From the NCBI GenBank assembly GCA_033664045.1, contig GCA_033664045.1_3674.1: a stretch of 64,000 bases of DNA; one strand, 5' to 3'. This document shows positions 1 to 64,000 of this stretch, one piece after another; the stretch's first letter is position 1; every line of letters starts with the position of its first letter. Made by a program: the position numbers and the translations under genes. The notes beneath the pieces are model-generated. The model was not told the DNA's origin. It was given only the letters and a program-made list of their open reading frames with translations, and ran no database searches. This DNA is from a phage.

Positions 1-2
1 GG

Positions 3-584
3 GCAGGGTTTGCTGCTGCCATCATGCTGGTAGTGAACGCCCTGACAAAAGGTTTTGTCATGGCATCTATGCTTGTAAAAACCTTCAAATTCCTTAGTTC
101 TATAAGAGGTGCAGCTGGAGCAGCAGGTGCAGGTGCAGCTACCACAGAAGGATCTGGTGGTGGTGCGGCAGGAAAAGGGGGAGGTGGCCTCAAGACACCT
201 GGTGGTAAAGTTGGCCTGCTTGGTAAGCTTGGTATTATCGGTACAATATTAAGCGCCGGGGAGTTATTTAATGACCGTTTCAACCCACTGAGTGAGAGAA
301 ATCAGCAACTGGATACTATCAGTGATATGATTCGCAAAGATATCATATCTGGAGGTAACGGGTTTGTTGATCCTTTGGACACCTTACCGGGAGGGACTCT
401 TCCGTTGCCAGGTGGCCCTGGTTTTGCTTCTCAATTAAGAACTATGGAAATGCTCCCTTTAGAGATTAGTGATGGTAAAATCACGATTTCAATAGATGAG
501 GGTGAGTTTAGCAAAATACTTGATGCAAAACTTGAGTGGGAGAACAACAAGGATATTAACTTTATGTCAACAGATCTTTGGTAA
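3..584 (+). CDS. structural protein, C-terminal fragment (Gly/Ala-rich; possibly tape-measure or tail protein); 5' end lies outside the window
   Basis: Frame is open from the window edge with no upstream stop; Gly/Ala-rich stretch plus hydrophobic segment LGKLGIIGTILSAG; followed by a terminator. Confidence 0.3.
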   Translation, partial: AGFAAAIMLVVNALTKGFVMASMLVKTFKFLSSIRGAAGAAGAGAATTEGSGGGAAGKGGGGLKTPGGKVGLLGKLGIIGTILSAGELFNDRFNPLSERNQQLDTISDMIRKDIISGGNGFVDPLDTLPGGTLPLPGGPGFASQLRTMEMLPLEISDGKITISIDEGEFSKILDAKLEWENNKDINFMSTDLW

Positions 585-596
585 TAAGCAGCACAC

Positions 597-623
597 AGGG
601 GGCTCCGGCCCCCTTTATTTTAT
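597..623 (+). terminator. rho-independent terminator (GC stem, TCCG loop, T-run)
   Basis: agggggcTCCGgccccct followed by ttattttat, immediately after the stop at 582-584. Confidence 0.6.
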
Positions 624-628
624 CGGTG

Positions 629-657
629 TTGTAAAAACGGCTATTTTATGATACAAT
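629..657 (+). promoter_or_regulatory. sigma70-like promoter TTGTAA-N17-TACAAT with extended -10 TG
   Basis: Hexamers at 629-634 and 652-657 with TG at 649-650, about 35 nt upstream of the ATG at 691. Confidence 0.5.
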
Positions 658-690
658 ATTTAGATGGTATCGGAGTGTCCTGGAGAGGTT

Positions 691-1575
691 ATGCCAAGCA
701 ATATAGTTGATGAAAAAGACCTGTACAAGCCTCAAGAGGTTAAATCTCCAAAGGCTGAAAAGGCAGAGCAGCAAACTGAAAGCGATGTAAAGTACACTAT
801 GTTTGTCAGTGGTCTTAACTATGGTGGTCGCAATACGGAGATGAAGGGTAAAAACTTTACTAACGATCTTGCCATCATCTTCGATCAGATTGAGAATTAC
901 TCTTTCAAACATTCTGTTGATAAGACTGATTTTGCGGTGGAAGATAAATCTACCCTGTCAGACCACGCTGTAATTAAAGATGGTGTATTTTCTTTTACTG
1001 GTAGGGTAAATACATCACCACATATAATCTATGAGCAAAACTACATTGACAGGAATACTGACTCTAAAAACCCTGCAGCATCTATGCGACCGGGCGCTGC
1101 ACTGGAGGCTTTGACTGAGATTATCAATAAACGACAGTTGGTTTCTTTGGTTACCGAAGAGAGACTTCTTGAGAACTACATTATAACCAGCCTTTCTGCC
1201 AGCAAGTCTGTTGGTGAAGGTGCTGCAATGGTTTTTGATGTAGAACTTACAGAGTTCCGCACATTCTACTTGAACAAGGTAGTTAATGCAACTGTATACA
1301 GCAATCCTAAGAAAGTAGGCAAGACCCAACAAAAAGGTGCTGTCAACGACTGTAAGAATGGTAGTAACGTAGGTAACAAGAGGGACACAGGAGCATTCGC
1401 AGACACAGCATCCACAAATGCTGCAGAGGAGTGGCAGCCATACAAATCTATGATGTGGACAGATGAAAACGGTGTTACCCAATCGGCTGCGGATTGGTAT
1501 TATCAGGAATATGGAAGACCTTCTACCATAGTCCCATCTGAGCAGGGGAACTACAACAAAGTTAACGGGAAATAA
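691..1575 (+). CDS. hypothetical virion structural protein
   Basis: Track ORF 664-1575 trimmed to Met10, which is preceded by GGAGAGG; no motif recognised. Confidence 0.5.
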   Translation: MPSNIVDEKDLYKPQEVKSPKAEKAEQQTESDVKYTMFVSGLNYGGRNTEMKGKNFTNDLAIIFDQIENYSFKHSVDKTDFAVEDKSTLSDHAVIKDGVFSFTGRVNTSPHIIYEQNYIDRNTDSKNPAASMRPGAALEALTEIINKRQLVSLVTEERLLENYIITSLSASKSVGEGAAMVFDVELTEFRTFYLNKVVNATVYSNPKKVGKTQQKGAVNDCKNGSNVGNKRDTGAFADTASTNAAEEWQPYKSMMWTDENGVTQSAADWYYQEYGRPSTIVPSEQGNYNKVNGK

Positions 1576-1587
1576 GGGGAGCGTATA

Positions 1588-1968
1588 ATGGAGCTTAAAG
1601 ATTGGTGCATAATCACCTTTGTGTGGGACATTGACGGCTTTCCTGATCAAACCATGCGTGTTGTTTTAGACAATGAAACGTATGAAATGCGTATGCAATG
1701 GAATGAGAGGGATGAGTCCTGGTGGTTATCTCTTGGTCCAGTAGGTGACAGCCCTTTAGTAACCAGAAAAGTAACAGCTTGTCAAGATATTTTAGACGGA
1801 CTGCATTACAGAGATGATTTACCGAAAGGTAGACTGATGGCGCTGTCGTTTAAAGACGATCAATATTGGGGCAGGGTTGGAAGATATAACCTTGGGGCGA
1901 GATCTGAGCTACAACTTGTATACGGCACCCCAGTTGATCTTTACAAGGAACAGCAAGGGTTAGAATAA
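1588..1968 (+). CDS. hypothetical tail/baseplate protein
   Basis: ORF with RBS AAGGGGAG; stop overlaps the next start (TAATG). Confidence 0.45.
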   Translation: MELKDWCIITFVWDIDGFPDQTMRVVLDNETYEMRMQWNERDESWWLSLGPVGDSPLVTRKVTACQDILDGLHYRDDLPKGRLMALSFKDDQYWGRVGRYNLGARSELQLVYGTPVDLYKEQQGLE

Positions 1969-2972
1969 TGGCAGAGTACAGACGTAGAACATGGCGATTA
2001 TTGTTTGGTCGTCCTGTAGAACATGGCGGTAAATCAAAAACCAATATCCCAAAATCTGTTGAAAAGAAAGGGGAGAGTGATTCCGGAGTTTATGAAGTTA
2101 GCTCAGACACTGGTGCTGCCAATATAGAGTTTGACATACAAAAGGACAATACCAAAGAGCCAAACAAAGGTTATGTGACAGTTTACAACCTGTCTGACGA
2201 TACAGTTAACTATTTGGATATGCATCAGGCTGATGCCCTTGCAGTTATGTTTGAAGCTGGCTATGATAATGAGAACCAGTTGATATTCTCTGGAACTGTA
2301 GAGTTTGTTGAAGACAGGTGGGAAGGTCCGACCAGAAAAACTAAGTTCATCTTTGGGGATGGCACTGAGAACATCATTAAGTGCCAAAGCACAAGATCTT
2401 ATCAGAAAGGCACACCTCTGAACTCTGTGCTTAATGACCTACTGAAGGATATGAACTTGCCAAAAGGTAGGGTTGTTGGTTTTGGAAACCAGACTTTGCA
2501 ATACTCTATGGCTTTCTCTGGAAACACTGCAGAGAACCTCCGCAGGTTTGCAAGGCTGACCAACTCAACATTTAGCGTTCAGGATGGGGCTTTGTATTGG
2601 ACCAAGGTTGGAAAAAGGTTCAAAGACTCTGTGTTTGAAATAAGTGCAGAGTCTGGGATGCACGGATCTCCTACCCCTAAAAACCCAGAACCTGCTAAAA
2701 AACGAAAAGCTAAAGCTGCTGCCAAAGGTGGTTCGACATCTAAAAAGAAAAAGAAAAACCCGAGAGAGGATGTTGGCCTTACTGTAACCACATGCCTTAA
2801 CGGAGCTATCCTCCCAGAGTCCACCATTTATCTTAAAAGCAAGCAATATACAGGCTTCTATAAAGTGATCACGGTGCATCATAAGGGCACCATAGAAGGT
2901 GGTGATTACACTACAGAGCTTGGCCTTGGAGAAACAGTGGGTGGAGTTGTTGACAAAACTGAGGAGGTATAA
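1968..2972 (+). CDS. hypothetical structural protein (possible baseplate hub) with Lys-rich segment
   Basis: ORF coupled by TAATG at both ends; contains KKRKAKAAAKGGSTSKKKKK; functional call is positional only. Confidence 0.45.
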   Translation: MAEYRRRTWRLLFGRPVEHGGKSKTNIPKSVEKKGESDSGVYEVSSDTGAANIEFDIQKDNTKEPNKGYVTVYNLSDDTVNYLDMHQADALAVMFEAGYDNENQLIFSGTVEFVEDRWEGPTRKTKFIFGDGTENIIKCQSTRSYQKGTPLNSVLNDLLKDMNLPKGRVVGFGNQTLQYSMAFSGNTAENLRRFARLTNSTFSVQDGALYWTKVGKRFKDSVFEISAESGMHGSPTPKNPEPAKKRKAKAAAKGGSTSKKKKKNPREDVGLTVTTCLNGAILPESTIYLKSKQYTGFYKVITVHHKGTIEGGDYTTELGLGETVGGVVDKTEEV

Positions 2973-3649
2973 TGGCAATAAATAGGAAAGATGCTGCTGT
3001 AAGATCCTTCATAGAAAAAATAATGAGGGACTACCACACCAGTATCAGGGCCAGAGTTGTCAGTGTAGACTACAGTATCCCTTCTGCAGCCGTGCAGCCA
3101 ATAGCTGAAACCACGTTTGATGACGGGGATGTAGAGAGATACCCTCTTATCTATGACGTTCCAATTCAGGTGATGTCTGCAAACAGCGGAAAGGCAAGGT
3201 TAACACTCCCTATTAAGGCTGGAGATGTTGTAGGATTGCAGTTTTCAGAGAGAAATGAAAACAATAACGACGATCAACAAACTCACGGTCTGTTTCCGGG
3301 GTGGGCAATAACCTCTGTTCATTCAGACTCAAACGCTTTACAGATCGATCCTGATAACGTAGAGTTATGGAATGATAGGGTTTATTTTAAACTGACACCT
3401 TCTGGAGATTTTGAGCTTCAAACACCTGGTGGGACACTACGGTGCGACAGCAGCGGGGAGTTTTCTTTCACTAACGGGGCTGCCAATTTGCGAGCTGCTG
3501 TGGATGGAAATATCAGAATGAATGGTGCCACAATAGACCCATCTGGTAGAATTATAACTGCTGCTGGCGTGGATTTGGATTCATTCTATGCAGAATATAA
3601 AGGTCATACCCACTCTTGTCCTGATGGCGAGACAAGTGGACCGCACTAA
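2972..3649 (+). CDS. baseplate central spike-like protein (gpV/gp5-type N-terminal fold suspected)
   Basis: N-terminal region RARVVSVDYS...AGDVVGLQF resembles the P2 gpV-type pattern from memory; His/Cys-containing C-terminus. Confidence 0.4.
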   Translation: MAINRKDAAVRSFIEKIMRDYHTSIRARVVSVDYSIPSAAVQPIAETTFDDGDVERYPLIYDVPIQVMSANSGKARLTLPIKAGDVVGLQFSERNENNNDDQQTHGLFPGWAITSVHSDSNALQIDPDNVELWNDRVYFKLTPSGDFELQTPGGTLRCDSSGEFSFTNGAANLRAAVDGNIRMNGATIDPSGRIITAAGVDLDSFYAEYKGHTHSCPDGETSGPH

Positions 3650-3661
3650 TAGAGGGCTTTC

Positions 3662-4378
3662 ATGGCTACGCTTTATAGTGATATATTGATGGACCCACAG
3701 ACAGGCGATTTGGCGATAGACAAAGGTCTTGAGTTGATAGATTCAAACCAGGTAAGTCTGCGCCAGCGCTTGTGGATGAGGTTTAATACGTGGAAGGGGA
3801 GCTGGTACTTTGACGAGCTGTTTGGCTTCCCTTATATGGACTTTCTCAGCAAGAAGGTCATGAAGACTGTTCTTGATAACAAGATCATGGAAGTAGCAAG
3901 ACAAGAGCCGGATGTGCTAAACATCATAAACTTCCAGTCTACCATGGATCGAAGATCGAGAACATACCAAGCGTTCTTTGAGGTTGTTACCAAAGAGAAC
4001 GAGATTGTAAGGCTGGCTTTCGTAGGTCTTGATCAGTTCACATACCCACAGCCTGATTCTGGGACAACCTCTCTCTGTGATGATGAGGGTTGGATTAAGT
4101 GGGCTAATAAACTGTACTATCTGATCAACTTCAGATTACCTAGAACCGGAGATGCCACATGGTGGAACCAGTATGCTGGTCCTGAGATGGAAAACCCGAT
4201 CCCTGTAGGTTCTCTGTTGACTCAGGATAAAGATCTGCTGATGACCGAGGCAGAACAAACCATTAACCGCAATACCTGGACGCTTGCTCCAGATGAGCGC
4301 GAATACTCTGGTGTTATTGCTACCTCTAATGATGAGGCTATTGCCAACCAGTCTGGTCGTGCTATTGATGTTAACTAA
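3662..4378 (+). CDS. putative baseplate protein
   Basis: ORF with RBS in the structural block; no firm motif. Confidence 0.35.
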   Translation: MATLYSDILMDPQTGDLAIDKGLELIDSNQVSLRQRLWMRFNTWKGSWYFDELFGFPYMDFLSKKVMKTVLDNKIMEVARQEPDVLNIINFQSTMDRRSRTYQAFFEVVTKENEIVRLAFVGLDQFTYPQPDSGTTSLCDDEGWIKWANKLYYLINFRLPRTGDATWWNQYAGPEMENPIPVGSLLTQDKDLLMTEAEQTINRNTWTLAPDEREYSGVIATSNDEAIANQSGRAIDVN

Positions 4379-4387
4379 GGAGAAATC

Positions 4388-5056
4388 ATGGCTGTAGCTT
4401 ATCCTACAATACCAATTCCAGATCTTGAAGATGCAGAAACAGTCCTGAGTGATGACTTCTTGGTTGTCAACCAGACTGATGGGACAAGAAAGGCTAAGAT
4501 TGACGATGTTGTCAACGATCTTAGCATTACTAAGATAGTCTATTTCACAGAGGGTGGTTATCTTAAGAGCAAGAAGGACTTTGCTTATGACCCAGAAACT
4601 AAGCGCTACTACACGTGGAACGGGGATTATCCTAAAATAATCCTCCCAGACTCCACTGTAGAGGGTGCTGGAGGTGTGTCTGCAAATGCCTGGTCTGTTT
4701 TTGGTGAGCTTGCTGCAACTTCTTCTGGTAGAATAGTTGATTACGGATCTATCGGTGGTCAGCTTGATATGGATCTTGAAGTTGCGGATACCTTTAAGGT
4801 TCGACTAACTTCAAATACCACAATCTCTTTTGAAAATCAAACAGAAGGTCTTGAAGGGGTGGCGAGAACTATAACCGTATGCATTACTCAGACCTCTGGC
4901 GGCAACAAAGTCTATTGGCCTGGTAATGTTAAATGGTCCTACGGAAGAGATCCTATCCTAACATTTACAGCTGGTGCAACAGACATTTTCAAGTTGGAAA
5001 CCTACGACAACGGGTTAACTTGGTACGGAGCACTGATTATCGCAGGAGCTATCTAA
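4388..5056 (+). CDS. tail fiber/baseplate-associated protein with conserved N-terminal anchor domain
   Basis: N-terminus (DDFLVVNQTDGTRKAKIDDVV...FTEGGYL...DFAY) is paralogous to the N-terminus of the 7691-11491 protein; RBS AAGGAGA. Confidence 0.5.
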   Translation: MAVAYPTIPIPDLEDAETVLSDDFLVVNQTDGTRKAKIDDVVNDLSITKIVYFTEGGYLKSKKDFAYDPETKRYYTWNGDYPKIILPDSTVEGAGGVSANAWSVFGELAATSSGRIVDYGSIGGQLDMDLEVADTFKVRLTSNTTISFENQTEGLEGVARTITVCITQTSGGNKVYWPGNVKWSYGRDPILTFTAGATDIFKLETYDNGLTWYGALIIAGAI

Positions 5057-5057
5057 G

Positions 5058-7655
5058 ATGCGTATTCAACACAACATTGATAACGTATTTCAGATGATTG
5101 AGGGGCACAGGAAGTGCCTCGATAACAACACAGGTATTACCAATACCCCTACACAAAATAAGCTAGTAAACCCTGATGGTCTTATAGCTGCAGGGTGGGC
5201 AGGTAATAAGATAAATAATGATTGGGCAATGCATGAGTCCCAAGCTGTGTTGATTCTGGGATACATTGAAGCATACAGGGCATCGAAAAGCGATTTCTAT
5301 CTGGATAGGGCAAAAGATGCTTGGGAAGCTTACAATAGTCATCTTCTGGGTGCATATGCAGTAGAAAGTAAAATGCAAAGATTGTCCCACTACCCACTAT
5401 CCACAGATGGGGTTCCATCACATGGTGGGTTTAAAGATGTAGTGGTGTCTTTTACCAACGGTAGAGGAAAAATCCCAGCTGGATCTCCGACATGGGGTGA
5501 ATACCTAGACAAGGCATTCCAAGCGTATAACGGTGTGCTAGGAAGAAACACTGTAGACTCTGATGTTTACGGCGGCACAGATGCTAACCCAAATTGGACA
5601 ACATCTGGATTAAGTTGGTGGGTTGAGTGGTATATAGCATGGGATGGTAACCGCTATTGGGCCAACGGTAGCATAGCAGACAGTGGTCATACGTCGGCAG
5701 AGTTCGGCACAATCCAACTGCAGGATAAGGGTGTTACAGGCAGCCATAAGGTAACCTACTGTGTGAGATTGCCACAAGAGCAGGGTGGTTCAGTGATACC
5801 TGCTGGATCCCCTGTAATTGTAAATCCTATAAATGTGGTTGCAGACAATCAAGCCCCAGAGTTGGGCGGGGAAGAAATGTGGTGTGACGCTTGTTATCAA
5901 CTCTACACCTTAACAGGTGAGGAAAAGTATTACACAGCGTTTAAGCAGTCTTACAACAAGCTGCTTAATTTCAGCGATATAAATGCCTACGACAAACTGT
6001 TTAGAAAGACCACGTTAATTAAGGCACCGTTCACAGATGGTACTTGTCTCGTCGCAGGAACAGTTCCTGTCATGAGCAGGGACAGTGACGGGTATATCAA
6101 TTTTAGAATGAACGCACGTCAGCCTTGCGAAATAATTCAAAAAGGGACTACATACAAGATAGGCAGAGATGCTGAAATTGTTATGAATTTCGGAGGAGAA
6201 GGGGTTCTGTTCCAGCCACACTTCATCCTTAATGATGGTAACAATAACAAAAAACAGTATAGGATAGGGGTCCCTTTTGGAGGGTCAGAGGTAACAGAGA
6301 CAGTTGCCAAGGTTACTGATTTCGTAGAGGTGGTTGGTAAAGACGGTAATCCGTATCTCTTGCCAAAAGAGGAAAACATTGCCGTAAGCGGTGGCGCTAG
6401 TGTTAGTATGCAGTATGATACCGACATTTATAACCACTCCGACAACTTCACCCGTTGCAACATAGCAAGAGGCAAGGTAACTTTCAATTTTGGAAGAGAG
6501 ATTTCTTTAAACTCAGTAACTTATCGCTCAGATGATGAGATGGTAAGGGCCAAATTCCTTGACAAAGACCGTTGGTTATGGTATGCTGATCTATATGCCA
6601 CTAACGGACAATGGGTAACAGAAACTCTTACCCTAGGTGATTTTAAACTAGACCCAACACAACCTCATCACACAGAAGATGAGATTAAACCTTTCTTTGC
6701 TAATCCTAAAGGAATTACCTCTGTAGATTTCAGTCTGAGCGACAGGCAGATAGGCAATGGCTTGTTCGATCTGTATTGCGTCAACACGCTGCCGCAATTT
6801 TATGTTGCAGATAGGGATGCTTATCTGATCTGGTTTAGTGTATGGATGGCAAGTAAGACAGAATCAACAGCCAAAGTTGGTGATTGCTATGTCAGAAACT
6901 ACAAGCAAGGTGCATACAGGTACACACCGGGTGTATTCCCTGCCGGAAAGGTGATAGATAAGGAAAACTATCTCTTAGAGGAAAAGCCAAATTGGCCCTA
7001 CCCTGGCATGCAATACCCAGCAGTCTACTGCATGGGTGCAGAAAACATAGATCGCCATAGGTTGTCAAATACAATAGGCTTTCTGTATGATGCTCAAGTC
7101 TGGTATAATAATACATTTAAGACAGAGGGTCCAGTTGCCTCACGTTATGTATGGCAGAGAGGTAATGAGGGGTTGACTGGTTGGTGGGAGATGGTAGATA
7201 ACTCTAAACTCCAATCAAGAGCCTTTGTTGCTGCGTGCCGCACACTGTACGAGCTTAAGAAACATAAAGAACCTGTTGACGAAAGACTGTTCCTGTTCTG
7301 CCAGAAATGGGCATGGTTCCTCAACAGATTCCAGTCATCTCATTCAGGAAATCTGCCTACAGACTTTAACACCTCTGGGGGATATTCTTATCAAGACAGA
7401 GGGGACAGGATGTGGGTGGTAGGTGAATGGCTTGCAGGTTGCTGCTGGCTAGGTCTGTGCGGGTATTCAGAGACAATACCTCAAATAGATATTGTTGTAG
7501 AAGCCTGCGTGAAGCTACTGCAAAAGCACCACTTCATCAATGGGGATAATGTTTTAAACGGCTGCTGGGCAGTTTCTGATCCGGTGGGCTATCACTCTGG
7601 CGAAATCCTTCGCGGTCTGGGCCTTTATGCTCAATACCGTGGATTGTACCTTTAA
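5058..7655 (+). CDS. large tail-associated protein (865 aa; possible receptor-binding or enzymatic spike)
   Basis: Own RBS GCAGGAG 9 nt upstream, starting 1 nt after the previous stop; Trp/Gly/Asn-rich; no anchor domain. Confidence 0.4.
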   Translation: MRIQHNIDNVFQMIEGHRKCLDNNTGITNTPTQNKLVNPDGLIAAGWAGNKINNDWAMHESQAVLILGYIEAYRASKSDFYLDRAKDAWEAYNSHLLGAYAVESKMQRLSHYPLSTDGVPSHGGFKDVVVSFTNGRGKIPAGSPTWGEYLDKAFQAYNGVLGRNTVDSDVYGGTDANPNWTTSGLSWWVEWYIAWDGNRYWANGSIADSGHTSAEFGTIQLQDKGVTGSHKVTYCVRLPQEQGGSVIPAGSPVIVNPINVVADNQAPELGGEEMWCDACYQLYTLTGEEKYYTAFKQSYNKLLNFSDINAYDKLFRKTTLIKAPFTDGTCLVAGTVPVMSRDSDGYINFRMNARQPCEIIQKGTTYKIGRDAEIVMNFGGEGVLFQPHFILNDGNNNKKQYRIGVPFGGSEVTETVAKVTDFVEVVGKDGNPYLLPKEENIAVSGGASVSMQYDTDIYNHSDNFTRCNIARGKVTFNFGREISLNSVTYRSDDEMVRAKFLDKDRWLWYADLYATNGQWVTETLTLGDFKLDPTQPHHTEDEIKPFFANPKGITSVDFSLSDRQIGNGLFDLYCVNTLPQFYVADRDAYLIWFSVWMASKTESTAKVGDCYVRNYKQGAYRYTPGVFPAGKVIDKENYLLEEKPNWPYPGMQYPAVYCMGAENIDRHRLSNTIGFLYDAQVWYNNTFKTEGPVASRYVWQRGNEGLTGWWEMVDNSKLQSRAFVAACRTLYELKKHKEPVDERLFLFCQKWAWFLNRFQSSHSGNLPTDFNTSGGYSYQDRGDRMWVVGEWLAGCCWLGLCGYSETIPQIDIVVEACVKLLQKHHFINGDNVLNGCWAVSDPVGYHSGEILRGLGLYAQYRGLYL

Positions 7656-7658
7656 CAT

Positions 7659-7679
7659 AGGGGGCTGTTTGCCCCCTTT
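7659..7679 (+). other. intergenic hairpin (weak terminator or RNA-stability element)
   Basis: gggggcTGTTTgccccc followed by only ttt, then the RBS. Confidence 0.3.
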
Positions 7680-7690
7680 CAGGAGAAAGA

Positions 7691-10600
7691 ATGGCTGATA
7701 TTAAAGTTGTCAGAATTGAATCTCTTCCTGCCACTACCGCAGTGACAGAGGATGATTACCTGGTTGTTCAACAACCAGACCTGACCCGTCGTGTAAAAAT
7801 TGGCGATGTTGTCCATGTGGATGGGACTGTTTCTCATGTAATCTCCTTTAAGGAAGGTGGTAAGTTAAACGGCCCAATGGATTTTGCCTACTTCGAAGAG
7901 GAAGACCTCTACCTGCGTTGGAAAGGCGAATTTCCACACACTGTTCCTGCACTGTCTTCACCATACTCCGATGGCGGGATTACTGACGCTGCATGGATGG
8001 TATATACAGATCCGTCCTTAAGGGAGGAGCTGGAATCTACCATTGGCGCATCTATGATCATGACAGCCGAAGGGCAGTCTGTCCAGGATGTGATGGATGT
8101 TACTGTTCAGACAGCTAACGATGCTAAAGCGCTTGCACAGCGTGTAGATTTTGGTACAGTGCACACTGTAGGTGATGTTATCCACCTCGATAACTTTGTT
8201 GGCCCTGCAGTTATTGAAGAGGGAAGAACCACCAACTATCCTTCTGTAGCAGCTGGTGAAAAATTTCTGAACGGTGTGGTATCTCGTCGTGATACTACAA
8301 CTGTTGATGGTATTTTCCGTGGCGCTACCTCCGGAGCAATGTATACCATCGCAGTAACCAACGGTGTAGCGACAACAAAAAGAATAGCACTTCGTGATGA
8401 ATTTAAACGCCTGGAGGCAAACAACCCAACAAGAACAGTTATCCGTGCTGGAGATGATTTAAACACGGCAGGGTACTTGCAGCTTGATGCAACAGGTCGT
8501 TGGGGTATGTGGAACCAACAAACAGCTTCTTGGCAACCTCTTGCTATAGAGCAAGGCGGTACAGGGGCCAGAGATGCCGCTGGAGTCCGTATCAATATCG
8601 GGGCTTTCTATAAGCAACGTGCAGCCCTTGAGCCAAATTTCAATATCAATAATTTGACTGGTAATCAGGATGGTGTATACTACCAGCCGATGACTGCTTA
8701 TGCAACTGAGGCAAATGGTTACCCTGCAGGTTCTGGTGCTGGTCACTTGATTGTTTGGCAGAACAATGCTAACGGCGGTACAGGTTGTCGTCAGGAATAC
8801 TATCCATTCTCTAACGTAGATGTTTGGTATTTGAGAACCTATCAGGCCAACACAAATCAGTGGACTGCATGGCAGCCGATGGTCAGACCTCGTAACGATG
8901 ATACCTTCAGATCTCATATTGGCCTTGGTAAAAACAACTCGCCAGCCTTCGGGCACCTTTACCTAGCTCAATACTCGGGAGATGTTAAATCGGCCTCAGG
9001 TATTCTCCATGGAGATAAATATAATACTGACGGTGTCCTTGAGCATGGATATAGGATCTATTCTGAGGTAAGAAACGACAATAAGGCTTGGTTGACAATC
9101 CACCTGCACAAAGGCGCAAAAGGATCTGAAACTCATAGATATTTAGGCTTCCGTGAGGATGGGGTCTTAGATTGTCCTAAATATATGCAGGTTGGTGATC
9201 TGAACGGTCAGCTGGCAAACTGGGGACTTGGAGAATGGATCCGCAGTTCAGGAGCAGAAAGAGGTTTCTGGGGATCTAAGAAAGCCGCCAAGATGGTTGT
9301 CTGGGATGGTGGGATGGACGAATCCGGTAACGGCACTCTGGAATGGGGTGTTTATAACAACCGGAAGGCCAAGTGGGAACCTTTACCTCAAGCCGCAGGT
9401 GGTACTGGGGCTACAACTTTAGCAGATGCTCAGAATCTGTTCAAAGTCCCTATAGCAGCAGGTGTGAAAGACTTCTTAACACTGCCAAGAACCGCAGGGA
9501 TGGAAGATGGGAAATACTACCCAATCATCGTTAGAACAGATCCGTATTACGCCCCTTCGACAGGTACAGATATTACCATAGTTACCAGATCGTCATCTGG
9601 AAATGACCCTATGAACTGTGCGACCTTACAGTGTCACTATAGAACTGGTGGTTGGACAGACAGAGGAGACTCTTTCTACGGGGTAGTAAATTTCTACCAG
9701 AATGAAAAAGCACTTCTTGGGATGGTTGCTCCAACAAGGGGTAAACAAGAATATGTTGCTTTCTATGTGGAGGCTCGTGCCTTCCCTGTCAGCATATACG
9801 CAAGTAGAAATGTTATCGAAGTGTTTACCAGAGAGCAAGATTACCAGGTTGGCTCTGTAACAGACAATCAGGATGGGGTTAAGTTCGTTGCACCTCTTCA
9901 GTCAGCAGATTTGAATCTTGCTGTTCTAGGAGATAACAACACCAATACCAGACCTATTGTTGACTTCAAAGGTACTTCAGGGTTCTACACTGGCGGCGGC
10001 ACACAGTGGCACTATATAGGCACTGCTGAACGCTATGCTGTGATGAGCAAAATGAATATGCCAAAAGTCGAGCTATGGGCAGACGGTCTTGACTATTTGT
10101 GCTACGGCAGTCCTAGAAAGGCGTTATTCTCTAATGCAGGATTCCAGTGTGCATCAGATGGGACAGAGGATCTGACTAACGGTACGTTTACCTCTAAATG
10201 CGGTAATGGTGCTGGTCTCAAAGGTCAGGCAGAGTTCAGATCTACTCCGGAAGCGGGTCAAGTTATTGTTCGCGATGTTGTAGGCACAGCTCATAGATTC
10301 TACAACTTCAACAAGGATGGTACTTTCTCAGCTCCTGGCGGTTTTGTATGTCATACTGGTGCAGACTGGAACAACCAGTTTGGGCCTAACAACCCTTCTA
10401 AAATAATGGCAGGCAATGTCAACGGACCTGAAGGATCGATGGTTGTTGGTGGGTTGTCTGTGGCGTTTTCTGGAAACTATGCCTTCCAAATGGCTGGTCG
10501 CCTTGATCAGTTATATACCAGATCTATCGAGGGTGGTAACCATAGGGCATGGAACAAGGTTATACAGCACAGAGGACAGGGTCTTGGGACAAACGACCTT

Positions 10601-11491
10601 AACGACTACAAAGGAGATAGGGAGGGTTTTTATCATCAGGAGGCCAATGCTCAAGCCGCACTTGATAAAAACTACCCATGCTCCCAGGCAGGTACTCTCG
10701 TTGTCTACAGAAACTATGCCAACGTTCCAGAGAGTTGCGTACAGGAATATACAACATATCTTGGAGAAAAATTCCTGCGTTATGGAACAACGATAGGTGG
10801 TGTTTTCACATGGGGCCATTGGCAGCAGCTTGGTGGTAAGGGTATCACTCTAAAAACTCAAGGATCCAATCTTGAACCGGAGTTCACAATACACACGGGT
10901 GGTGGGACGGATGTTACCAACACTTCCAACATGCCTTCTAATACAGGCAGGTTGTACTATTGGGGCAATGGCGCAGATAGGAAGAATGTGCTGGAGTTTC
11001 AGATAAGTGATAACTCAACAGTCGCCAGTTGGGTATTCCACTGTGGCGCTAAGACAGATGAGGCTAAATCAAGATATTTTGCTGTCAACGGTACGGTAGA
11101 ATGTACTACTGTTAGCCAAAGTTCCGATAGGGACCTGAAGGATAACATAGAGGTCATACCTAACGCTCTGGAAGCAATTAGAAAAATGAAAGGCTATACC
11201 TACACCTTGAAAGAGAATGGTATGCCTTATGCAGGCGTGATTGCTCAAGAGGTTATGGAAGCATTGCCAGAGGCAGTAGGATCTTTCGTGAAAAGGAAGG
11301 AAATAGAAGGTCCTACTCAAGACGGTATTCCTCTGATGACCGAGGAAAGGTTCTATAACGTTGACTACGCAGCTGTAACAGGCTTGCTTGTCCAGGTTTG
11401 CAGGGAACAGGACGATAAAATAACCGCCCTTGAGGAGCAGGTTAAAAAATTGACAGAGGTTGTTACTGGATTGCAAGAGAAACTGAAGTAA
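7691..11491 (+). CDS. tail fiber/tailspike protein with C-terminal peptidase S74 intramolecular-chaperone domain
   Basis: C-terminal about 130 aa (SDRDLKDNIEVIPNALEAIRKMKGYTYTLKENG...AGVIAQEV) matches the self-cleaving chaperone domain of endosialidase/T5 pb1-type fibers; N-terminus paralogous to the 4388 protein. Confidence 0.8.
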   Translation: MADIKVVRIESLPATTAVTEDDYLVVQQPDLTRRVKIGDVVHVDGTVSHVISFKEGGKLNGPMDFAYFEEEDLYLRWKGEFPHTVPALSSPYSDGGITDAAWMVYTDPSLREELESTIGASMIMTAEGQSVQDVMDVTVQTANDAKALAQRVDFGTVHTVGDVIHLDNFVGPAVIEEGRTTNYPSVAAGEKFLNGVVSRRDTTTVDGIFRGATSGAMYTIAVTNGVATTKRIALRDEFKRLEANNPTRTVIRAGDDLNTAGYLQLDATGRWGMWNQQTASWQPLAIEQGGTGARDAAGVRINIGAFYKQRAALEPNFNINNLTGNQDGVYYQPMTAYATEANGYPAGSGAGHLIVWQNNANGGTGCRQEYYPFSNVDVWYLRTYQANTNQWTAWQPMVRPRNDDTFRSHIGLGKNNSPAFGHLYLAQYSGDVKSASGILHGDKYNTDGVLEHGYRIYSEVRNDNKAWLTIHLHKGAKGSETHRYLGFREDGVLDCPKYMQVGDLNGQLANWGLGEWIRSSGAERGFWGSKKAAKMVVWDGGMDESGNGTLEWGVYNNRKAKWEPLPQAAGGTGATTLADAQNLFKVPIAAGVKDFLTLPRTAGMEDGKYYPIIVRTDPYYAPSTGTDITIVTRSSSGNDPMNCATLQCHYRTGGWTDRGDSFYGVVNFYQNEKALLGMVAPTRGKQEYVAFYVEARAFPVSIYASRNVIEVFTREQDYQVGSVTDNQDGVKFVAPLQSADLNLAVLGDNNTNTRPIVDFKGTSGFYTGGGTQWHYIGTAERYAVMSKMNMPKVELWADGLDYLCYGSPRKALFSNAGFQCASDGTEDLTNGTFTSKCGNGAGLKGQAEFRSTPEAGQVIVRDVVGTAHRFYNFNKDGTFSAPGGFVCHTGADWNNQFGPNNPSKIMAGNVNGPEGSMVVGGLSVAFSGNYAFQMAGRLDQLYTRSIEGGNHRAWNKVIQHRGQGLGTNDLNDYKGDREGFYHQEANAQAALDKNYPCSQAGTLVVYRNYANVPESCVQEYTTYLGEKFLRYGTTIGGVFTWGHWQQLGGKGITLKTQGSNLEPEFTIHTGGGTDVTNTSNMPSNTGRLYYWGNGADRKNVLEFQISDNSTVASWVFHCGAKTDEAKSRYFAVNGTVECTTVSQSSDRDLKDNIEVIPNALEAIRKMKGYTYTLKENGMPYAGVIAQEVMEALPEAVGSFVKRKEIEGPTQDGIPLMTEERFYNVDYAAVTGLLVQVCREQDDKITALEEQVKKLTEVVTGLQEKLK

Positions 11492-11498
11492 CTGTTTT

Positions 11499-11523
11499 GC
11501 CCTCGCTTCGGCGGGGGCTTTTT
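11499..11523 (+). terminator. rho-independent terminator with TTCG tetraloop
   Basis: gccctcgcTTCGgcgggggc followed by ttttt, 8 nt after the fiber stop. Confidence 0.7.
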
Positions 11524-11530
11524 GTTTGTA

Positions 11531-11559
11531 TTGCGTATTAACTCAAAATCTGGTAAAAT
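11531..11559 (+). promoter_or_regulatory. promoter TTGCGT-N17-TAAAAT with extended -10 TG
   Basis: Hexamers at 11531-11536 and 11554-11559; same TGnTAAAATA motif as at 17065. Confidence 0.45.
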
Positions 11560-11590
11560 AACTATCATGATTGTTTAACCAGGAGGCACA

Positions 11591-12181
11591 ATGTTTTTAT
11601 GGGAAAGGCCTAGATACCTTCCAGATATTAGATTGGAGCTGCTGGCAGATATTGTTACGTTTAAAAGTCCGTTTACAGGTAAAACGCAAAAAGTAACCTA
11701 TGCCACACCTAACTGGAAAGGCACTTTGACGGTTTCCAATATCAGCGAGTCACAGTTGCTAGAGCTTAAGAGCTTTGTTGATCAGGTGTATAGAGATGGA
11801 AACATCTTTCTTATTAAAACTTACGGTCACTCAGTTACAGCTAATGAGCCAATCGCCCTTGGGCCTACTGGTAACGACGATTTTTTGAAGACGGTTGGGT
11901 GGGAGCCAAACAGAGACATAGCCAGAGCTGGGGATAAAATATCTGTCAATGATGAATTGAAAGTGGTAACAGCTCCAGTGCGTAGCGATGGTGTTGGGTC
12001 TGCTGTTATAAGCATATCTCCAAGACTTAGAAAACCTATTGCCGCAGGGGACACTATGAAGATAATAACTCAATCCCCGAAGGGTAGGTTTCATATCAGA
12101 GATATTTATAAAATTAAGCAAAAAGTTGATGCTATGCAAAAAGGTGATAATATAGTTATCAACTTCTTTGAGGATTTCTAA
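11591..12181 (+). CDS. distal tail/tail-tip protein (lambda M-like position)
   Basis: First gene of a four-gene set ending in an NlpC/P60-like protein and a J-like giant protein; RBS AGGAGG. Confidence 0.35.
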   Translation: MFLWERPRYLPDIRLELLADIVTFKSPFTGKTQKVTYATPNWKGTLTVSNISESQLLELKSFVDQVYRDGNIFLIKTYGHSVTANEPIALGPTGNDDFLKTVGWEPNRDIARAGDKISVNDELKVVTAPVRSDGVGSAVISISPRLRKPIAAGDTMKIITQSPKGRFHIRDIYKIKQKVDAMQKGDNIVINFFEDF

Positions 12182-12182
12182 G

Positions 12183-12734
12183 ATGATCAGAGCGCCATTA
12201 GATAATTTATTTCTTGAAAAGCTGGAGCTTGATGGTGTTGAGATCTTAATTGCTGCAAAGCTGGAGCTACCGACAGGAACTGTCAGGGTGTGCTCAGGCA
12301 CTGGTGTTGTAGTAATTGAGGGGCAACATTTTATAGGGATAGGTGGATCAGCAACATTAACTGCTGTGTCTGAGAAAGATGCCACCAACTTCGGATCTGT
12401 GGTAGCGACATTGAACGGGTTTGATCCTAAGTATGTGGGTGATCTACTGAAGACGGAGTATTCTGGGTGTCGTGCCACGTTGTACATTACCGCTATGGAG
12501 AATGGTCTACCTGTTACAACCAATGGCTTGTTTGACGGCCTTATAACAGATATGGCTATTCAGACGGGTGAGAATAGTGCTTTGTCCATATCCATCTCTT
12601 CCATCTTCAACAGTTGGTTAAGAGGTTTTCCTTATCGGTACACAGAGGAAAGCCATAGCTCAAGAAACGATAATGACAGATTTTTTAAATATGTGGATCA
12701 GGTGGCGAGTCGCCCGATCATTTGGGAGGTTTAA
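12183..12734 (+). CDS. tail-tip protein (lambda L-like position)
   Basis: Track ORF 12168 trimmed to the ATG at 12183, which has GAGGAT upstream and lies 2 nt after the previous stop. Confidence 0.35.
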   Translation: MIRAPLDNLFLEKLELDGVEILIAAKLELPTGTVRVCSGTGVVVIEGQHFIGIGGSATLTAVSEKDATNFGSVVATLNGFDPKYVGDLLKTEYSGCRATLYITAMENGLPVTTNGLFDGLITDMAIQTGENSALSISISSIFNSWLRGFPYRYTEESHSSRNDNDRFFKYVDQVASRPIIWEV

Positions 12735-13159
12735 TGAGCACACACCCTCGTTTAGTGGATTGGCAAGAAAGATTGTGGAAAGTATTTGACGAAGAGGCCA
12801 CCATACCTTTTGAATGGGGATTCCACGATTGTTGCACCTTTGCAGCTAAGTGTGTTGATGCCCAATACGGAACAGATTTTCTTTCTAACTTCGAAGGAAC
12901 GTATAAAACAGAGTTGGAAAGCAAAAGATGGTGCATGCTTCGTTTCAAAACTACACACCTGCCTACTATTTTTGATCTCTTTTTGACTCGACTGGATACT
13001 CCTAAACAGGTTCAGCGTGGCGATATTGTTATTTTCGAAGGTCTGAACGGCCTCACCGCTGGTGTGTTCTGGAACAACCAGATTTGGGCGAAAGGTAATA
13101 AAGGGATCTTTACGTTCGATATGAAAGATTCTATCGTTGTTGATGTCTGGAGGTATTAA
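12734..13159 (+). CDS. NlpC/P60-like tail protein (lambda K / GTA g14-like)
   Basis: PFEWGFHDCCTF (Cys motif) and RGDIVIFEG...AGVFW (His-region pattern); ATG overlaps the upstream stop (TAATG). Confidence 0.5.
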   Translation: MSTHPRLVDWQERLWKVFDEEATIPFEWGFHDCCTFAAKCVDAQYGTDFLSNFEGTYKTELESKRWCMLRFKTTHLPTIFDLFLTRLDTPKQVQRGDIVIFEGLNGLTAGVFWNNQIWAKGNKGIFTFDMKDSIVVDVWRY

Positions 13160-16100
13160 TGCCAATTGCAATGATTGATAACATCGTTGCTTCTGCAAGA
13201 TCTTCAAGTTATGACTGGAACGCATCCAAGGCAGCTCTGGCTGACAGCCTGAACACTGTTACCACCAGAACTCTGGATAAGATTTTTGAGGGCAACAAAT
13301 CTTACAGAAGTCAGCAAGATAGACAAAAGCTTCTCAGATCTTCTGCTGCACCTTGCTCTGTAGTGTATGGGAAGACACGCACATCCGGATTGCTTGCGTT
13401 TTTGGAGCAGGATAGAGACAGAACTCTCCACTGTGCTATTGTTCTTGCCAATCACCCTCTGGAAGGTATAGAAGATATACTTATCGACGGTAACCCTATT
13501 TCCTCGTATGGGGATTTGGTATCGTGGGAGCTACATAACGACAGAAAAACATCTGATCCTTTCATGGGGACACACTGCCCATCGTGGTCACCAGACATGA
13601 TAGGTAGAGGGATCAGTTGGCTACGTGCCAGTTTCAAGTTTGACCCTAACAAGTTTCCTTTTGGGTTGCCAAACGTTACACTCGTCAAGGTTGGTAAAAA
13701 ATGCTATGATCCTCGCATCAGTAAAGAGGTGTATACCAATAACGCTGCCTTGGTGATCTTAGACTATTTAAGAACGTACCTTAAATGTCCTGACGAAACC
13801 ATCAACTGGGAGTCCTTCAAGGAGGCTGCCAACATATGCGACGAGGCGGTAAAAAACGCTGACGGAACCAGTGAGCGACGTTACACCATTAACGGTGAGT
13901 TTGACATGGATGAGGTCCCCGCAAGTATTATGGCAGAAATGCTGAAAGCTTGCGGTGCAGACCTTAGTTATGTTGCTGGTAAGTATGGTTTGCTGGTTGG
14001 TGCATACTATGGTCCGGCAACAATGACATTGAGTGAGGACTGTGTCTGTGGTGAGGTTAAGATCTATCCGGAAGCCTCGTTTGACAAAAGATCCAACACA
14101 ATAACTGGCAGATTCACTAGTCCGACCAAAGGGTATTCTGAAACAGATTTTCCATCAGTGTTTGTCCCAGAGTGGATAGAGAAGGATGGAGAAAGAAAGA
14201 TAATCGATATAGACTACCGCTTTGTTACCAGTCCTTATCAAGCTCAACGTGTTTCTGCAATCTTCCTAAGACGTGCCAGAGCTGGCAGGATTATTGAAGT
14301 CACCTGCAATATGCGAGGTTTTAAATTTAAACCTGGTCGTTACGTTACAATGGACCTCCCAAGTATTGGTATAGTGGGCCAAGAAATGAGGGTTCTTGAA
14401 TGGGAGTTCACCAAAAAGGGCGGTGTCAAGGTAAAACTTCGTCAAGATGCTAAAGAGTGGAATGATGCCACAGGGCAACTTCCGGATTCTGGCGATGTAG
14501 ATATTCCGATATCTCCATCTGGTGTAGCTCAACCGCAAAACTTCAGATATTCCGTTCTCCAAGCTGGAGAAGTAACTCACGGTGTTTTGGCTTGGGACAA
14601 CGTTGGGACTTACGCTCAAAATATTGTGCAGGTAAGAAAGAACGGAGAGATTGTTTGGACAGCACAGACAGTTGAGCAGTTTGTCCGTGTTGAAGGCTTG
14701 ACCAAAGGGTCATACACAGCAACCGTGGTTGCAACATCCTATAAAGGTGGTGTATCTCCAGAAGCGTACTGTGAGTTTAACATTCAGGCACCTGAAGCTC
14801 CGGTTTCTGTAGAGGTTAAGCAAGGATACTTTGCTATCACCTTGATTCCGCATAGTAGGGATTTAGCAAGTGTTAGCACCCAGTATGACTTTTGGACATC
14901 TGGTATGACAAGGTTGCCAGACACCAGTGATGCAACCGTTACTTCAAACGCCACCCGTATGGGTGTTGGTTCAACTTGGACATCTGAAGGACTGCAGAAC
15001 GATAAGGTTTATTATTGGTATATTCGAACCACAAACGCTTTTGGTAGCTCTCAGTTTGTAGAATGCGCTGCACGCTGCTACACCTCTATAGAGGATTTGA
15101 TGCCTCAGATAGATGCCGAATTCAAAAAGACAGAAACTTATAAAGAGTTGATGAGCACTTTGGATTCCTCTATTGAAGAGGTTGAAAATCGTGTCACAGA
15201 ACTTAACAGGTACATGGAGGGTAGGGTAGATGAAGCGTTCCAGCAGCTTGGTGACAGAATAGGTGCGGTAGTTACAGAAACAACTCAGAAGTTTGAAGAT
15301 GTCAATGGTAACATTACAGCGCTGGATAGGAAACTTGTTGCTGCACAGAACAAATTCACCAACGACCTGAACACTGAAAGTGGCAGACTGGCATCTCTAA
15401 TCGAGACAACCAATAAAGCAACCACTGATCTTCTGAACAAAAAGACAGAGGCTTTAGATGAGAAATTGGTTGCCGCCAAAGGTGAGCTGGTAGAGCAGAT
15501 AGAGGGAGTTGAGAGCGGGTATTTAGCCGGAGATAAAACTCTGGATGGTAAGATCAATACTCAGAGAACAGAACTTGACGCAAGTATCTTGAGCACTAAC
15601 CAATCCACTGTAGATCTTTTGAACAGGACATCTGAAACTCTGGATCAAAAGATTAGTCAGACAAACGCGACGGTATCTAAAAACTATACCACCCTTGACG
15701 GCAAGATAACTACCGCAAAAACTGACCTCAACACCTTGATTGCCAATACCAACAAGGCCACCACTGACTTGCTGAATCAGAAAACATCTGCACTGTCAGA
15801 GCAGATAACTTCTGCACGTGGGGAGATTTCTACCAATAAGCAAGCGATTGATGCTTTGGATGGAAAACTGACCTCCACAAAAACAGCGCTGGATGCTACA
15901 ATTTCCGATACCAACAAAGCCACTGTGGACCTTATCAACGGCACAGCGTCAGCTATTCGTCAAGAACTTGCTGTTGCTAAGCAGGAGATCATGGATGATG
16001 TTGGGGATGTGTCTGAGATCAGGGCTGCAGTAGCTACAACATCTAAGGCTGTGACCGACTTAGAGGGTAAAGTAAATGCTCAATGGGGCACAAAAATACA

Positions 16101-16998
16101 GGTAGACTCCGCAGGGAATAAATATGTTGCAGGTATTCAGTTGGGGATGGAAGGGTCTGGAGGCCAAGTTCAATCCTACTTCATGGTTAGTGCAAACAAT
16201 TTTGCGGTATACAACCCTGGCAATGGAACAGCAACCCTTGCTTTCGCAATCAAGAACAACCAAGCATTCTTGAAAGACGCTTTTATAGAGAATGGCACGA
16301 TCTCCTCTGCCAAGATCGCACAAGAAATCTCGTCAAACAACTACGATGGCAACGGGTACCATAAATACGGTTGGTATATTAACAAGAACGGGCACGCCCA
16401 ATTTATGGATGTGTGGGTGAAAGGCAACATCAACGCTAGTTCTGGTAACTTCACAGGGGCAGTTAACGCCACAAGTGGTACCTTCCGTGGGGATGTTTAT
16501 GCCAATAATGGTAGCTTTAGGGGCACCATAGATGCAACCGGAGGTACCTTCCGTGGTCGTGTGGAAGCTTCTGTTATCCGCGCTAACCAGTTCGAAGGTG
16601 CAATTGTTGCACACAGAACTTACGGGGATTGTGCTCCAGTATATAACTCCCAGCAAAGGGTTTGCCGTTGGAGGTGGAGATACGTAGATAACGTTTCAGG
16701 TCAGGGTAAGAACGTAACATTCTTCTTTAAACTGAATGGTACTCTTGCCAGCTCCCAACTGAATGCATGGATAGCTGGTCATCAGATCCTTGCTGGCAAG
16801 AAGTATTTTAACGACAACAACGGTATGTGTGCGGTAGGGATAACAGGTCTGGGTGAACAAACTATAGATATTGTTATCGAGATCTACACACCATGGTCAA
16901 CGTCTTCTGTAACAGGGGTCGCAATATCCTGTCCTACTGTTGTGGTAAGCCGTTCTAACTCAAGCTTCCAGGGACCTTGGAACGAGTCTCACGACTAA
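13159..16998 (+). CDS. giant central tail fiber/host-specificity (J-like) protein with FN3-like region and coiled-coil repeats
   Basis: 1279 aa; central region resembles the lambda J / Phage-tail_3 pattern from memory; FN3-like segment; repeated TNKATTDLLN motifs; Gly-rich C-terminal beta region. Confidence 0.5.
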   Translation: MPIAMIDNIVASARSSSYDWNASKAALADSLNTVTTRTLDKIFEGNKSYRSQQDRQKLLRSSAAPCSVVYGKTRTSGLLAFLEQDRDRTLHCAIVLANHPLEGIEDILIDGNPISSYGDLVSWELHNDRKTSDPFMGTHCPSWSPDMIGRGISWLRASFKFDPNKFPFGLPNVTLVKVGKKCYDPRISKEVYTNNAALVILDYLRTYLKCPDETINWESFKEAANICDEAVKNADGTSERRYTINGEFDMDEVPASIMAEMLKACGADLSYVAGKYGLLVGAYYGPATMTLSEDCVCGEVKIYPEASFDKRSNTITGRFTSPTKGYSETDFPSVFVPEWIEKDGERKIIDIDYRFVTSPYQAQRVSAIFLRRARAGRIIEVTCNMRGFKFKPGRYVTMDLPSIGIVGQEMRVLEWEFTKKGGVKVKLRQDAKEWNDATGQLPDSGDVDIPISPSGVAQPQNFRYSVLQAGEVTHGVLAWDNVGTYAQNIVQVRKNGEIVWTAQTVEQFVRVEGLTKGSYTATVVATSYKGGVSPEAYCEFNIQAPEAPVSVEVKQGYFAITLIPHSRDLASVSTQYDFWTSGMTRLPDTSDATVTSNATRMGVGSTWTSEGLQNDKVYYWYIRTTNAFGSSQFVECAARCYTSIEDLMPQIDAEFKKTETYKELMSTLDSSIEEVENRVTELNRYMEGRVDEAFQQLGDRIGAVVTETTQKFEDVNGNITALDRKLVAAQNKFTNDLNTESGRLASLIETTNKATTDLLNKKTEALDEKLVAAKGELVEQIEGVESGYLAGDKTLDGKINTQRTELDASILSTNQSTVDLLNRTSETLDQKISQTNATVSKNYTTLDGKITTAKTDLNTLIANTNKATTDLLNQKTSALSEQITSARGEISTNKQAIDALDGKLTSTKTALDATISDTNKATVDLINGTASAIRQELAVAKQEIMDDVGDVSEIRAAVATTSKAVTDLEGKVNAQWGTKIQVDSAGNKYVAGIQLGMEGSGGQVQSYFMVSANNFAVYNPGNGTATLAFAIKNNQAFLKDAFIENGTISSAKIAQEISSNNYDGNGYHKYGWYINKNGHAQFMDVWVKGNINASSGNFTGAVNATSGTFRGDVYANNGSFRGTIDATGGTFRGRVEASVIRANQFEGAIVAHRTYGDCAPVYNSQQRVCRWRWRYVDNVSGQGKNVTFFFKLNGTLASSQLNAWIAGHQILAGKKYFNDNNGMCAVGITGLGEQTIDIVIEIYTPWSTSSVTGVAISCPTVVVSRSNSSFQGPWNESHD
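15400..15990 (+). repeat. degenerate intragenic tandem repeats (about 150-190 nt period) encoding coiled-coil heptads
   Basis: Four copies of acCAAtAAaGCaACcACTGAtcTtcTGAAc-like units at about 15409, 15596, 15748 and 15910. Confidence 0.6.
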
Positions 16999-17005
16999 CC
17001 TTTAA

Positions 17006-17033
17006 AGCCCCGCTTCGGCGGGGTTTATTTTTA
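17006..17033 (+). terminator. rho-independent terminator with TTCG tetraloop
   Basis: agccccgcTTCGgcggggtt followed by tatttttat, 7 nt after the stop at 16998. Confidence 0.75.
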
Positions 17034-17041
17034 TGCTCAGA

Positions 17042-17070
17042 TTGACTATTGTTACAAAATTTGGTAAAAT
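17042..17070 (+). promoter_or_regulatory. promoter TTGACT-N17-TAAAAT with extended -10 TG
   Basis: Hexamers at 17042-17047 and 17065-17070; 33 nt upstream of the GTG start. Confidence 0.55.
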
Positions 17071-17103
17071 ACCTTGTAGAGATTTTCATACCGGAGGAGT
17101 GAC

Positions 17104-18594
17104 GTGGCTAAGTATGGATTGACAGAGGCTGGTTTCGTTATACCAACCCTAAATGACCTAATCGTTGAAACTAAGCAAAGCCTGATCCGTGCTTTTGGCG
17201 AAAACTTCAACGTACAGAGTAACTCCGTTGCAGATAAGCTGACCACTATCTTCAACGAGCGAGAGTATCAACTTATTCTTATGGCAGCATCTGTATACGC
17301 ATCACAGACGCTGTATGGGGCAGAGGGTATTTACCTGGATGAGCTTCTTGGAAGACAGGGTATTTACCGAAGAGGCCGTTCTAAATCATCAGGTACCTGC
17401 CAGTTGACAATCAACACAACTGTGCCGTACAATATGATTTATGATTCCAAAACTTATACGCTGGACAGTGGCAACTTTGTTCTTAGCAACGATGTGCAAG
17501 TAGCAGGGAATCTTATTGCTCACAGAATAAATGCTCCAGACCTAAGGATTGGTAAATACAACTTTCAAATTACCAACCAGACAGATGGGAGTATCAAAAC
17601 AAAAAGTCTGGTTTTAACAGATAAGTCTCTGGACTCTTCTGATTTGCCAAGCTTTTACGGAGAGATTAAGCAATTCATTGTCGATAATACAACCCTGTTG
17701 AACGACGATTTGATTCAGATTGATATGTTGACAGGAACGTTGTGGATAGGGTACAATTCGAATCTTGATCAAGTTGGACTTAACAGTAGGGTAGATTTCA
17801 GAGTATCTCCGATTGTAGGGGAAAGAACTATCACACTGGATGTTATCGCTAACGAGGCTGGTGAGCTGTCAAGAGAGGCAGAAACCGTGACAACAATGTC
17901 ACCTACTCCCAGTGGATTTATCAAGCTTACCAACCGAGAAAGATTCAATGAGGGCAGGGATGTTGAGAAAGACTCAGAGTATCGCTTAAGAGCTTCCAGC
18001 ACAAAACAGTTAACATCTAAGGCTACTCGTCCTGCAATCCTTAGTGCTGTAAGCGAGGTGAAAGGTGTTGAGAAAGTGAGAGTGTTCTCCAACAACACCG
18101 ATAAAACTGATGCTAAAGGTATACCTCCTTACAAGTTCCAAGTGGTTGTGTTTGGTGGTGCAACGGAGGACATTTGCCAAGCACTTTACCAAACTATAGC
18201 CTGTACGAACAGGACTTATGGTAATATTTTCTACGATGTCACTACATCTGACGGTCAAACTGAAAGAATTTATTACTCCAAGGCAAATACCTACCGCCTA
18301 GATGTAAGAATTACCTATTCCGGAGCTGCTCTTTCCACAACCGAAAAAGATGCCATTGTAGAGGCTCTTTTGCAGGTTGTTAACGGACTGGATGTTGCAG
18401 ATACGTTGTACAATATCCAATTGGTCGGTGCTGCATCTGCTGCTGTGTCGATAGGCAGATTTAATAGACTGGTAATTCAAGTTAAACCCGTAGGAGCTTC
18501 TGATGAAGCTTATACTACAAACGATATTGTTGCGAACATGACCGAGGTGTTTGACCTCGACGAAAGTAATATAACTTTCCAACAAACTATTTAA
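17104..18594 (+). CDS. baseplate J-like protein
   Basis: GTG start with GGAGGAG RBS; N-terminal pattern resembles the Baseplate_J (P2 gpJ / T4 gp6) family from memory. Confidence 0.5.
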   Translation: MAKYGLTEAGFVIPTLNDLIVETKQSLIRAFGENFNVQSNSVADKLTTIFNEREYQLILMAASVYASQTLYGAEGIYLDELLGRQGIYRRGRSKSSGTCQLTINTTVPYNMIYDSKTYTLDSGNFVLSNDVQVAGNLIAHRINAPDLRIGKYNFQITNQTDGSIKTKSLVLTDKSLDSSDLPSFYGEIKQFIVDNTTLLNDDLIQIDMLTGTLWIGYNSNLDQVGLNSRVDFRVSPIVGERTITLDVIANEAGELSREAETVTTMSPTPSGFIKLTNRERFNEGRDVEKDSEYRLRASSTKQLTSKATRPAILSAVSEVKGVEKVRVFSNNTDKTDAKGIPPYKFQVVVFGGATEDICQALYQTIACTNRTYGNIFYDVTTSDGQTERIYYSKANTYRLDVRITYSGAALSTTEKDAIVEALLQVVNGLDVADTLYNIQLVGAASAAVSIGRFNRLVIQVKPVGASDEAYTTNDIVANMTEVFDLDESNITFQQTI

Positions 18595-18605
18595 GGCGGC
18601 GAGAT

Positions 18606-19292
18606 ATGGCAGAGATTAAGTCGGATGTTAACCACATCCACACTCTGCCAGATTTTGTTCAGGGAGGTCTTGACTACCTGCCTGGAGATTTTCTGGCTGA
18701 GAAGGTTAATTTAGTCACATTCTTAACCGTATACCTTAAAAGGTTGGAGGATGTTGATAAGATGCTGGTAGGTTTGGCTGAAGGAAGATTGCTTAACAAT
18801 GCCAGCGGAAGATACCTTGACGAAGTTGGTAATCAACTTGGTATTCTTAGGAATGGACTTTCAGATGCTGATTTTCGTGCCACACTAATTATTCAGCAGG
18901 CCGCAGCATCAAGGGGCGGGACTCGCGAAGATGTCATCTCCACCTTGCGACAATTGTTCGGAAGAGACAATTTCGATACGTGGAAAGGAGACAACTTCAG
19001 GTTTGACATAAATATTAGAAAAACTTGCTTTGACATATTGCAGTCTATCGATCAGATCTTAGATATGCTGCCATTGCCTTGTCATTTGCGTCTTACAGAA
19101 TCGCAAGGGCAAGCTTTTGGTTTTGAAGGGGACTCTACAGCTCTTGGCTTCGGATCAGTGTGGGAAGAAAACCAATTCGGAGTTGGTGGGCTGGCTACTT
19201 TGCTATATGTTCCTGACGTAAGACCTGATTGGGACACCACAACCATTTATTGTGAAAGTATTACAGTAAACGCAACTAGACAGGAGGGTTAA
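18606..19292 (+). CDS. baseplate wedge protein (P2 gpI / DUF2313-like)
   Basis: Directly follows the J-like gene; pattern LP...A.GRYLDE.G...G..R...SDADFR. Confidence 0.4.
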   Translation: MAEIKSDVNHIHTLPDFVQGGLDYLPGDFLAEKVNLVTFLTVYLKRLEDVDKMLVGLAEGRLLNNASGRYLDEVGNQLGILRNGLSDADFRATLIIQQAAASRGGTREDVISTLRQLFGRDNFDTWKGDNFRFDINIRKTCFDILQSIDQILDMLPLPCHLRLTESQGQAFGFEGDSTALGFGSVWEENQFGVGGLATLLYVPDVRPDWDTTTIYCESITVNATRQEG

Positions 19293-21364
19293 TGGCAACA
19301 GCTGTTTTTAAACCTTACCGTGATTACTCTACAATGGCTGCACAGTTTCATTACCGAACAGTTCAGGATACTGCCGTTCCTGGTAGGGATTATAATCATG
19401 TTGAGGGCGATGTAACTATCCCAATTGGGGCAACCAGTATTGAAATCCCAGTGGAAATTGTTGACAAATTACCCAACAGGTTACCAAGAAGCTTCTTTAT
19501 GGAGTTTTCATCAAAATCTCAAGGGGTGATGATTGGGACACAAAGGGCAAAATGCACAATAGTTTCAGATGAGAATCTTGACAGGATATCTTGGGATACT
19601 GTTGAGGAGAGAATGTTTCACCCAAGATATTGGGTTACAACCACCCAGCAGACTGAAAGTACCTGTATTGTTGCAGATGACAACTGTTGTATTAACCGTT
19701 TAGTGTCAAGAACATATGGAGGTATGGCTGGGTGCATTTGGGAAACAGTTGACAAGTATGACCATTTCGGTATTGGGTTTGATGATCACTATGAGATGAG
19801 AAACACCAAGCTTTGGTTCAGAATGTCAATAACCAATGCCAGCAACTTCTCCACTCCTGAAAAGATGATTATGACTGTAGACCTTGTTGATGGCACAATC
19901 ATCTATGTTCCTTTAGCTCAATATGCTGTCAGCATCTCAGAGGATAAGAATGTTGCAGAGATTCATATTGATTTCGAGGACTGCGTCGGGATGGATCAGA
20001 ACAACAACATGATGGGTGTTGATCCTCGACAGGTGAGAAGGATTTTAATACCGCTTATGCCTAAAGATTGGGTAAGTAATAGCACAGACCCGAGAACGGA
20101 AAATGTAGAGTGCGAGTTGCGCTTAGACCTGCTTCAGCCAGACACAGGTTGGAAAATGATGCAACTTAACAATATTCAGGTTAAAGAGCACGACGTTGGG
20201 ATCTGCACCGCATATGACGATATGTGGAACGTATCTCCTTTAAGGGTGTTGAACAATATCAAGCGTCTGGGCTATACCGGAACCATAAACCATTATGTTG
20301 GTATGAGTCATTATTATGACTACACATGGTCAGGAACCCAATGGTCTATAAACAGAACAGGGGCGCTAAACGCTGCAGCTTATAAATGGCATGATGATTT
20401 TATGTACAATGCCAAACGACATAACTTCGACGTTATGCAGTCTGTAAGTTTTGAGCTTTACAGCGATGCCTGTCCGTTGGAATGGACCCAAAGAGACTGG
20501 AACGATAACTACGCTAAAACAGGGTATACACCTTGTAGCTACCTCCTGTCTCCAACCATTGAAGAGGGTATGAATTTCCTTACGGCAGTATTTAAGAATT
20601 TTGCATCAGCCGCTATGAGAAACAACCTGCCAGTGATTATGCAGATTGGTGAACCGTGGTGGTGGTTCAATACCGATACTCGTAAGCCTTGTATTTATGA
20701 TTACCCTACAAAACAGGCGTTTTATGATGAGACAGGCGAGTATGCATTAGATATTGGGACTATTGACGATCCTAAAACTGGCGGTGTTTACGACAAGTAT
20801 GTAGCATTTTGTCGTGGTAAGCTTGGCGCTCGTATTGCGGCTATTTCAAAGGCAATAAAAGCACACGCTGCATCAGCTCAGATGACAGCTTTGCTGTTTT
20901 TCCCAACCATTATGGAAACCGAGCTTACGCAAAAGCTGAACCTTGCTGACCAATATAAAAAGGAAGCAGGTGCTCTTGATTTCTTCTGCACTGAGTGCTA
21001 CGATTGGGTGATGCAGGGAGGTATTGAAAAGGCAAAAGAGTCTGTAAACATACCTATCGTTAAGTTAGGTTGGCAACCGTCTGAAATACAATACCTTGCA
21101 GGGTTCGTTCCTAGTAAAGAGCTTGCTCCGGTATATGGCTACGACCCAACCAGGAATTACCAAGAATTTTTATGGAGATGTATCTGCGGGAACATGGCAA
21201 CCATAGAGTATAGATACCCTGAGGTAAAACAGTATGTGTGGGCATACCCGCAAGTAATGTCTGACAGCATCACTGTTACCGCTAGGGATTCTACCGTGCT
21301 TCATATGGGGCAGGTTGCTCTGAAAGGGTATGTAGAAGATGTTGTCCCGCCAGACTTCTCATAA
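19292..21364 (+). CDS. tail fiber/baseplate-associated protein (690 aa)
   Basis: TAATG-coupled to the gpI-like gene; Trp-rich, no firm motif. Confidence 0.35.
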   Translation: MATAVFKPYRDYSTMAAQFHYRTVQDTAVPGRDYNHVEGDVTIPIGATSIEIPVEIVDKLPNRLPRSFFMEFSSKSQGVMIGTQRAKCTIVSDENLDRISWDTVEERMFHPRYWVTTTQQTESTCIVADDNCCINRLVSRTYGGMAGCIWETVDKYDHFGIGFDDHYEMRNTKLWFRMSITNASNFSTPEKMIMTVDLVDGTIIYVPLAQYAVSISEDKNVAEIHIDFEDCVGMDQNNNMMGVDPRQVRRILIPLMPKDWVSNSTDPRTENVECELRLDLLQPDTGWKMMQLNNIQVKEHDVGICTAYDDMWNVSPLRVLNNIKRLGYTGTINHYVGMSHYYDYTWSGTQWSINRTGALNAAAYKWHDDFMYNAKRHNFDVMQSVSFELYSDACPLEWTQRDWNDNYAKTGYTPCSYLLSPTIEEGMNFLTAVFKNFASAAMRNNLPVIMQIGEPWWWFNTDTRKPCIYDYPTKQAFYDETGEYALDIGTIDDPKTGGVYDKYVAFCRGKLGARIAAISKAIKAHAASAQMTALLFFPTIMETELTQKLNLADQYKKEAGALDFFCTECYDWVMQGGIEKAKESVNIPIVKLGWQPSEIQYLAGFVPSKELAPVYGYDPTRNYQEFLWRCICGNMATIEYRYPEVKQYVWAYPQVMSDSITVTARDSTVLHMGQVALKGYVEDVVPPDFS

Positions 21365-21376
21365 TCAGGAGATAAA

Positions 21377-22417
21377 ATGTCAAAACCTAGTTTTCCATTA
21401 GAGATTTGGGCAGAGGAGGATCAGGTTCTGCCTAACACCCACAGACAGAACAGGCTACGCCCGATTGATGATTTGTGGAGAAAAGGTTGGGATCTTGGTC
21501 AAAAGCCATCCTGTGAAGAACTTAACTATATTTTCAATATGCTCGGGACTTGGGCAAAATACATTGCTGACGAGCAGATCCCCGCTCAAGAAGGCCGCTA
21601 TCTGGTACGTGATAATAACTTGAGTGATCTTTTGAACATCCCTGTTGCCCGTAGAAACCTTGGAATTATTACTAAGGAAGAGGCAGACGCCAGGTATGTA
21701 AAAGTTACAGGTGATACAATGACAGGCCCATTGGGTTTGCAACGTATCAACTTTAAAGCTGCCGAGACAGATAAGGCTTGGATAGAGACAACTATTGGCC
21801 CAGATAAGACAACTCTCGACTTTGGGTTAAGTGATAATATTGGGGCGTTTGATGATGGTGGCACCTCTACAGTAGATGCGTTCCGTTGGAGATTTCAGCC
21901 AACTCAGCCGGACATTAACCCAGAGTTCACTTTGATGTATCTGAACGCAATCACGGCTAATCGTGCGTTGTTGAAAGTGGTGGGCAATGTTGAAGTTGTT
22001 GATAACATGCGATGTAATAACCTCACCATTAGCAGCACAGCAACATTCACCAACTGCAATGTAGCTAGTCAGTTGACGGCTGGGTCAGTATATGTCAATG
22101 GCGGTGCAAGTTGTGACAGTATGGTTGTAAGAAGCCAGCATTGTGTTGTCGGTAACAGAAATGTGGTGCGCTCTGTGAATGGAGTGACGGCTAACGGCAA
22201 CGGAGATGTAACGATCACCATCCCGCAGACAGGTGTACAGGATATCAGAATCGGCGCAAGACTTGTTGATGGTGTTTCTGAATCTCCAGTTCGCAACGGC
22301 TACGTTGTCACAGGTTGGCATTTTGGTGATAAAAAAGAGATGCGTGGTTCAACCTACTGGGCAGGGCCTTTACAGAAACTTGTAAATGGTCAATGGATCA
22401 CTGTTAATTATGCGTAG
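21377..22417 (+). CDS. tail fiber protein, paralog A
   Basis: N-terminus (KPSFPLEIWAEED) and C-terminus (LVNGQWITVNYA) are paralogous to the 23432-24475 protein. Confidence 0.55.
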   Translation: MSKPSFPLEIWAEEDQVLPNTHRQNRLRPIDDLWRKGWDLGQKPSCEELNYIFNMLGTWAKYIADEQIPAQEGRYLVRDNNLSDLLNIPVARRNLGIITKEEADARYVKVTGDTMTGPLGLQRINFKAAETDKAWIETTIGPDKTTLDFGLSDNIGAFDDGGTSTVDAFRWRFQPTQPDINPEFTLMYLNAITANRALLKVVGNVEVVDNMRCNNLTISSTATFTNCNVASQLTAGSVYVNGGASCDSMVVRSQHCVVGNRNVVRSVNGVTANGNGDVTITIPQTGVQDIRIGARLVDGVSESPVRNGYVVTGWHFGDKKEMRGSTYWAGPLQKLVNGQWITVNYA

Positions 22418-22431
22418 ATCGGAGGACTAGT

Positions 22432-23016
22432 ATGAAAATACTTCAAGAGTTTAAGCTTTACCAACCGGGATCTGGCGAATACCACGCCAACAAGGAAACC
22501 AAGGAGCTGACCCCTCAAGAGGTTGAGGATTACACTGCATACACCGGGTATTTTTTACGTAATGATGATGGCGATTGGTATGTGCAGTCACGAACATTAC
22601 GACAAGAAAATCCGGGTTGTATCTTCCTCCTTGTTGACGAGAAGGGTATTCTTAAGACATCTACAGAAGAACCTGATGCCTTGTGGCCTGCTCCGGGTCT
22701 TCGTGTGGTTATCGCCAAAAAAGAAGAGGTACCAGAAAACATTATGCTCCACCACGACGCTTTGCGTTTAGTTGGTGATGAATTTGTCACAGACAATGAA
22801 TTCTTTGTTCAACAGGCAGAGGGTGTCATAGAGACAGAACTTGCTTGGGCTACTGCTAGAATTGGTGCCTATCAAGACATGATTGACCTTGAATACGATC
22901 TTACTGATGACCAAAAACGCAACATCAGAGATTTGAAAATGTACAGGGTAAAACTTCTTGAAATAGATACATCTAAAGCCCCTGACATTTTCTTCCCGGA
23001 ACGACCTACCCTCTAA
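22432..23016 (+). CDS. tail fiber assembly chaperone (Tfa-like)
   Basis: C-terminal motif DDQKRNIRDLKMYRVKLLEIDTSKAPDIFFPERP matches the Caudovirales tail-fiber-assembly pattern; sits after a fiber gene. Confidence 0.65.
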   Translation: MKILQEFKLYQPGSGEYHANKETKELTPQEVEDYTAYTGYFLRNDDGDWYVQSRTLRQENPGCIFLLVDEKGILKTSTEEPDALWPAPGLRVVIAKKEEVPENIMLHHDALRLVGDEFVTDNEFFVQQAEGVIETELAWATARIGAYQDMIDLEYDLTDDQKRNIRDLKMYRVKLLEIDTSKAPDIFFPERPTL

Positions 23017-23027
23017 GAGGAGGTGTT

Positions 23028-23342
23028 GTGGAGTTGGATTTGGCGGCATTGTACGGTATCTGCATGGGTACCGTTGTCCCGATCTGTGTATGGGCTTTCA
23101 ACCAGTGGCACACCAAATGGAAAGGCATTTCCAAGAGGTTGGATGAACTGGAGAAAGACCTCATCTTAGTGAAAAACAGTATGGTTACAAAAGATAAACT
23201 TGATTCCGTTATCGAGACCCGGTTAAGCAAGCTAGAGGCCGATATTAACGACCTTAAGCAGGATGTCAGGACAGATGTCTCCGGTATCCGAGCTGATGTA
23301 CAAAAGATTTTGCACATGCTTGTAGAGCATAGTAAAAGGTAA
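23028..23342 (+). CDS. membrane-anchored coiled-coil protein (function unknown)
   Basis: GTG start after GAGGAGG; N-terminal hydrophobic helix LYGICMGTVVPICVWAF, then a heptad-rich region. Confidence 0.4.
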   Translation: MELDLAALYGICMGTVVPICVWAFNQWHTKWKGISKRLDELEKDLILVKNSMVTKDKLDSVIETRLSKLEADINDLKQDVRTDVSGIRADVQKILHMLVEHSKR

Positions 23343-23352
23343 ACAAAGGTCA

Positions 23353-23382
23353 GAACGGAAAGGACTCCGTTCTTGCATTTTG
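23353..23382 (+). terminator. hairpin terminator overlapping the next promoter
   Basis: gaacggAAAGGACTccgttc followed by a T-rich run. Confidence 0.5.
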
Positions 23383-23401
23383 TTCTCTAAAGTGTTAAAA
23401 T
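23373..23401 (+). promoter_or_regulatory. promoter TTGCAT-N17-TAAAAT with extended -10 TG
   Basis: Hexamers at 23373-23378 and 23396-23401, about 30 nt upstream of the 23432 ATG. Confidence 0.45.
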
Positions 23402-23431
23402 AGTCCTAAGGAATTTTCTCAGGAGAACGCG

Positions 23432-24475
23432 ATGACTAAACCAGTTATCCCTCTTGATATTTGGGCCAATCAGGATGTTGTGCTTGAAAATACGGGAGAA
23501 TTGAATAAGTCCCAACCAAAAAAAGAAGAGAGATTGAAAGGTTGGGATATGACACAAAGAGTGGCATGTGAAGTTGTTAACTTTGAACTTCACATGCTTT
23601 CTGCGTGGTTAAAGCATTTAACAGAAGATGTTGTCCCAGGATGGGATAATAGATTCTTAAGGGTCACTAATAATCTGGCAGACGTTCCAGACAAAGCTGC
23701 TGCACGTCAAGTTCTCAATGTATACTCGCCTGAAGAAATGGATGACCTTTATGTTGACAAGGCTGGAGACACAATGATCCAGACTCAAACTTTAGGTCTT
23801 CAAAGAATCGAGTTTGCATCCGCGTCAACAGACAATGCGGCGATATACACCACCATAACTCCAGACAAGACGACAATGGATTTCTGGATTATGGACAACA
23901 TCGGTGGTGCTGACGGCACAGATCTTGATGATCCTTCTCACCAAATAGACGGGTTCCGTTGGAGATTTCAACCTTCTGGTGGGCAGCCTGTGTTTTCGGC
24001 TATGAAGCTCAATGCTATAACTGCCAACCGTGCAAGACTGGCTATCCAAGGGAATCTTGAATGCAACGATGCAAAAAGTTCCTCTGCAAATGCCAATTCG
24101 GTCACGATACCAAGAGCCGCTGTTAACGGACAACAATCCTGCGGAAGCGCTCAAATAGGTGGAAGAGTAGATTGTAACGATAAAACCGCCAGAGGTCAAT
24201 ATGCAACAGTTGGTGGAAGAAACGTGGTCCGCAGGGTAAATGGTAGTAGCGCAGACAGTAGTGGTAACCTTACTATTCCTATGCCTAGTAGGGGTGTTGA
24301 AGATGTAAGGATAGCAAACCGTTTCAGAACCACCTACAGAGAATCAAGAGTATACCCTGGGCATGTAATGTGCTCCGGCAATTACGCCTATAAACACCCG
24401 TATCAGGGCGACTATTGGACTGGAGCTATTCAAAAATTTGTAAACGGTCAATGGATCACCATATCTTATGCTTAA
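23432..24475 (+). CDS. tail fiber protein, paralog B
   Basis: Termini conserved with 21377-22417 (KPVIPLDIWANQD ... FVNGQWITISYA); divergent middle. Confidence 0.55.
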   Translation: MTKPVIPLDIWANQDVVLENTGELNKSQPKKEERLKGWDMTQRVACEVVNFELHMLSAWLKHLTEDVVPGWDNRFLRVTNNLADVPDKAAARQVLNVYSPEEMDDLYVDKAGDTMIQTQTLGLQRIEFASASTDNAAIYTTITPDKTTMDFWIMDNIGGADGTDLDDPSHQIDGFRWRFQPSGGQPVFSAMKLNAITANRARLAIQGNLECNDAKSSSANANSVTIPRAAVNGQQSCGSAQIGGRVDCNDKTARGQYATVGGRNVVRRVNGSSADSSGNLTIPMPSRGVEDVRIANRFRTTYRESRVYPGHVMCSGNYAYKHPYQGDYWTGAIQKFVNGQWITISYA

Positions 24476-24484
24476 AGAGGGTAA

Positions 24485-24751
24485 ATGAAATTAACTCAGT
24501 TTTTATGGGGACTGGTTGCAGCATCTGATGACCCTACAAAAGTGTCCCAATCTAAGCTATGGTCAAACATAGGCATGGCAGTGATGACTGGGGTTTTTAT
24601 TCATATGGGGTACAATGATACGCTTCCTGAATGGTATGCGTGGATATACGCACCTTCAGTAGCCTGCCCCCAGCTTATTAGCAAATTCATCTCGCTCCGG
24701 TGGGGTTGCCAGCACCCTGACCACGTTAAAAACGAAGAGCAAAAAGCTTAA
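24485..24751 (+). CDS. small membrane protein (function unknown)
   Basis: 88 aa, RBS AGAGGG, one hydrophobic helix IGMAVMTGVFIHMGY; sits between fiber genes. Confidence 0.35.
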   Translation: MKLTQFLWGLVAASDDPTKVSQSKLWSNIGMAVMTGVFIHMGYNDTLPEWYAWIYAPSVACPQLISKFISLRWGCQHPDHVKNEEQKA

Positions 24752-24760
24752 GGAGAAATC

Positions 24761-26506
24761 ATGGCGCAAGACATGACAAGCTTCGAGCAGGCGGTAGATC
24801 AAGTAATTGTTGATTCTGAACGTTTGCACTTGATTGTCAACGGTAACGCTGTGGATGAAGTTGTCGTAGAGGATGGGACCACCATCCCTACGGTACGAAA
24901 AGCCATGCTTGACACCCTTTATTTTAAAACGCCACCAATCCCTTGGGCGTATGGTGCATCCACAACAGTTTTTAACCAGTTGTATGAGTTTAAAGGGGAT
25001 ACAGGCCCTCAGTGGTGGTACGCCCCAGCAGCATCAAAATCTAACCCGGTTAGGATGCCAGCAGATCCTTCACAATCTCCGAACTGGAGATTATATACCG
25101 ATTCTGCAGTAATGGCAAAATACTACGCAAAACTTAACAGCCCAAGATTCGAAGGTGACCCGCGAGTACCTACACCTCCAATGGACGATAAGTCCGAGTC
25201 TATAGCAAACACAGAGTTTGTTGTGGACTATGTGGATAGCATATTTAAAGCCATGGAGGGGATGAAAGTTACTGTAGGGTCTTTGGTGGTAAAAGGTCTT
25301 ACAGAACTTGCTAACACCATAGTTGGTGGCACCCTTACCTTACACGGGCCTGTTAATGGAGCGGATTCTACTGCACGCTTCAGGAACCTAATCCTTACTG
25401 CAAATACTTCTACACTGACTTTTGCGTGGAGCGATCCTAAGCATGCAGACTGGAGAAGCACAGAGCTGCAACCTCATGAAGTAGCCACCCACAGAGTTAT
25501 AGCTGACACTATAACTTCTGGGAAACCAGTGGCTAATAACAACGATGTGCATTTTGATGGTCTAGGTAATAACTTTTTTGACTACGTGTACATTCGTGGT
25601 AATGCCATGAAGGCAGCAACCGAACCGACATTGCAGGTTGATGGGACCACCAGGGTTAAGAACCTTGAGGTGACAGGTACCGTTACAGGGATAACCTACT
25701 CTGTAGATGGCACCATGATCTACCCTAGCTATATTGAAAGCACGGGAGATGCACTGATCAATGGAGATTTAGAGGTTGGCGGATCTATAGTCATTCGTGG
25801 CACAGCATCCGTCCAGAACATATCTTTAAATACTCTGCGGGTGAATGAGCGTGCCACTTTTGAAGGAGAAGGGCTTACAGCCAACAAAGGTGCAATTACC
25901 GAGCTGACAACCACTACTCTAACTGCAACAACTGCAAACTCTGAAAACTGCAACGTTACCCGAAACTTGCAGGTAAATGGAGATGTTAGTTTAAACGCAG
26001 CAGGGACGGGCACCACCTACCTTCACAACCTTGAAATATCCGGCACAGTGACTGGGTGGCTGCCAGACTTCTCTAATGTCAACTTTGTTTGTAATGGCAT
26101 TAACTCCAGCGGTAAGATAACCACCTCTCAAGAAATTGAGGCGGGTAAAACCATTACTGCCCCTACTTTCCACGCAGGAAAGGTAGATTTTGATTTAGAG
26201 GAGGTTGACGCGTCCAGTGGGACATGGACACCTAACGGGCAGGCCAGTATGTATGTTGTCCACGCTAAAGGGGATTTTACAATAGGTCAGTGGCCTGGGA
26301 CATCAGCGGAAGATAAACCTTATCCATTCACTGCAGTTATCTATGTCATTCAGGATGCTGTAGGTCACAACGTGACTTTGCACGATAAGTATGCTATCCT
26401 GTCGGCAACACCTGTTATTAACAACAAGGCTAACAGTGTTACCTTGCTGCAATTAACGTATTGTGGTGTTGGTGATATCGTAGACGTAGTAATTGCACAA
26501 CGTTAA
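24761..26506 (+). CDS. tail fiber protein (581 aa)
   Basis: RBS AAGGAGA; Gly/Thr/Asn-rich fibrous composition in the fiber cluster. Confidence 0.45.
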   Translation: MAQDMTSFEQAVDQVIVDSERLHLIVNGNAVDEVVVEDGTTIPTVRKAMLDTLYFKTPPIPWAYGASTTVFNQLYEFKGDTGPQWWYAPAASKSNPVRMPADPSQSPNWRLYTDSAVMAKYYAKLNSPRFEGDPRVPTPPMDDKSESIANTEFVVDYVDSIFKAMEGMKVTVGSLVVKGLTELANTIVGGTLTLHGPVNGADSTARFRNLILTANTSTLTFAWSDPKHADWRSTELQPHEVATHRVIADTITSGKPVANNNDVHFDGLGNNFFDYVYIRGNAMKAATEPTLQVDGTTRVKNLEVTGTVTGITYSVDGTMIYPSYIESTGDALINGDLEVGGSIVIRGTASVQNISLNTLRVNERATFEGEGLTANKGAITELTTTTLTATTANSENCNVTRNLQVNGDVSLNAAGTGTTYLHNLEISGTVTGWLPDFSNVNFVCNGINSSGKITTSQEIEAGKTITAPTFHAGKVDFDLEEVDASSGTWTPNGQASMYVVHAKGDFTIGQWPGTSAEDKPYPFTAVIYVIQDAVGHNVTLHDKYAILSATPVINNKANSVTLLQLTYCGVGDIVDVVIAQR

Positions 26507-26515
26507 TATATCTAA

Positions 26516-26541
26516 CCGCTCCTGACGGGGCGGTTTTCTTA
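26516..26541 (+). terminator. rho-independent terminator
   Basis: ccgctccTGACggggcgg followed by ttttctt. Confidence 0.6.
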
Positions 26542-26554
26542 TCTGGAGAACACA

Positions 26555-29500
26555 ATGCTTCCAATCCCTTTGCTAAAACTTGGTCGTCATTTCCTCGATA
26601 AGAGGGGTGGAATTAAGGAACTTGCTGTTCTGTCATACCCAATAGACAACAGTGATGGCACAAGCACTACAGTACCCTATGTAAATAGCTTAGCTATACT
26701 TTTTGATGATGGTCAACTTAATATCACGGGCTATAACAGGTTCGGAGAGTGCCGCACTGGGGATCTTGACACGATAAACTACCCCAACGAGGCTGCCTGG
26801 AACGTTGATCATGTGTGGAGAGCAGACCGCGCGTTTGTGATCCGAACTTTTGATAACCAGTTTTTCTACATCGGCTGCACTGCAGGGCTTATCGGGTCTG
26901 ATGCTGCAGGCGGTAATGATGTTTGTGTAAGAGAGTGGACACCTCTCCCTGAACAGATTGTTAAAGGGTTGCACCTTGACACACACCCAGAGCGCCTTGT
27001 TGAGGTGATGGGTGGTATTAACAACACTATTTGGGTTATTGCAGAGGCAGAAGGCACTGGCATACTGAATCTGTATGGATCTGGTAACAACACCTACGGA
27101 TCTTTGCATGTAGATAAAAACCAGCATGCAACTCCTGTAAAGATTGGTGAAACATCGGAAAATCCTGAAACAGGTCCTTGGAAAAACCCAAGCATCAACT
27201 GCGAGGTGCATGACAACTCTGTTATTTTCGGCGGTCCTAGAGGTTTCTGGATTGCTGGATACGACTTTCTGAGAAACAACAGTAGAAACGACCTTGTTTG
27301 GCCTCCTGTGCAGATTACTCGTAACGATTTGAGAGGCATTCCTGCAGATGAGGAGTGGAAAGGGTTTATGTGTGGTCCTAACGGGGCAATAATTGCCACA
27401 CAGAGGATGCACAAACCCAATGACCAGCAGCTTGTTAACGTATTCTACGGGCAAGACGTCTGGGGAGATGACACATGGCGTTCCTTAAATATCACCTACA
27501 CTCATGAGGTGATAATGGCTCGTGGATACGGCACAAGTGGCATTTTCTTCAATAATGGCACTAAGCAGTATCGTGGATTCTCTCGCAACTTGTGTAATGA
27601 TATTGGTGCACAATCTGCAAACAATAGCCCTAGGGCTAATTTTATTCACTATCAGGCTCTGGCTACGGCTAAATACGTCGAGCAACGTCTGCCAGTTAGC
27701 TGGACAGAGAGTGTTTATTTCCAAGGCATCCACAGAGAAGGTTTCTTAGGGACCTTTACTGTTGTTAATGGCAAACTTTGGTGGTCAGGCATCCCAAGGG
27801 GGAGTTTTGCAGGCTCTAACAACCTGTTTGGCGGCAGACTTAATAGTCAGGGGTTCACAGAGGTTCCTGAGAATTGGTATAAAAATGTCCCGGTAGACAG
27901 TTGGGGTGTTGATGATATTTTCGACGTTAACGGTGTTAGCAGCGTTAGCAATATTTACATTGGTGACACGGTCAAGATGAAATTGAAGCCTCAGCCAGAG
28001 GGAGCTACGTTCATTATTGACAAGATTGAACTGGTAAATGCTGCAGGTACGGTTGTTACAGATGCAAATTACCAATTCTCCACCAACTGGAACCACGGCG
28101 GGGCCAACGAGGTTGTTGTTACCCAGTATAACAGAAATGTTAACAGACGTGGCCTGTACTCTGTAAAAATAACCTATCATGACAAGCATGGCACAGGCAG
28201 AACCCATACGACAAGAACTTTGAACTGGAACACCATAGTTCCTGCGTATCCGTCCAACGGCAAGTGGCATACTGTCGGTAGAAACAAACAGTTCCATGTC
28301 AACGATACTGTATACTTCGGGCTTAACGCAGCTCAACCTGTTGTAGAAGGCGATACATCGTATATGGTACGACTCCATAGAATGGATGCCGGGTCTGTAA
28401 CCTACGATGTGACTCAAGAGATCTACGATCAGAGACGTACTACGTATGACAATGTTGTGAAAACACAAGCCTTGTGGGAGTTCAACCCTAACGGCAGAGG
28501 CGGTAAAATGTTGCAGGTCAACGAGCAAAACGGAACATCGTTGACTGTCCATGAGCATCCAGATCCTTGGCCTGATCCTGGAAAACCTAACTCTGGTGCT
28601 CGTACACTGAAAATTGTCAGCCATGATGCAGGATATTTCGGAATACGCTGGGAAGCTACAGTAAGATATGCCGACGGGACAACAAACAACATAGGGATTA
28701 CACTTGGCGGCACTAGTGAAGATAACTCACTGAAAATTGCCTACACCCCTAGAGGCATCTCTATTGACAATATGGATGTTGTTCGCAACGGTTACGGCGA
28801 TGTGAATGTCAAAGTTACTCTTGGCGAACATCTTGGTGGGGAAAGGATCATCATGTATGCCTTTGATCATGACCCTCGCACCAACGGAACCTATGCAGAC
28901 CAGGCGTGGAGTTACCTGATAAGCGCACCTGAGCCAAATACTAAAGAATTCTACTACGGTATGAAGCGAGATGTGTGCAAGAAAACAGGGACACATGACT
29001 GGATTGCGATCTGTGTTAAAGATGAACGCACCGCTTGGAACGAGCCTGTTAACAGATGGTTCATAGGTATTCCCACCCGAAGTGATAAATACGTTGAAGA
29101 ATATATTGTGTGCATGGGCGGCACCAACCTTAATATGTGTTGGAACGAGGATGCAAACAACAAATACTCTGATTATGACTATATGCGGGACTATTCTTGC
29201 AATCAGTGGTTTAACCAACCTGGATATGCTGATCGACAGGCAAGAGTGAATCCTGCAATCTTCACAGATACTCAGGTTTTCTTGACAAAACAGGCTAACG
29301 AGGTTCAGACCTTCAAGAACAAATATGACCCTAACAAGTGGTTTTATAACTGTTATGGCGCATTTTTCTGGGGCCCAGGGGAACTACCTGGTGGTGGGTC
29401 TTGCTTCGAGGCTGCAACTTACGCCAGTGACAGATTCATGGGGCAGGTCAAGAAGTACAAGATAATTCCAGGGCCTGAAACTTTGGGTAATGCTGTTGAT

Positions 29501-32182
29501 CCTTACATCATCATGACCGTACTAAGATCGAACATGGACGGAACATCCATATCTATGCAGGTTCCGATAACAAACGGCTACAAGCGTGTTGTGATGATCA
29601 TTAAGTGCGACTTAATAGGTAAGCAAGTTCTTGCAGAAAACGGAACCTCAACACATTTATTTGAGACTGCTCTGCACTATCAGTTTGCTGATTCACCTTT
29701 TGCAGGGGATAAGAGAATATCAGATACAGACACTGCGCGGTGCAAAAAATTTATGCTTGGCGGCGGATGGTGGTGGTATGAATTTGATTTAACAGACAAA
29801 TTCACCGACACATCTAAAGTGGTGACAGGACTTCGTCTAGACCTGGGTGAGAACATGCATAAAAGTGTTTGTGATGGCACCTACGGTGATCCTACGGTAT
29901 ACTTGAAGTATGTCTCTTTTGAGCACCCTGAAGATGTTGTTTATGGTCCAAAACTGAGGCTGTTTGGCAATTGGATTGCTAAAGACAGAGAAGGGATGGG
30001 TAGGAAGGTAAGAGGCTTCTTGGTCGATGCTGGCACAGAGGATATGCTGGTGAATGCGGTGTGGCCTGAATTACCGGGAACTCAGTGGGACAATTCTGCT
30101 AAGTCTATAAACTGGTTCAATATCCACAGAGCTATGTGGGCAACTAACTGCTATCTGTGGAAAGAGTTGAATGACGGCGCTTTCGGGTTTACTGGTGGCA
30201 GAAGAATGGCAATCATTTGCTGGACAACGCTGCAGAGATGTTATGACCATGACTATGAGATTGGAGGCAGGGCATGGAAAAATATAAGGGATAGAATCAT
30301 AACTAACTTTGCAGATCCTAACGGTGGCGGGGCGTATGGTTTCGACTGCAGCAGGCTTATCCATTTGAACGGATCTTCGGCCTATAAGAAAGAAGGCTAC
30401 TCTGGGTCCATGATTGAATGGGGCTTGGTAAAAGATTCTCGTGTGTTGATGGGTCAGCAACTTGCTGCTGCAATAGGACCGAACGCAGTACAATCTGTTA
30501 AACCAGCATGGTTCGATATCCCATTATGGTCCTCTGGAACACCAGGAACTGCTGCAATCAACCCTACCACTGGGGATCTGGAAATCTCCTGGGAGGACCT
30601 GAAGCAGGTCGGTGGCTGGGATAAGACAGGGTACCAGGTGCAATGGTGGAGATCTGACGGATCGTTAGCGGCTGATGAGTTTGTTAGGGACAATTTCTAC
30701 ACTATGTCCTCTGCAAAAGCACAGCAATTATTTGGTCAGGCAACTCCGTCAACGATCACCATGTCTATGTGCTGTAAAGACAACAGGACTGGAGCTTTGG
30801 GACCAAGGGTTGCTAAGGTTTTCTCAGGTATTAAATGGAATCTTCCTGTTCAAAGTGTTGCATGGAAGCAAATAGGTGATAACAAGCTGCTGGTTACCCC
30901 TGCTTGTCAGTTCAACGCAACTCTTAACGTTGATCCTGCTGTTGCGGCAAACTCAGCTAAAGCTTCTGACTTCTCTGTGTCTAACGCTGCTATGGCAGAT
31001 GTGAGGAAGATTGACACACTGAACGCCAGAATTACCTGTAAAAACACTTATGGTACATTCCAGATCATCAACAACTTCACAGATACTGATTCTAAGGTAG
31101 TGAGGACAGCAAGCCAGACTCTGAGTTTAGGAACTCTGGCATACTCTGCCCTAATCACTGAACAGTCCTCTACCCTTCAGGGTGGGGGTGTTGGTAAGTT
31201 GATCACAACCCCTGTGTGGAAGCCAAATGAGTGGGTTGTATTCGATTTGACTGTGGACTTCTCCAGTGATAATAACTGGACATGGGTAAGGAATTGCTTG
31301 TCACAGTTGATGGGCGGTCCAAGCTCCATTAGCGATAGTCACGACTCTACTGACCCGAGCGTGTTCCAGGTGGGTAAAACTCACCCAGAGACTGGAGAAA
31401 CGTTGCCTGACAGGAAGTATGCTTTGGTTTGCATCTCCAACGGCAAGGCAGATGTCACATTCTCAGGCACACACGCTTATAACGGTACATATAACTTCTC
31501 AAGGAAGTATAGTCTCAAAGCAGGTAACATTATAGACGAGGTTGGTGTGCTGTATAATCCGGGCAACGGCATAGGGATTGTGGGCGGTAAACTGCAGATG
31601 CAGGAACCTTCTATCACCCCTTCCAACGTATCCGGGATTAGAAAGACTTGGGAAAGTAGTAATACCAACATTGCAACAGTGGATGCCACCACAGGGCTGG
31701 TAACATTTAAAGCTACTGGGAATGTCACCATAAAGTTTGTAGTTACAGATGATGCAGGCCGCAAAACGTCTTCAACATCGTTTACTGTCAGGCAGATGGC
31801 ACCTCAGTGGTTTATTTGGGAAGGAAATCCTCTTGACGGGGCTTATCCTAGACCTGCAGGAACGTCCAATATGAGGGTCTTTACCGGTCCGGTCATGAAC
31901 AATCCGACCACAACCACCAACCCTACATTTTTTGGTGCTTACATACCTGAAATTATTGGCCTACCAAGGAACCAGATACAACTGCTTTTCGGAGCAGGTG
32001 TTGATGGTCTAGCCACTTTTGGGTACAGTGACAACATTGATGCAGCCAGAAGCTCGGGTTGGATTGGATTTAAGTTTCAGTGGAACCCTGGTGGTAGAAC
32101 ATTAGGTGTTGCAAGCATAGGTGTTATGCTACCTGGTAACCAGCAATACCATCTCGAAGCTTATACAAACTTCCCTAGTTAA
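26555..32182 (+). CDS. giant tail-associated protein (1875 aa) with C-terminal Big_2-type Ig-like domain
   Basis: Uninterrupted ORF with RBS GGAGA; Trp/Gly/Asn-rich; Ig-like motif ...NIATVDATTGLVTFKATGNVTIKFVVTDDAGRK... near 31600-31790. Confidence 0.5.
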   Translation: MLPIPLLKLGRHFLDKRGGIKELAVLSYPIDNSDGTSTTVPYVNSLAILFDDGQLNITGYNRFGECRTGDLDTINYPNEAAWNVDHVWRADRAFVIRTFDNQFFYIGCTAGLIGSDAAGGNDVCVREWTPLPEQIVKGLHLDTHPERLVEVMGGINNTIWVIAEAEGTGILNLYGSGNNTYGSLHVDKNQHATPVKIGETSENPETGPWKNPSINCEVHDNSVIFGGPRGFWIAGYDFLRNNSRNDLVWPPVQITRNDLRGIPADEEWKGFMCGPNGAIIATQRMHKPNDQQLVNVFYGQDVWGDDTWRSLNITYTHEVIMARGYGTSGIFFNNGTKQYRGFSRNLCNDIGAQSANNSPRANFIHYQALATAKYVEQRLPVSWTESVYFQGIHREGFLGTFTVVNGKLWWSGIPRGSFAGSNNLFGGRLNSQGFTEVPENWYKNVPVDSWGVDDIFDVNGVSSVSNIYIGDTVKMKLKPQPEGATFIIDKIELVNAAGTVVTDANYQFSTNWNHGGANEVVVTQYNRNVNRRGLYSVKITYHDKHGTGRTHTTRTLNWNTIVPAYPSNGKWHTVGRNKQFHVNDTVYFGLNAAQPVVEGDTSYMVRLHRMDAGSVTYDVTQEIYDQRRTTYDNVVKTQALWEFNPNGRGGKMLQVNEQNGTSLTVHEHPDPWPDPGKPNSGARTLKIVSHDAGYFGIRWEATVRYADGTTNNIGITLGGTSEDNSLKIAYTPRGISIDNMDVVRNGYGDVNVKVTLGEHLGGERIIMYAFDHDPRTNGTYADQAWSYLISAPEPNTKEFYYGMKRDVCKKTGTHDWIAICVKDERTAWNEPVNRWFIGIPTRSDKYVEEYIVCMGGTNLNMCWNEDANNKYSDYDYMRDYSCNQWFNQPGYADRQARVNPAIFTDTQVFLTKQANEVQTFKNKYDPNKWFYNCYGAFFWGPGELPGGGSCFEAATYASDRFMGQVKKYKIIPGPETLGNAVDPYIIMTVLRSNMDGTSISMQVPITNGYKRVVMIIKCDLIGKQVLAENGTSTHLFETALHYQFADSPFAGDKRISDTDTARCKKFMLGGGWWWYEFDLTDKFTDTSKVVTGLRLDLGENMHKSVCDGTYGDPTVYLKYVSFEHPEDVVYGPKLRLFGNWIAKDREGMGRKVRGFLVDAGTEDMLVNAVWPELPGTQWDNSAKSINWFNIHRAMWATNCYLWKELNDGAFGFTGGRRMAIICWTTLQRCYDHDYEIGGRAWKNIRDRIITNFADPNGGGAYGFDCSRLIHLNGSSAYKKEGYSGSMIEWGLVKDSRVLMGQQLAAAIGPNAVQSVKPAWFDIPLWSSGTPGTAAINPTTGDLEISWEDLKQVGGWDKTGYQVQWWRSDGSLAADEFVRDNFYTMSSAKAQQLFGQATPSTITMSMCCKDNRTGALGPRVAKVFSGIKWNLPVQSVAWKQIGDNKLLVTPACQFNATLNVDPAVAANSAKASDFSVSNAAMADVRKIDTLNARITCKNTYGTFQIINNFTDTDSKVVRTASQTLSLGTLAYSALITEQSSTLQGGGVGKLITTPVWKPNEWVVFDLTVDFSSDNNWTWVRNCLSQLMGGPSSISDSHDSTDPSVFQVGKTHPETGETLPDRKYALVCISNGKADVTFSGTHAYNGTYNFSRKYSLKAGNIIDEVGVLYNPGNGIGIVGGKLQMQEPSITPSNVSGIRKTWESSNTNIATVDATTGLVTFKATGNVTIKFVVTDDAGRKTSSTSFTVRQMAPQWFIWEGNPLDGAYPRPAGTSNMRVFTGPVMNNPTTTTNPTFFGAYIPEIIGLPRNQIQLLFGAGVDGLATFGYSDNIDAARSSGWIGFKFQWNPGGRTLGVASIGVMLPGNQQYHLEAYTNFPS

Positions 32183-32194
32183 CAGGAGGAAAAT

Positions 32195-32224
32195 AAAAAG
32201 GGGCCAAACGGCCCCTTTCTTTTT
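32195..32224. terminator. bidirectional rho-independent terminator at the strand switch
   Basis: aaaaaggggccAAACggcccctttcttttt; A-run upstream and T-run downstream, between convergent stops at 32182 and 32229. Confidence 0.75.
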
Positions 32225-32228
32225 ATAA

Positions 32229-32429
32229 TTAGTAATATTCCCAACACGACCCATCTTCAGACGGCTGGACACGTTTACCTTCATGATCGACATAGGTGTA
32301 ACCACAGCCTTCACAGATAACAGGGGCCGCATAACCTTCCTTCCACTGGTCTTCTGTGATCAGTCCTTTCAGATCTCCGCAGTCACGACCAAACAACTCT
32401 TCAGAACAATCTTTGCAAAAATCAGCCAT
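32229..32429 (-). CDS. C4 zinc-ribbon protein (66 aa)
   Basis: CKDC...CEGC pairs; RBS GAGGA. Confidence 0.45.
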   Translation of the reverse strand: MADFCKDCSEELFGRDCGDLKGLITEDQWKEGYAAPVICEGCGYTYVDHEGKRVQPSEDGSCWEYY

Positions 32430-32432
32430 TTC

Positions 32433-32840
32433 TCAGTCCTCGTATTTAACAAATTTTTCTACAGATCCACCAAGCACAGCTTGTTGTTTGATGGCACTTT
32501 CTTCATCATAGTGGATAGACTTATGTTCCGTACCTCCAAACTTACCTGTGTGGAAGGTGTGCACCCAAATCTCTTTAGGAAGGGATTTATTCTCTTCCTC
32601 CACCAACTCCCACATACCCCACAGGTGGTCTGTAATATCTTTGATGAAATATCCCTCACCAAGATTTGTATTCACACTATAGGCCGATTCGTGATCTCCG
32701 CAAATATAACGGAAGGCAGTGTACTCTTTTCCTGGTGTGAAGTGGGTGTCCATTAGTATAGCTGTTAGAGAATAAGGATCTCGAAAACCTAAAAATTTTA
32801 GTTTGACAATTTCAACCTTTATATCTGCAAGACTATCCAT
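32433..32840 (-). CDS. hypothetical protein (135 aa)
   Basis: RBS GGAGGTG; lies downstream of the internal minus-strand promoter. Confidence 0.45.
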   Translation of the reverse strand: MDSLADIKVEIVKLKFLGFRDPYSLTAILMDTHFTPGKEYTAFRYICGDHESAYSVNTNLGEGYFIKDITDHLWGMWELVEEENKSLPKEIWVHTFHTGKFGGTEHKSIHYDEESAIKQQAVLGGSVEKFVKYED

Positions 32841-32876
32841 ACTGCACCTCCGGCTTGTTTGTTATCGATATGGAGA

Positions 32877-32905
32877 ATAATACTTCGCGAGGTGGAAGAT
32901 GTCAA
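32877..32905 (-). promoter_or_regulatory. near-consensus sigma70 promoter TTGACA-N17-TATTAT (minus strand)
   Basis: Plus-strand tgtcaa at about 32900-32905 and ataata at about 32877-32882; about 35 nt upstream of the start at 32840. Confidence 0.55.
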
Positions 32906-33009
32906 GATTAATTTTAAGCAATTTGAGAGGGTATTTTATTCAGGGGGGTAATCACATAGGGTATGGCAATTTATGAAGGCACAGGCCTCTTTTGAGGCCT
33001 TAAAATCGA

Positions 33010-33390
33010 TTATGACACTTTGACGTAGCGCTCTGACATAGCTGGAAAGCCAAAAGCAGTACCTATACTACCATATGCTACCCACCATTGAAGTTCATCG
33101 TGACACCATTTTCCGATCAGAAAGGTGCTGGGGTAGCGGGTCAGTATTTTGGCATAAGCTTTAGGGTCTGCATCCTCTGGGATAATGATACTTGGAACAT
33201 CTTTGTTATGACCACAGCAGCAGTTTAGAGTTTTCAATCCTGCCGCCCATAGACTCATGATAGGCTTAGCCATGCACTTATCAAGGCATACACGTTTTTT
33301 GCCGTCACGGAGCTTTTTAGGCACATCAACGATAACATTTTGATGCTTGGCACCTTTCACTTTCCAATTATAGGATTTACACTTGCACAT
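33010..33390 (-). CDS. Cys-rich hypothetical protein (126 aa)
   Basis: Multiple Cys clusters (CKCK, NCCCGH); RBS GGAGA. Confidence 0.45.
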   Translation of the reverse strand: MCKCKSYNWKVKGAKHQNVIVDVPKKLRDGKKRVCLDKCMAKPIMSLWAAGLKTLNCCCGHNKDVPSIIIPEDADPKAYAKILTRYPSTFLIGKWCHDELQWWVAYGSIGTAFGFPAMSERYVKVS

Positions 33391-33420
33391 TCAATCAGTC
33401 TCCATCTATAAAGCAATACT

Positions 33421-33591
33421 TTACTTAAAATCTTTGTCACCTATTACAATTGCACGAATCCACTCATTGTGATGTTCAATGGCGGTAAGGTGTAACATAA
33501 TGTAGTGATTGTCATTACTAAACACGGTGCGGTAAGCTTTAGCAGCACCATGATATAACTTCCACATCAGGTAATGATATCTTCGCCTCAT
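33421..33591 (-). CDS. small hypothetical protein (56 aa), translationally coupled
   Basis: Not in the ORF track (below its size cut-off); ATG overlaps the upstream stop as ATGA at 33588-33591. Confidence 0.3.
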   Translation of the reverse strand: MRRRYHYLMWKLYHGAAKAYRTVFSNDNHYIMLHLTAIEHHNEWIRAIVIGDKDFK

Positions 33592-34067
33592 GGCTCTTGC
33601 TCCGGTTCAGGGTCTGGGTAATCTTCAATAATAAAAGGCCATCCATTACGCTTTGCTTCAGACTTATACTTAATCTCCTTCATTGCAAACTCTAATTGAT
33701 TCTTAGCAGGAATGCAAGCCGGAGAATCATCCACCCAGATGTCGGGGTAGATATCGAACTGTGCCAAGTAGGCTGCCTTCTGCACACCTCCTGTATAGAA
33801 CACACCTACGTCCAACTCCTTGCGCCAATACTCAATGTCTACATTGTCTTGAGTGATGAATCGGAAAGTCACAAGGTATGGTGTCCACCCTTCCTTTTTC
33901 AAGTCCCTAATCAGGCGGGAGAAGATGAAAGGGCTCGCATTAAATGTCCCATCAAAGTCAATGGCAATGATGTGTGTTCCGTGGCGAGTCTCATATGGAT
34001 TGCTTGTGGTAAGATTGCTGTAGTTAAAAGGAACTTCTTCCCCGCAGTAGCTGTAGTCCATATTCAC
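33588..34067 (-). CDS. HAD-superfamily phosphatase/nucleotidase-like protein
   Basis: Motif I IAIDFDGTF and motif IV-like WVDDSP; start overlaps the upstream stop (ATGA). Confidence 0.5.
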   Translation of the reverse strand: MNMDYSYCGEEVPFNYSNLTTSNPYETRHGTHIIAIDFDGTFNASPFIFSRLIRDLKKEGWTPYLVTFRFITQDNVDIEYWRKELDVGVFYTGGVQKAAYLAQFDIYPDIWVDDSPACIPAKNQLEFAMKEIKYKSEAKRNGWPFIIEDYPDPEPEQEP

Positions 34068-34339
34068 ACCTTCTCGTTGATAAATTTACGGGCGGTTTGG
34101 TGAGTTGTTTCTGCTGTCTTCAGAATGATATTAATTTTATTGTCAAGATCATTCATCTCAGCAGTTAATTCAGGAATCTCTCCGGCATGCATGGTGAAAT
34201 CATACATAGACATACTCAGGATCTCATTGATTCGGCGGTTGCATTCTGCAGCACGCTGGTTCATTTTCCAAGCTAACACCAGAGCCTCTTGCGTAGCCTC
34301 CAGTGCAAAGTCTAATACGTCAGCTTCTTCTTTCGTCAT
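34064..34339 (-). CDS. hypothetical helical protein (91 aa)
   Basis: ORF with upstream RBS; no motif. Confidence 0.45.
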   Translation of the reverse strand: MTKEEADVLDFALEATQEALVLAWKMNQRAAECNRRINEILSMSMYDFTMHAGEIPELTAEMNDLDNKINIILKTAETTHQTARKFINEKV

Positions 34340-34394
34340 CTCAGTTTCTCTTGTTGTATTGTTGATAGGTGCATGAACACCTTATATCTCACTT

Positions 34395-34961
34395 TTATTC
34401 AAACTGTAATAGCAAGTCCACCACCGCACTAGGCCTGTCAACAAATTCCCCAGGCCCACATGCCCATAGAGGGTATCCATCAACATACCGCCATATCCAA
34501 CCTGCAGTGTGGAGCTCAAGCAGGGCAGTGCCGTCCTTACTGTCAACTACTCTTTCCCACAGTGTTGGGCAGCGAAGCTTGAGAATAGGATCACCACCCT
34601 TATACCCATCCATGTAGATACCCATTGCAAAGTTCAGCATCATCTTTTTGTGCACTGATCTCTTATTGAGGGTGCTCATCACTTCTTCTTTGTGAATGTT
34701 TGTAAGCTTCTCCCTGGCTACCCGCAGATCGTTGCAACCATTGTTCAGCAGATCTTCCAGGCACTTGATCCGAAGGTCGTGAATGTCTTTGTCGTGTACC
34801 GTTGGCACAGGGTCGTAGCGGTATAGCACTGTTGATACAAGGTTGCTAGGGTGTGGGTCTGACAGCAACCCATAGCCCCAATACTCTTCTGTATCTGAAA
34901 GGACAAGACACCCAATGTCTCTGTCAAGCTTTCCTGTGTTGTAAGCCACATTGACAGCCAT
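34395..34961 (-). CDS. hypothetical protein (188 aa)
   Basis: RBS GGAG; no motif. Confidence 0.45.
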   Translation of the reverse strand: MAVNVAYNTGKLDRDIGCLVLSDTEEYWGYGLLSDPHPSNLVSTVLYRYDPVPTVHDKDIHDLRIKCLEDLLNNGCNDLRVAREKLTNIHKEEVMSTLNKRSVHKKMMLNFAMGIYMDGYKGGDPILKLRCPTLWERVVDSKDGTALLELHTAGWIWRYVDGYPLWACGPGEFVDRPSAVVDLLLQFE

Positions 34962-34963
34962 GA

Positions 34964-35209
34964 CTATAGCTCCACTAGCAAAGTGCTTTCAAAGTGCCTC
35001 TCATGCAGACCGTTGTAAGGCACCACTTCCACAACGCCATCACGGACATATGGGGCCATCATGGTGGCATAATCTCCAAACGGGTTGGTATTGTCACTAA
35101 CCACAACCACCTTCTGTCCTTCCTTGGCAGAGTGCCAAATAGACCTGCACTTCATCAGGTGTTCGAGAGCTCCGGGTAAAATTTTGTTACGTTCTTTACG
35201 GGTCTTCAT
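34964..35209 (-). CDS. hypothetical protein (81 aa)
   Basis: ATGA overlap with the upstream gene. Confidence 0.4.
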   Translation of the reverse strand: MKTRKERNKILPGALEHLMKCRSIWHSAKEGQKVVVVSDNTNPFGDYATMMAPYVRDGVVEVVPYNGLHERHFESTLLVEL

Positions 35210-35655
35210 AACAGGTATAGCTCCTTATGAAAGTAGTCTTTTAATTTCTCACTGAGAAACTTCTTGATACCTTCCTCTAAAGTGTTTTCGATGTAGTCCA
35301 GCTTAACTGCTTCGATGGACATATCATAGATCGCCAGCTCTAAGCTGTCAAGTCCCATCATAGCATGAACCATAAGATTTTCATCTTCAGATACATTCAA
35401 GGGACTTCCTATAACATCTGTAGGTAGGATAGTCTCCCAATTATTCTGGGGAGTAGTTCTCCCGCCATCCACTTTCCGGCGCAGTTCGAAGGTGTTCTTA
35501 GTGTAGAACACTTCATAAGAAACGATACGACTGTCACTCTCATAATAAACGAAGTTCAGGTAGGAGCCTAGCCGCAGTCGGCAAACTTCTACCCCAAACC
35601 ATTGTTTCTTATAGGAATTCAGGCTAATGCTGTCGCATTCACGTTTGCTCAACAC
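35206..35655 (-). CDS. hypothetical protein (149 aa)
   Basis: GTG start preceded by AGGAGA. Confidence 0.45.
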   Translation of the reverse strand: MLSKRECDSISLNSYKKQWFGVEVCRLRLGSYLNFVYYESDSRIVSYEVFYTKNTFELRRKVDGGRTTPQNNWETILPTDVIGSPLNVSEDENLMVHAMMGLDSLELAIYDMSIEAVKLDYIENTLEEGIKKFLSEKLKDYFHKELYLL

Positions 35656-35671
35656 GGCTCTCTCCTTTTTG

Positions 35672-35905
35672 TTAATCTTCGTAAATCAGGATTTCTGCTT
35701 TAGGTTTTCGTGCTTTCAAGTCCAGCTCTATCCAGTGCACCATAGCTGTTTCAAGAAAAACAGCTTGGATGCATCCGTCCTCAGCGTGCCCCACCAACAT
35801 AACAAGATCTTCACATTCGTCATCTGCATCACGAACATACAGAATCTCCCCAGATTCAAAGTCTTTCACAACCTGATTGCTGGATAATTTACGAATTTTT
35901 GCCAT
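35672..35905 (-). CDS. small hypothetical protein (77 aa), possible member of a small-paralog family
   Basis: RBS GAGGG; weak resemblance to the two upstream small ORFs. Confidence 0.4.
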   Translation of the reverse strand: MAKIRKLSSNQVVKDFESGEILYVRDADDECEDLVMLVGHAEDGCIQAVFLETAMVHWIELDLKARKPKAEILIYED

Positions 35906-35906
35906 A

Positions 35907-36170
35907 TCAGAAACCCTCTAAAAAGCTCTTGTAGAAAATAATTTCAGTATCAACACCAGTCACGATCTTGTCGTTCCTGATTTCATCGGTAAGATAGGTG
36001 TCAAAACGCAGAACCTGTGTGGTATTGTCGCACATCCACTCAGCTGTGACCATGGCGAAAATCTTAGCATCTTCATTATCTGGTGTAAATGTTACCACCT
36101 CACCACATTTAAATTTTTCGATAGGTTGCGTGTTAGCTTTCGGTTCTGCAATAGTGATTTTCGTGGTCAT
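35907..36170 (-). CDS. small hypothetical protein (87 aa)
   Basis: TAATG overlap with the upstream gene. Confidence 0.4.
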   Translation of the reverse strand: MTTKITIAEPKANTQPIEKFKCGEVVTFTPDNEDAKIFAMVTAEWMCDNTTQVLRFDTYLTDEIRNDKIVTGVDTEIIFYKSFLEGF

Positions 36171-36427
36171 TACTCTTCCTCCATAGTTTCACCAAATACT
36201 TCGATACGAGCATCGAGCTCGGTTGCTTTCAGCTCCCCAACAAAGTATTTTAGTTCTTTCTCGTCCAGATCGTAAGCCCACACACAAGAAGAACATGCAG
36301 ATTTCACAATCAGCAGCGTAGATACACGACCTGACTCTGTGATCATGCTCACAATGGTTCCCACAGGGAACGTGTTGATAGCTTTTTTAACTGGGCGTTC
36401 AGCTTTAATTACTACCTCTGTTGCCAT
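36170..36427 (-). CDS. small hypothetical protein (85 aa)
   Basis: Track ORF trimmed to Met4, which has AGAGAGGATG upstream. Confidence 0.4.
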   Translation of the reverse strand: MATEVVIKAERPVKKAINTFPVGTIVSMITESGRVSTLLIVKSACSSCVWAYDLDEKELKYFVGELKATELDARIEVFGETMEEE

Positions 36428-36442
36428 AAATAACATCCTCTC

Positions 36443-37903
36443 TTACTTAGCGTACTCGATTAATTCCACAGTTTTCCCAAAGCTAGGGATATAATTTTTA
36501 TTATACCCTTCGGTGAGAACCCATAAAGTATCGTACTTTTTCCACTTGTTGTCAACAGCCTTTTGTTCAAAGTTATGCTCAAAGTATAGGTCGGTCAGGA
36601 CGATGACATCTTTTGCATTTGGTATGTTGGCATCCAGATACTCGAACACGCAAGCAGCTGTTGTGCCCCATGTTGAGTGGACCTCATAGTTGATCATCTC
36701 GTCTATGTTGCCGCGAGTATATACTTTAACCTCTCCGACTTCAGTTGACCAACAGAACATTGTAACCTTAAACTCTTTATACAGATTGCACAATCCGGTG
36801 ATTTCATTGAACATTTTCTTTAAAGTTCTTTGAGAGATCGAGCCAGAAACGTCTAAAGCTACCACAATATCTATGGTGTTTTCCGGATTACGACCAGGAA
36901 CAATAACGTGCTGGTTCTTGTTTATAGCCCCAACTTTTCGCATTGTGCTGGTCAAAGACCCAGATCGGCGACCAGGTTTTCTGTAGGTCAGTTCAGCCTT
37001 TCGTTTAGACAACATGCGTTGCTTAATGATGTCTATATAGTTGATTACAGGCTTGCCTCTGTTCTTGACAAACTCACGCACCGCCTCAGGGCAACGGCCT
37101 CCGGACGCTTGCATTGCTGCTTCCAGCATGTCACCAGAGTCTTGCATGGCCTGATCTTTATCAGATTGGCTGATTACAGGTTGTGGCTGATCATACCCCA
37201 TAGCCTTTCCAAGATCATCACTGGTACCACCGTTCCCACTCATGTGATCATCTGTTTGTCGCTTATCTCCTTGAGAGTTCTCACCTTTACCGCTCTTATT
37301 TTTACCGTTATTCTGATCTCTTTGCTTATCAAGAACTGCATAGACGTTCTCAGCAATCCATCCATGAAACCTCATGTCGCAGTAGCAGCTGGCTAAGAAA
37401 CCAAAAGGCTTACCTTTCACGAACGTAGTGCTTTTCCCCTTCGGGAAGAAAACACAAGGAGGCTTGCTAAAGTCAACCACAAGTCCTGTGTTGATAACGT
37501 GATCACAAGCAATATTGAACAGTTCCGGCTCAAAGCTTTTACCACGGACCAGGTGATCACAGATAATATGCCCCACCTCATGCGACAGAAGAAAGGCCAC
37601 CTCTTTCACAGATTTTGGGGAATAGAAAACTTCAGCCATCTCAAACTGCTCGTTAGTTAGAGAGGCCTTAAGAATAGCCTTGCGTTCATCAGCCAACCCC
37701 ATAATGAACTCAGGACTGTAATAGATACGTTTATGGTCGGTTGCCATGGTAGAGCACCATGTGTGGTTCTCTACGAACTGCAACCCTGACAGTAGTGTGC
37801 CATAAAACGGCAGCTTTTCAAGAAGATACATACGTGCAGCCTGCAACATTCTCAGGGCATCATCTTTCTGTGAGGCAATGATTTCTGAACTTCTGCTATC
37901 CAT
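36443..37903 (-). CDS. vWA-domain protein with N-terminal zincin-like metallopeptidase domain (DUF2201-like; CobT-like)
   Basis: HExxH in LLSHEVGHIICDH; MIDAS-type DxSxS in IVVALDVSGSIS; track start trimmed to the ATG after the upstream terminator hairpin. Confidence 0.7.
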   Translation of the reverse strand: MDSRSSEIIASQKDDALRMLQAARMYLLEKLPFYGTLLSGLQFVENHTWCSTMATDHKRIYYSPEFIMGLADERKAILKASLTNEQFEMAEVFYSPKSVKEVAFLLSHEVGHIICDHLVRGKSFEPELFNIACDHVINTGLVVDFSKPPCVFFPKGKSTTFVKGKPFGFLASCYCDMRFHGWIAENVYAVLDKQRDQNNGKNKSGKGENSQGDKRQTDDHMSGNGGTSDDLGKAMGYDQPQPVISQSDKDQAMQDSGDMLEAAMQASGGRCPEAVREFVKNRGKPVINYIDIIKQRMLSKRKAELTYRKPGRRSGSLTSTMRKVGAINKNQHVIVPGRNPENTIDIVVALDVSGSISQRTLKKMFNEITGLCNLYKEFKVTMFCWSTEVGEVKVYTRGNIDEMINYEVHSTWGTTAACVFEYLDANIPNAKDVIVLTDLYFEHNFEQKAVDNKWKKYDTLWVLTEGYNKNYIPSFGKTVELIEYAK

Positions 37904-37904
37904 T

Positions 37905-37931
37905 AAAACTCCAGAAGGGGCCAATGGCCCC
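37905..37931 (-). terminator. intergenic hairpin terminator (minus strand)
   Basis: ggggccaATggcccc palindrome directly after the stop at 37937-37939, followed on the minus strand by UUCUGGAGUUUU. Confidence 0.45.
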
Positions 37932-37936
37932 TGTCA

Positions 37937-38926
37937 TTATTTAACGTGTTTGAAAATACCTGCCAACTCGGTCATTGTCATGCGGGTGGTCTTCATAAGG
38001 TCTGTCATAGCCTTCTCCATAATTGGAGATACTACCATAAAGTTACCCTTGGTGAAACCTTTATTCCAGTCGGTCACTAATAGTGGTTTAAGTCCGACCC
38101 CGAGACGCTCACCAGTTAAAGCACAACATTTTCGAATGTACGTGCTCTTAAATTGACTGAATGACAGATCAACTTTCATACCTGCATCGTAGAACGTCTG
38201 ACAATAGAAAGTGTAAGCTTTGGCAATCTCAACATCGTCAGGCAGTGCAGGAACCTCTTCTGTGAGCTCTTCTTCGTCCCCTTGAGGCTCTTTTTCCTCT
38301 TCGTAAGCCTGTTGCGCCACTTCTTTAATCTCCTCTGCTGCAGGCTCGTTTACAATGTCAGAAATGTGCTTGTTGGCTCCACGGTTAGCCATGAAGTTTT
38401 TAAAATCCTGCATTGGTGACATATCTTCCTCCCATTCTTCGTCAAAGAGTGCCAGTTTATCCTCTTCCGTCCCATATTGCAAGATGAAATCTTCAAAAGT
38501 GTAATCACCTTTCAATTTCTCCATGCGCTCTTCGCTCAGGTGGAGCATCATCTGCTGGACAATTTTTCGATCAGTTTTGTCTTTAATCAAGATTGCGGTC
38601 TTTTTATCTACCAGGCAGTCTTTCAGAGAGTTACACCTCAATCCTACCACACAACAGTTATCAATTGCGTAAGGACCTTCATCATCTATCCGCTCCAGAG
38701 ATGGGTAGAAAGGATTCCCCAGCCCGTTTTCATCTGTGTGCATGTCGAAAGGTATAAGGGTATAGTCGCATACCCCCTCTCCTAAAAGTTTTTTACCAAA
38801 TAGGAGGTATTCTTCCCATGACAGGTTGAACTCTATATCTCGTTTCCGTGCATTATTTTGTTTGCGTCTGTATTTTTTGAGCAGGCGCTCTAACTCTTCT
38901 GGTGTATAATATTTTTCAAGATTCAT
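37937..38926 (-). CDS. protein with two degenerate HNH-like (His-Me finger) motifs
   Basis: SLERIDDEGPYAIDNCCVVGLRCNSLK and LVTDWNKGFTKGNFMVVS resemble the C..CG...DRID..GY..NV...CN..K pattern; start placed at Met66 so the gene clears the divergent promoter region. Confidence 0.35.
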   Translation of the reverse strand: MNLEKYYTPEELERLLKKYRRKQNNARKRDIEFNLSWEEYLLFGKKLLGEGVCDYTLIPFDMHTDENGLGNPFYPSLERIDDEGPYAIDNCCVVGLRCNSLKDCLVDKKTAILIKDKTDRKIVQQMMLHLSEERMEKLKGDYTFEDFILQYGTEEDKLALFDEEWEEDMSPMQDFKNFMANRGANKHISDIVNEPAAEEIKEVAQQAYEEEKEPQGDEEELTEEVPALPDDVEIAKAYTFYCQTFYDAGMKVDLSFSQFKSTYIRKCCALTGERLGVGLKPLLVTDWNKGFTKGNFMVVSPIMEKAMTDLMKTTRMTMTELAGIFKHVK

Positions 38927-38957
38927 AAGTTGTCTCTTGTGCCCTGTAGGTGAAGAA

Positions 38958-38986
38958 ATCTTATCAAGTGCCTCGACAGATGTCAA
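38958..38986 (-). promoter_or_regulatory. sigma70-like promoter TTGACA-N17-TAAGAT with TGn (minus strand)
   Basis: Plus-strand tgtcaa at 38981-38986 and atctta at 38958-38963; drives the minus-strand cluster. Confidence 0.55.
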
Positions 38987-38999
38987 CCTCAAAAACGTG

Positions 39000-39028
39000 T
39001 TGACTTTACTATAAATCCACGATATAGT
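39000..39028 (+). promoter_or_regulatory. sigma70-like promoter TTGACT-N17-TATAGT
   Basis: Hexamers at 39000-39005 and 39023-39028; RBS AGGAG and ATG at 39069. Confidence 0.6.
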
Positions 39029-39068
39029 GCACCCATTCGAAAGAAAACGAACACAGGAGCACTTAATC

Positions 39069-39968
39069 ATGGCAAATCTTAACAGCTTTAGCACTCGGTG
39101 GAAACAAGATATCACAACCAATCTCTCAGCAGGTGATATCCTTTCTGCAATTTACGAGGCTTTGGATGATAAAGCTACTTCAAAATCGGTTTGTACCAAC
39201 CCGCTAATTCCTGTAGTAATGAAGGTTATTGAGCGTAGGCTGGTATCCGGATCTGATAAGTGGACATATCTGGATAATGGAGGCCACACTTACTCCAACG
39301 GCTATGTCGATATAAAAGTAGAATATGCGGTATCATATCGCCGGAGCGGCTCTGTAACTTTCAACTTCTCTGGTGGTTTCCGATCTCTGGCAACTTCACC
39401 TTTTGTTTCCTCAGAGGAGAAGTTTGAACTTCCGTTCCTTTGGATGATGGCTAACGCGACAGGCAAAACCCCTGTAAGCATTCGCGTAAAATACAACTAC
39501 AATGGATCTAGTAAGATCTATGCCGAGAGTGTCTCAGCAAGTTTTTATTTTGTGATGGGGGATGGAATCCTCAAACATATAAAGATGTGTGATATGCATG
39601 ATGTTATAAATGAAGTGACTGATAAGAATGTTCTGGTGAAGGATCTCAACAATTTTTATACACCGGGAGACTATTACGTCAACCGTCCACTGTGCATCTT
39701 TAATGCTGCACACCCTTTAGGTGAGTATTTGATTGCCAATAGTGATATTGCCAATAACCGCTTCGAGGTATCAAGAGTACAGAATGAGGTGTTGACATCT
39801 TGCAAGAGCGGTGATAAGTTTACCGAAGAAGAGATGGGTGTTTTAGAGATGATGGGATATAAGTGTAGCCTTTGGGTAGATGAGGTGTTTAATGACGGCA
39901 TCTATGGACAGGATATTTACCCGTTAAAGAAGTACACTGATTCCAGTTTAATTTACGCGGAGATTTGA
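39069..39968 (+). CDS. hypothetical early protein (about 300 aa)
   Basis: Track ORF trimmed to Met15, which has AGGAG upstream and lies downstream of the promoter. Confidence 0.5.
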   Translation: MANLNSFSTRWKQDITTNLSAGDILSAIYEALDDKATSKSVCTNPLIPVVMKVIERRLVSGSDKWTYLDNGGHTYSNGYVDIKVEYAVSYRRSGSVTFNFSGGFRSLATSPFVSSEEKFELPFLWMMANATGKTPVSIRVKYNYNGSSKIYAESVSASFYFVMGDGILKHIKMCDMHDVINEVTDKNVLVKDLNNFYTPGDYYVNRPLCIFNAAHPLGEYLIANSDIANNRFEVSRVQNEVLTSCKSGDKFTEEEMGVLEMMGYKCSLWVDEVFNDGIYGQDIYPLKKYTDSSLIYAEI

Positions 39969-39970
39969 CT

Positions 39971-40243
39971 ATGATGAAGTCATGTGGTAGTGTATATTAT
40001 GTTGGTGAGAATGTTCAGGCAGATAGTGTGTGGAAATCCATTAAGTCCACCACCGATGATGCCTTCTTGAGCGGGTTATGTTTCCCCAATCCCGGAGACA
40101 TTCTCCCTCACCCTGGGGATTTTGTTGTCAACAAGACGGACGGTTATACAGTGTGCCTGATGGTTGAAAAAATCTTTTTAGACACTAGACACAATCACCG
40201 TCTTGTGTTAAAATTTCAAGAATGTAAAATGACAATTGCCTAA
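39971..40243 (+). CDS. hypothetical protein
   Basis: ATG 3 nt after the upstream stop; GGAG about 10 nt upstream. Confidence 0.4.
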   Translation: MMKSCGSVYYVGENVQADSVWKSIKSTTDDAFLSGLCFPNPGDILPHPGDFVVNKTDGYTVCLMVEKIFLDTRHNHRLVLKFQECKMTIA

Positions 40244-40256
40244 GGAGGCCTTACCT

Positions 40257-40613
40257 ATGTCTAAAGTTACTTATCGTGCAGCTATTTACTGCAATGAGCA
40301 CCCAATCAATAATGATGGTCACTGCCTTTTTAAAGAAAATCAGTTGGGCTGCATTGTCCTCCCTGATGAAGGGGAAGGTTATCTGATTGCATTGACAGGG
40401 TTTGAGCCTGAAGCTCTGGAAGCCAATCTGGACTACCTGGTGGAAGAGGGTGCTGCAGACTTGGTTGCCAATGGCCTCTCTGTAAGCCTTGACGAAGTGG
40501 AGCGCTTCATGGGCAATTACCGTGTAGTGCGTGAGTTTACTATCGAGGTGGAAACTCCAGAGTGGGGTAGCACTGAAACTAATGCCGAAGAAAAAGAAGA
40601 GGAGGTAGAATAA
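40257..40613 (+). CDS. acidic small protein with poly-Glu C-terminus
   Basis: RBS AGGAGG; Asp/Glu-rich, ends EEKEEEVE. Confidence 0.45.
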   Translation: MSKVTYRAAIYCNEHPINNDGHCLFKENQLGCIVLPDEGEGYLIALTGFEPEALEANLDYLVEEGAADLVANGLSVSLDEVERFMGNYRVVREFTIEVETPEWGSTETNAEEKEEEVE

Positions 40614-40870
40614 TGAAAGTACAGATCTTGACTAATGCCGAGAAGATGTTTATTGAAGATACACCTTTTGAAGCTGGTGAGCTCCAGTTTGTTTATTTTG
40701 TTGACTTAGATAAGGTGTTTCCTGCACTGAATCTGGGTCTGGATGAAGTTCCTCATAAGGTTTTGTGTCAAGTTGTTCGTGCCTTAGCGGCAGATGGAGA
40801 GTTCCACACCCTTCAAGATATCCAGACCTACGGGTATCTTGAACTACAACGAGAAGAAGAGGTGAACTGA
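40613..40870 (+). CDS. acidic small protein
   Basis: TAATG-coupled; RBS GAGGAGG. Confidence 0.45.
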   Translation: MKVQILTNAEKMFIEDTPFEAGELQFVYFVDLDKVFPALNLGLDEVPHKVLCQVVRALAADGEFHTLQDIQTYGYLELQREEEVN

Positions 40871-40872
40871 TA

Positions 40873-41253
40873 ATGGCCCGGTGGAAGACAACAGTTGACC
40901 TGCATGATCAGTGGTTAGGACGCATCACTGAAGACGGGAAACTAGCGGAGTGGGACAATAAGCATGTTAGCGAGTTGGCAAGCATTGTGGCTGGCAAGTT
41001 ACGCTCCAAGTTCCCTGAACAACTGAATCCTGATAGTTCAAAGTTCGATCCTGAGTTGGAGGATGTTGTATACTACTTCGATACCGTGGATGACTACGAT
41101 GCGTGGCTTGCAGCACGGGAGCTTTACCCACAAGGCTCTGCTATGCGCCAGATGGAAGAAGATTATCCTCCGTGCGAGCAATTTAATAGCGCAATGACTT
41201 GCCTCTACGATTGGGCAGATAAGAACCTTGTCTGGATTCGGACTGCATTCTAG
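40873..41253 (+). CDS. acidic hypothetical protein
   Basis: RBS GAGGTG; Asp/Glu-rich. Confidence 0.45.
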   Translation: MARWKTTVDLHDQWLGRITEDGKLAEWDNKHVSELASIVAGKLRSKFPEQLNPDSSKFDPELEDVVYYFDTVDDYDAWLAARELYPQGSAMRQMEEDYPPCEQFNSAMTCLYDWADKNLVWIRTAF

Positions 41254-41268
41254 CAGGCGGTGGCAAGG

Positions 41269-41562
41269 ATGCCACTTAAAAGAGTAATGAACATGTTATA
41301 CCAGAAACACGAACTTTGTGCAGAAAAAGAGTTAAATTTTGACAAAGTTATCCACAGATATTGTTATGGAAAAACCGGAAGACAACTAAGAAGATGCACT
41401 CCAGCATTCTTTCACCCCAGCAGGCGGCTAAGTCCTGAAGAGGCGACAGCAGAAAGGGTTGCATACAACTGGGAAGTTGTGTACGATATTGACAGATCCG
41501 ATGTGACATCTGTTTTGGAAAACTTTGAAAACACTTACACACAAGTAGAGGACTTTTACTAA
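41269..41562 (+). CDS. hypothetical protein
   Basis: Track GTG start trimmed to the ATG at 41269. Confidence 0.4.
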   Translation: MPLKRVMNMLYQKHELCAEKELNFDKVIHRYCYGKTGRQLRRCTPAFFHPSRRLSPEEATAERVAYNWEVVYDIDRSDVTSVLENFENTYTQVEDFY

Positions 41563-42746
41563 TGTCAAGAAACGTATTTGAAAGTGGTCAAATCACTGTC
41601 CGTGAGTTGCCAGCTATCATTCAGTTCGCCCAGCGTCATAACCGATCTGTCCTGATTTTAGGACCAATGGGCGTGGGTAAGAGCCAGGTGATGAAGCAGA
41701 TTGCAGATAATATGTTCGGTGAGCGAGATGACAACCTGGTTGACGTGCGACTGTCAGATAAAGATCCTGCTGACTTATCTGGGCTACCTATCCCTGTAGA
41801 AGCGGATGGAACTACACGTACAGTGTTTGCAATTCCAGAATTTTGGCCTGCAGATCCGGACTGGAGCGGAATTATCTTTCTAGATGAGCTTACCCATGCA
41901 GATAATTACCTGCAGAAGGTTGCAATGCAAATTATGCTCGACCACAAGTGCGGCACTTATGCATTCCCTAAGGGCTCTGTTTTTGTAGCTGCAGGTAACC
42001 GTTCTACAGATGGTGCTGTTCTTTCAGCGCTTGAAGCACCTCTGGCTAACCGCTTTATCATTGTAGAGGTTACAAGCAATGCAGAGGTGTTTATTGAGGA
42101 CTATGCATTCCTCAACGGGGTGCACTCCTCTGTAATTGGGTATTTGAAAAGAGTTCCATCAGCTATCGATAATTATGAGGCTATGGCTGAGATTAATTGT
42201 CCATCTTTTGCCACACCGCGATCTTGGGTTGCTGCATCTGATATCTTGCACGATTTTGACAGCGGTATTATTTCTGACGCTATGGCCCGTGTTCTTCTGC
42301 AAGGTGCTATTGGTCACACTGCAGCGGTAGAGATCTGGACTTACCACACCAAAAAACGCAACTTACCGGAAATCGGTCGGATTATGGCAGGAGGTTGCAA
42401 AGAATACGTAGGTCCTAAACAGCCAGACATCTTGTGGATTCTTGGATCTGAAGGTTGTATCGCTATTCGTAATATGATGGAAAATGCAAGTATCTCCGAC
42501 GAAGATCTTGTTAGCTGTGTGGCAAACTTCCTCGATTTCCTTTGGGAAAATTTCAAGGACGAGAACCGAGATTTTGTATTCTCAGTCTTTATGGCGATGA
42601 TGAAACCTAATGCCTTAGGAAATGCCTTGCTTATCGGTAAAGGGCGTGACAAGATTGTTGCTCAGCTGATCAAAGCATACCCAAACCTGATGAAGATTGT
42701 AAAAGAGTTTGGTGAAGAGTTTAGCGCCATTTTGGCTAAAGCTTGA
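41562..42746 (+). CDS. MoxR-like AAA+ ATPase (AAA_5/CobS-like)
   Basis: Walker A GPMGVGKS, Walker B IIFLDELTHAD, sensor region AAGNRSTDG. Confidence 0.7.
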   Translation: MSRNVFESGQITVRELPAIIQFAQRHNRSVLILGPMGVGKSQVMKQIADNMFGERDDNLVDVRLSDKDPADLSGLPIPVEADGTTRTVFAIPEFWPADPDWSGIIFLDELTHADNYLQKVAMQIMLDHKCGTYAFPKGSVFVAAGNRSTDGAVLSALEAPLANRFIIVEVTSNAEVFIEDYAFLNGVHSSVIGYLKRVPSAIDNYEAMAEINCPSFATPRSWVAASDILHDFDSGIISDAMARVLLQGAIGHTAAVEIWTYHTKKRNLPEIGRIMAGGCKEYVGPKQPDILWILGSEGCIAIRNMMENASISDEDLVSCVANFLDFLWENFKDENRDFVFSVFMAMMKPNALGNALLIGKGRDKIVAQLIKAYPNLMKIVKEFGEEFSAILAKA

Positions 42747-42755
42747 GGAGGTTGT

Positions 42756-43136
42756 ATGGCTAAAGTAGGTAAGCGGGGAAACTACTTGGTAGTATTGACC
42801 GAGGAGCCGGAGAAGGAGTACGAATGCAGCTCCACTTGCGTGATCGATATCCGAGAAAAAGATGTAGATGAAATCTGGTTTGAAATATTAGATGCTTGCG
42901 ACAGCAGTGATTATTTCTTCATCTATGTCAACGATAAAGCTGGGTTCTTCCATGACGACGGAGAGTTGCCGTATGAAATCTATGAACTTGTAGAGGCTTG
43001 CCATCGTGGAGATGCGGAGTTGTTTGGCTTACGGCTGAAAAGCGGTAAATTCTTCTATCAAGATGAGTGCATGAATCTTCATAACTTTGTAGAGGGAACT
43101 TGCAACGATGGAGAGATTTTGGCACACTACGATTAA
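42756..43136 (+). CDS. acidic Cys-containing hypothetical protein
   Basis: RBS GAGGAGG. Confidence 0.45.
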   Translation: MAKVGKRGNYLVVLTEEPEKEYECSSTCVIDIREKDVDEIWFEILDACDSSDYFFIYVNDKAGFFHDDGELPYEIYELVEACHRGDAELFGLRLKSGKFFYQDECMNLHNFVEGTCNDGEILAHYD

Positions 43137-43148
43137 TTTCTAAGACCA

Positions 43149-43175
43149 CCCCGCTTCGGCGGGGATTTTCTATTT
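43149..43175 (+). terminator. rho-independent terminator with TTCG tetraloop
   Basis: ccccgcTTCGgcgggg followed by attttctattt; same hairpin type as at 11499 and 17006. Confidence 0.7.
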
Positions 43176-43184
43176 GGAGTTATT

Positions 43185-43685
43185 GTGAAAATTAAGATCT
43201 TTGCTATTATTTTGAGCGCATTTTTATCGCTGCCTGTTGTTGCAGCACCAAAACAAAAAGTATACCATACTTGCAAGCCATCAGATACTAAGGAAAACAT
43301 TCTAGCATGCAATATCTACAGGGAAGCTAGAGGGGATGGCACGATGGGTATGCTGGCATCTGGGTTTGCCACATTAAACAGGAAATCTCACCCTAAATAC
43401 CCAGACACTATAAGAAAGATTGTCTACCAGCCTAACCAGTTTTCGTGGACAAACCACGGCAAAACTTTTAAGGTGACAGAAAAAGATTCATGGGATCACG
43501 CTAAAAGTCTTGCAAAGATGCTTCTAAAGGTCTACAATAACAACCATGTTGCATACATGGCTATGGACATAACAGGTGGAGCAACACACTACCATACAAC
43601 CAAAGTACGACCGAAATGGGCAAAAAAGATGCAGAGGACAGCTCAATTCGGGAGTCATATCTACTACAAGGAGCGCAATAAATGA
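43185..43685 (+). CDS. SleB-like cell-wall hydrolase with N-terminal signal peptide (candidate exported endolysin)
   Basis: GTG start; signal-like N-terminus KIKIFAIILSAFLSLPVVAAP; Hydrolase_2 signature CNIYREARGDG...ATLNR. Confidence 0.6.
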   Translation: MKIKIFAIILSAFLSLPVVAAPKQKVYHTCKPSDTKENILACNIYREARGDGTMGMLASGFATLNRKSHPKYPDTIRKIVYQPNQFSWTNHGKTFKVTEKDSWDHAKSLAKMLLKVYNNNHVAYMAMDITGGATHYHTTKVRPKWAKKMQRTAQFGSHIYYKERNK

Positions 43686-45664
43686 TTGTAAACAGTAATG
43701 AAACTAAAGCAGTACTAACCGGAAATATGGAGGTCACCAGGGGCTCAATTTCTCTGAACAAAGAGACTTTTGGGCTAATCATTAAAGGGATTTACGAAGA
43801 TAAGGTGCTGGCAAGCTGCCGTGAACCAATCTTCAATGCTGTGGACTCTCATGTTGAGTCTGGACGGAGTGATGTACCGATCATCATTCACTCTCCTACA
43901 GACCTTGAACCATACTTCTTTGTGCAGGACGTTGGATTGGGCATGTCAGAAGAGATGGTCCGCAACACGTTCATGAACCTTGGAGAGTCAACCAAACGCA
44001 ACAGCAACGCCCTGGTAGGTAATAAAGGTGTTGGCTCAAAGGCTCCGTTCAGCATGGTGGACACTTTCGATGTTATCAGTGTGCACAATGGTGTTGAAAG
44101 CACATATCTATTGTTCTTGGATCAGGGTATCCCAAACGTTACCAAGATCCGAGAGCGGAAGACTGAAGAGCACAACGGGGTAAAAGTTCAGTTCCATGTT
44201 AAGAAAGAGCATGTCCTGAAATATCGCACCGCTATTGCATCATGCCTACGCTATGCAAAATTCCCGTTCACCGTCACTGATCCGATGACGAGCAAGATGC
44301 TAGAGGGTGACAAGGTAGAGGCGCAATACTATTACGAAAAAGATGGTTGGAAGATGACCATCTTGAAGGGCTATACCAGCTCTGACGAGAGTCGTGTGGT
44401 AATGGGCCACCAACCTTACCGCTCTAAGTTCCTGGAGACATTGACCGATTACCCTGCAATCTGCGTGGAAATTCCTATTGGGGATTGCAATATTAACCCT
44501 GGGCGTGAATGGACCATAGAGGGCCATGACGACGGTGGATTCCAGGATCGCCTGGAGGCCTTTGTCAAAGAAGGTATACGTCTTCGCGGGGCAGAAGTTG
44601 TTGCAGAACTGGAGACGGCAAAAACCTCCGCAGAAGCACGTGAGATGATGAAGAACAGTGGAGTGTTCGGGCACATCTTCGGTAAGAATTTTATGTGGGA
44701 CCGATGGGAAGAGACAGGACTAGGAAGTTTGGGAGATTGTGAGATCTTCGCTGGAGGCTTAAATAAAGGCCGCATAGGTTACGCTTGTTACGGAAAGGTA
44801 GAATTCTTACGGGGAGTCTATTTAGTATTTAACGACGGAGACGGCAAATATAACCGAAATAAGTGTAACTACTTAAGCGAGATCACCGGACGCAACGTTT
44901 TCTATTGCCGTAACACGGATCTGGTGAAAGAGTTTAAAGAGGCGGCACACCATCCGTTCTTTGCAGATACGGTAAAATTGTTATCAGAGCTACCTCGCCG
45001 ACCTGCGAAGAAAGGTGAAACAAAAACTCATTATGAGCCAGGTTATTGGGTTAAAAAACTTGAGAAGGATGGTTACTTCCGTCGTGAGCGTATTACTAAG
45101 GCAGAGTTCAAGAAGATTAAGCACTGCATTCCTTATGAGGGTGATATCCAACGTGGAAGTTGTTGGCTGGGACAGCTGAGTAACATCTACCAGCAAAATT
45201 ATGATCGTGTGCGTGCGGCACTCCAGATTCCTGAAGGGGAAGATCTGTACCTGGTATCAGAATCCCGTCTGCTTTGGACTGATCCTGATTGCCAGTATGT
45301 TACAGAGAAAAATGTGGAACATTTGTTGAAAGAGGACGCCTGGAAATTCTTACTGACTCGCGCAGCAAATGAAACTTCATATGACAGCCTGTATAGACAA
45401 TTAGGGAAAATTATCCCCATGCAAGATTTTGGAAATTATCGGCCACATTTCCACAAGTGGGAAGGTAACACCGCGTGGAAGCACAGTGAGCTAAATCATC
45501 GTGCCAAAATCTTAATCGCCAACCGAGTCAAGTGCGGGAAGGCCTATATTGCAAGATTGGAAAAGAAATACCCACTTTTGAAGCATGTAGGCTTGAAATA
45601 TTGGGACACTCCTGCTATGATTGAATACCGTGAACTGATCGATACAAAGAATAACATCAAATAA
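43682..45664 (+). CDS. rIIA: rIIA-like protein (N-terminal GHKL-type ATPase fold)
   Basis: N-box-like IFNAVDS, G1-like FVQDVGLGMS, G2-like GNKGVGSKAPFS; colinear with T4 rIIA as I recall it. Confidence 0.6.
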   Translation: MIVNSNETKAVLTGNMEVTRGSISLNKETFGLIIKGIYEDKVLASCREPIFNAVDSHVESGRSDVPIIIHSPTDLEPYFFVQDVGLGMSEEMVRNTFMNLGESTKRNSNALVGNKGVGSKAPFSMVDTFDVISVHNGVESTYLLFLDQGIPNVTKIRERKTEEHNGVKVQFHVKKEHVLKYRTAIASCLRYAKFPFTVTDPMTSKMLEGDKVEAQYYYEKDGWKMTILKGYTSSDESRVVMGHQPYRSKFLETLTDYPAICVEIPIGDCNINPGREWTIEGHDDGGFQDRLEAFVKEGIRLRGAEVVAELETAKTSAEAREMMKNSGVFGHIFGKNFMWDRWEETGLGSLGDCEIFAGGLNKGRIGYACYGKVEFLRGVYLVFNDGDGKYNRNKCNYLSEITGRNVFYCRNTDLVKEFKEAAHHPFFADTVKLLSELPRRPAKKGETKTHYEPGYWVKKLEKDGYFRRERITKAEFKKIKHCIPYEGDIQRGSCWLGQLSNIYQQNYDRVRAALQIPEGEDLYLVSESRLLWTDPDCQYVTEKNVEHLLKEDAWKFLLTRAANETSYDSLYRQLGKIIPMQDFGNYRPHFHKWEGNTAWKHSELNHRAKILIANRVKCGKAYIARLEKKYPLLKHVGLKYWDTPAMIEYRELIDTKNNIK

Positions 45665-45674
45665 GGAGACCAAG

Positions 45675-46880
45675 ATGATTTTCATCTACGAACATTTCAA
45701 AACCCGTAAAGAAGCACGAGACCGCCGTGCAGAACTGGAGAAAAAGGGTTTCACATGTGCCATTGAGAAAGGCGACACAACCTGGACACTGGCAGTGGGT
45801 GCCCCAGAGTTGTTCGATCCTGACCGTGACAGCGTCTGCTACACCCGTGAGGATTTTGAAACCCGCGAAGAGGCCCGTTTATTTCGATATGGTCTGGAAG
45901 ATAACGGCAAGTACGCTATGATCTTAGATTTAGGCGAAGGTTCCGTTAAACGTTGGGGCGTGGTATATCCCCTGTGTGTTGTTCACGGTGTGGGGTTCAC
46001 TGGGGTGGCAATCAAGTCAGAAGAACCTTTAGTAGAAGTCAAAGATCCGGTGCTGGAGGTGGTGAGCAGTGTGTCTCAGCAACAGACTCGAAGCATCGAG
46101 CCTTTGGTAGTTATTTGTGGGGAACTCCTCCAGATCACCTGCAACGAAGGTATTTTTGAAATTCGCCGCAGTGAAAGTGAGGAAGTTTACCAGAAAGTCT
46201 TCGACCATATCTCTGTTCAGGAATATGATGAGGCAATTGGTGAAATCCTTGTCTGGCTGGAACGCAAGAATGAGTTCACCACACTTGCAGACAACCTGAT
46301 CATGAAAGATGGTAAGCTCTACTACTACGGTGTAGAGATGCGATCCACCATTGCAAAGAAAATTGAGAAAGACTATGCAGACGGAACACTGGATGACCGC
46401 TATGTGAAATTCCTCGTTCGCCTGCTACGCAATCCTTCTGCAAAATCTGTAAACATGCTCTACGATTTTATGCAGGCCAACGATATCCAGATTGCAGAAG
46501 ATGGTCGAATCGTTTGCTACAAAGGTGTTCAGTTTAACGGCAGCAAGTGGGTGGATTGGCACAGTGGTAAAGTTCCACAATACCAGGGTGCTTTTGTATC
46601 CATGCCTCGTAACTTTGTAGAGGATGATCCGGAAGCTGCGTGCTCCTATGGCTTACACTGCGCCAGCAAAGAGTATGCAAAAAGCTACGGCACTGTAATG
46701 ACTGTTATGGTTGACCCTGCAGATGTGGTTAGTGTGCCATACCAACACAATAGCGCCAAGTGCCGTGCATGCCGCTATGAGATTGTGGTAGCTCCGGAAG
46801 CACGCAAGGACGGAGACCCGATTGAATACGTGGTTGACAGAGATGGTAACACTATCGACATTCTTTACGAGGAGGTGTAA
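45675..46880 (+). CDS. rIIB: rIIB-like protein
   Basis: Immediately downstream of the rIIA-like gene; C-terminal pattern MPRNFVEDD...GLHCASKEY...VVSVPY...AKCRACRYE resembles rIIB from memory. Confidence 0.5.
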   Translation: MIFIYEHFKTRKEARDRRAELEKKGFTCAIEKGDTTWTLAVGAPELFDPDRDSVCYTREDFETREEARLFRYGLEDNGKYAMILDLGEGSVKRWGVVYPLCVVHGVGFTGVAIKSEEPLVEVKDPVLEVVSSVSQQQTRSIEPLVVICGELLQITCNEGIFEIRRSESEEVYQKVFDHISVQEYDEAIGEILVWLERKNEFTTLADNLIMKDGKLYYYGVEMRSTIAKKIEKDYADGTLDDRYVKFLVRLLRNPSAKSVNMLYDFMQANDIQIAEDGRIVCYKGVQFNGSKWVDWHSGKVPQYQGAFVSMPRNFVEDDPEAACSYGLHCASKEYAKSYGTVMTVMVDPADVVSVPYQHNSAKCRACRYEIVVAPEARKDGDPIEYVVDRDGNTIDILYEEV

Positions 46881-48250
46881 TGGAAAAAGGGCAGTATGAT
46901 GTAGGCACAGATGCTGCCCTCGTTGCAATCATGAGCGGTGAGAATGTCTTCGTTTCAGGACCCGCAGGTTGTGGGAAGACGTACCTCATCAACATGATCC
47001 AGTCAATGTATGGAGACTCTTGCATAACGGTTGCCCCGACAGGGGTAGCCGCTTTAAACGTTAATGGAGCAACAGCACACCGAACCTTCGATCTTGCAGC
47101 AGGTGTGAGCATGGAGTCAGACTGGACCGCAATAAGGGCAAAAACAGCAAAGCCTTTGAAAAGCAAGGCATTTACCATCCTAATTATCGATGAAATCTCT
47201 ATGATCCGTGCTGATAAGTTTATAGAGATGGATAGGAAACTTCGCTTCCTTCGAAAAAATGACAAACCTTTCGGAGGCATACAGGTCATATTGTTTGGCG
47301 ACTTTTACCAGGCACCTCCTGTTGTCTCTTCTATGGAGAAGGAAGCCTACTTCAACTTCTACCATACGGACCTGTGTTGCTATACCGAATCTTGGAAAGA
47401 GCTTGACCTCCACAACATAGCCCTAGTAGATCAGTTCCGACAGGAGTCTATTCGATTTGCCACAATGCTCAACTGTGTTCGTGAGGGTCGTCGCATAAAA
47501 GAGGTTGTAGCAGAGCTTAATGCTCGCTGTTACAAAGGCGGTGTACCAACAGACGCTCTCACAATTTGCGCCACCAACAAACAAGCAGAGGAAGTGAACA
47601 GAAGGTTCTATGATGCCATCAACGCCCCAGAGAAGGTATACACTGGTGAAATGAAGGGTAAGTTTCCCTCCACCCTACCAGTTGAGCAGGAGATGAAGTT
47701 GAAAATTGGCATGAAAGTTATGATAACCGCCAACGATGTTGACCCAACGCACAAAGTACCTTATTATGTTAACGGAACACGTGCCACAATTGTTAAATTT
47801 AAGAACAAGGCAGTGGTGGTAGAGCTTGAAGATGGAACACAGGTTGACATAGAGCAGATGTTGTGGGAGAATAACGAATATAAGCCATCTCAGAGATACA
47901 ACATTGCAGAAAGGAAGATGGAGAAGTTTATAGAGAGGGTAGTGATCGGGTCATATAAGCAACTCCCTCTGAAATCTGGGTACGCCGTAACATCTCATAA
48001 AAGTCAAGGACTTACACTAGATTGTTACAACCTAGACCTTGGAAAGAACGGAGCTTTCTCTCCTGGGATGACGTATGTCGCTTTGAGTAGAGTTAAGACA
48101 ATACAAGGAATAAACTTGTTGCGTCCACTAAGAGAGGTTGACATTATTGTTGACCCGCGAGTCGTAGAGTTTTACAATACAACATTCCCTGACTTAGACA
48201 AAATTGTCAGGAAAGATTTTGAAACCAGAGCCGAAGAGGGGGACGTATGA
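46880..48250 (+). CDS. SF1B DNA helicase (Dda/RecD/Pif1-like)
   Basis: Walker A SGPAGCGKTY, Walker B ILIIDEISM, C-terminal VALSRVKT. Confidence 0.75.
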   Translation: MEKGQYDVGTDAALVAIMSGENVFVSGPAGCGKTYLINMIQSMYGDSCITVAPTGVAALNVNGATAHRTFDLAAGVSMESDWTAIRAKTAKPLKSKAFTILIIDEISMIRADKFIEMDRKLRFLRKNDKPFGGIQVILFGDFYQAPPVVSSMEKEAYFNFYHTDLCCYTESWKELDLHNIALVDQFRQESIRFATMLNCVREGRRIKEVVAELNARCYKGGVPTDALTICATNKQAEEVNRRFYDAINAPEKVYTGEMKGKFPSTLPVEQEMKLKIGMKVMITANDVDPTHKVPYYVNGTRATIVKFKNKAVVVELEDGTQVDIEQMLWENNEYKPSQRYNIAERKMEKFIERVVIGSYKQLPLKSGYAVTSHKSQGLTLDCYNLDLGKNGAFSPGMTYVALSRVKTIQGINLLRPLREVDIIVDPRVVEFYNTTFPDLDKIVRKDFETRAEEGDV

Positions 48251-48588
48251 GTTTGTGGAGAAATATAGTTAACTACGTGTGCGGCAATCCAACTCCTGAA
48301 GAGAAGGATGTTGTGATTCACGATTTTACTAAAAGATCTCGTGAAAAAGATCTACTGCTAACAAAGGTGACTGATAAAGATCCTGCAGTAGGGGACTGGG
48401 CAGGTTTTGCGTTTACATCGGACAAATACACCTTTAACAAAGGTGACTACCTTGTTGTAGATTTTAACGAAGACATCGAGGGTGCTGAACCTTACTATCA
48501 GACCCTTATTGTTGCAGGGTGTGTTGATCTCTCTGCAGGCATGCACAGTTTGATTCTTTTTGAGCTTGACTCTGAAGACCTTGAGTAG
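48247..48588 (+). CDS. hypothetical protein
   Basis: ATGA-coupled to the helicase gene. Confidence 0.45.
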   Translation: MSLWRNIVNYVCGNPTPEEKDVVIHDFTKRSREKDLLLTKVTDKDPAVGDWAGFAFTSDKYTFNKGDYLVVDFNEDIEGAEPYYQTLIVAGCVDLSAGMHSLILFELDSEDLE

Positions 48589-48648
48589 TAAGATGTGAGT
48601 ATAAAGGGGAGGCACTCCTCCCCACAAAAACTAAGGAAGCACTAAACG

Positions 48649-48951
48649 ATGAAACGTTATAAACCATACACTTTTGAAATCGATTTCGAACTTGACGATA
48701 TGTTTACTGTAGAAGCTCAGGCAGTTGTCCAGTTGCCAGACCCGGAGTGCCGTGATTCTGATGTTGACTATTACGGATTTAGACAAATTACCGATGTGCA
48801 TGTTTACCACAACGGTGAAGAGGTGGACTTCCACCAACTGCCAAACGATTTGCGACACTCAATTTACAAACGTGCAGCCCGTGAACTAGAGTCCTATCTG
48901 GATGCAGCGACGACAGCAGCTGCATTTGCTGAAGAAGTGGGAGGTTTCTGA
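48649..48951 (+). CDS. hypothetical protein
   Basis: RBS AAGGAAG. Confidence 0.45.
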   Translation: MKRYKPYTFEIDFELDDMFTVEAQAVVQLPDPECRDSDVDYYGFRQITDVHVYHNGEEVDFHQLPNDLRHSIYKRAARELESYLDAATTAAAFAEEVGGF

Positions 48952-49349
48952 TGATTACAGGTGTGAAGATTATCCAATACCACTTAACCAAATTGGAAGA
49001 TGCTGAAAAAGAGCTTGCAGAAGTTCTGAATAGTGGATATACTTTACTATCATGCGCCTGCTCAGACACCTACGTTGTGTGGACACTTATCCGGAAGGAA
49101 GAGCCTGCGGGGATCTTGGTGCCAAACCCTAAGATCCTTAGTGAGGTGGATGACTACGCTCAGGACGGCCTGCCAGAAGGCTGGGAAGTATGGGAAGGTG
49201 GTGAAAACCCTGCACCAGGTAAGTGGGTAAAATACAAACTACGTAGCGGTGCGCAGTACGCTGACTACTCTGATGACCTAGACTGGAGTCATTCTTCACC
49301 AGGATCGTCTGCAAGTTCATATGATATCGTTGCTTTTCAGGAAGAATAA
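48951..49349 (+). CDS. hypothetical protein
   Basis: TGATG-coupled; RBS GGAGG. Confidence 0.45.
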   Translation: MITGVKIIQYHLTKLEDAEKELAEVLNSGYTLLSCACSDTYVVWTLIRKEEPAGILVPNPKILSEVDDYAQDGLPEGWEVWEGGENPAPGKWVKYKLRSGAQYADYSDDLDWSHSSPGSSASSYDIVAFQEE

Positions 49350-49361
49350 GGAGATAGTGTT

Positions 49362-49844
49362 ATGTCAGATTTTATGTGGAAAGTAGGTTACGCAGCTCCT
49401 GAAATGTGTGAGGCTTGCTTTGTGAAAATAGGCCGCGAGGATATCGACAAAGTGATCCTTAAGTTTCGTGATGTAGCTGTGATCGGCAACCGAGTGCTTA
49501 AGCACTTAAAGAATCTGAAGCTCACCAAAAAGAAGTTCTTCGGACTTTTCGAAGAGAAAGTTGATGCTTGGACCCATTGCATTCAGGAAGCTAAATCTCA
49601 CTACAGTGCTATCGTTACCCCAGAACGGGTAGCCAAGATGGAAGGACTCATCAACAGCACAGAGTTTGAGTGCCTAAAGGCTGCCCTTGATAGTTATCCG
49701 AAATGCCTCAAGCACTTGGACAAGTATGTGGAAAAGGATGGGGAAATGTATCTCACCCTGGACGCATATTATGAGATGCAAGAAATTTTAAATTTAGATT
49801 TGACATTGGTATCCACCGAGTATACAATAGGTATCCGGGTTTAA
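49362..49844 (+). CDS. hypothetical protein
   Basis: RBS AAGGAGA. Confidence 0.45.
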   Translation: MSDFMWKVGYAAPEMCEACFVKIGREDIDKVILKFRDVAVIGNRVLKHLKNLKLTKKKFFGLFEEKVDAWTHCIQEAKSHYSAIVTPERVAKMEGLINSTEFECLKAALDSYPKCLKHLDKYVEKDGEMYLTLDAYYEMQEILNLDLTLVSTEYTIGIRV

Positions 49845-49849
49845 CACTA

Positions 49850-49878
49850 GGCCCTGCCCGAAAGGGTGGGGCTTTTTG
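49850..49878 (+). terminator. rho-independent terminator with GAAA tetraloop; exact copy of the hairpin at 60657
   Basis: gccctgcccGAAAgggtggggc followed by ttttt. Confidence 0.7.
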
Positions 49879-49895
49879 CATTAGGAGACAGCAAA

Positions 49896-50657
49896 TTGAA
49901 ATTTATCTACAAAGAACACTACCACAAAGGTGTTGTGTGGAGTCTATTTGACGGGTCTGGTGGTGCAGTCATTGACTGGGCAAAAGCTGGATATCTGTGC
50001 CTGTGCTTTAATGCAGAAGGTGCTGATCACGGCAGCTATGCAGAGGTGATAACCGATCATCCCAACATTCACTACGTGGATTATTGGATTGACCCATGGT
50101 TCCCTCAGGAAACTTTTTGCATGTACCCAGCTCCAGACTTTATTCTTGCATTTCCTCCGTGCACGCATTTAGCGGTATCAGGTGCCGCACATTTTAAGAA
50201 AAAGCTGGCTAAGGACCCCATGATCCAAATTAATGCTGTAAAGGATGCTCGGGTTGCGGAAGAACTGGGAGAGATTTACGATTGCCCGTGGCATGTAGAG
50301 AATCCTGTTGGTGTTATGTCCACACTGTGGCGCAAACCTGATTACCGTTTTCATCCTTCTGACTATGGCGGGTATTTACCGGAGGATGATGTAAACCCCT
50401 GGTTTCCTGAATTTATAGCTCCACGTGATGCCTATCCAAAAATAACTTGCGGCTGGATAGGTAATGGATTTATAATCCCGGCCACAAAACCTGTCCCGCA
50501 AATAGTTGACGCGGTTAGCGGGTATTCCATGCAACACGCCAAGCTGGGTGGAAAGAGTGCAAGAACGAAGATGATCCGAAGCCTTACACCACGTGGCTGG
50601 GCAAAAGCCGTATTCTTAGCAAACGAGCCTGTAGTAAGGAGAAGGGCCAATGGTTGA
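49896..50657 (+). CDS. compact DNA (cytosine-5) methyltransferase-like protein
   Basis: Motif I LFDGSGG, motif IV FPPCTHLAVSG, motif VI ENPVG, motif X-like WIGNGF; TTG start after AGGAGA (the track's GTG start sits inside the terminator hairpin). Confidence 0.5.
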   Translation: MKFIYKEHYHKGVVWSLFDGSGGAVIDWAKAGYLCLCFNAEGADHGSYAEVITDHPNIHYVDYWIDPWFPQETFCMYPAPDFILAFPPCTHLAVSGAAHFKKKLAKDPMIQINAVKDARVAEELGEIYDCPWHVENPVGVMSTLWRKPDYRFHPSDYGGYLPEDDVNPWFPEFIAPRDAYPKITCGWIGNGFIIPATKPVPQIVDAVSGYSMQHAKLGGKSARTKMIRSLTPRGWAKAVFLANEPVVRRRANG

Positions 50658-51321
50658 CTGGAGCAAGTATTTCACCTACAGTGACGGCAAACTGTTCTGG
50701 GCGTACACTGCAAAAGCCGGAAGGGGCAGGGTTATACATTACGCAGGTGAGGAGGCCACAGGTACAGATAAAAATGGCTATAGAGTGATATATGTGTCAG
50801 GTGTTGGGAGTGTTCGTAGGCATAGAATAGTTTGGGAGATGCATTACGGGGAGATACCCGAAGGACTTGTTGTGCGGCACAAGAACGACATAGCAGGCGA
50901 TGATAGGGTAGAGAACTTAGTCCTAGGTACACAGGGCGATAATGCACGAGACATGATCTACAGTGACAAACTGAGCATTAACAATACCTCAGGGTGTCGA
51001 GGTGTACGCTACCATAAAGGCATAAAAAGATGGATTGCATCTGTTGGAGACATATACTTAGGATGTTTTAAGACAAAAGAGGATGCAATTGCATGCAGAA
51101 AGTTATGGGAGAAGGGAAAATTCGTCCCGCAAGAGTTGGATGTTAGAAACACTAGCGGTGTAACAGGAGTGTTCTATGTGCCGAGCTCTGGAAGGTGGAG
51201 AGTAAGAGTGCAAAGCGGCAAAAAGAGAAAGAGCTATGGCACTTACAATACTTTAGAAGAAGCAAAAGCTGTAAGAGATAGAGTGATGAAAGAGATTGAG
51301 GAGTTTAAAGATGGGGAATAA
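50650..51321 (+). CDS. HNH endonuclease with AP2 domains (free-standing homing endonuclease type)
   Basis: HNH_3-like RRHRIVWEMHYGEIPEGLVVRHKNDIAGDDRVENL plus two AP2-like repeats (SGCRGVRYH..., SGVTGVFYV...). Confidence 0.7.
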   Translation: MVDWSKYFTYSDGKLFWAYTAKAGRGRVIHYAGEEATGTDKNGYRVIYVSGVGSVRRHRIVWEMHYGEIPEGLVVRHKNDIAGDDRVENLVLGTQGDNARDMIYSDKLSINNTSGCRGVRYHKGIKRWIASVGDIYLGCFKTKEDAIACRKLWEKGKFVPQELDVRNTSGVTGVFYVPSSGRWRVRVQSGKKRKSYGTYNTLEEAKAVRDRVMKEIEEFKDGE

Positions 51322-53389
51322 GTTTATATCCTCTGCATATAGCCGCTATGGAGAACCCAACCCGGTTGCAACAAGATACAAAAGTGGGGGCAGTATGAAA
51401 CGAGACTATCGTGATGAAAAAGAGGTTGAAACTGTAGAGACTGTTTTAGAAAATACTAAAATTGTCCCTGTTCCACAACAGAATATAGGGCTAATGGCTG
51501 CTCAATATTTTGGTGTGCGATCAGCATTATCCCAAGAAGATGGTGTGACAGTCACTGCAACATATTTTCCATATTATGACCGCTACGGAAATCTGTCTGG
51601 TTTCAAAAAACGTGATTGGTCTAAGCCGAAAGAGCAGAAAGGACACTGGTCTGTAGTAGGCATCGTAAAGGCTAACTCCCAGATGTTTGGTCAAAAGCTG
51701 TGTGCATCTTCCAACAACCGTAAGCAGATTAACGTTTGTGAGGGGGAAGGTGATGTTATTGCAGCATGGCAGGCTGCATATCAGATACAAGTAAAAGGGA
51801 TTCTCACCAACGCTAAAGCCCCGGCAAAGGTGAAGCAGTGGGCTAAAGAGGTCCAAGACGGGATCGACGCAGTTATCAACGGTGGTGATCTGGCAGGAAA
51901 ACCCTGCCTGCCTTTTGTTGGAATTAACTGTGGATGTGCAAACGCAGTAGATACTTTTGCAAACAATGAGAAGTTTATCCGTAGCTATGGAACAGTTGTG
52001 CTGGCAATGGATAACGATGCAGCTAACGAGGTAGAGAAGCAAAAACACGTCATCAAAGGTGTTGAGGCCACGCACAATATCGCAGCATTTTTGATGGCTG
52101 ATAACGTTTACCACGTAGAATACCCCGGTGAAGTAAACGACCCTGATGGTGTAAAAGATATCCGAGACATGCTGAAGGCTAAAAAGCTGGAAGATATTGT
52201 CAACATGTTCCGGCATCCTGTTAAATATGTACCTGATGCTGTGTCGGATTTAGAAGACTTCTCTATCGAGTCTTTGCGGAAAAAGACTTCCAACGGGGTA
52301 GATATCAGTGCAGAGTTCCCAAAACTGCAAAAAATGCTAAAAGGCTTGCACAAAGGGACACTCGTAATGCTTACAGGTCCATCAGGCGGCGGTAAAACAA
52401 CCGTGGCTAAAAAACTGGAACACTGTATTGCAAGATACCTAATGGACCCGACATGCCCGAAGGCCGATGACTATGAAGAGGATGATCGTCTATGTATGAT
52501 CCATCTTGAGGAGGATCCAGAGGAAGCAATTAACTCCTTGTATGCAAACCAGTTAGGGTTTGATGTTAAAGAGTTTGTTGAAGATCCTAGCCAGTTTTTA
52601 ACTGATCAAGAACACGCAGAGATTCACCAATCATGGGCAAAAGCTGGAAAAATCAAAGTGTTCAAACATTTCGGGTCTATTCCGGTGGACGAGTTGATTA
52701 CCAAGCTTAAGCAAATGGTTTGCCTGTACCATTGTCGTTATATTGTGCTGGATCACCTGTCCATGGTAATTTCAGGGCTTAATGTTAAGGATGAGCGAAA
52801 AGAACTGGACATGGCTATGACCCAACTGGCTGCGTTTTGTAAGCAGTTTAACGTGTTTATCTTGGTGATCGCTCACCTCAAACGTACAGAGATTGTGCCT
52901 CCTAAAGACAAGGATGGTAACCCGTTACCTTTCTGGTATCCTGTGCGAAAAGAGAATTTGCGAGGATCGGCTGGGCTTGAACAGTTGAGTTGGGTAGTCA
53001 TAGGTGTCGAGGCCGAAGAAATGGTGGATCGTTCTCGTGGGCGTGTCCGTTTAGTAGGTCTTAAAAACCGTCCAGCAAAAACATTGGGTATTGCAGACAC
53101 TTTGGTTATGGACCCACATACAGGTAAGTTCCATGATGCCAGTAATTGGTACTGGGACAAAGAAATGCAAATGTTTACAGATGGAGAAGGTGGGGAGGTT
53201 GTTTGGAGACCTCAGGCTATGTTTGAGGATCAGGAGCATGCAGTTGTAGAAACACCTATGGGCAAGGTTGTGGCTGATAAGGTTGTAACTCCTACTGTTA
53301 AGCCTGTTGACACGCAGGAAGACCTCCAGTACGATGATCCGTCCTCTGACCATGTTCCTGGTTTTGAGGATGATGAAACACCTTTTTAA
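51311..53389 (+). CDS. DNA primase-helicase (Toprim + DnaB-like helicase, T7 gp4-type)
   Basis: Toprim-like VCEGEGDVIAAW; Walker A LTGPSGGGKTT; start placed at the ATG at 51311 after AGGAG. Confidence 0.7.
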   Translation: MGNKFISSAYSRYGEPNPVATRYKSGGSMKRDYRDEKEVETVETVLENTKIVPVPQQNIGLMAAQYFGVRSALSQEDGVTVTATYFPYYDRYGNLSGFKKRDWSKPKEQKGHWSVVGIVKANSQMFGQKLCASSNNRKQINVCEGEGDVIAAWQAAYQIQVKGILTNAKAPAKVKQWAKEVQDGIDAVINGGDLAGKPCLPFVGINCGCANAVDTFANNEKFIRSYGTVVLAMDNDAANEVEKQKHVIKGVEATHNIAAFLMADNVYHVEYPGEVNDPDGVKDIRDMLKAKKLEDIVNMFRHPVKYVPDAVSDLEDFSIESLRKKTSNGVDISAEFPKLQKMLKGLHKGTLVMLTGPSGGGKTTVAKKLEHCIARYLMDPTCPKADDYEEDDRLCMIHLEEDPEEAINSLYANQLGFDVKEFVEDPSQFLTDQEHAEIHQSWAKAGKIKVFKHFGSIPVDELITKLKQMVCLYHCRYIVLDHLSMVISGLNVKDERKELDMAMTQLAAFCKQFNVFILVIAHLKRTEIVPPKDKDGNPLPFWYPVRKENLRGSAGLEQLSWVVIGVEAEEMVDRSRGRVRLVGLKNRPAKTLGIADTLVMDPHTGKFHDASNWYWDKEMQMFTDGEGGEVVWRPQAMFEDQEHAVVETPMGKVVADKVVTPTVKPVDTQEDLQYDDPSSDHVPGFEDDETPF

Positions 53390-53447
53390 TGTTTAACAAA
53401 GAGTGGGAGGGGTAGTACAACCGCCTCCCCTTTAAGGAGAACACTTT

Positions 53448-56225
53448 ATGAGTATGTATAGCTTCGATTTTGAGGCCTCTGGGCTTTTGGAAGATCCAGA
53501 CCTTTATTATCACTGCGGCCTGTTTAAAGCGTTGAATAAGAACCGTTTTATGCTGTTCCTTCCTCTGAATGACCGCACACACTACTCCGAGGAGGATATA
53601 GAGAAGGCTAAGAACTTTATTCTGGCAAAGAAAACTCTTTATAAGGATTTTGAAGTTCGCATAGCAGATTTTTCGGAGTTGGAAGGGTGGCTTACAGGAA
53701 ATTCTGACTGGTCACCCACAGCTTTGAACTGCCACAACTGCTACAGCTACGACTTTATGCTGATGGAGAGATTGTCCGGTATTCATTTTGATATGTTCCG
53801 TGATCCTAAGTGTATGGGGACTATCAACGACCACCAGGTTAATCTGTTTGATACATTGGCTATGAGCCGAATTTTGTGGCCTGACCGACCTTTGCCAAAA
53901 GGTTGTCCAGACGCTGTATTCAACCCGGTTACTAAGAAAATGCAGCCTGTTGGTCCTCACGGCCTTATGGCATGGGGCTACGCTCTTGGTAACCAGAAAG
54001 TTCAAATTGATGACTGGCGCGATCTTCCGTTGTGGAAGTATGTGGATCGTGTATTCGAGGACGTTATCATCCAGGAGCTGCTCTGGAAAGAGCTGGTAGC
54101 GGAATCAAAAGGTGTATTCTACGGCAAATCTGACATGCAGAACTTTATGTACGATCCTGCCAAAGAGAAGCCGAAAGGATTCAAGAAGATCACCTGGAAG
54201 AACGCATTACGTCGAGGCATGCTGCAGCACTTCCTGATGGAGCTGCAGGCCCGTCAGGGCGTATACTTCGACATAGATGGAGCTATTGCTTTACGTGACC
54301 GTTGCGATGCGTGGATGAAAGAAATCGCTGATCGTGTTGAACCACAACTGCCTTTAAAAGAGCTGTCAATGTCTCAGCGGCCCAAGTTCCCTGAAAAGCC
54401 GTTTAACCAAGACGGGACAATCTCCAATAATGGTTGGAAATGGTTAAAAGATAAGCTTGGCTATCCTGTAGACATGAGCGCTTTAGAGTTCAAAGCCCCG
54501 CCTAAGAGAGCATTTACCTCTACAGGAGATGTCAGCAAGATGGGGATAAAATGGTGTGAAGAGATGGGATGCAAAGACCCCGATAAGATGGCTGATTTCT
54601 TGAGAGGCTATATTAAGGGCACTTCCACACCACACCCTTTGCCTAAAGAGCTGATGGATCAGGCAATAAGTGATCTACAGCAGAAGCGAATGCCGGACTG
54701 CAAGATACCTATGAAAATCAGCAACCAGGACGACATTAAGCGATACCTGATCAGTGCTGGCTGGCTTCCGACAATGTGGAGAACTAAGGATGTAACTAAA
54801 GACAGCAAGAAGAAAGCTTTACCTGATGCAGATGTTGATGCACGAGTATATGCATATATGGACGAGCTTTTGGAGTCAGAGTATTGTGACCTAATTATCA
54901 ACTTCTGGAACAAAACTGATGCTAAGTTCCAGACAACCGTGCACAAGTTCCGAAGCTTTCCTAACTCCGAAAGGATTAAAAAGGAAGTATTCGGGAAAAT
55001 ACGTAGAAAAGCTAGGGCACTTATTACTTCTCCGCAACTGAAAGATACGTTTGGACACCTATGCCCAAATCTTGAAAAATTGAACGGAGAGATGGCTAAA
55101 GATATCGTCTTGTGGTTATCATTGCGAAACCGCAGATCGGTCCTTGATCCAATCAAGGAGGATAAGGTTGATACTGGTCTTCTTAATCACCCACGCTTGA
55201 AGATTGACCATAAGCTTCCTGCTAAAAGTTCTGGATTAACAAACACTTCCCGACAGAAACACAGTATTTGTGCAAACATGCCTAAACCATCTCCTAAAGT
55301 GGTTATGGGTAAAGAGATGCGTAGTCTGTGGGGTGTTCCTCCAGGATACTTTGAGATCGGTATTGACGGGTCCAACTTAGAGCAGCTTATCGGGGCTTGG
55401 GGTGCCTTTGAGTTCGACAACGGCTTGTATTATGATGTTGTAAGTAACGGGGACGCACACCAAAACAATGCTGAGGCATATACAAAAGTAGCAGGCAGAG
55501 AGGTGTCTCGTAACGACGGTAAACCTATCACGTATGGGGTTATGTACGGGGCACAAAAAGATAAAGTTGCAGACATGCTGGATATCTCTCCAGAGTTGGG
55601 GCAAAGGGTAATCGATGCGCTTTGGGATGCCAACCCAGGTCTTAAGGGGCGTAAAGAGGATCTGGAGAAATTCTGGGAAGCAACTGGTAAGAAGTTTATC
55701 TACTCTTTTGATGGTCATGCCATCTGGACCCGATCTAAACACTCTTTACTTAATGCATACCAACAAAATGGCGGTGCATCGTTGTGTGATTTAGTTGGGA
55801 TACTCATGCACCACCAAATGGTGAGGCGTGGGTGGTACGATGAAGGTGTTCGTCGTATTATCTATTACCATGACGAATATCAGCTTCAAGTACCTGACAC
55901 ACCGAAGTATAAGACTGTGTACACCTTCGACACAATTGAAGAATTGGAAGCATTTAAGGCAGAGCAGGAGGCCAAACTTCATGTGTTCGACGGTCATAAG
56001 TACAAAAAGGCACGCAAGGATGAAAACGGAAACGAAGTGGTTGACAGAGACGGAAACACGGTGTACGATCCTATCTTGAACGATGACGGAAAGCTTGAAC
56101 TTATCTGGAGTCCTGTGGGCGAAATGGTGGTACATTGCTTCTGGCAAGCTTCTAAAATGATGGGAGTCCCGTTCCAGATCACAGGTGAATACTTGTGTGG
56201 TCGTAATTGGGGTGATTGTCACTAA
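53448..56225 (+). CDS. family A DNA polymerase with 3'-5' exonuclease domain
   Basis: Exo I FDFEASGL, motif A GIDGSNLEQ, motif B RNDGKPITYGVMYG, motif C YYHDEYQL. Confidence 0.85.
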   Translation: MSMYSFDFEASGLLEDPDLYYHCGLFKALNKNRFMLFLPLNDRTHYSEEDIEKAKNFILAKKTLYKDFEVRIADFSELEGWLTGNSDWSPTALNCHNCYSYDFMLMERLSGIHFDMFRDPKCMGTINDHQVNLFDTLAMSRILWPDRPLPKGCPDAVFNPVTKKMQPVGPHGLMAWGYALGNQKVQIDDWRDLPLWKYVDRVFEDVIIQELLWKELVAESKGVFYGKSDMQNFMYDPAKEKPKGFKKITWKNALRRGMLQHFLMELQARQGVYFDIDGAIALRDRCDAWMKEIADRVEPQLPLKELSMSQRPKFPEKPFNQDGTISNNGWKWLKDKLGYPVDMSALEFKAPPKRAFTSTGDVSKMGIKWCEEMGCKDPDKMADFLRGYIKGTSTPHPLPKELMDQAISDLQQKRMPDCKIPMKISNQDDIKRYLISAGWLPTMWRTKDVTKDSKKKALPDADVDARVYAYMDELLESEYCDLIINFWNKTDAKFQTTVHKFRSFPNSERIKKEVFGKIRRKARALITSPQLKDTFGHLCPNLEKLNGEMAKDIVLWLSLRNRRSVLDPIKEDKVDTGLLNHPRLKIDHKLPAKSSGLTNTSRQKHSICANMPKPSPKVVMGKEMRSLWGVPPGYFEIGIDGSNLEQLIGAWGAFEFDNGLYYDVVSNGDAHQNNAEAYTKVAGREVSRNDGKPITYGVMYGAQKDKVADMLDISPELGQRVIDALWDANPGLKGRKEDLEKFWEATGKKFIYSFDGHAIWTRSKHSLLNAYQQNGGASLCDLVGILMHHQMVRRGWYDEGVRRIIYYHDEYQLQVPDTPKYKTVYTFDTIEELEAFKAEQEAKLHVFDGHKYKKARKDENGNEVVDRDGNTVYDPILNDDGKLELIWSPVGEMVVHCFWQASKMMGVPFQITGEYLCGRNWGDCH

Positions 56226-56274
56226 TGTAAACTATCAACACATGGAAGTGTTGTTGAGCAAAGAGGAGACTTTT

Positions 56275-56559
56275 ATGGTAGTAGAGCCAACAAAAACATT
56301 TACATCCATGACCATTCCTGTTATTATGCAGGTGGAGTGTGTTCAGGTATCTCAAGTGTGGCCTGGCACCAAAATCCCAACAGGGCCTGATTTCTTTCAG
56401 GTTGGGAAAGTGTACAATGTCTGGAAGGCACCAGATTGTTACCCTTTCATTAAAGATGACCGTGGGATGCTGTGGTATCTTGGAAATGACTTGACACTGC
56501 ACCTTGGGAATGCTATTATTGCAGTATTCAGACTTAACAAGAAGGAGACCGATCAATGA
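56275..56559 (+). CDS. small paralog family 1 protein (94 aa)
   Basis: Track ORF trimmed to Met31, which has GAGGAGA upstream; shares FF.VGK.Y.V...IKDD.G..WY with the next two ORFs. Confidence 0.45.
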   Translation: MVVEPTKTFTSMTIPVIMQVECVQVSQVWPGTKIPTGPDFFQVGKVYNVWKAPDCYPFIKDDRGMLWYLGNDLTLHLGNAIIAVFRLNKKETDQ

Positions 56560-56783
56560 CGACTTTGGTTAAAGCTACCTTTGTAGAAGAAAAGATGACA
56601 GACCTGTCATTCTTTAAAGAAGGAAAGACCTACGAGGTTTATTACGATAAAAATCGTGCAAACAAGATGATTAAAGACGAGGAAGGGATTGCCTGGTTTA
56701 TCTCCCATCTGGCAAACGGTGAGTATCATATCTACGGAACCACCCTGCTTGCCAAGTTTGTAGCTGTTGAAGAGGGCCTATGA
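56556..56783 (+). CDS. small paralog family 1 protein (75 aa)
   Basis: RBS AGGAGA; motif FFKEGKTYEVYY...MIKDEEGIAWFISH. Confidence 0.5.
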   Translation: MTTLVKATFVEEKMTDLSFFKEGKTYEVYYDKNRANKMIKDEEGIAWFISHLANGEYHIYGTTLLAKFVAVEEGL

Positions 56784-56974
56784 AAGTAAAGTATCTGGCT
56801 GAGGGTATGAGTAGGTATTTCACCCTTGGTGAAGAATATTGGCCCTTTACAAGCAACGGCGATGTCTACGTGAAAGATAATTCCGGCACGCCGTGGTTTC
56901 TGCACTTTAATGGGCTGGGATACTCCATTTACTGCGGTGCAGTGAACAACACAACACTTGCAGAGTTTGTATAG
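56780..56974 (+). CDS. small paralog family 1 protein (64 aa)
   Basis: Motif YFTLGEEY...YVKDNSGTPWFLHF. Confidence 0.45.
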   Translation: MKVKYLAEGMSRYFTLGEEYWPFTSNGDVYVKDNSGTPWFLHFNGLGYSIYCGAVNNTTLAEFV

Positions 56975-56984
56975 GGGAGGCAGG

Positions 56985-57356
56985 ATGTTAGTAAAAGGTA
57001 CTCACACAGTCAAACAGCGTATTGAAGTTGAGATTGATGATTGTGAGCTGAAGCATATTCTACGGTCATGTTCTAACGTTTTGCTCCTTAGCATTCTTCA
57101 GGAGCGAGCAGAGAACGAGTTCTTAAATGCACTGGCAGGCCGTCCTGGTGACTTCTGTGTGCGTAAGCGTGGTGACAACAAGTCATGGCTGTGGGAAATC
57201 GATGCCGACTGGGATTACCACAAAAATGAGGGTATAGATGAGCCTATTCGTGAATTGACAGACAAAGAGGTTCAGATGTACAATGAAGTTTGTCATTGGG
57301 CAACACGCCAACAAATTTACCTCGACCCTGTGTGGCTGATTGAAAATAGTCATTGA
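56985..57356 (+). CDS. hypothetical protein (123 aa)
   Basis: Track ORF trimmed to Met10, which has GGGAGG upstream. Confidence 0.45.
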   Translation: MLVKGTHTVKQRIEVEIDDCELKHILRSCSNVLLLSILQERAENEFLNALAGRPGDFCVRKRGDNKSWLWEIDADWDYHKNEGIDEPIRELTDKEVQMYNEVCHWATRQQIYLDPVWLIENSH

Positions 57357-57432
57357 CAAGAAGTAAGATTAGATATAAGATGTTTCACACAAACAGAGCG
57401 TTGATTTTTAAATAACTAAGGAGACTGCCAAG

Positions 57433-57687
57433 ATGAAAATTACTTTGAAGCCAGAATGCGTTGAAAATGACCGAGCTTTTAAAGATTGCACAGTCGGTGC
57501 AATTTATGAAGCAGAGTTTTGTGAGAACCCTCTGGTAAAAGCCCTTCTGGAAGAAGGGGCCCCTTTATCACAAGAAGAGATCGATGAGCTGGAAAACTCA
57601 GCACAGTGCCTTACCTTTAAAGATGATGAAGGAGACTCTGTCTGGTGCACTGTTAATGAAGTAGTTTTTGTAAAACCTGAACATTAA
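57433..57687 (+). CDS. small paralog family 2 protein (84 aa)
   Basis: RBS AAGGAGA; KPECVENDRAFKDCT...FKDDEGDSVWCT is paralogous to the 57751 protein. Confidence 0.5.
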   Translation: MKITLKPECVENDRAFKDCTVGAIYEAEFCENPLVKALLEEGAPLSQEEIDELENSAQCLTFKDDEGDSVWCTVNEVVFVKPEH

Positions 57688-57690
57688 TAC

Positions 57691-57719
57691 TTGACAACAG
57701 TGATAGGGCCTAATATAAT
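57691..57719 (+). promoter_or_regulatory. consensus sigma70 promoter TTGACA-N17-TATAAT with -10 inside a 9-bp inverted repeat
   Basis: Hexamers at 57691-57696 and 57714-57719; gatagggcc (57702-57710) and ggccctatc (57720-57728) flank the -10. Confidence 0.6.
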
Positions 57720-57750
57720 GGCCCTATCAAAACGAAAGGGGACCACAGCA

Positions 57751-58023
57751 ATGACCAAACAATATCAACGAATTAAAGCCAAGGTTAAGCCAGACTATCT
57801 GGAGAAGGACTCTGCTTTTCGGGACTGCACAGCTGACAAAGTTTACACAGGTGCCGTCCTGTTGAACGATGAACTTGAAGTAGATATTCTGGGTAAAGAG
57901 GCCACTATTAAGGACGACCAAGGCGATTATGTTTGCTGCACCACACGTGAGCTAGAAATCTTAGAATACTTCGGTGAAATCTTCACCTCTCTTGATGATT
58001 ACTTAGACGACGAGGAAGCGTAA
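57751..58023 (+). CDS. small paralog family 2 protein (90 aa)
   Basis: Track ORF (TTG at 57691) trimmed to Met21, downstream of the promoter; KPDYLEKDSAFRDCT...IKDDQGDYVCCT. Confidence 0.5.
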   Translation: MTKQYQRIKAKVKPDYLEKDSAFRDCTADKVYTGAVLLNDELEVDILGKEATIKDDQGDYVCCTTRELEILEYFGEIFTSLDDYLDDEEA

Positions 58024-58412
58024 TGAAAAATATTTGGGATATTGATATCTTTGAAGCCTCTAAGCTTGACGGTGCTGATGGAGTGATTATGGTGTCTGAT
58101 GGCAAGGCAACACTAACTTCCGGAGATATCATCTATGCCTTGGACGAGCTGGCGCTTCTGAAGTCTACCGGTAACACTCTAGAGGAGCGTCTTCAAGGCT
58201 TCGCCTTCAAAGAAGGCACAAATACCGCCATGATGTGCACCACACGGACAGTTCAGGTGGGTAACGGTGTCTATATGATTATTGCTGTGTGTCCTAAATT
58301 CAGCAACGTCAACAAAGATGATGCTGACGCGGTAAACGATGTGGTTGTTCTCTTCGTGGGTGACGCTATGGCAGATCTGATGAATGCAGGAGAAGCAGCA
58401 AATGAAGACTGA
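58023..58412 (+). CDS. hypothetical protein (129 aa)
   Basis: TAATG-coupled; RBS GAGGAAG. Confidence 0.45.
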   Translation: MKNIWDIDIFEASKLDGADGVIMVSDGKATLTSGDIIYALDELALLKSTGNTLEERLQGFAFKEGTNTAMMCTTRTVQVGNGVYMIIAVCPKFSNVNKDDADAVNDVVVLFVGDAMADLMNAGEAANED

Positions 58413-58704
58413 AAACATCACCCCAGCAGGGTTCTTAAAAGTATACCGTGAACTGCTATATACTACAGAGGACAGTGTTCTGGAGTATCCAGAATATCTT
58501 TTGCTGTATAAGTATCTACAGGAGGCTGGTGAAAATCTGCCAGTTAATGCAGAAGGCGGTCCGAACTGGGTATACAGCGCATGGAGAAAGGTTGACATTC
58601 TCCCAGATCCAGGTAAAGATATGGTAGTTTGGCAGCTTATCAACAACATCGGGATTCCAATCTTCGATGAGGCTGTTAAAATCTATTTTGAACTTGACGA
58701 TTAA
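58402..58704 (+). CDS. hypothetical protein (100 aa)
   Basis: Track ORF trimmed to Met7, which has AGGAGAAG upstream; overlaps the upstream gene by 11 nt. Confidence 0.4.
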   Translation: MKTENITPAGFLKVYRELLYTTEDSVLEYPEYLLLYKYLQEAGENLPVNAEGGPNWVYSAWRKVDILPDPGKDMVVWQLINNIGIPIFDEAVKIYFELDD

Positions 58705-58721
58705 TATCAGGAGACCTTAAG

Positions 58722-58967
58722 ATGACTGAAGTAGTTGCTCGCGCAGGACAGAAAGTACGTTGTGTTGAAGTAGGTTTTGGTGGCAAAGGGTGTCAAAACT
58801 TGACTCAAGGTAAGGAATACGCTGTTATCTCTGGTGGTGGCGACGAAAGTATTGTGTTCGAGGGCCACATCCTGGATGCTGAAAACTTTGAAATCTTTGA
58901 CGACGATGGGGATCCGATCACCTGCCTGCTGGACGGGAATTGGGGAACTTTCGAAGTGATTGGCTAA
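58722..58967 (+). CDS. small Gly-rich protein (81 aa)
   Basis: RBS CAGGAGA. Confidence 0.45.
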   Translation: MTEVVARAGQKVRCVEVGFGGKGCQNLTQGKEYAVISGGGDESIVFEGHILDAENFEIFDDDGDPITCLLDGNWGTFEVIG

Positions 58968-58977
58968 CAAATACCTA

Positions 58978-59006
58978 TTGTAATTTACAGAAGGGGATGC
59001 TAAAAT
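58978..59006 (+). promoter_or_regulatory. promoter TTGTAA-N17-TAAAAT with extended -10 TG
   Basis: Hexamers at 58978-58983 and 59001-59006; same class as the promoter at 629. Confidence 0.45.
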
Positions 59007-59050
59007 AGTGTCTCCTTCTATGTTGTTCAAATAAAATCGGAGATTCCATA

Positions 59051-59416
59051 ATGGAACAAATGAACGATCAAGCGTCGGTTGCGATGAACGAGCAAGAACA
59101 ACCTCAAGAATTTTTCTTAGGGTTAAGTAAAGATCAAGTGTCTCTTCTGCTAGTGCTTTCTTCTTTCATGGGAAGACTTCAGGAGCTCACACAACAGCCA
59201 GAGGCTGAACAATTATTCCAAGCTTTGCGTGAAGAAGAAAAATATCGTCGTTTGGACTATGCCTTAGGTTGGGTAGCTCAACAACGAGATATGCTAATGG
59301 CCCTCTCTGGGACTACAAGTTTTGCAATGGGCCTGTTGGCTCAAGTTCAGGACAAATTAATTCAAGCAGGGTTTGCACACACGGCAAACACTAACGAAGA
59401 ACAAGGAGATAAATAA
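59051..59416 (+). CDS. hypothetical protein (121 aa)
   Basis: RBS GGAGA. Confidence 0.45.
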   Translation: MEQMNDQASVAMNEQEQPQEFFLGLSKDQVSLLLVLSSFMGRLQELTQQPEAEQLFQALREEEKYRRLDYALGWVAQQRDMLMALSGTTSFAMGLLAQVQDKLIQAGFAHTANTNEEQGDK

Positions 59417-60642
59417 TGAGCGTTATTCAACAATTCGCTAACCCAATGAATCCGCGTGAAACTGTTTTACTGGCTCACGGCATGATTAAACGTGTTAGCA
59501 TCAAGCCTATCAAAGGTGCTGATCCTACAACAGGTATTAAAACCACTGTGTGGCAAGGTAAGAAAATTGAATCCAGCCACACCATCTCTTTACTGATTTC
59601 TGAACTGGATTCCTCTGATAACCTGCTTCAAGGTGGTGAAGAAGTCTGGATCAGCATGGGTGATAAGCTGCTTAAACCAGGTCATCAAGACTCTGTCTCT
59701 GTTAAGATTGATGACAAGTGGGAAACCGTAACGCCAGGATGGATCGTAAATATCCCTTTGAAGGCAAACGAGCATAACGGTAAGACCTATTACAAGGGCT
59801 CACTGGCTAAGATGGTTAAGCTGGGTGCAGGAGAGGCTCCAGCAGCGACTCAGCAGCAAAAACAGCAACAAGGTGCACAATCACAAGGCCAGAAGCAGAA
59901 ACCTCAGCAGAATGCCAATCAGGACGTTTTACGCATCTATGGTGATGTGACTCAGATTGTTGGCAACGTGGTTACTGTTAATGACCACAAGATTGGCGAA
60001 GGTGCTATGGTTGTAACTGATGAGCAGCTTAAAGACCTGGTGGTAGGTGGTCGTGTTGCAGCCATTGTTGACAAAGACACCGGAAACATTATCAGTGGTT
60101 TCAAGGCCTATCCCCCTAAGGCAGAGAACGGCACTCAAGGCTCTGGTGGCAAGCGTAAATCCTCTTACGACCCTATCGGTGTGGAAACGGGGCATAGCAT
60201 CAATGCGTTGCAGATCATCCTGGATCGCGGGTTTAAGGTAGACGACCCGCTGGGCGTGGCTAAAACACTGCACGTAGTCACCATTGAGCTTAAGAAAGAG
60301 TATGCTCAAGCCACCAACCGAACTGAAGATGAAGTAGGTGCCAGTGTCGGTAATGCGGTGTTGAACGCTTGTCGCCGTATTGACAAGAAAACGAAAGTTG
60401 ATGATTTTGCAGCGGCAATTACTGCAGAAGCAAAAGATGTCTTGACTAATCTGGCTGAACCGTTGTACGATTGGATCAAGAACGGTGCTGGGTCAACCGA
60501 CCATCAAGAACCTCAGGCTGCCAAACAGGAAGCAGCTCCACAGCAAAACACTGTAGACGCTCCTCCTGTAAATGATGAGGAAGATGACCCAATGGATCAG
60601 AATCCAGCACAGTACGCCTTTGATGATGACATCCCTTTTTAA
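59416..60642 (+). CDS. ssDNA-binding protein-like with Gln-rich linker and host-SSB-type C-terminal tail (DDDIPF)
   Basis: Protein ends ...AQYAFDDDIPF, identical to the E. coli SSB C-terminal hexapeptide; low-complexity QQQKQQQGAQSQGQKQKPQQ linker; RBS AAGGAGA. Confidence 0.55.
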   Translation: MSVIQQFANPMNPRETVLLAHGMIKRVSIKPIKGADPTTGIKTTVWQGKKIESSHTISLLISELDSSDNLLQGGEEVWISMGDKLLKPGHQDSVSVKIDDKWETVTPGWIVNIPLKANEHNGKTYYKGSLAKMVKLGAGEAPAATQQQKQQQGAQSQGQKQKPQQNANQDVLRIYGDVTQIVGNVVTVNDHKIGEGAMVVTDEQLKDLVVGGRVAAIVDKDTGNIISGFKAYPPKAENGTQGSGGKRKSSYDPIGVETGHSINALQIILDRGFKVDDPLGVAKTLHVVTIELKKEYAQATNRTEDEVGASVGNAVLNACRRIDKKTKVDDFAAAITAEAKDVLTNLAEPLYDWIKNGAGSTDHQEPQAAKQEAAPQQNTVDAPPVNDEEDDPMDQNPAQYAFDDDIPF

Positions 60643-60656
60643 CAATTAGTTAACAT

Positions 60657-60686
60657 AGCCCTGCCCGAAAGGGTGGGGCATTTTTG
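60657..60686 (+). terminator. rho-independent terminator with GAAA tetraloop; exact copy of the hairpin at 49850
   Basis: gccctgcccGAAAgggtggggc followed by atttttg, then an AGGAGA RBS. Confidence 0.7.
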
Positions 60687-60704
60687 TATAAGGAGATCTG
60701 AAAA

Positions 60705-61121
60705 ATGACATTAGAAGATATCATTGTTAAACCTGAGAACTATGACCAATACAACCTGTCAACTCAATCTGTAGACCTCGGATGCGCCACAGTCAGTGCA
60801 TGGCTGGTTAACGGAAAAGAGCTTGACGAGTGCCTGGAAGCACACATGTCGGTGAATAAATTTCTTGATGAAAATACCCACTGGCTAGAGGGTGCAGGAG
60901 TATATGCTTCATGGTTGGAGAGTATGGGATTCGACTACCAATCTGAAGAGGGGTGGTGGAGCTATTTAGCTATCTGCCCAGAGACGCTGCAATGCTTCAT
61001 GAAATATTCTGAAGATTTGGAGTACCGGGCGGTGGTTGATAGTGCCATTGCCCGTTATAGCCGTAAACCTTTTTCCCACGACATTAAAACTGTGGAAGAA
61101 TTTGTTGAAGTTTTCTGTTGA
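60705..61121 (+). CDS. hypothetical protein (138 aa)
   Basis: RBS AAGGAGA. Confidence 0.45.
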   Translation: MTLEDIIVKPENYDQYNLSTQSVDLGCATVSAWLVNGKELDECLEAHMSVNKFLDENTHWLEGAGVYASWLESMGFDYQSEEGWWSYLAICPETLQCFMKYSEDLEYRAVVDSAIARYSRKPFSHDIKTVEEFVEVFC

Positions 61122-61217
61122 CACAGGTTGAAAGGTGTGCAATTATAACTTCATATAACGGGAGGACGCGATGAACGAAGAAAACTGGGATGTATAACTA
61201 ACAGGAGGCCACTGCCC

Positions 61218-61415
61218 ATGATTTATCGAATCCGTGTAAGAGAAGATGCACCAGGCTGTTACTTTGACTGGCGTGGGTGGTGGTTTCTCCACCCAATGGA
61301 TGGACTCACAGATAGAATGCTGGATGCTGCCCTTTATACAGATATCGACATAGAATATAATCTCTATCTGAAGGACGGTATAGATAACGGCCTGTTTGAA
61401 GCAATTCCTGTATAA
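61218..61415 (+). CDS. hypothetical protein (65 aa)
   Basis: RBS CAGGAGG. Confidence 0.4.
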   Translation: MIYRIRVREDAPGCYFDWRGWWFLHPMDGLTDRMLDAALYTDIDIEYNLYLKDGIDNGLFEAIPV

Positions 61416-61483
61416 GAGACTGTGATAGCCATGTTTTATGATCTCCCTGTAGCACCACCCCCTGTTGAACCCGGAGAACTAAG

Positions 61484-61909
61484 ATGATCTATGAAATGCC
61501 AAAACTGATTCGCGACGATGCCCAAAACGCTCACACCATTATTATGGGCAAGCGCATGGATATTATTTGTCATAAAGATTTCTGGGAAGGGAGTTACTTC
61601 ACAGAATATTTTGGTAAACTGGATAATGGTCTGCTGATCCAGTTCTACACCGATGCGGAAAACAACATTCACTGGGAGTTCGAAACTGAAGATATCCATA
61701 AACTTTTCACCTTCCTAGGTATTAAGGTTGAGGCCAAGTTCGAAGAAGGTGAGTGCGACGATTGTGGATTCTACGAGGTAACAGATTTCTATCTCCCAAG
61801 TGGTGAGAACCTTTACTATGAAAGCCACTTCGGCAACTCAAATATGCCACAAGGTTGGGATGAGTTTTTTGAAATTGCGGAAGAGGAGCTGGCATACCGT
61901 GATTATTGA
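61484..61909 (+). CDS. hypothetical acidic protein (141 aa)
   Basis: RBS GGAGAA. Confidence 0.45.
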   Translation: MIYEMPKLIRDDAQNAHTIIMGKRMDIICHKDFWEGSYFTEYFGKLDNGLLIQFYTDAENNIHWEFETEDIHKLFTFLGIKVEAKFEEGECDDCGFYEVTDFYLPSGENLYYESHFGNSNMPQGWDEFFEIAEEELAYRDY

Positions 61910-62357
61910 TACTGTAGAGGGAGATCTAATCTCCATTTTCAAGAAAGGGTCAGGCCACATGATCCACGGTTGTAACTGCTTTCACACAATGGGTGCAGGT
62001 ATAGCGAAAGATATTGCCCGTGAGTTCCCTCAAGCACTGGCAGCCGACAAAGAGACTGCCTATGGTAATCTAGACAAGCTGGGTATGTTTTCTTGTTGGG
62101 AGCATTTTGCCAAGAACAGGGTTGTATATGGGATCAACCTGTATACCCAGTTCTACCCAGGGCCCAATGCTGAATACTTCTCAATCATGAAAGGTTTTGA
62201 GCGAGTCAACGAGGTATTCAAAGGTGTGTCATTGCCGTTCTACATCCCTAAGATCGGGTGCGGCATAGGCGGTTTGAAGTGGGAGCACGTGGAAGATGTC
62301 ATTAATCTTGCAACCACGGATATTGATGTGGTTGTAGTAGAGTACAAAAAGTGTTGA
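61899..62357 (+). CDS. macro-domain-like protein (possible ADP-ribose binding/hydrolase)
   Basis: GTG start after GAGGAG, overlapping the upstream gene by 11 nt; GDLISI...HMIHGCNCFHTMGAGIAKDI and FYIPKIGCGIGGL resemble the macro-domain pattern. Confidence 0.5.
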   Translation: MIIDTVEGDLISIFKKGSGHMIHGCNCFHTMGAGIAKDIAREFPQALAADKETAYGNLDKLGMFSCWEHFAKNRVVYGINLYTQFYPGPNAEYFSIMKGFERVNEVFKGVSLPFYIPKIGCGIGGLKWEHVEDVINLATTDIDVVVVEYKKC

Positions 62358-62382
62358 CGACCATCTTCTGAGGTGATATATT
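62354..62382 (+). promoter_or_regulatory. promoter TTGACG-N17-TATATT with TGn
   Basis: The -35 overlaps the stop of the macro gene; RBS AGGAGA and GTG at 62412 follow. Confidence 0.45.
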
Positions 62383-62411
62383 CTCCACAACGACTAAGAG
62401 AGGAGAGCGCT

Positions 62412-62582
62412 GTGGAGACTAAAATCTTAATTCTTGCTGTGGTAGATACAACCGAAGGAGCTATATTCGAATCTGCAGGAGGGTATTTCTATCTACCATA
62501 CGGAAAAAGAACTTCCGAGCCAAGTAAAGATTCAATCCTCAAAGTGTTCCCGTGTGCTTTCTGGCTGGAGATTTTGGTATAA
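62412..62582 (+). CDS. small hypothetical protein (56 aa)
   Basis: Track ORF trimmed to the GTG at 62412, downstream of the promoter. Confidence 0.3.
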   Translation: METKILILAVVDTTEGAIFESAGGYFYLPYGKRTSEPSKDSILKVFPCAFWLEILV

Positions 62583-62608
62583 GATTGCATAGGATTTGAG
62601 AGAGAATT

Positions 62609-62803
62609 ATGAGAAACAAGAGAGAGCTTTACTCTGGAGAGTGGATAAACGATCAACAGGTTGGAGAGGTAACCTGCTTCCGGTGTTTTACTCGGTACAA
62701 TCTTAAAACTGCACCAAAAAGTGTTCCAAAGACTGATGGTTATTACATAAAAGAACCTCATTGCCCAAAATGTAAATGCCGATTATACTGGAGTAACCTG
62801 TAA
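62609..62803 (+). CDS. zinc-ribbon protein (64 aa)
   Basis: CFRC...CPKCKC Cys pairs. Confidence 0.4.
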   Translation: MRNKRELYSGEWINDQQVGEVTCFRCFTRYNLKTAPKSVPKTDGYYIKEPHCPKCKCRLYWSNL

Positions 62804-62807
62804 AAGA

Positions 62808-62835
62808 TTGACATCTTAAAACTACAGTGTATAAT
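62808..62835 (+). promoter_or_regulatory. near-consensus sigma70 promoter TTGACA-N16-TATAAT
   Basis: Hexamers at 62808-62813 and 62830-62835, about 30 nt upstream of the ATG at 62867. Confidence 0.55.
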
Positions 62836-62866
62836 ATACGCACAGACTAACAGAGAGCGACGTATT

Positions 62867-63058
62867 ATGGTAATTTTTAACCGGGATGGCATCATAGTTA
62901 GACAGCACCCCTTCCTTGAATACTATCAAATTGAGCAATGGTGCTACGGAGATTGCAGTCACTCCTATGGGCAAAGTTGGGGATATCGCACAGTTTTTGA
63001 ATCAACAGACCTTGACAAAGTAAGACAGAAAGTTTTAGAACTTATTAACAACAAGTGA
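62867..63058 (+). CDS. hypothetical protein (63 aa)
   Basis: ORF downstream of the promoter. Confidence 0.4.
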   Translation: MVIFNRDGIIVRQHPFLEYYQIEQWCYGDCSHSYGQSWGYRTVFESTDLDKVRQKVLELINNK

Positions 63059-63067
63059 GTATGACAT

Positions 63068-63400
63068 ATGGTAACATTAGAAAGACGTAAAGCTATCGCC
63101 GCAACACTGGCAGACATCTTTTGGGATTGCAACTTAAAAGATACCCGAAATTGTGGCGCATCTGTAGATGTATTATTCCCACGGCCCACCATTGTTGCAA
63201 TGGGAAACCTGTTAAACGTAGTGTACGGAGCATGGGACAAAGAAGGTGGATTCTATATCTGGCAACCTGACTACGGAGCCTGGAAAGAGGTAAGGGGTGC
63301 GGATGACTTTGGGCCTACAGTTGCTAAGATGGACGGCTGGGAAATTTATGTTGGAAACGACATGAAGCTGAAAGGCGAGATTGTTTACTGGCTACCTTAA
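63068..63400 (+). CDS. hypothetical protein (110 aa)
   Basis: ORF 9 nt after the upstream stop. Confidence 0.45.
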   Translation: MVTLERRKAIAATLADIFWDCNLKDTRNCGASVDVLFPRPTIVAMGNLLNVVYGAWDKEGGFYIWQPDYGAWKEVRGADDFGPTVAKMDGWEIYVGNDMKLKGEIVYWLP

Positions 63401-63409
63401 GGGTAAAGT

Positions 63410-63655
63410 ATGAACACAGAGTGGACATCTGTAGACGGCGTTAAAAACATGCCTCTTGGAAAGTATATCGTAGCCATGGCTGATGAGGATGGCAATGTAG
63501 ATTTCGGAGCTTGCGAGGTTATTCTTGCAGGATCTGGTAACTATGTAGACAAAACCGGGATAATTAACGGTCAGTTCTACTTTGATCACAACCCTGTTGT
63601 AGCGTATATGGCTATGCCAGAGTTTAAGTTCCCAAAGGAGGGTGCTGATGTTTAA
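63410..63655 (+). CDS. hypothetical protein (81 aa)
   Basis: ORF with AAGGG upstream. Confidence 0.4.
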   Translation: MNTEWTSVDGVKNMPLGKYIVAMADEDGNVDFGACEVILAGSGNYVDKTGIINGQFYFDHNPVVAYMAMPEFKFPKEGADV

Positions 63656-63845
63656 GCTTAAATCCGCATGGAACATTGCTGTAGGTGACGAGATCCGTAT
63701 CCCCGGTGGGAAGACCATTATGAAGATATCTCGTATTGAGTACGAAGGTGACCGTGTATTCCACATCTTCGCAGAAGATGGTCGAGAAATTTATATACAG
63801 GCAGGTTCTCACATTTATATCCGTAAGAAAGGGGACGACAAATGA
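63648..63845 (+). CDS. hypothetical protein (65 aa)
   Basis: Track GTG start trimmed to the ATG at 63648, which has AAGGAGGG upstream. Confidence 0.4.
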   Translation: MFKLKSAWNIAVGDEIRIPGGKTIMKISRIEYEGDRVFHIFAEDGREIYIQAGSHIYIRKKGDDK

Positions 63846-64000
63846 CAGAGATCATCATTTCAACTGCAGGGTATGTGTTCCTGACAATCATTGCACTGAC
63901 TATTTTGGTGACAGTGTATGGGTTTGTTATCCTTCCTATCCTTGAGACATTTAGTTTGTGTCGGTGTTGGAGAAAAGCTTACGGTCCACAACCATGGAAG
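63842..64000 (+). CDS. small hydrophobic membrane protein, N-terminal fragment (3' end outside the window)
   Basis: ATGA-coupled start; translation MTEIIISTAGYVFLTIIALTILVTVYGFVILPILETF... is helix-like; not in the ORF track because no stop falls inside the window. Confidence 0.4.
   Translation, partial: MTEIIISTAGYVFLTIIALTILVTVYGFVILPILETFSLCRCWRKAYGPQPWK

Follow-up and report, generated by a model that had tools for sequence, protein, structure and literature searches.

An rV5-like Escherichia coli phage carries a stand-alone macrodomain gene related to T4 tk.4/adfM, a candidate for countering DarT2-mediated DNA ADP-ribosylation

Organization of the locus and start codon of the macrodomain gene

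Here, we examined a putative macrodomain gene in a 64,000-nt stretch of phage DNA (NCBI GenBank assembly GCA_033664045.1, contig GCA_033664045.1_3674.1; hereafter, the window). The gene and the features around it are as follows.

61484–61909, + strand: upstream gene of 141 aa, phrog_8157 (PHROG E-value 1e−81), no assigned function; TGA stop at 61907–61909
61883–61888, + strand: Shine-Dalgarno sequence GAGGAG, 10 nt 5′ of the macrodomain GTG and within the upstream gene
61899–62357, + strand: macrodomain protein gene, ortholog of T4 tk.4/adfM by sequence; GTG start, 152 aa, 459-nt CDS
61899–61909, + strand: 11-nt overlap, GTGATTATTGA, between the macrodomain gene start and the upstream-gene stop
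62354–62382, + strand: predicted sigma-70-like promoter (TTGACG, 17-nt spacer, TGaTATATT), 10 of 12 consensus matches plus an extended −10 TG
62412–62582, + strand: downstream conserved gene of 56 aa, GTG start, GAGGAG ribosome-binding site (RBS) at 62400–62405; phrog_15268 (E-value 4.7e−42)

An ORF scan showed that the reading frame of the macrodomain gene is open from position 61800 to the TGA at 62355–62357, with the GTG at 61899–61901. The start inside the preceding gene and the 11-nt overlap were as described in an earlier note made from the sequence of the window, and five other Vequintavirus genomes (six with the present one) show no change in the GTG, the RBS, or the overlap. The record of phage Murica marks the GAGGAG at 61883–61888 as an RBS, and the gene is annotated as a CDS of identical length (459 nt) in phages Murica, A51.2, JLBYU08, and nomine. 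Because the alignment with T4 Tk.4 begins at residue 1 (MIVKYIKGD vs. VIIDTVEGD), the GTG at 61899 is favored over the in-frame GTG at 61800 and over internal ATGs. Initiation at 61800 would add 33 residues that lie inside the upstream gene and have no counterpart among the homologs, and the internal ATG annotated as the start in SYGMH1 would remove strand 1 and the HGCNC motif. Based on the "terminator" annotated in Murica (GGAGAT-CTA-ATCTCC, approximately 61920–61934), we also considered a hairpin with a regulatory role at the 5′ end of the ORF and rejected it; the fold of positions 61870–61950 was no more stable than those of shuffled sequences (z = +0.67).

The GTG start and the overlap make low, coupled expression of the macrodomain gene plausible, as the earlier note had suggested, and the two overlapping genes may be translationally coupled. 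The upstream gene had no Pfam or PADLOC match. Members of its family came only from Vequintavirus and from Krischvirus (about 35% identity), and in the latter the gene lies away from tk.4; a role of the upstream ORF as a functional partner of the macrodomain (e.g., a DarT-binding module split from DarG) thus received no support and was set aside.

On the other side of the gene, the −35 hexamer of the predicted promoter overlaps the macrodomain stop codon, and both hexamers and their spacing are kept in SYGMH1, although the spacer has diverged there. This promoter would serve the downstream 56-aa gene, not the macrodomain gene. Of the "promoter-driven micro-ORF" that had been proposed to follow the macrodomain gene, the promoter was borne out as a conserved sigma-70-like site, but the ORF is a small and unremarkable conserved phage gene. 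The records of A51.2, JLBYU08, and nomine include it as a 171-nt CDS; it starts with ATG in SYGMH1 and matches phrog_15268 over residues 14–69 in a longer ORF reading; nothing ties it to the macrodomain. The macrodomain gene itself lies just 3′ of the primase, DNA polymerase, and single-stranded DNA-binding protein (SSB) module. Its neighbors are phage genes without an assigned function and a gene for a zinc-binding protein; among them, there was no defense-family match and no darT, and no RNA-repair or NAD-salvage genes were found flanking it.

Domain identity and predicted active site

The protein matched the Pfam Macro domain (PF01661) at 25.9 bits (gathering cut-off, 22; E-value 1e−5) and PHROG 335 with an E-value of 1.7e−59, confirming the macro-domain motifs described in the earlier note, and most homologs carry a precomputed PF01661 match. 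An AlphaFold (AF2) model (pLDDT 94.2, pTM 0.89) contained six strands alternating with helices, and a Foldseek comparison with solved macrodomains gave a probability of 1.00, with TARG1, Poa1p, Thermus aquaticus and Mycobacterium tuberculosis DarG, and SCO6735 at TM scores of 0.71–0.75. Thus, the profile search and the three-layer α/β/α macro fold, which had been set beforehand as the two checks capable of refuting the assignment, both came out in its favor. TARG1, Poa1p, DarG, BT1257, and SCO6735 occupied Foldseek ranks 1–20, and alphavirus and coronavirus macrodomains ranked far lower. A profile search of the PDB was headed by M. tuberculosis DarG (3e−14) and SCO6735 (1e−13), followed by BT1257 and TARG1. 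The macro part of DarG was the only defense-family match in PADLOC (9.6e−13), in agreement with NCBIfam. However, membership in DarG itself (NCBIfam NF048014, PADLOC DarG) was rejected, since the score of 45.2 bits fell below the equivalog cut-off (250), the match covered positions 3–144 of a 338-position profile, and there was neither the catalytic Lys nor a darT gene. Taken from the sequence and the structural model, these results indicate that the protein is a stand-alone macrodomain of the ALC1-like class (TARG1/DarG/SCO6735/Poa1p) rather than of the MacroD, PARG, or viral Mac1 classes.

The key residues are H23-G24-C25-N26-C27, G32-A33-G34-I35-A36, N80-L81-Y82-T83-Q84, and P117-K-I-G120-C-G122-I-G-G125. 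Q84 was invariant (119/119 homologs), and in the same set H23, N26, and the two Gly-rich loops, G32-A-G34-I-A36 and P117-x-I-G120-x-G122-x-G-G125, which are the predicted ADP-ribose-binding loops, were invariant or nearly so. The NxYTQ motif was present in 247 of the 258 family members retrieved. When aligned with hhalign, hmmsearch, and MAFFT, Q84 took the position of the Lys that is catalytic in DarG and TARG1 and coincided with Gln85 of Streptomyces coelicolor SCO6735, while H23 and N26 coincided with its His24 and Asn27. The dN/dS ratio between diverged alleles of the gene was about 0.15, indicating that the protein has been maintained by purifying selection.

Relationship to T4 Tk.4 and distribution of the family

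T4 Tk.4 aligned with the macrodomain protein over its full length (residues 1–150) with 39% identity (E-value 1e−43), and by this sequence relationship the gene is the Vequintavirus ortholog of T4 tk.4/adfM. In Krischvirus JK32, a T4-like phage, a copy with 67.5% identity lies between vs and tk, that is, at the tk.4 locus; the present gene does not lie in such a vs-tk.4-tk arrangement. In the records of more than 100 Vequintavirus (rV5-like) genomes, the CDS bears the name "macro domain protein," "phosphatase," or "Tk.4"; the last is used in the original rV5 record. The counterpart in BASEL phages such as Bas54 or Bas59 shares 98% identity with the present protein. A macro-domain gene in rV5-like E. 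coli phages is thus already known from GenBank annotations and the literature. Within Vequintavirus, the gene forms a sharply bounded island of divergence, with about 80% nucleotide identity compared with 93–99% for its flanks, and its alleles fall into two groups.

Longer family members include fusions. Among 10 of the longer members tested, four were Macro-NADAR fusions, in which the HGCNC and NAYTQ motifs were kept. NADAR is the guanine-ADP-ribose DNA hydrolase of DarG1 and AdfN; in the BASEL collection, the only Vequintavirinae reported to have it are Bas60–62 (PMC11825919). The homolog of Vibrio phage River4 adjoins a ribose-phosphate pyrophosphokinase-like gene. No DarT neighbor was found for the bacterial homolog in Pelagimonas (P0059) or for homolog P0116; the contig of the latter, which we read as phage-like, carries small genes without Pfam matches and a DNA polymerase III alpha gene.

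Proposed function and alternative explanations

Knock-out of T4 tk.4, renamed AdfM (anti-DarT factor macrodomain) by Humolli et al., made the phage sensitive to DarTG2, and the gene was otherwise dispensable; this evidence comes from one 2025 preprint and is a genetic phenotype (bioRxiv 10.1101/2025.11.20.689424). Together with PhiKZ gp104/AdfM (PMC13309987), it provides a direct precedent for the proposal in the earlier note that the present protein is a candidate for reversing ADP-ribosylation-based defense, which is extended to this phage by homology. Specifically, our analysis makes it fairly probable that the protein is an orphan antitoxin-like DNA ADP-ribosylglycohydrolase countering DarT2/DarTG2, where we infer the substrate (thymidine-linked ADP-ribose on single-stranded DNA), the target system (DarTG2), and the mode of expression. 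In the proposed mechanism, DarT2 released from the host DarTG2 system would ADP-ribosylate thymidines of single-stranded phage DNA and block replication; the phage macrodomain would then bind the ADP-ribose and hydrolyze the thymidine–ribose bond, restoring the DNA. Catalysis would probably follow the route of SCO6735, with Gln84, the H23-G24 backbone, and N26 placing the distal ribose and an activated water, rather than the Lys-dependent one of DarG and TARG1. In favor of the DarT2 reading are the domain and fold, the relationship to Tk.4, the function of relatives, the aligned Q84, the NADAR fusions, the purifying selection, and the position next to the replication module. The absence of the catalytic Lys of DarG/TARG1 and of the Asp of TARG1, a loop shorter than that of SCO6735, an identity to T4 Tk.4 of only 39%, the low identity to characterized enzymes, and the Pelagimonas homolog without a DarT neighbor count against this DarT2 reading.

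The substrate range of the protein is not readable from its sequence, since proteins, too, are substrates of SCO6735 and TARG1. The enzyme might be a broader or different de-ADP-ribosylase, acting mainly on proteins (Glu/Asp-linked) or RNA, which counters other ADP-ribosyltransferase toxins or defenses or tunes ADP-ribosylation during infection, DarT2 reversal being at most one of its activities. TARG1 was indeed the top Foldseek match, but its Lys84/Asp125 dyad is missing here. SCO6735, which has the Gln-type site in common, also de-modifies auto-ADP-ribosylated PARP1 E988Q (PMC9411070), macrodomains tend to be promiscuous in general (a caveat also raised in the Viral AlphaFold Database preprint), and the high dS of the gene in Vequintavirus (about 0.8, compared with 0.03–0.47 for its neighbors) would fit a changing set of targets. 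In contrast, the only phenotype known for the Tk.4 family is directed against DarTG2 (10.1101/2025.11.20.689424), and the recurrent fusion to NADAR, a hydrolase of ADP-ribose on DNA bases, points to DNA substrates. As for RNA, T4 has Tk.4, yet it is strongly restricted by CmdTAC, an mRNA ADP-ribosyltransferase system (PMC11618068), which argues against efficient reversal of RNA ADP-ribosylation by Tk.4. On balance, we regard a broader specificity of this kind as unlikely.

The legacy annotations imply a metabolic enzyme instead, namely a Poa1p-like ADP-ribose-1″-phosphate phosphatase or an O-acetyl-ADP-ribose deacetylase that clears NAD-derived by-products, might feed ADP-ribose to NAD+ salvage, and has no anti-defense role. 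Many records do carry the names "phosphatase," "Poa1p-like," or "O-acetyl-ADP-ribose deacetylase," but these names were propagated automatically from the A1pp/Macro domain and are not the outcome of assays; likewise, the N-terminal HxCNC...GxGIA motif is Poa1p-like (46–50 bits over residues 3–85), but the alignment is limited to the N-terminal half. The gene adjoining the River4 homolog would suit a metabolic role, whereas the surroundings of the gene in the window, which lack RNA-repair and NAD-salvage functions, and the defense-specific phenotype of the otherwise dispensable T4 ortholog (10.1101/2025.11.20.689424) would not, and we consider this explanation quite improbable. Less credible still, and in our judgment very improbable, is a protein that binds, soaks up, or hydrolyzes immune signals derived from ADP-ribose (e.g., Thoeris gcADPR or His-ADPR) or that inhibits an ADP-ribosyltransferase toxin by stoichiometric binding without catalysis. 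Binding can be effective by itself, as catalytically dead SCO6735, DarG, and TARG1 still inhibit DarT through interaction (PMC9411070) and ICP1 AdfB works by binding DarT (PMC11481870), and one fused family member weakly matched the ThsA_Macro model (26.5 bits). However, the strict invariance of the catalytic-site residues in 119 homologs speaks for an enzyme and against a sponge, no likeness to known Tad sponges was found, and the locus showed no Thoeris-specific feature.

Lineage and possible allele matching

A further reading, which we offer as speculative and rather unlikely, is that the Tk.4-type macrodomains form a distinct Gln-type catalytic lineage (SCO6735-like, with an activated water, and not dependent on Lys as DarG and PhiKZ AdfM are) within a modular viral toolkit for the de-ADP-ribosylation of DNA bases, to which their repeated fusion with NADAR and DUF4326 points. 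In view of the island of divergence, this reading also holds that each Vequintavirus allele may suit a different variant of DarT or of another ADP-ribosyltransferase, perhaps with direct toxin binding. If such matching were true, the gene would be an arms-race locus rather than one for a housekeeping enzyme. The NADAR fusions of family members link the reversal of thymidine and guanine ADP-ribosylation. The rV5-like phages have a broad host range on E. coli and are included in therapy and biocontrol collections, and a probable anti-DarTG2 enzyme in these phages would help to predict which clinical strains can be infected. The present analysis leaves the basic picture unchanged and adds to it the Gln-for-Lys site of the Tk.4/AdfM family and the NADAR fusions.

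Comparison with characterized macrodomains

The closest known system is T4 Tk.4/AdfM. It is of similar length (155 vs. 152 aa), shares the motifs HGCNCFHTMG.G.A, NLYTQF, and P.IG.GIG with Gln at the catalytic position, and is likewise a stand-alone macrodomain of a lytic E. coli myovirus whose gene overlaps the gene upstream (by 4 nt in T4). The two differ in that tk.4 sits between vs and tk, whereas the present gene follows the replication/SSB module and has a GTG start and an 11-nt overlap; the DarTG2 phenotype is that of T4 Tk.4 only.

The biochemically characterized enzymes DarG, SCO6735, and PhiKZ gp104 are much more distant (22–26% identity). Human TARG1/OARD1 and yeast Poa1p were the top Foldseek matches (TM approximately 0.72–0.75), but they are eukaryotic and act on protein or metabolite substrates. 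In TARG1, the Lys84/Asp125 dyad corresponds to Gln/Gly of the phage protein. Poa1p has the HxCNC...GxGIA N-terminal motif in common, but its profile alignment covers residues 3–85 only, and its Foldseek TM was 0.67–0.73 with an rmsd greater than 4 Å. DarG of DarTG2 (T. aquaticus/M. tuberculosis; PDB 5M31, 5M3I), the best PDB profile match, shares the fold and the predicted reaction, but its catalytic Lys80 is replaced by Q84 in the phage protein, which lacks the C-terminal DarT-binding domain and is not encoded beside darT.

SCO6735 (PDB 5E3B) and Bacteroides BT1257 (2FG1/2AFC) are, like the phage protein, ALC1-like, with Gln for Lys and an H-x-C-N motif, although the identity is only 22–26%. 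SCO6735 removes thymidine-linked ADP-ribose from DNA by hydrolysis and confers protection against DarT, and its Gln85 is essential to the hydrolysis of thymidine-ADP-ribose (PMC9411070). Its mobile loop, which carries Lys89 and Lys94 and in which Lys89 helps DNA binding, is five residues longer, the phage protein being gapped right after the Gln. Furthermore, SCO6735 is bacterial, chromosomal, and DNA-damage inducible, whereas the present gene is viral.

PhiKZ gp104, the chimallivirus AdfM (Morgan et al., Cell Rep 2026), is also a stand-alone phage macrodomain countering DarTG2 and is imported into the phage nucleus; it removes the ADP-ribose added by DarT2 from TNTC DNA in vitro, and an N23A mutant is impaired (PMC13309987). 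N23 aligns with N26 of the present protein, but gp104 is of the Lys type (FPTK) and DarG2-like, with 22% identity (E-value 9e−5), and is a separate lineage from Tk.4 that carries the name AdfM by coincidence. Because Tk.4/AdfM has a Gln like that of SCO6735 and not the Lys of DarG/TARG1, phages have recruited two unrelated macrodomain lineages, both named AdfM.

Genomic position and architecture of the macro gene

A nucleotide search with positions 60700-63100 matched more than 100 genomes of Vequintavirus (rV5-like) E. coli myoviruses over the full length at 95-97% identity, phage PDX being the best match (96.6%). Sixteen GenBank "Campylobacter phage" records with C. jejuni as host, for example, MG065655 (Campylobacter phage C2), MG065654, and MG065666, are also ~96% identical to this region; they look like host mis-assignments or phage-stock contamination. 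The macro ORF is set among a run of small plus-strand genes that, in the annotated guide genome JLBYU08, comes directly 3' of the genes encoding primase, DNA polymerase, and an SSB-like protein. The relevant features are as follows.

61484-61909 (+): upstream ORF, 141 aa, stop codon at 61907-61909, phrog_8157
61883-61888 (+): Shine-Dalgarno sequence GAGGAG of the macro gene
61899-62357 (+): macro gene, 152 codons, GTG at 61899-61901, stop codon at 62355-62357
62354-62382: promoter-like site (TTGACG, 17 nt, TGaTATATT) overlapping the macro stop codon
62412-62582: conserved 56-aa gene, phrog_15268, GAGGAG ribosome-binding site, GTG start

The earlier note had described a GTG-initiated ORF overlapping the preceding gene by 11 nt, and the ORF listing and the sequence bear this out. 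The ribosome-binding site, GTG, and overlap are all identical in phages Murica, A51.2, JLBYU08, nomine, and SYGMH1, and a matching 459-nt CDS is annotated in the first four, labelled "phosphatase, contains Macro domain" in Murica and "macro domain protein" in A51.2. Because the alignment with T4 Tk.4 begins at residue 1 of the macro protein, the start at 61899 is favored, and an in-frame GTG at 61800 and the internal ATG annotated in SYGMH1 are disfavored. The hairpin that the Murica annotation calls a terminator, close to the 5' end of the macro ORF, was no more stable than shuffled sequence.

The upstream 141-aa gene had no match in Pfam or PADLOC, and no tie to the macrodomain was found apart from possible translational coupling. 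On the 3' side, the putative promoter at 62354-62382 would drive the 56-aa gene; in SYGMH1, its hexamers and spacing are kept while the spacer has diverged, and the 56-aa gene starts with ATG instead of GTG. Promoter-like sites are enriched in the macro region (11 versus 5.7 ± 2.1 in shuffles). In Murica (positions 3212-3328), the 56-aa gene is disrupted and annotated as only 38 aa; when it was compared in register, its sequence ran into an in-frame stop, and the register was lost further downstream, probably through an indel. Murica may thus be able to do without this small gene. Farther along, a 64-aa ORF (62609-62803) matches Phage_zn_bind_2 (PF23903, E-value 8.4e-23) and phrog_4864, and a perfect sigma-70 consensus (TTGACA, 16 nt, TATAAT; 12/12) occurs at 62808-62835, just 5' of a 63-aa ORF (62867-63058). 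At 60658-60679, a strong hairpin resembling an intrinsic terminator (GCCCTGCCC-GAAA-GGGTGGGGC, then a T-run) lies directly 3' of the 408-aa gene at 59416-60642 (a putative SSB by the JLBYU08 annotation) and may end the replication-gene transcript ahead of the small-gene cluster containing the macro gene.

Domain assignment and predicted fold

The macro protein scored 25.9 bits against Pfam Macro (PF01661), above the gathering cut-off of 22, and matched PHROG 335 ("phosphatase") with an E-value of 1.7e-59. Its AlphaFold2 model, for which 56 homologs served as input, had a mean pLDDT of 94.2 and a pTM of 0.89, with alternating strands and helices. When the model was compared with the PDB using Foldseek, human TARG1, yeast Poa1p, BT1257, SCO6735, and the DarG proteins of T. 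aquaticus and M. tuberculosis (Mtb) were all retrieved with a probability of 1.00 and TM scores of 0.71-0.75; alphavirus and coronavirus macrodomains scored well below these. The high-scoring structural neighbors are the ALC1-like class. The earlier note would have been refuted by a missing macro-domain match or a predicted structure without the three-layer alpha/beta/alpha fold; both match and fold were found. Its observation is confirmed, and its interpretation, a candidate for reversing ADP-ribosylation-based defence, is supported.

PDB sequences ranked by the family profile were headed by Mtb DarG (3e-14) and SCO6735 (1e-13), followed by BT1257 and TARG1. DarG was also the sole PADLOC match (9.6e-13) and the top NCBIfam match (7e-12), although in both the match is confined to the macro portion of a two-domain profile and the score of 45 is far below the DarG equivalog cut-off of 250.

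Family distribution, orthology with Tk.4, and allelic divergence

Homologs of the macro protein were detected by tblastn in 2,832 of 50,697 phage records, including the tk.4 gene of T4-like phages at 38-46% identity. Direct comparison with T4 Tk.4 gave 39% identity and 67% positives over the whole length (E-value 1e-43), and the original rV5 record names the gene "Tk.4 conserved hypothetical protein." The closest homolog beyond Vequintavirus (67.5% amino acid identity) is encoded at 1501-1956 of the T4-like Krischvirus JK32, a Shigella phage, between vs and tk, that is, at the tk.4 locus. At thresholds of E ≤ 1e-30 and E ≤ 1e-10, an exhaustive profile search retrieved 1,285 and 8,488 cluster representatives (50% identity), respectively.

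Homologs of the upstream 141-aa gene occurred only in Vequintavirus and Krischvirus (~35% identity, at a site unlinked to tk.4). That Vequintavirus and Krischvirus (T4-like, RB49 group) have both genes in common points to gene flow between these E. coli phages. In Vibrio phage River4 (NC_055847), a distant macro homolog (107422-107832) adjoins a ribose-phosphate pyrophosphokinase-like gene, which hints at a possible link to NAD+/ADP-ribose salvage in some phages. The best viral structural match (BFVD) was A0A481YV05 of Marseillevirus LCMAC103 (302 aa, TM 0.92, 39% identity), labelled "SNF2 subfamily protein"; the family homolog P0133, also 302 aa, carries DUF4326 and a Tk.4-type macrodomain. 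If these two proteins of equal length correspond, the family would extend to eukaryotic giant viruses.

Within Vequintavirus, the macro ORF shares only ~80% nucleotide identity with nomine and SYGMH1, compared with 90-99% in the flanking genes, and the drop is limited, with sharp bounds, to about 61.9-62.35 kb. The dS of the macro gene is ~0.8, against 0.03-0.47 in its neighbors, and its dN/dS of ~0.15 reflects purifying selection. The gene is therefore represented by deeply diverged, functionally constrained alleles within a conserved backbone, a pattern that suggests allelic replacement by recombination, as would be typical of anti-defence loci.

Proposed function

Relatives of the macro protein have been characterized. 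On a DarTG2 host, tk.4 was the single conditionally required T4 gene, as confirmed by a clean knock-out, and was named adfM (Humolli et al., bioRxiv 10.1101/2025.11.20.689424). PhiKZ gp104, independently named AdfM, strips DarT2-made ADP-ribose from a TNTC oligonucleotide, with removal impaired by N23A, and rescues DarT2 toxicity (Morgan et al., PMC13309987). SCO6735 hydrolyzes thymidine-linked ADP-ribose on DNA; its Gln85 replaces TARG1 Lys84 and DarG Lys80, and Q85A abolishes activity (PMC9411070).

We consider it fairly probable that the macro protein is an orphan antitoxin-like DNA ADP-ribosylglycohydrolase that counters DarT2. Infection would release DarT2, and thymidines of single-stranded phage DNA would be ADP-ribosylated; the Gly-rich loops of the macrodomain would then bind ADP-ribose, and Gln84, N26, and the H23-G24 backbone would place the distal ribose and a water molecule for cleavage of the base-ribose bond. 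The analysis establishes the domain, fold, orthology, conserved Gln-type site, NADAR fusions, and purifying selection; the substrate, the system targeted, and the mode of expression are inferred. Domain fusions give independent support for a lineage acting on ADP-ribosylated DNA bases, since the partner is a guanine-ADP-ribose DNA hydrolase domain: among ten longer family representatives, four are Macro-NADAR fusions (P0144, P0208, P0194, and P0215; loci L011-L013), and NADAR proteins such as DarG1 and T4 AdfN reverse guanine ADP-ribosylation (PMC11825919). DUF4326 occurs in two of the ten, P0144 having both domains. All four fusions keep NAYTQ and the P.IG.G loop, and all except P0215 match HGCNC...G.G. 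Two sit on contigs mostly of small Pfam-less genes, one of which, where the fusion adjoins a NUDIX gene, was read as virus-like. Among BASEL Vequintavirinae, NADAR is found only in Bas60-62 (PMC11825919).

A broader role as a protein or RNA de-ADP-ribosylase would accord with the dual substrates of TARG1 and SCO6735, but the mRNA ADP-ribosyltransferase CmdTAC restricts T4 even though that phage has Tk.4. The legacy reading as an Appr-1''-p phosphatase or OAADPr deacetylase derives from names that are automated transfers, and the sequence alignment with Poa1p spans the N-terminal half only. A role as a sponge for signals, or as a binder that blocks a toxin stoichiometrically, is disfavored by the strict invariance of the catalytic residues: Q84, P117, G120, and G122 are invariant across 119 full-length homologs, and H23, G24, N26, C27, N80, Y82, and T83 have exceptions in only one or two.

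The macro gene itself is already known, because genus records annotate the macro domain or Tk.4 and the anti-DarTG2 phenotype of the T4 ortholog is described in a preprint. Our modest additions are the Macro-NADAR fusions, the Krischvirus link, the divergence island, and the Gln-type assignment of the Tk.4/AdfM lineage. Profile-profile, hmmsearch, and MAFFT alignments all agree that Q84 corresponds to Gln85 of SCO6735 and a Gln of BT1257, to the catalytic Lys of Mtb DarG and TARG1, and to a Lys of PhiKZ gp104. SCO6735 H24-V-C-N27 likewise corresponds to H23-x-C-N26 and gp104 N23 to N26, whereas TARG1 Asp125 is replaced by Gly, and the loop after the Gln, five residues longer in SCO6735 and carrying Lys89, lacks this insertion in the macro protein. 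NxYTQ is present in 247 of the 258 retrieved family members, and NLYTQF also in T4 Tk.4. Judged from these alignments and this conservation, Tk.4-type AdfM is therefore probably a Gln-type enzyme of a lineage separate from the Lys-type PhiKZ AdfM, which shares 22% identity with the macro protein.
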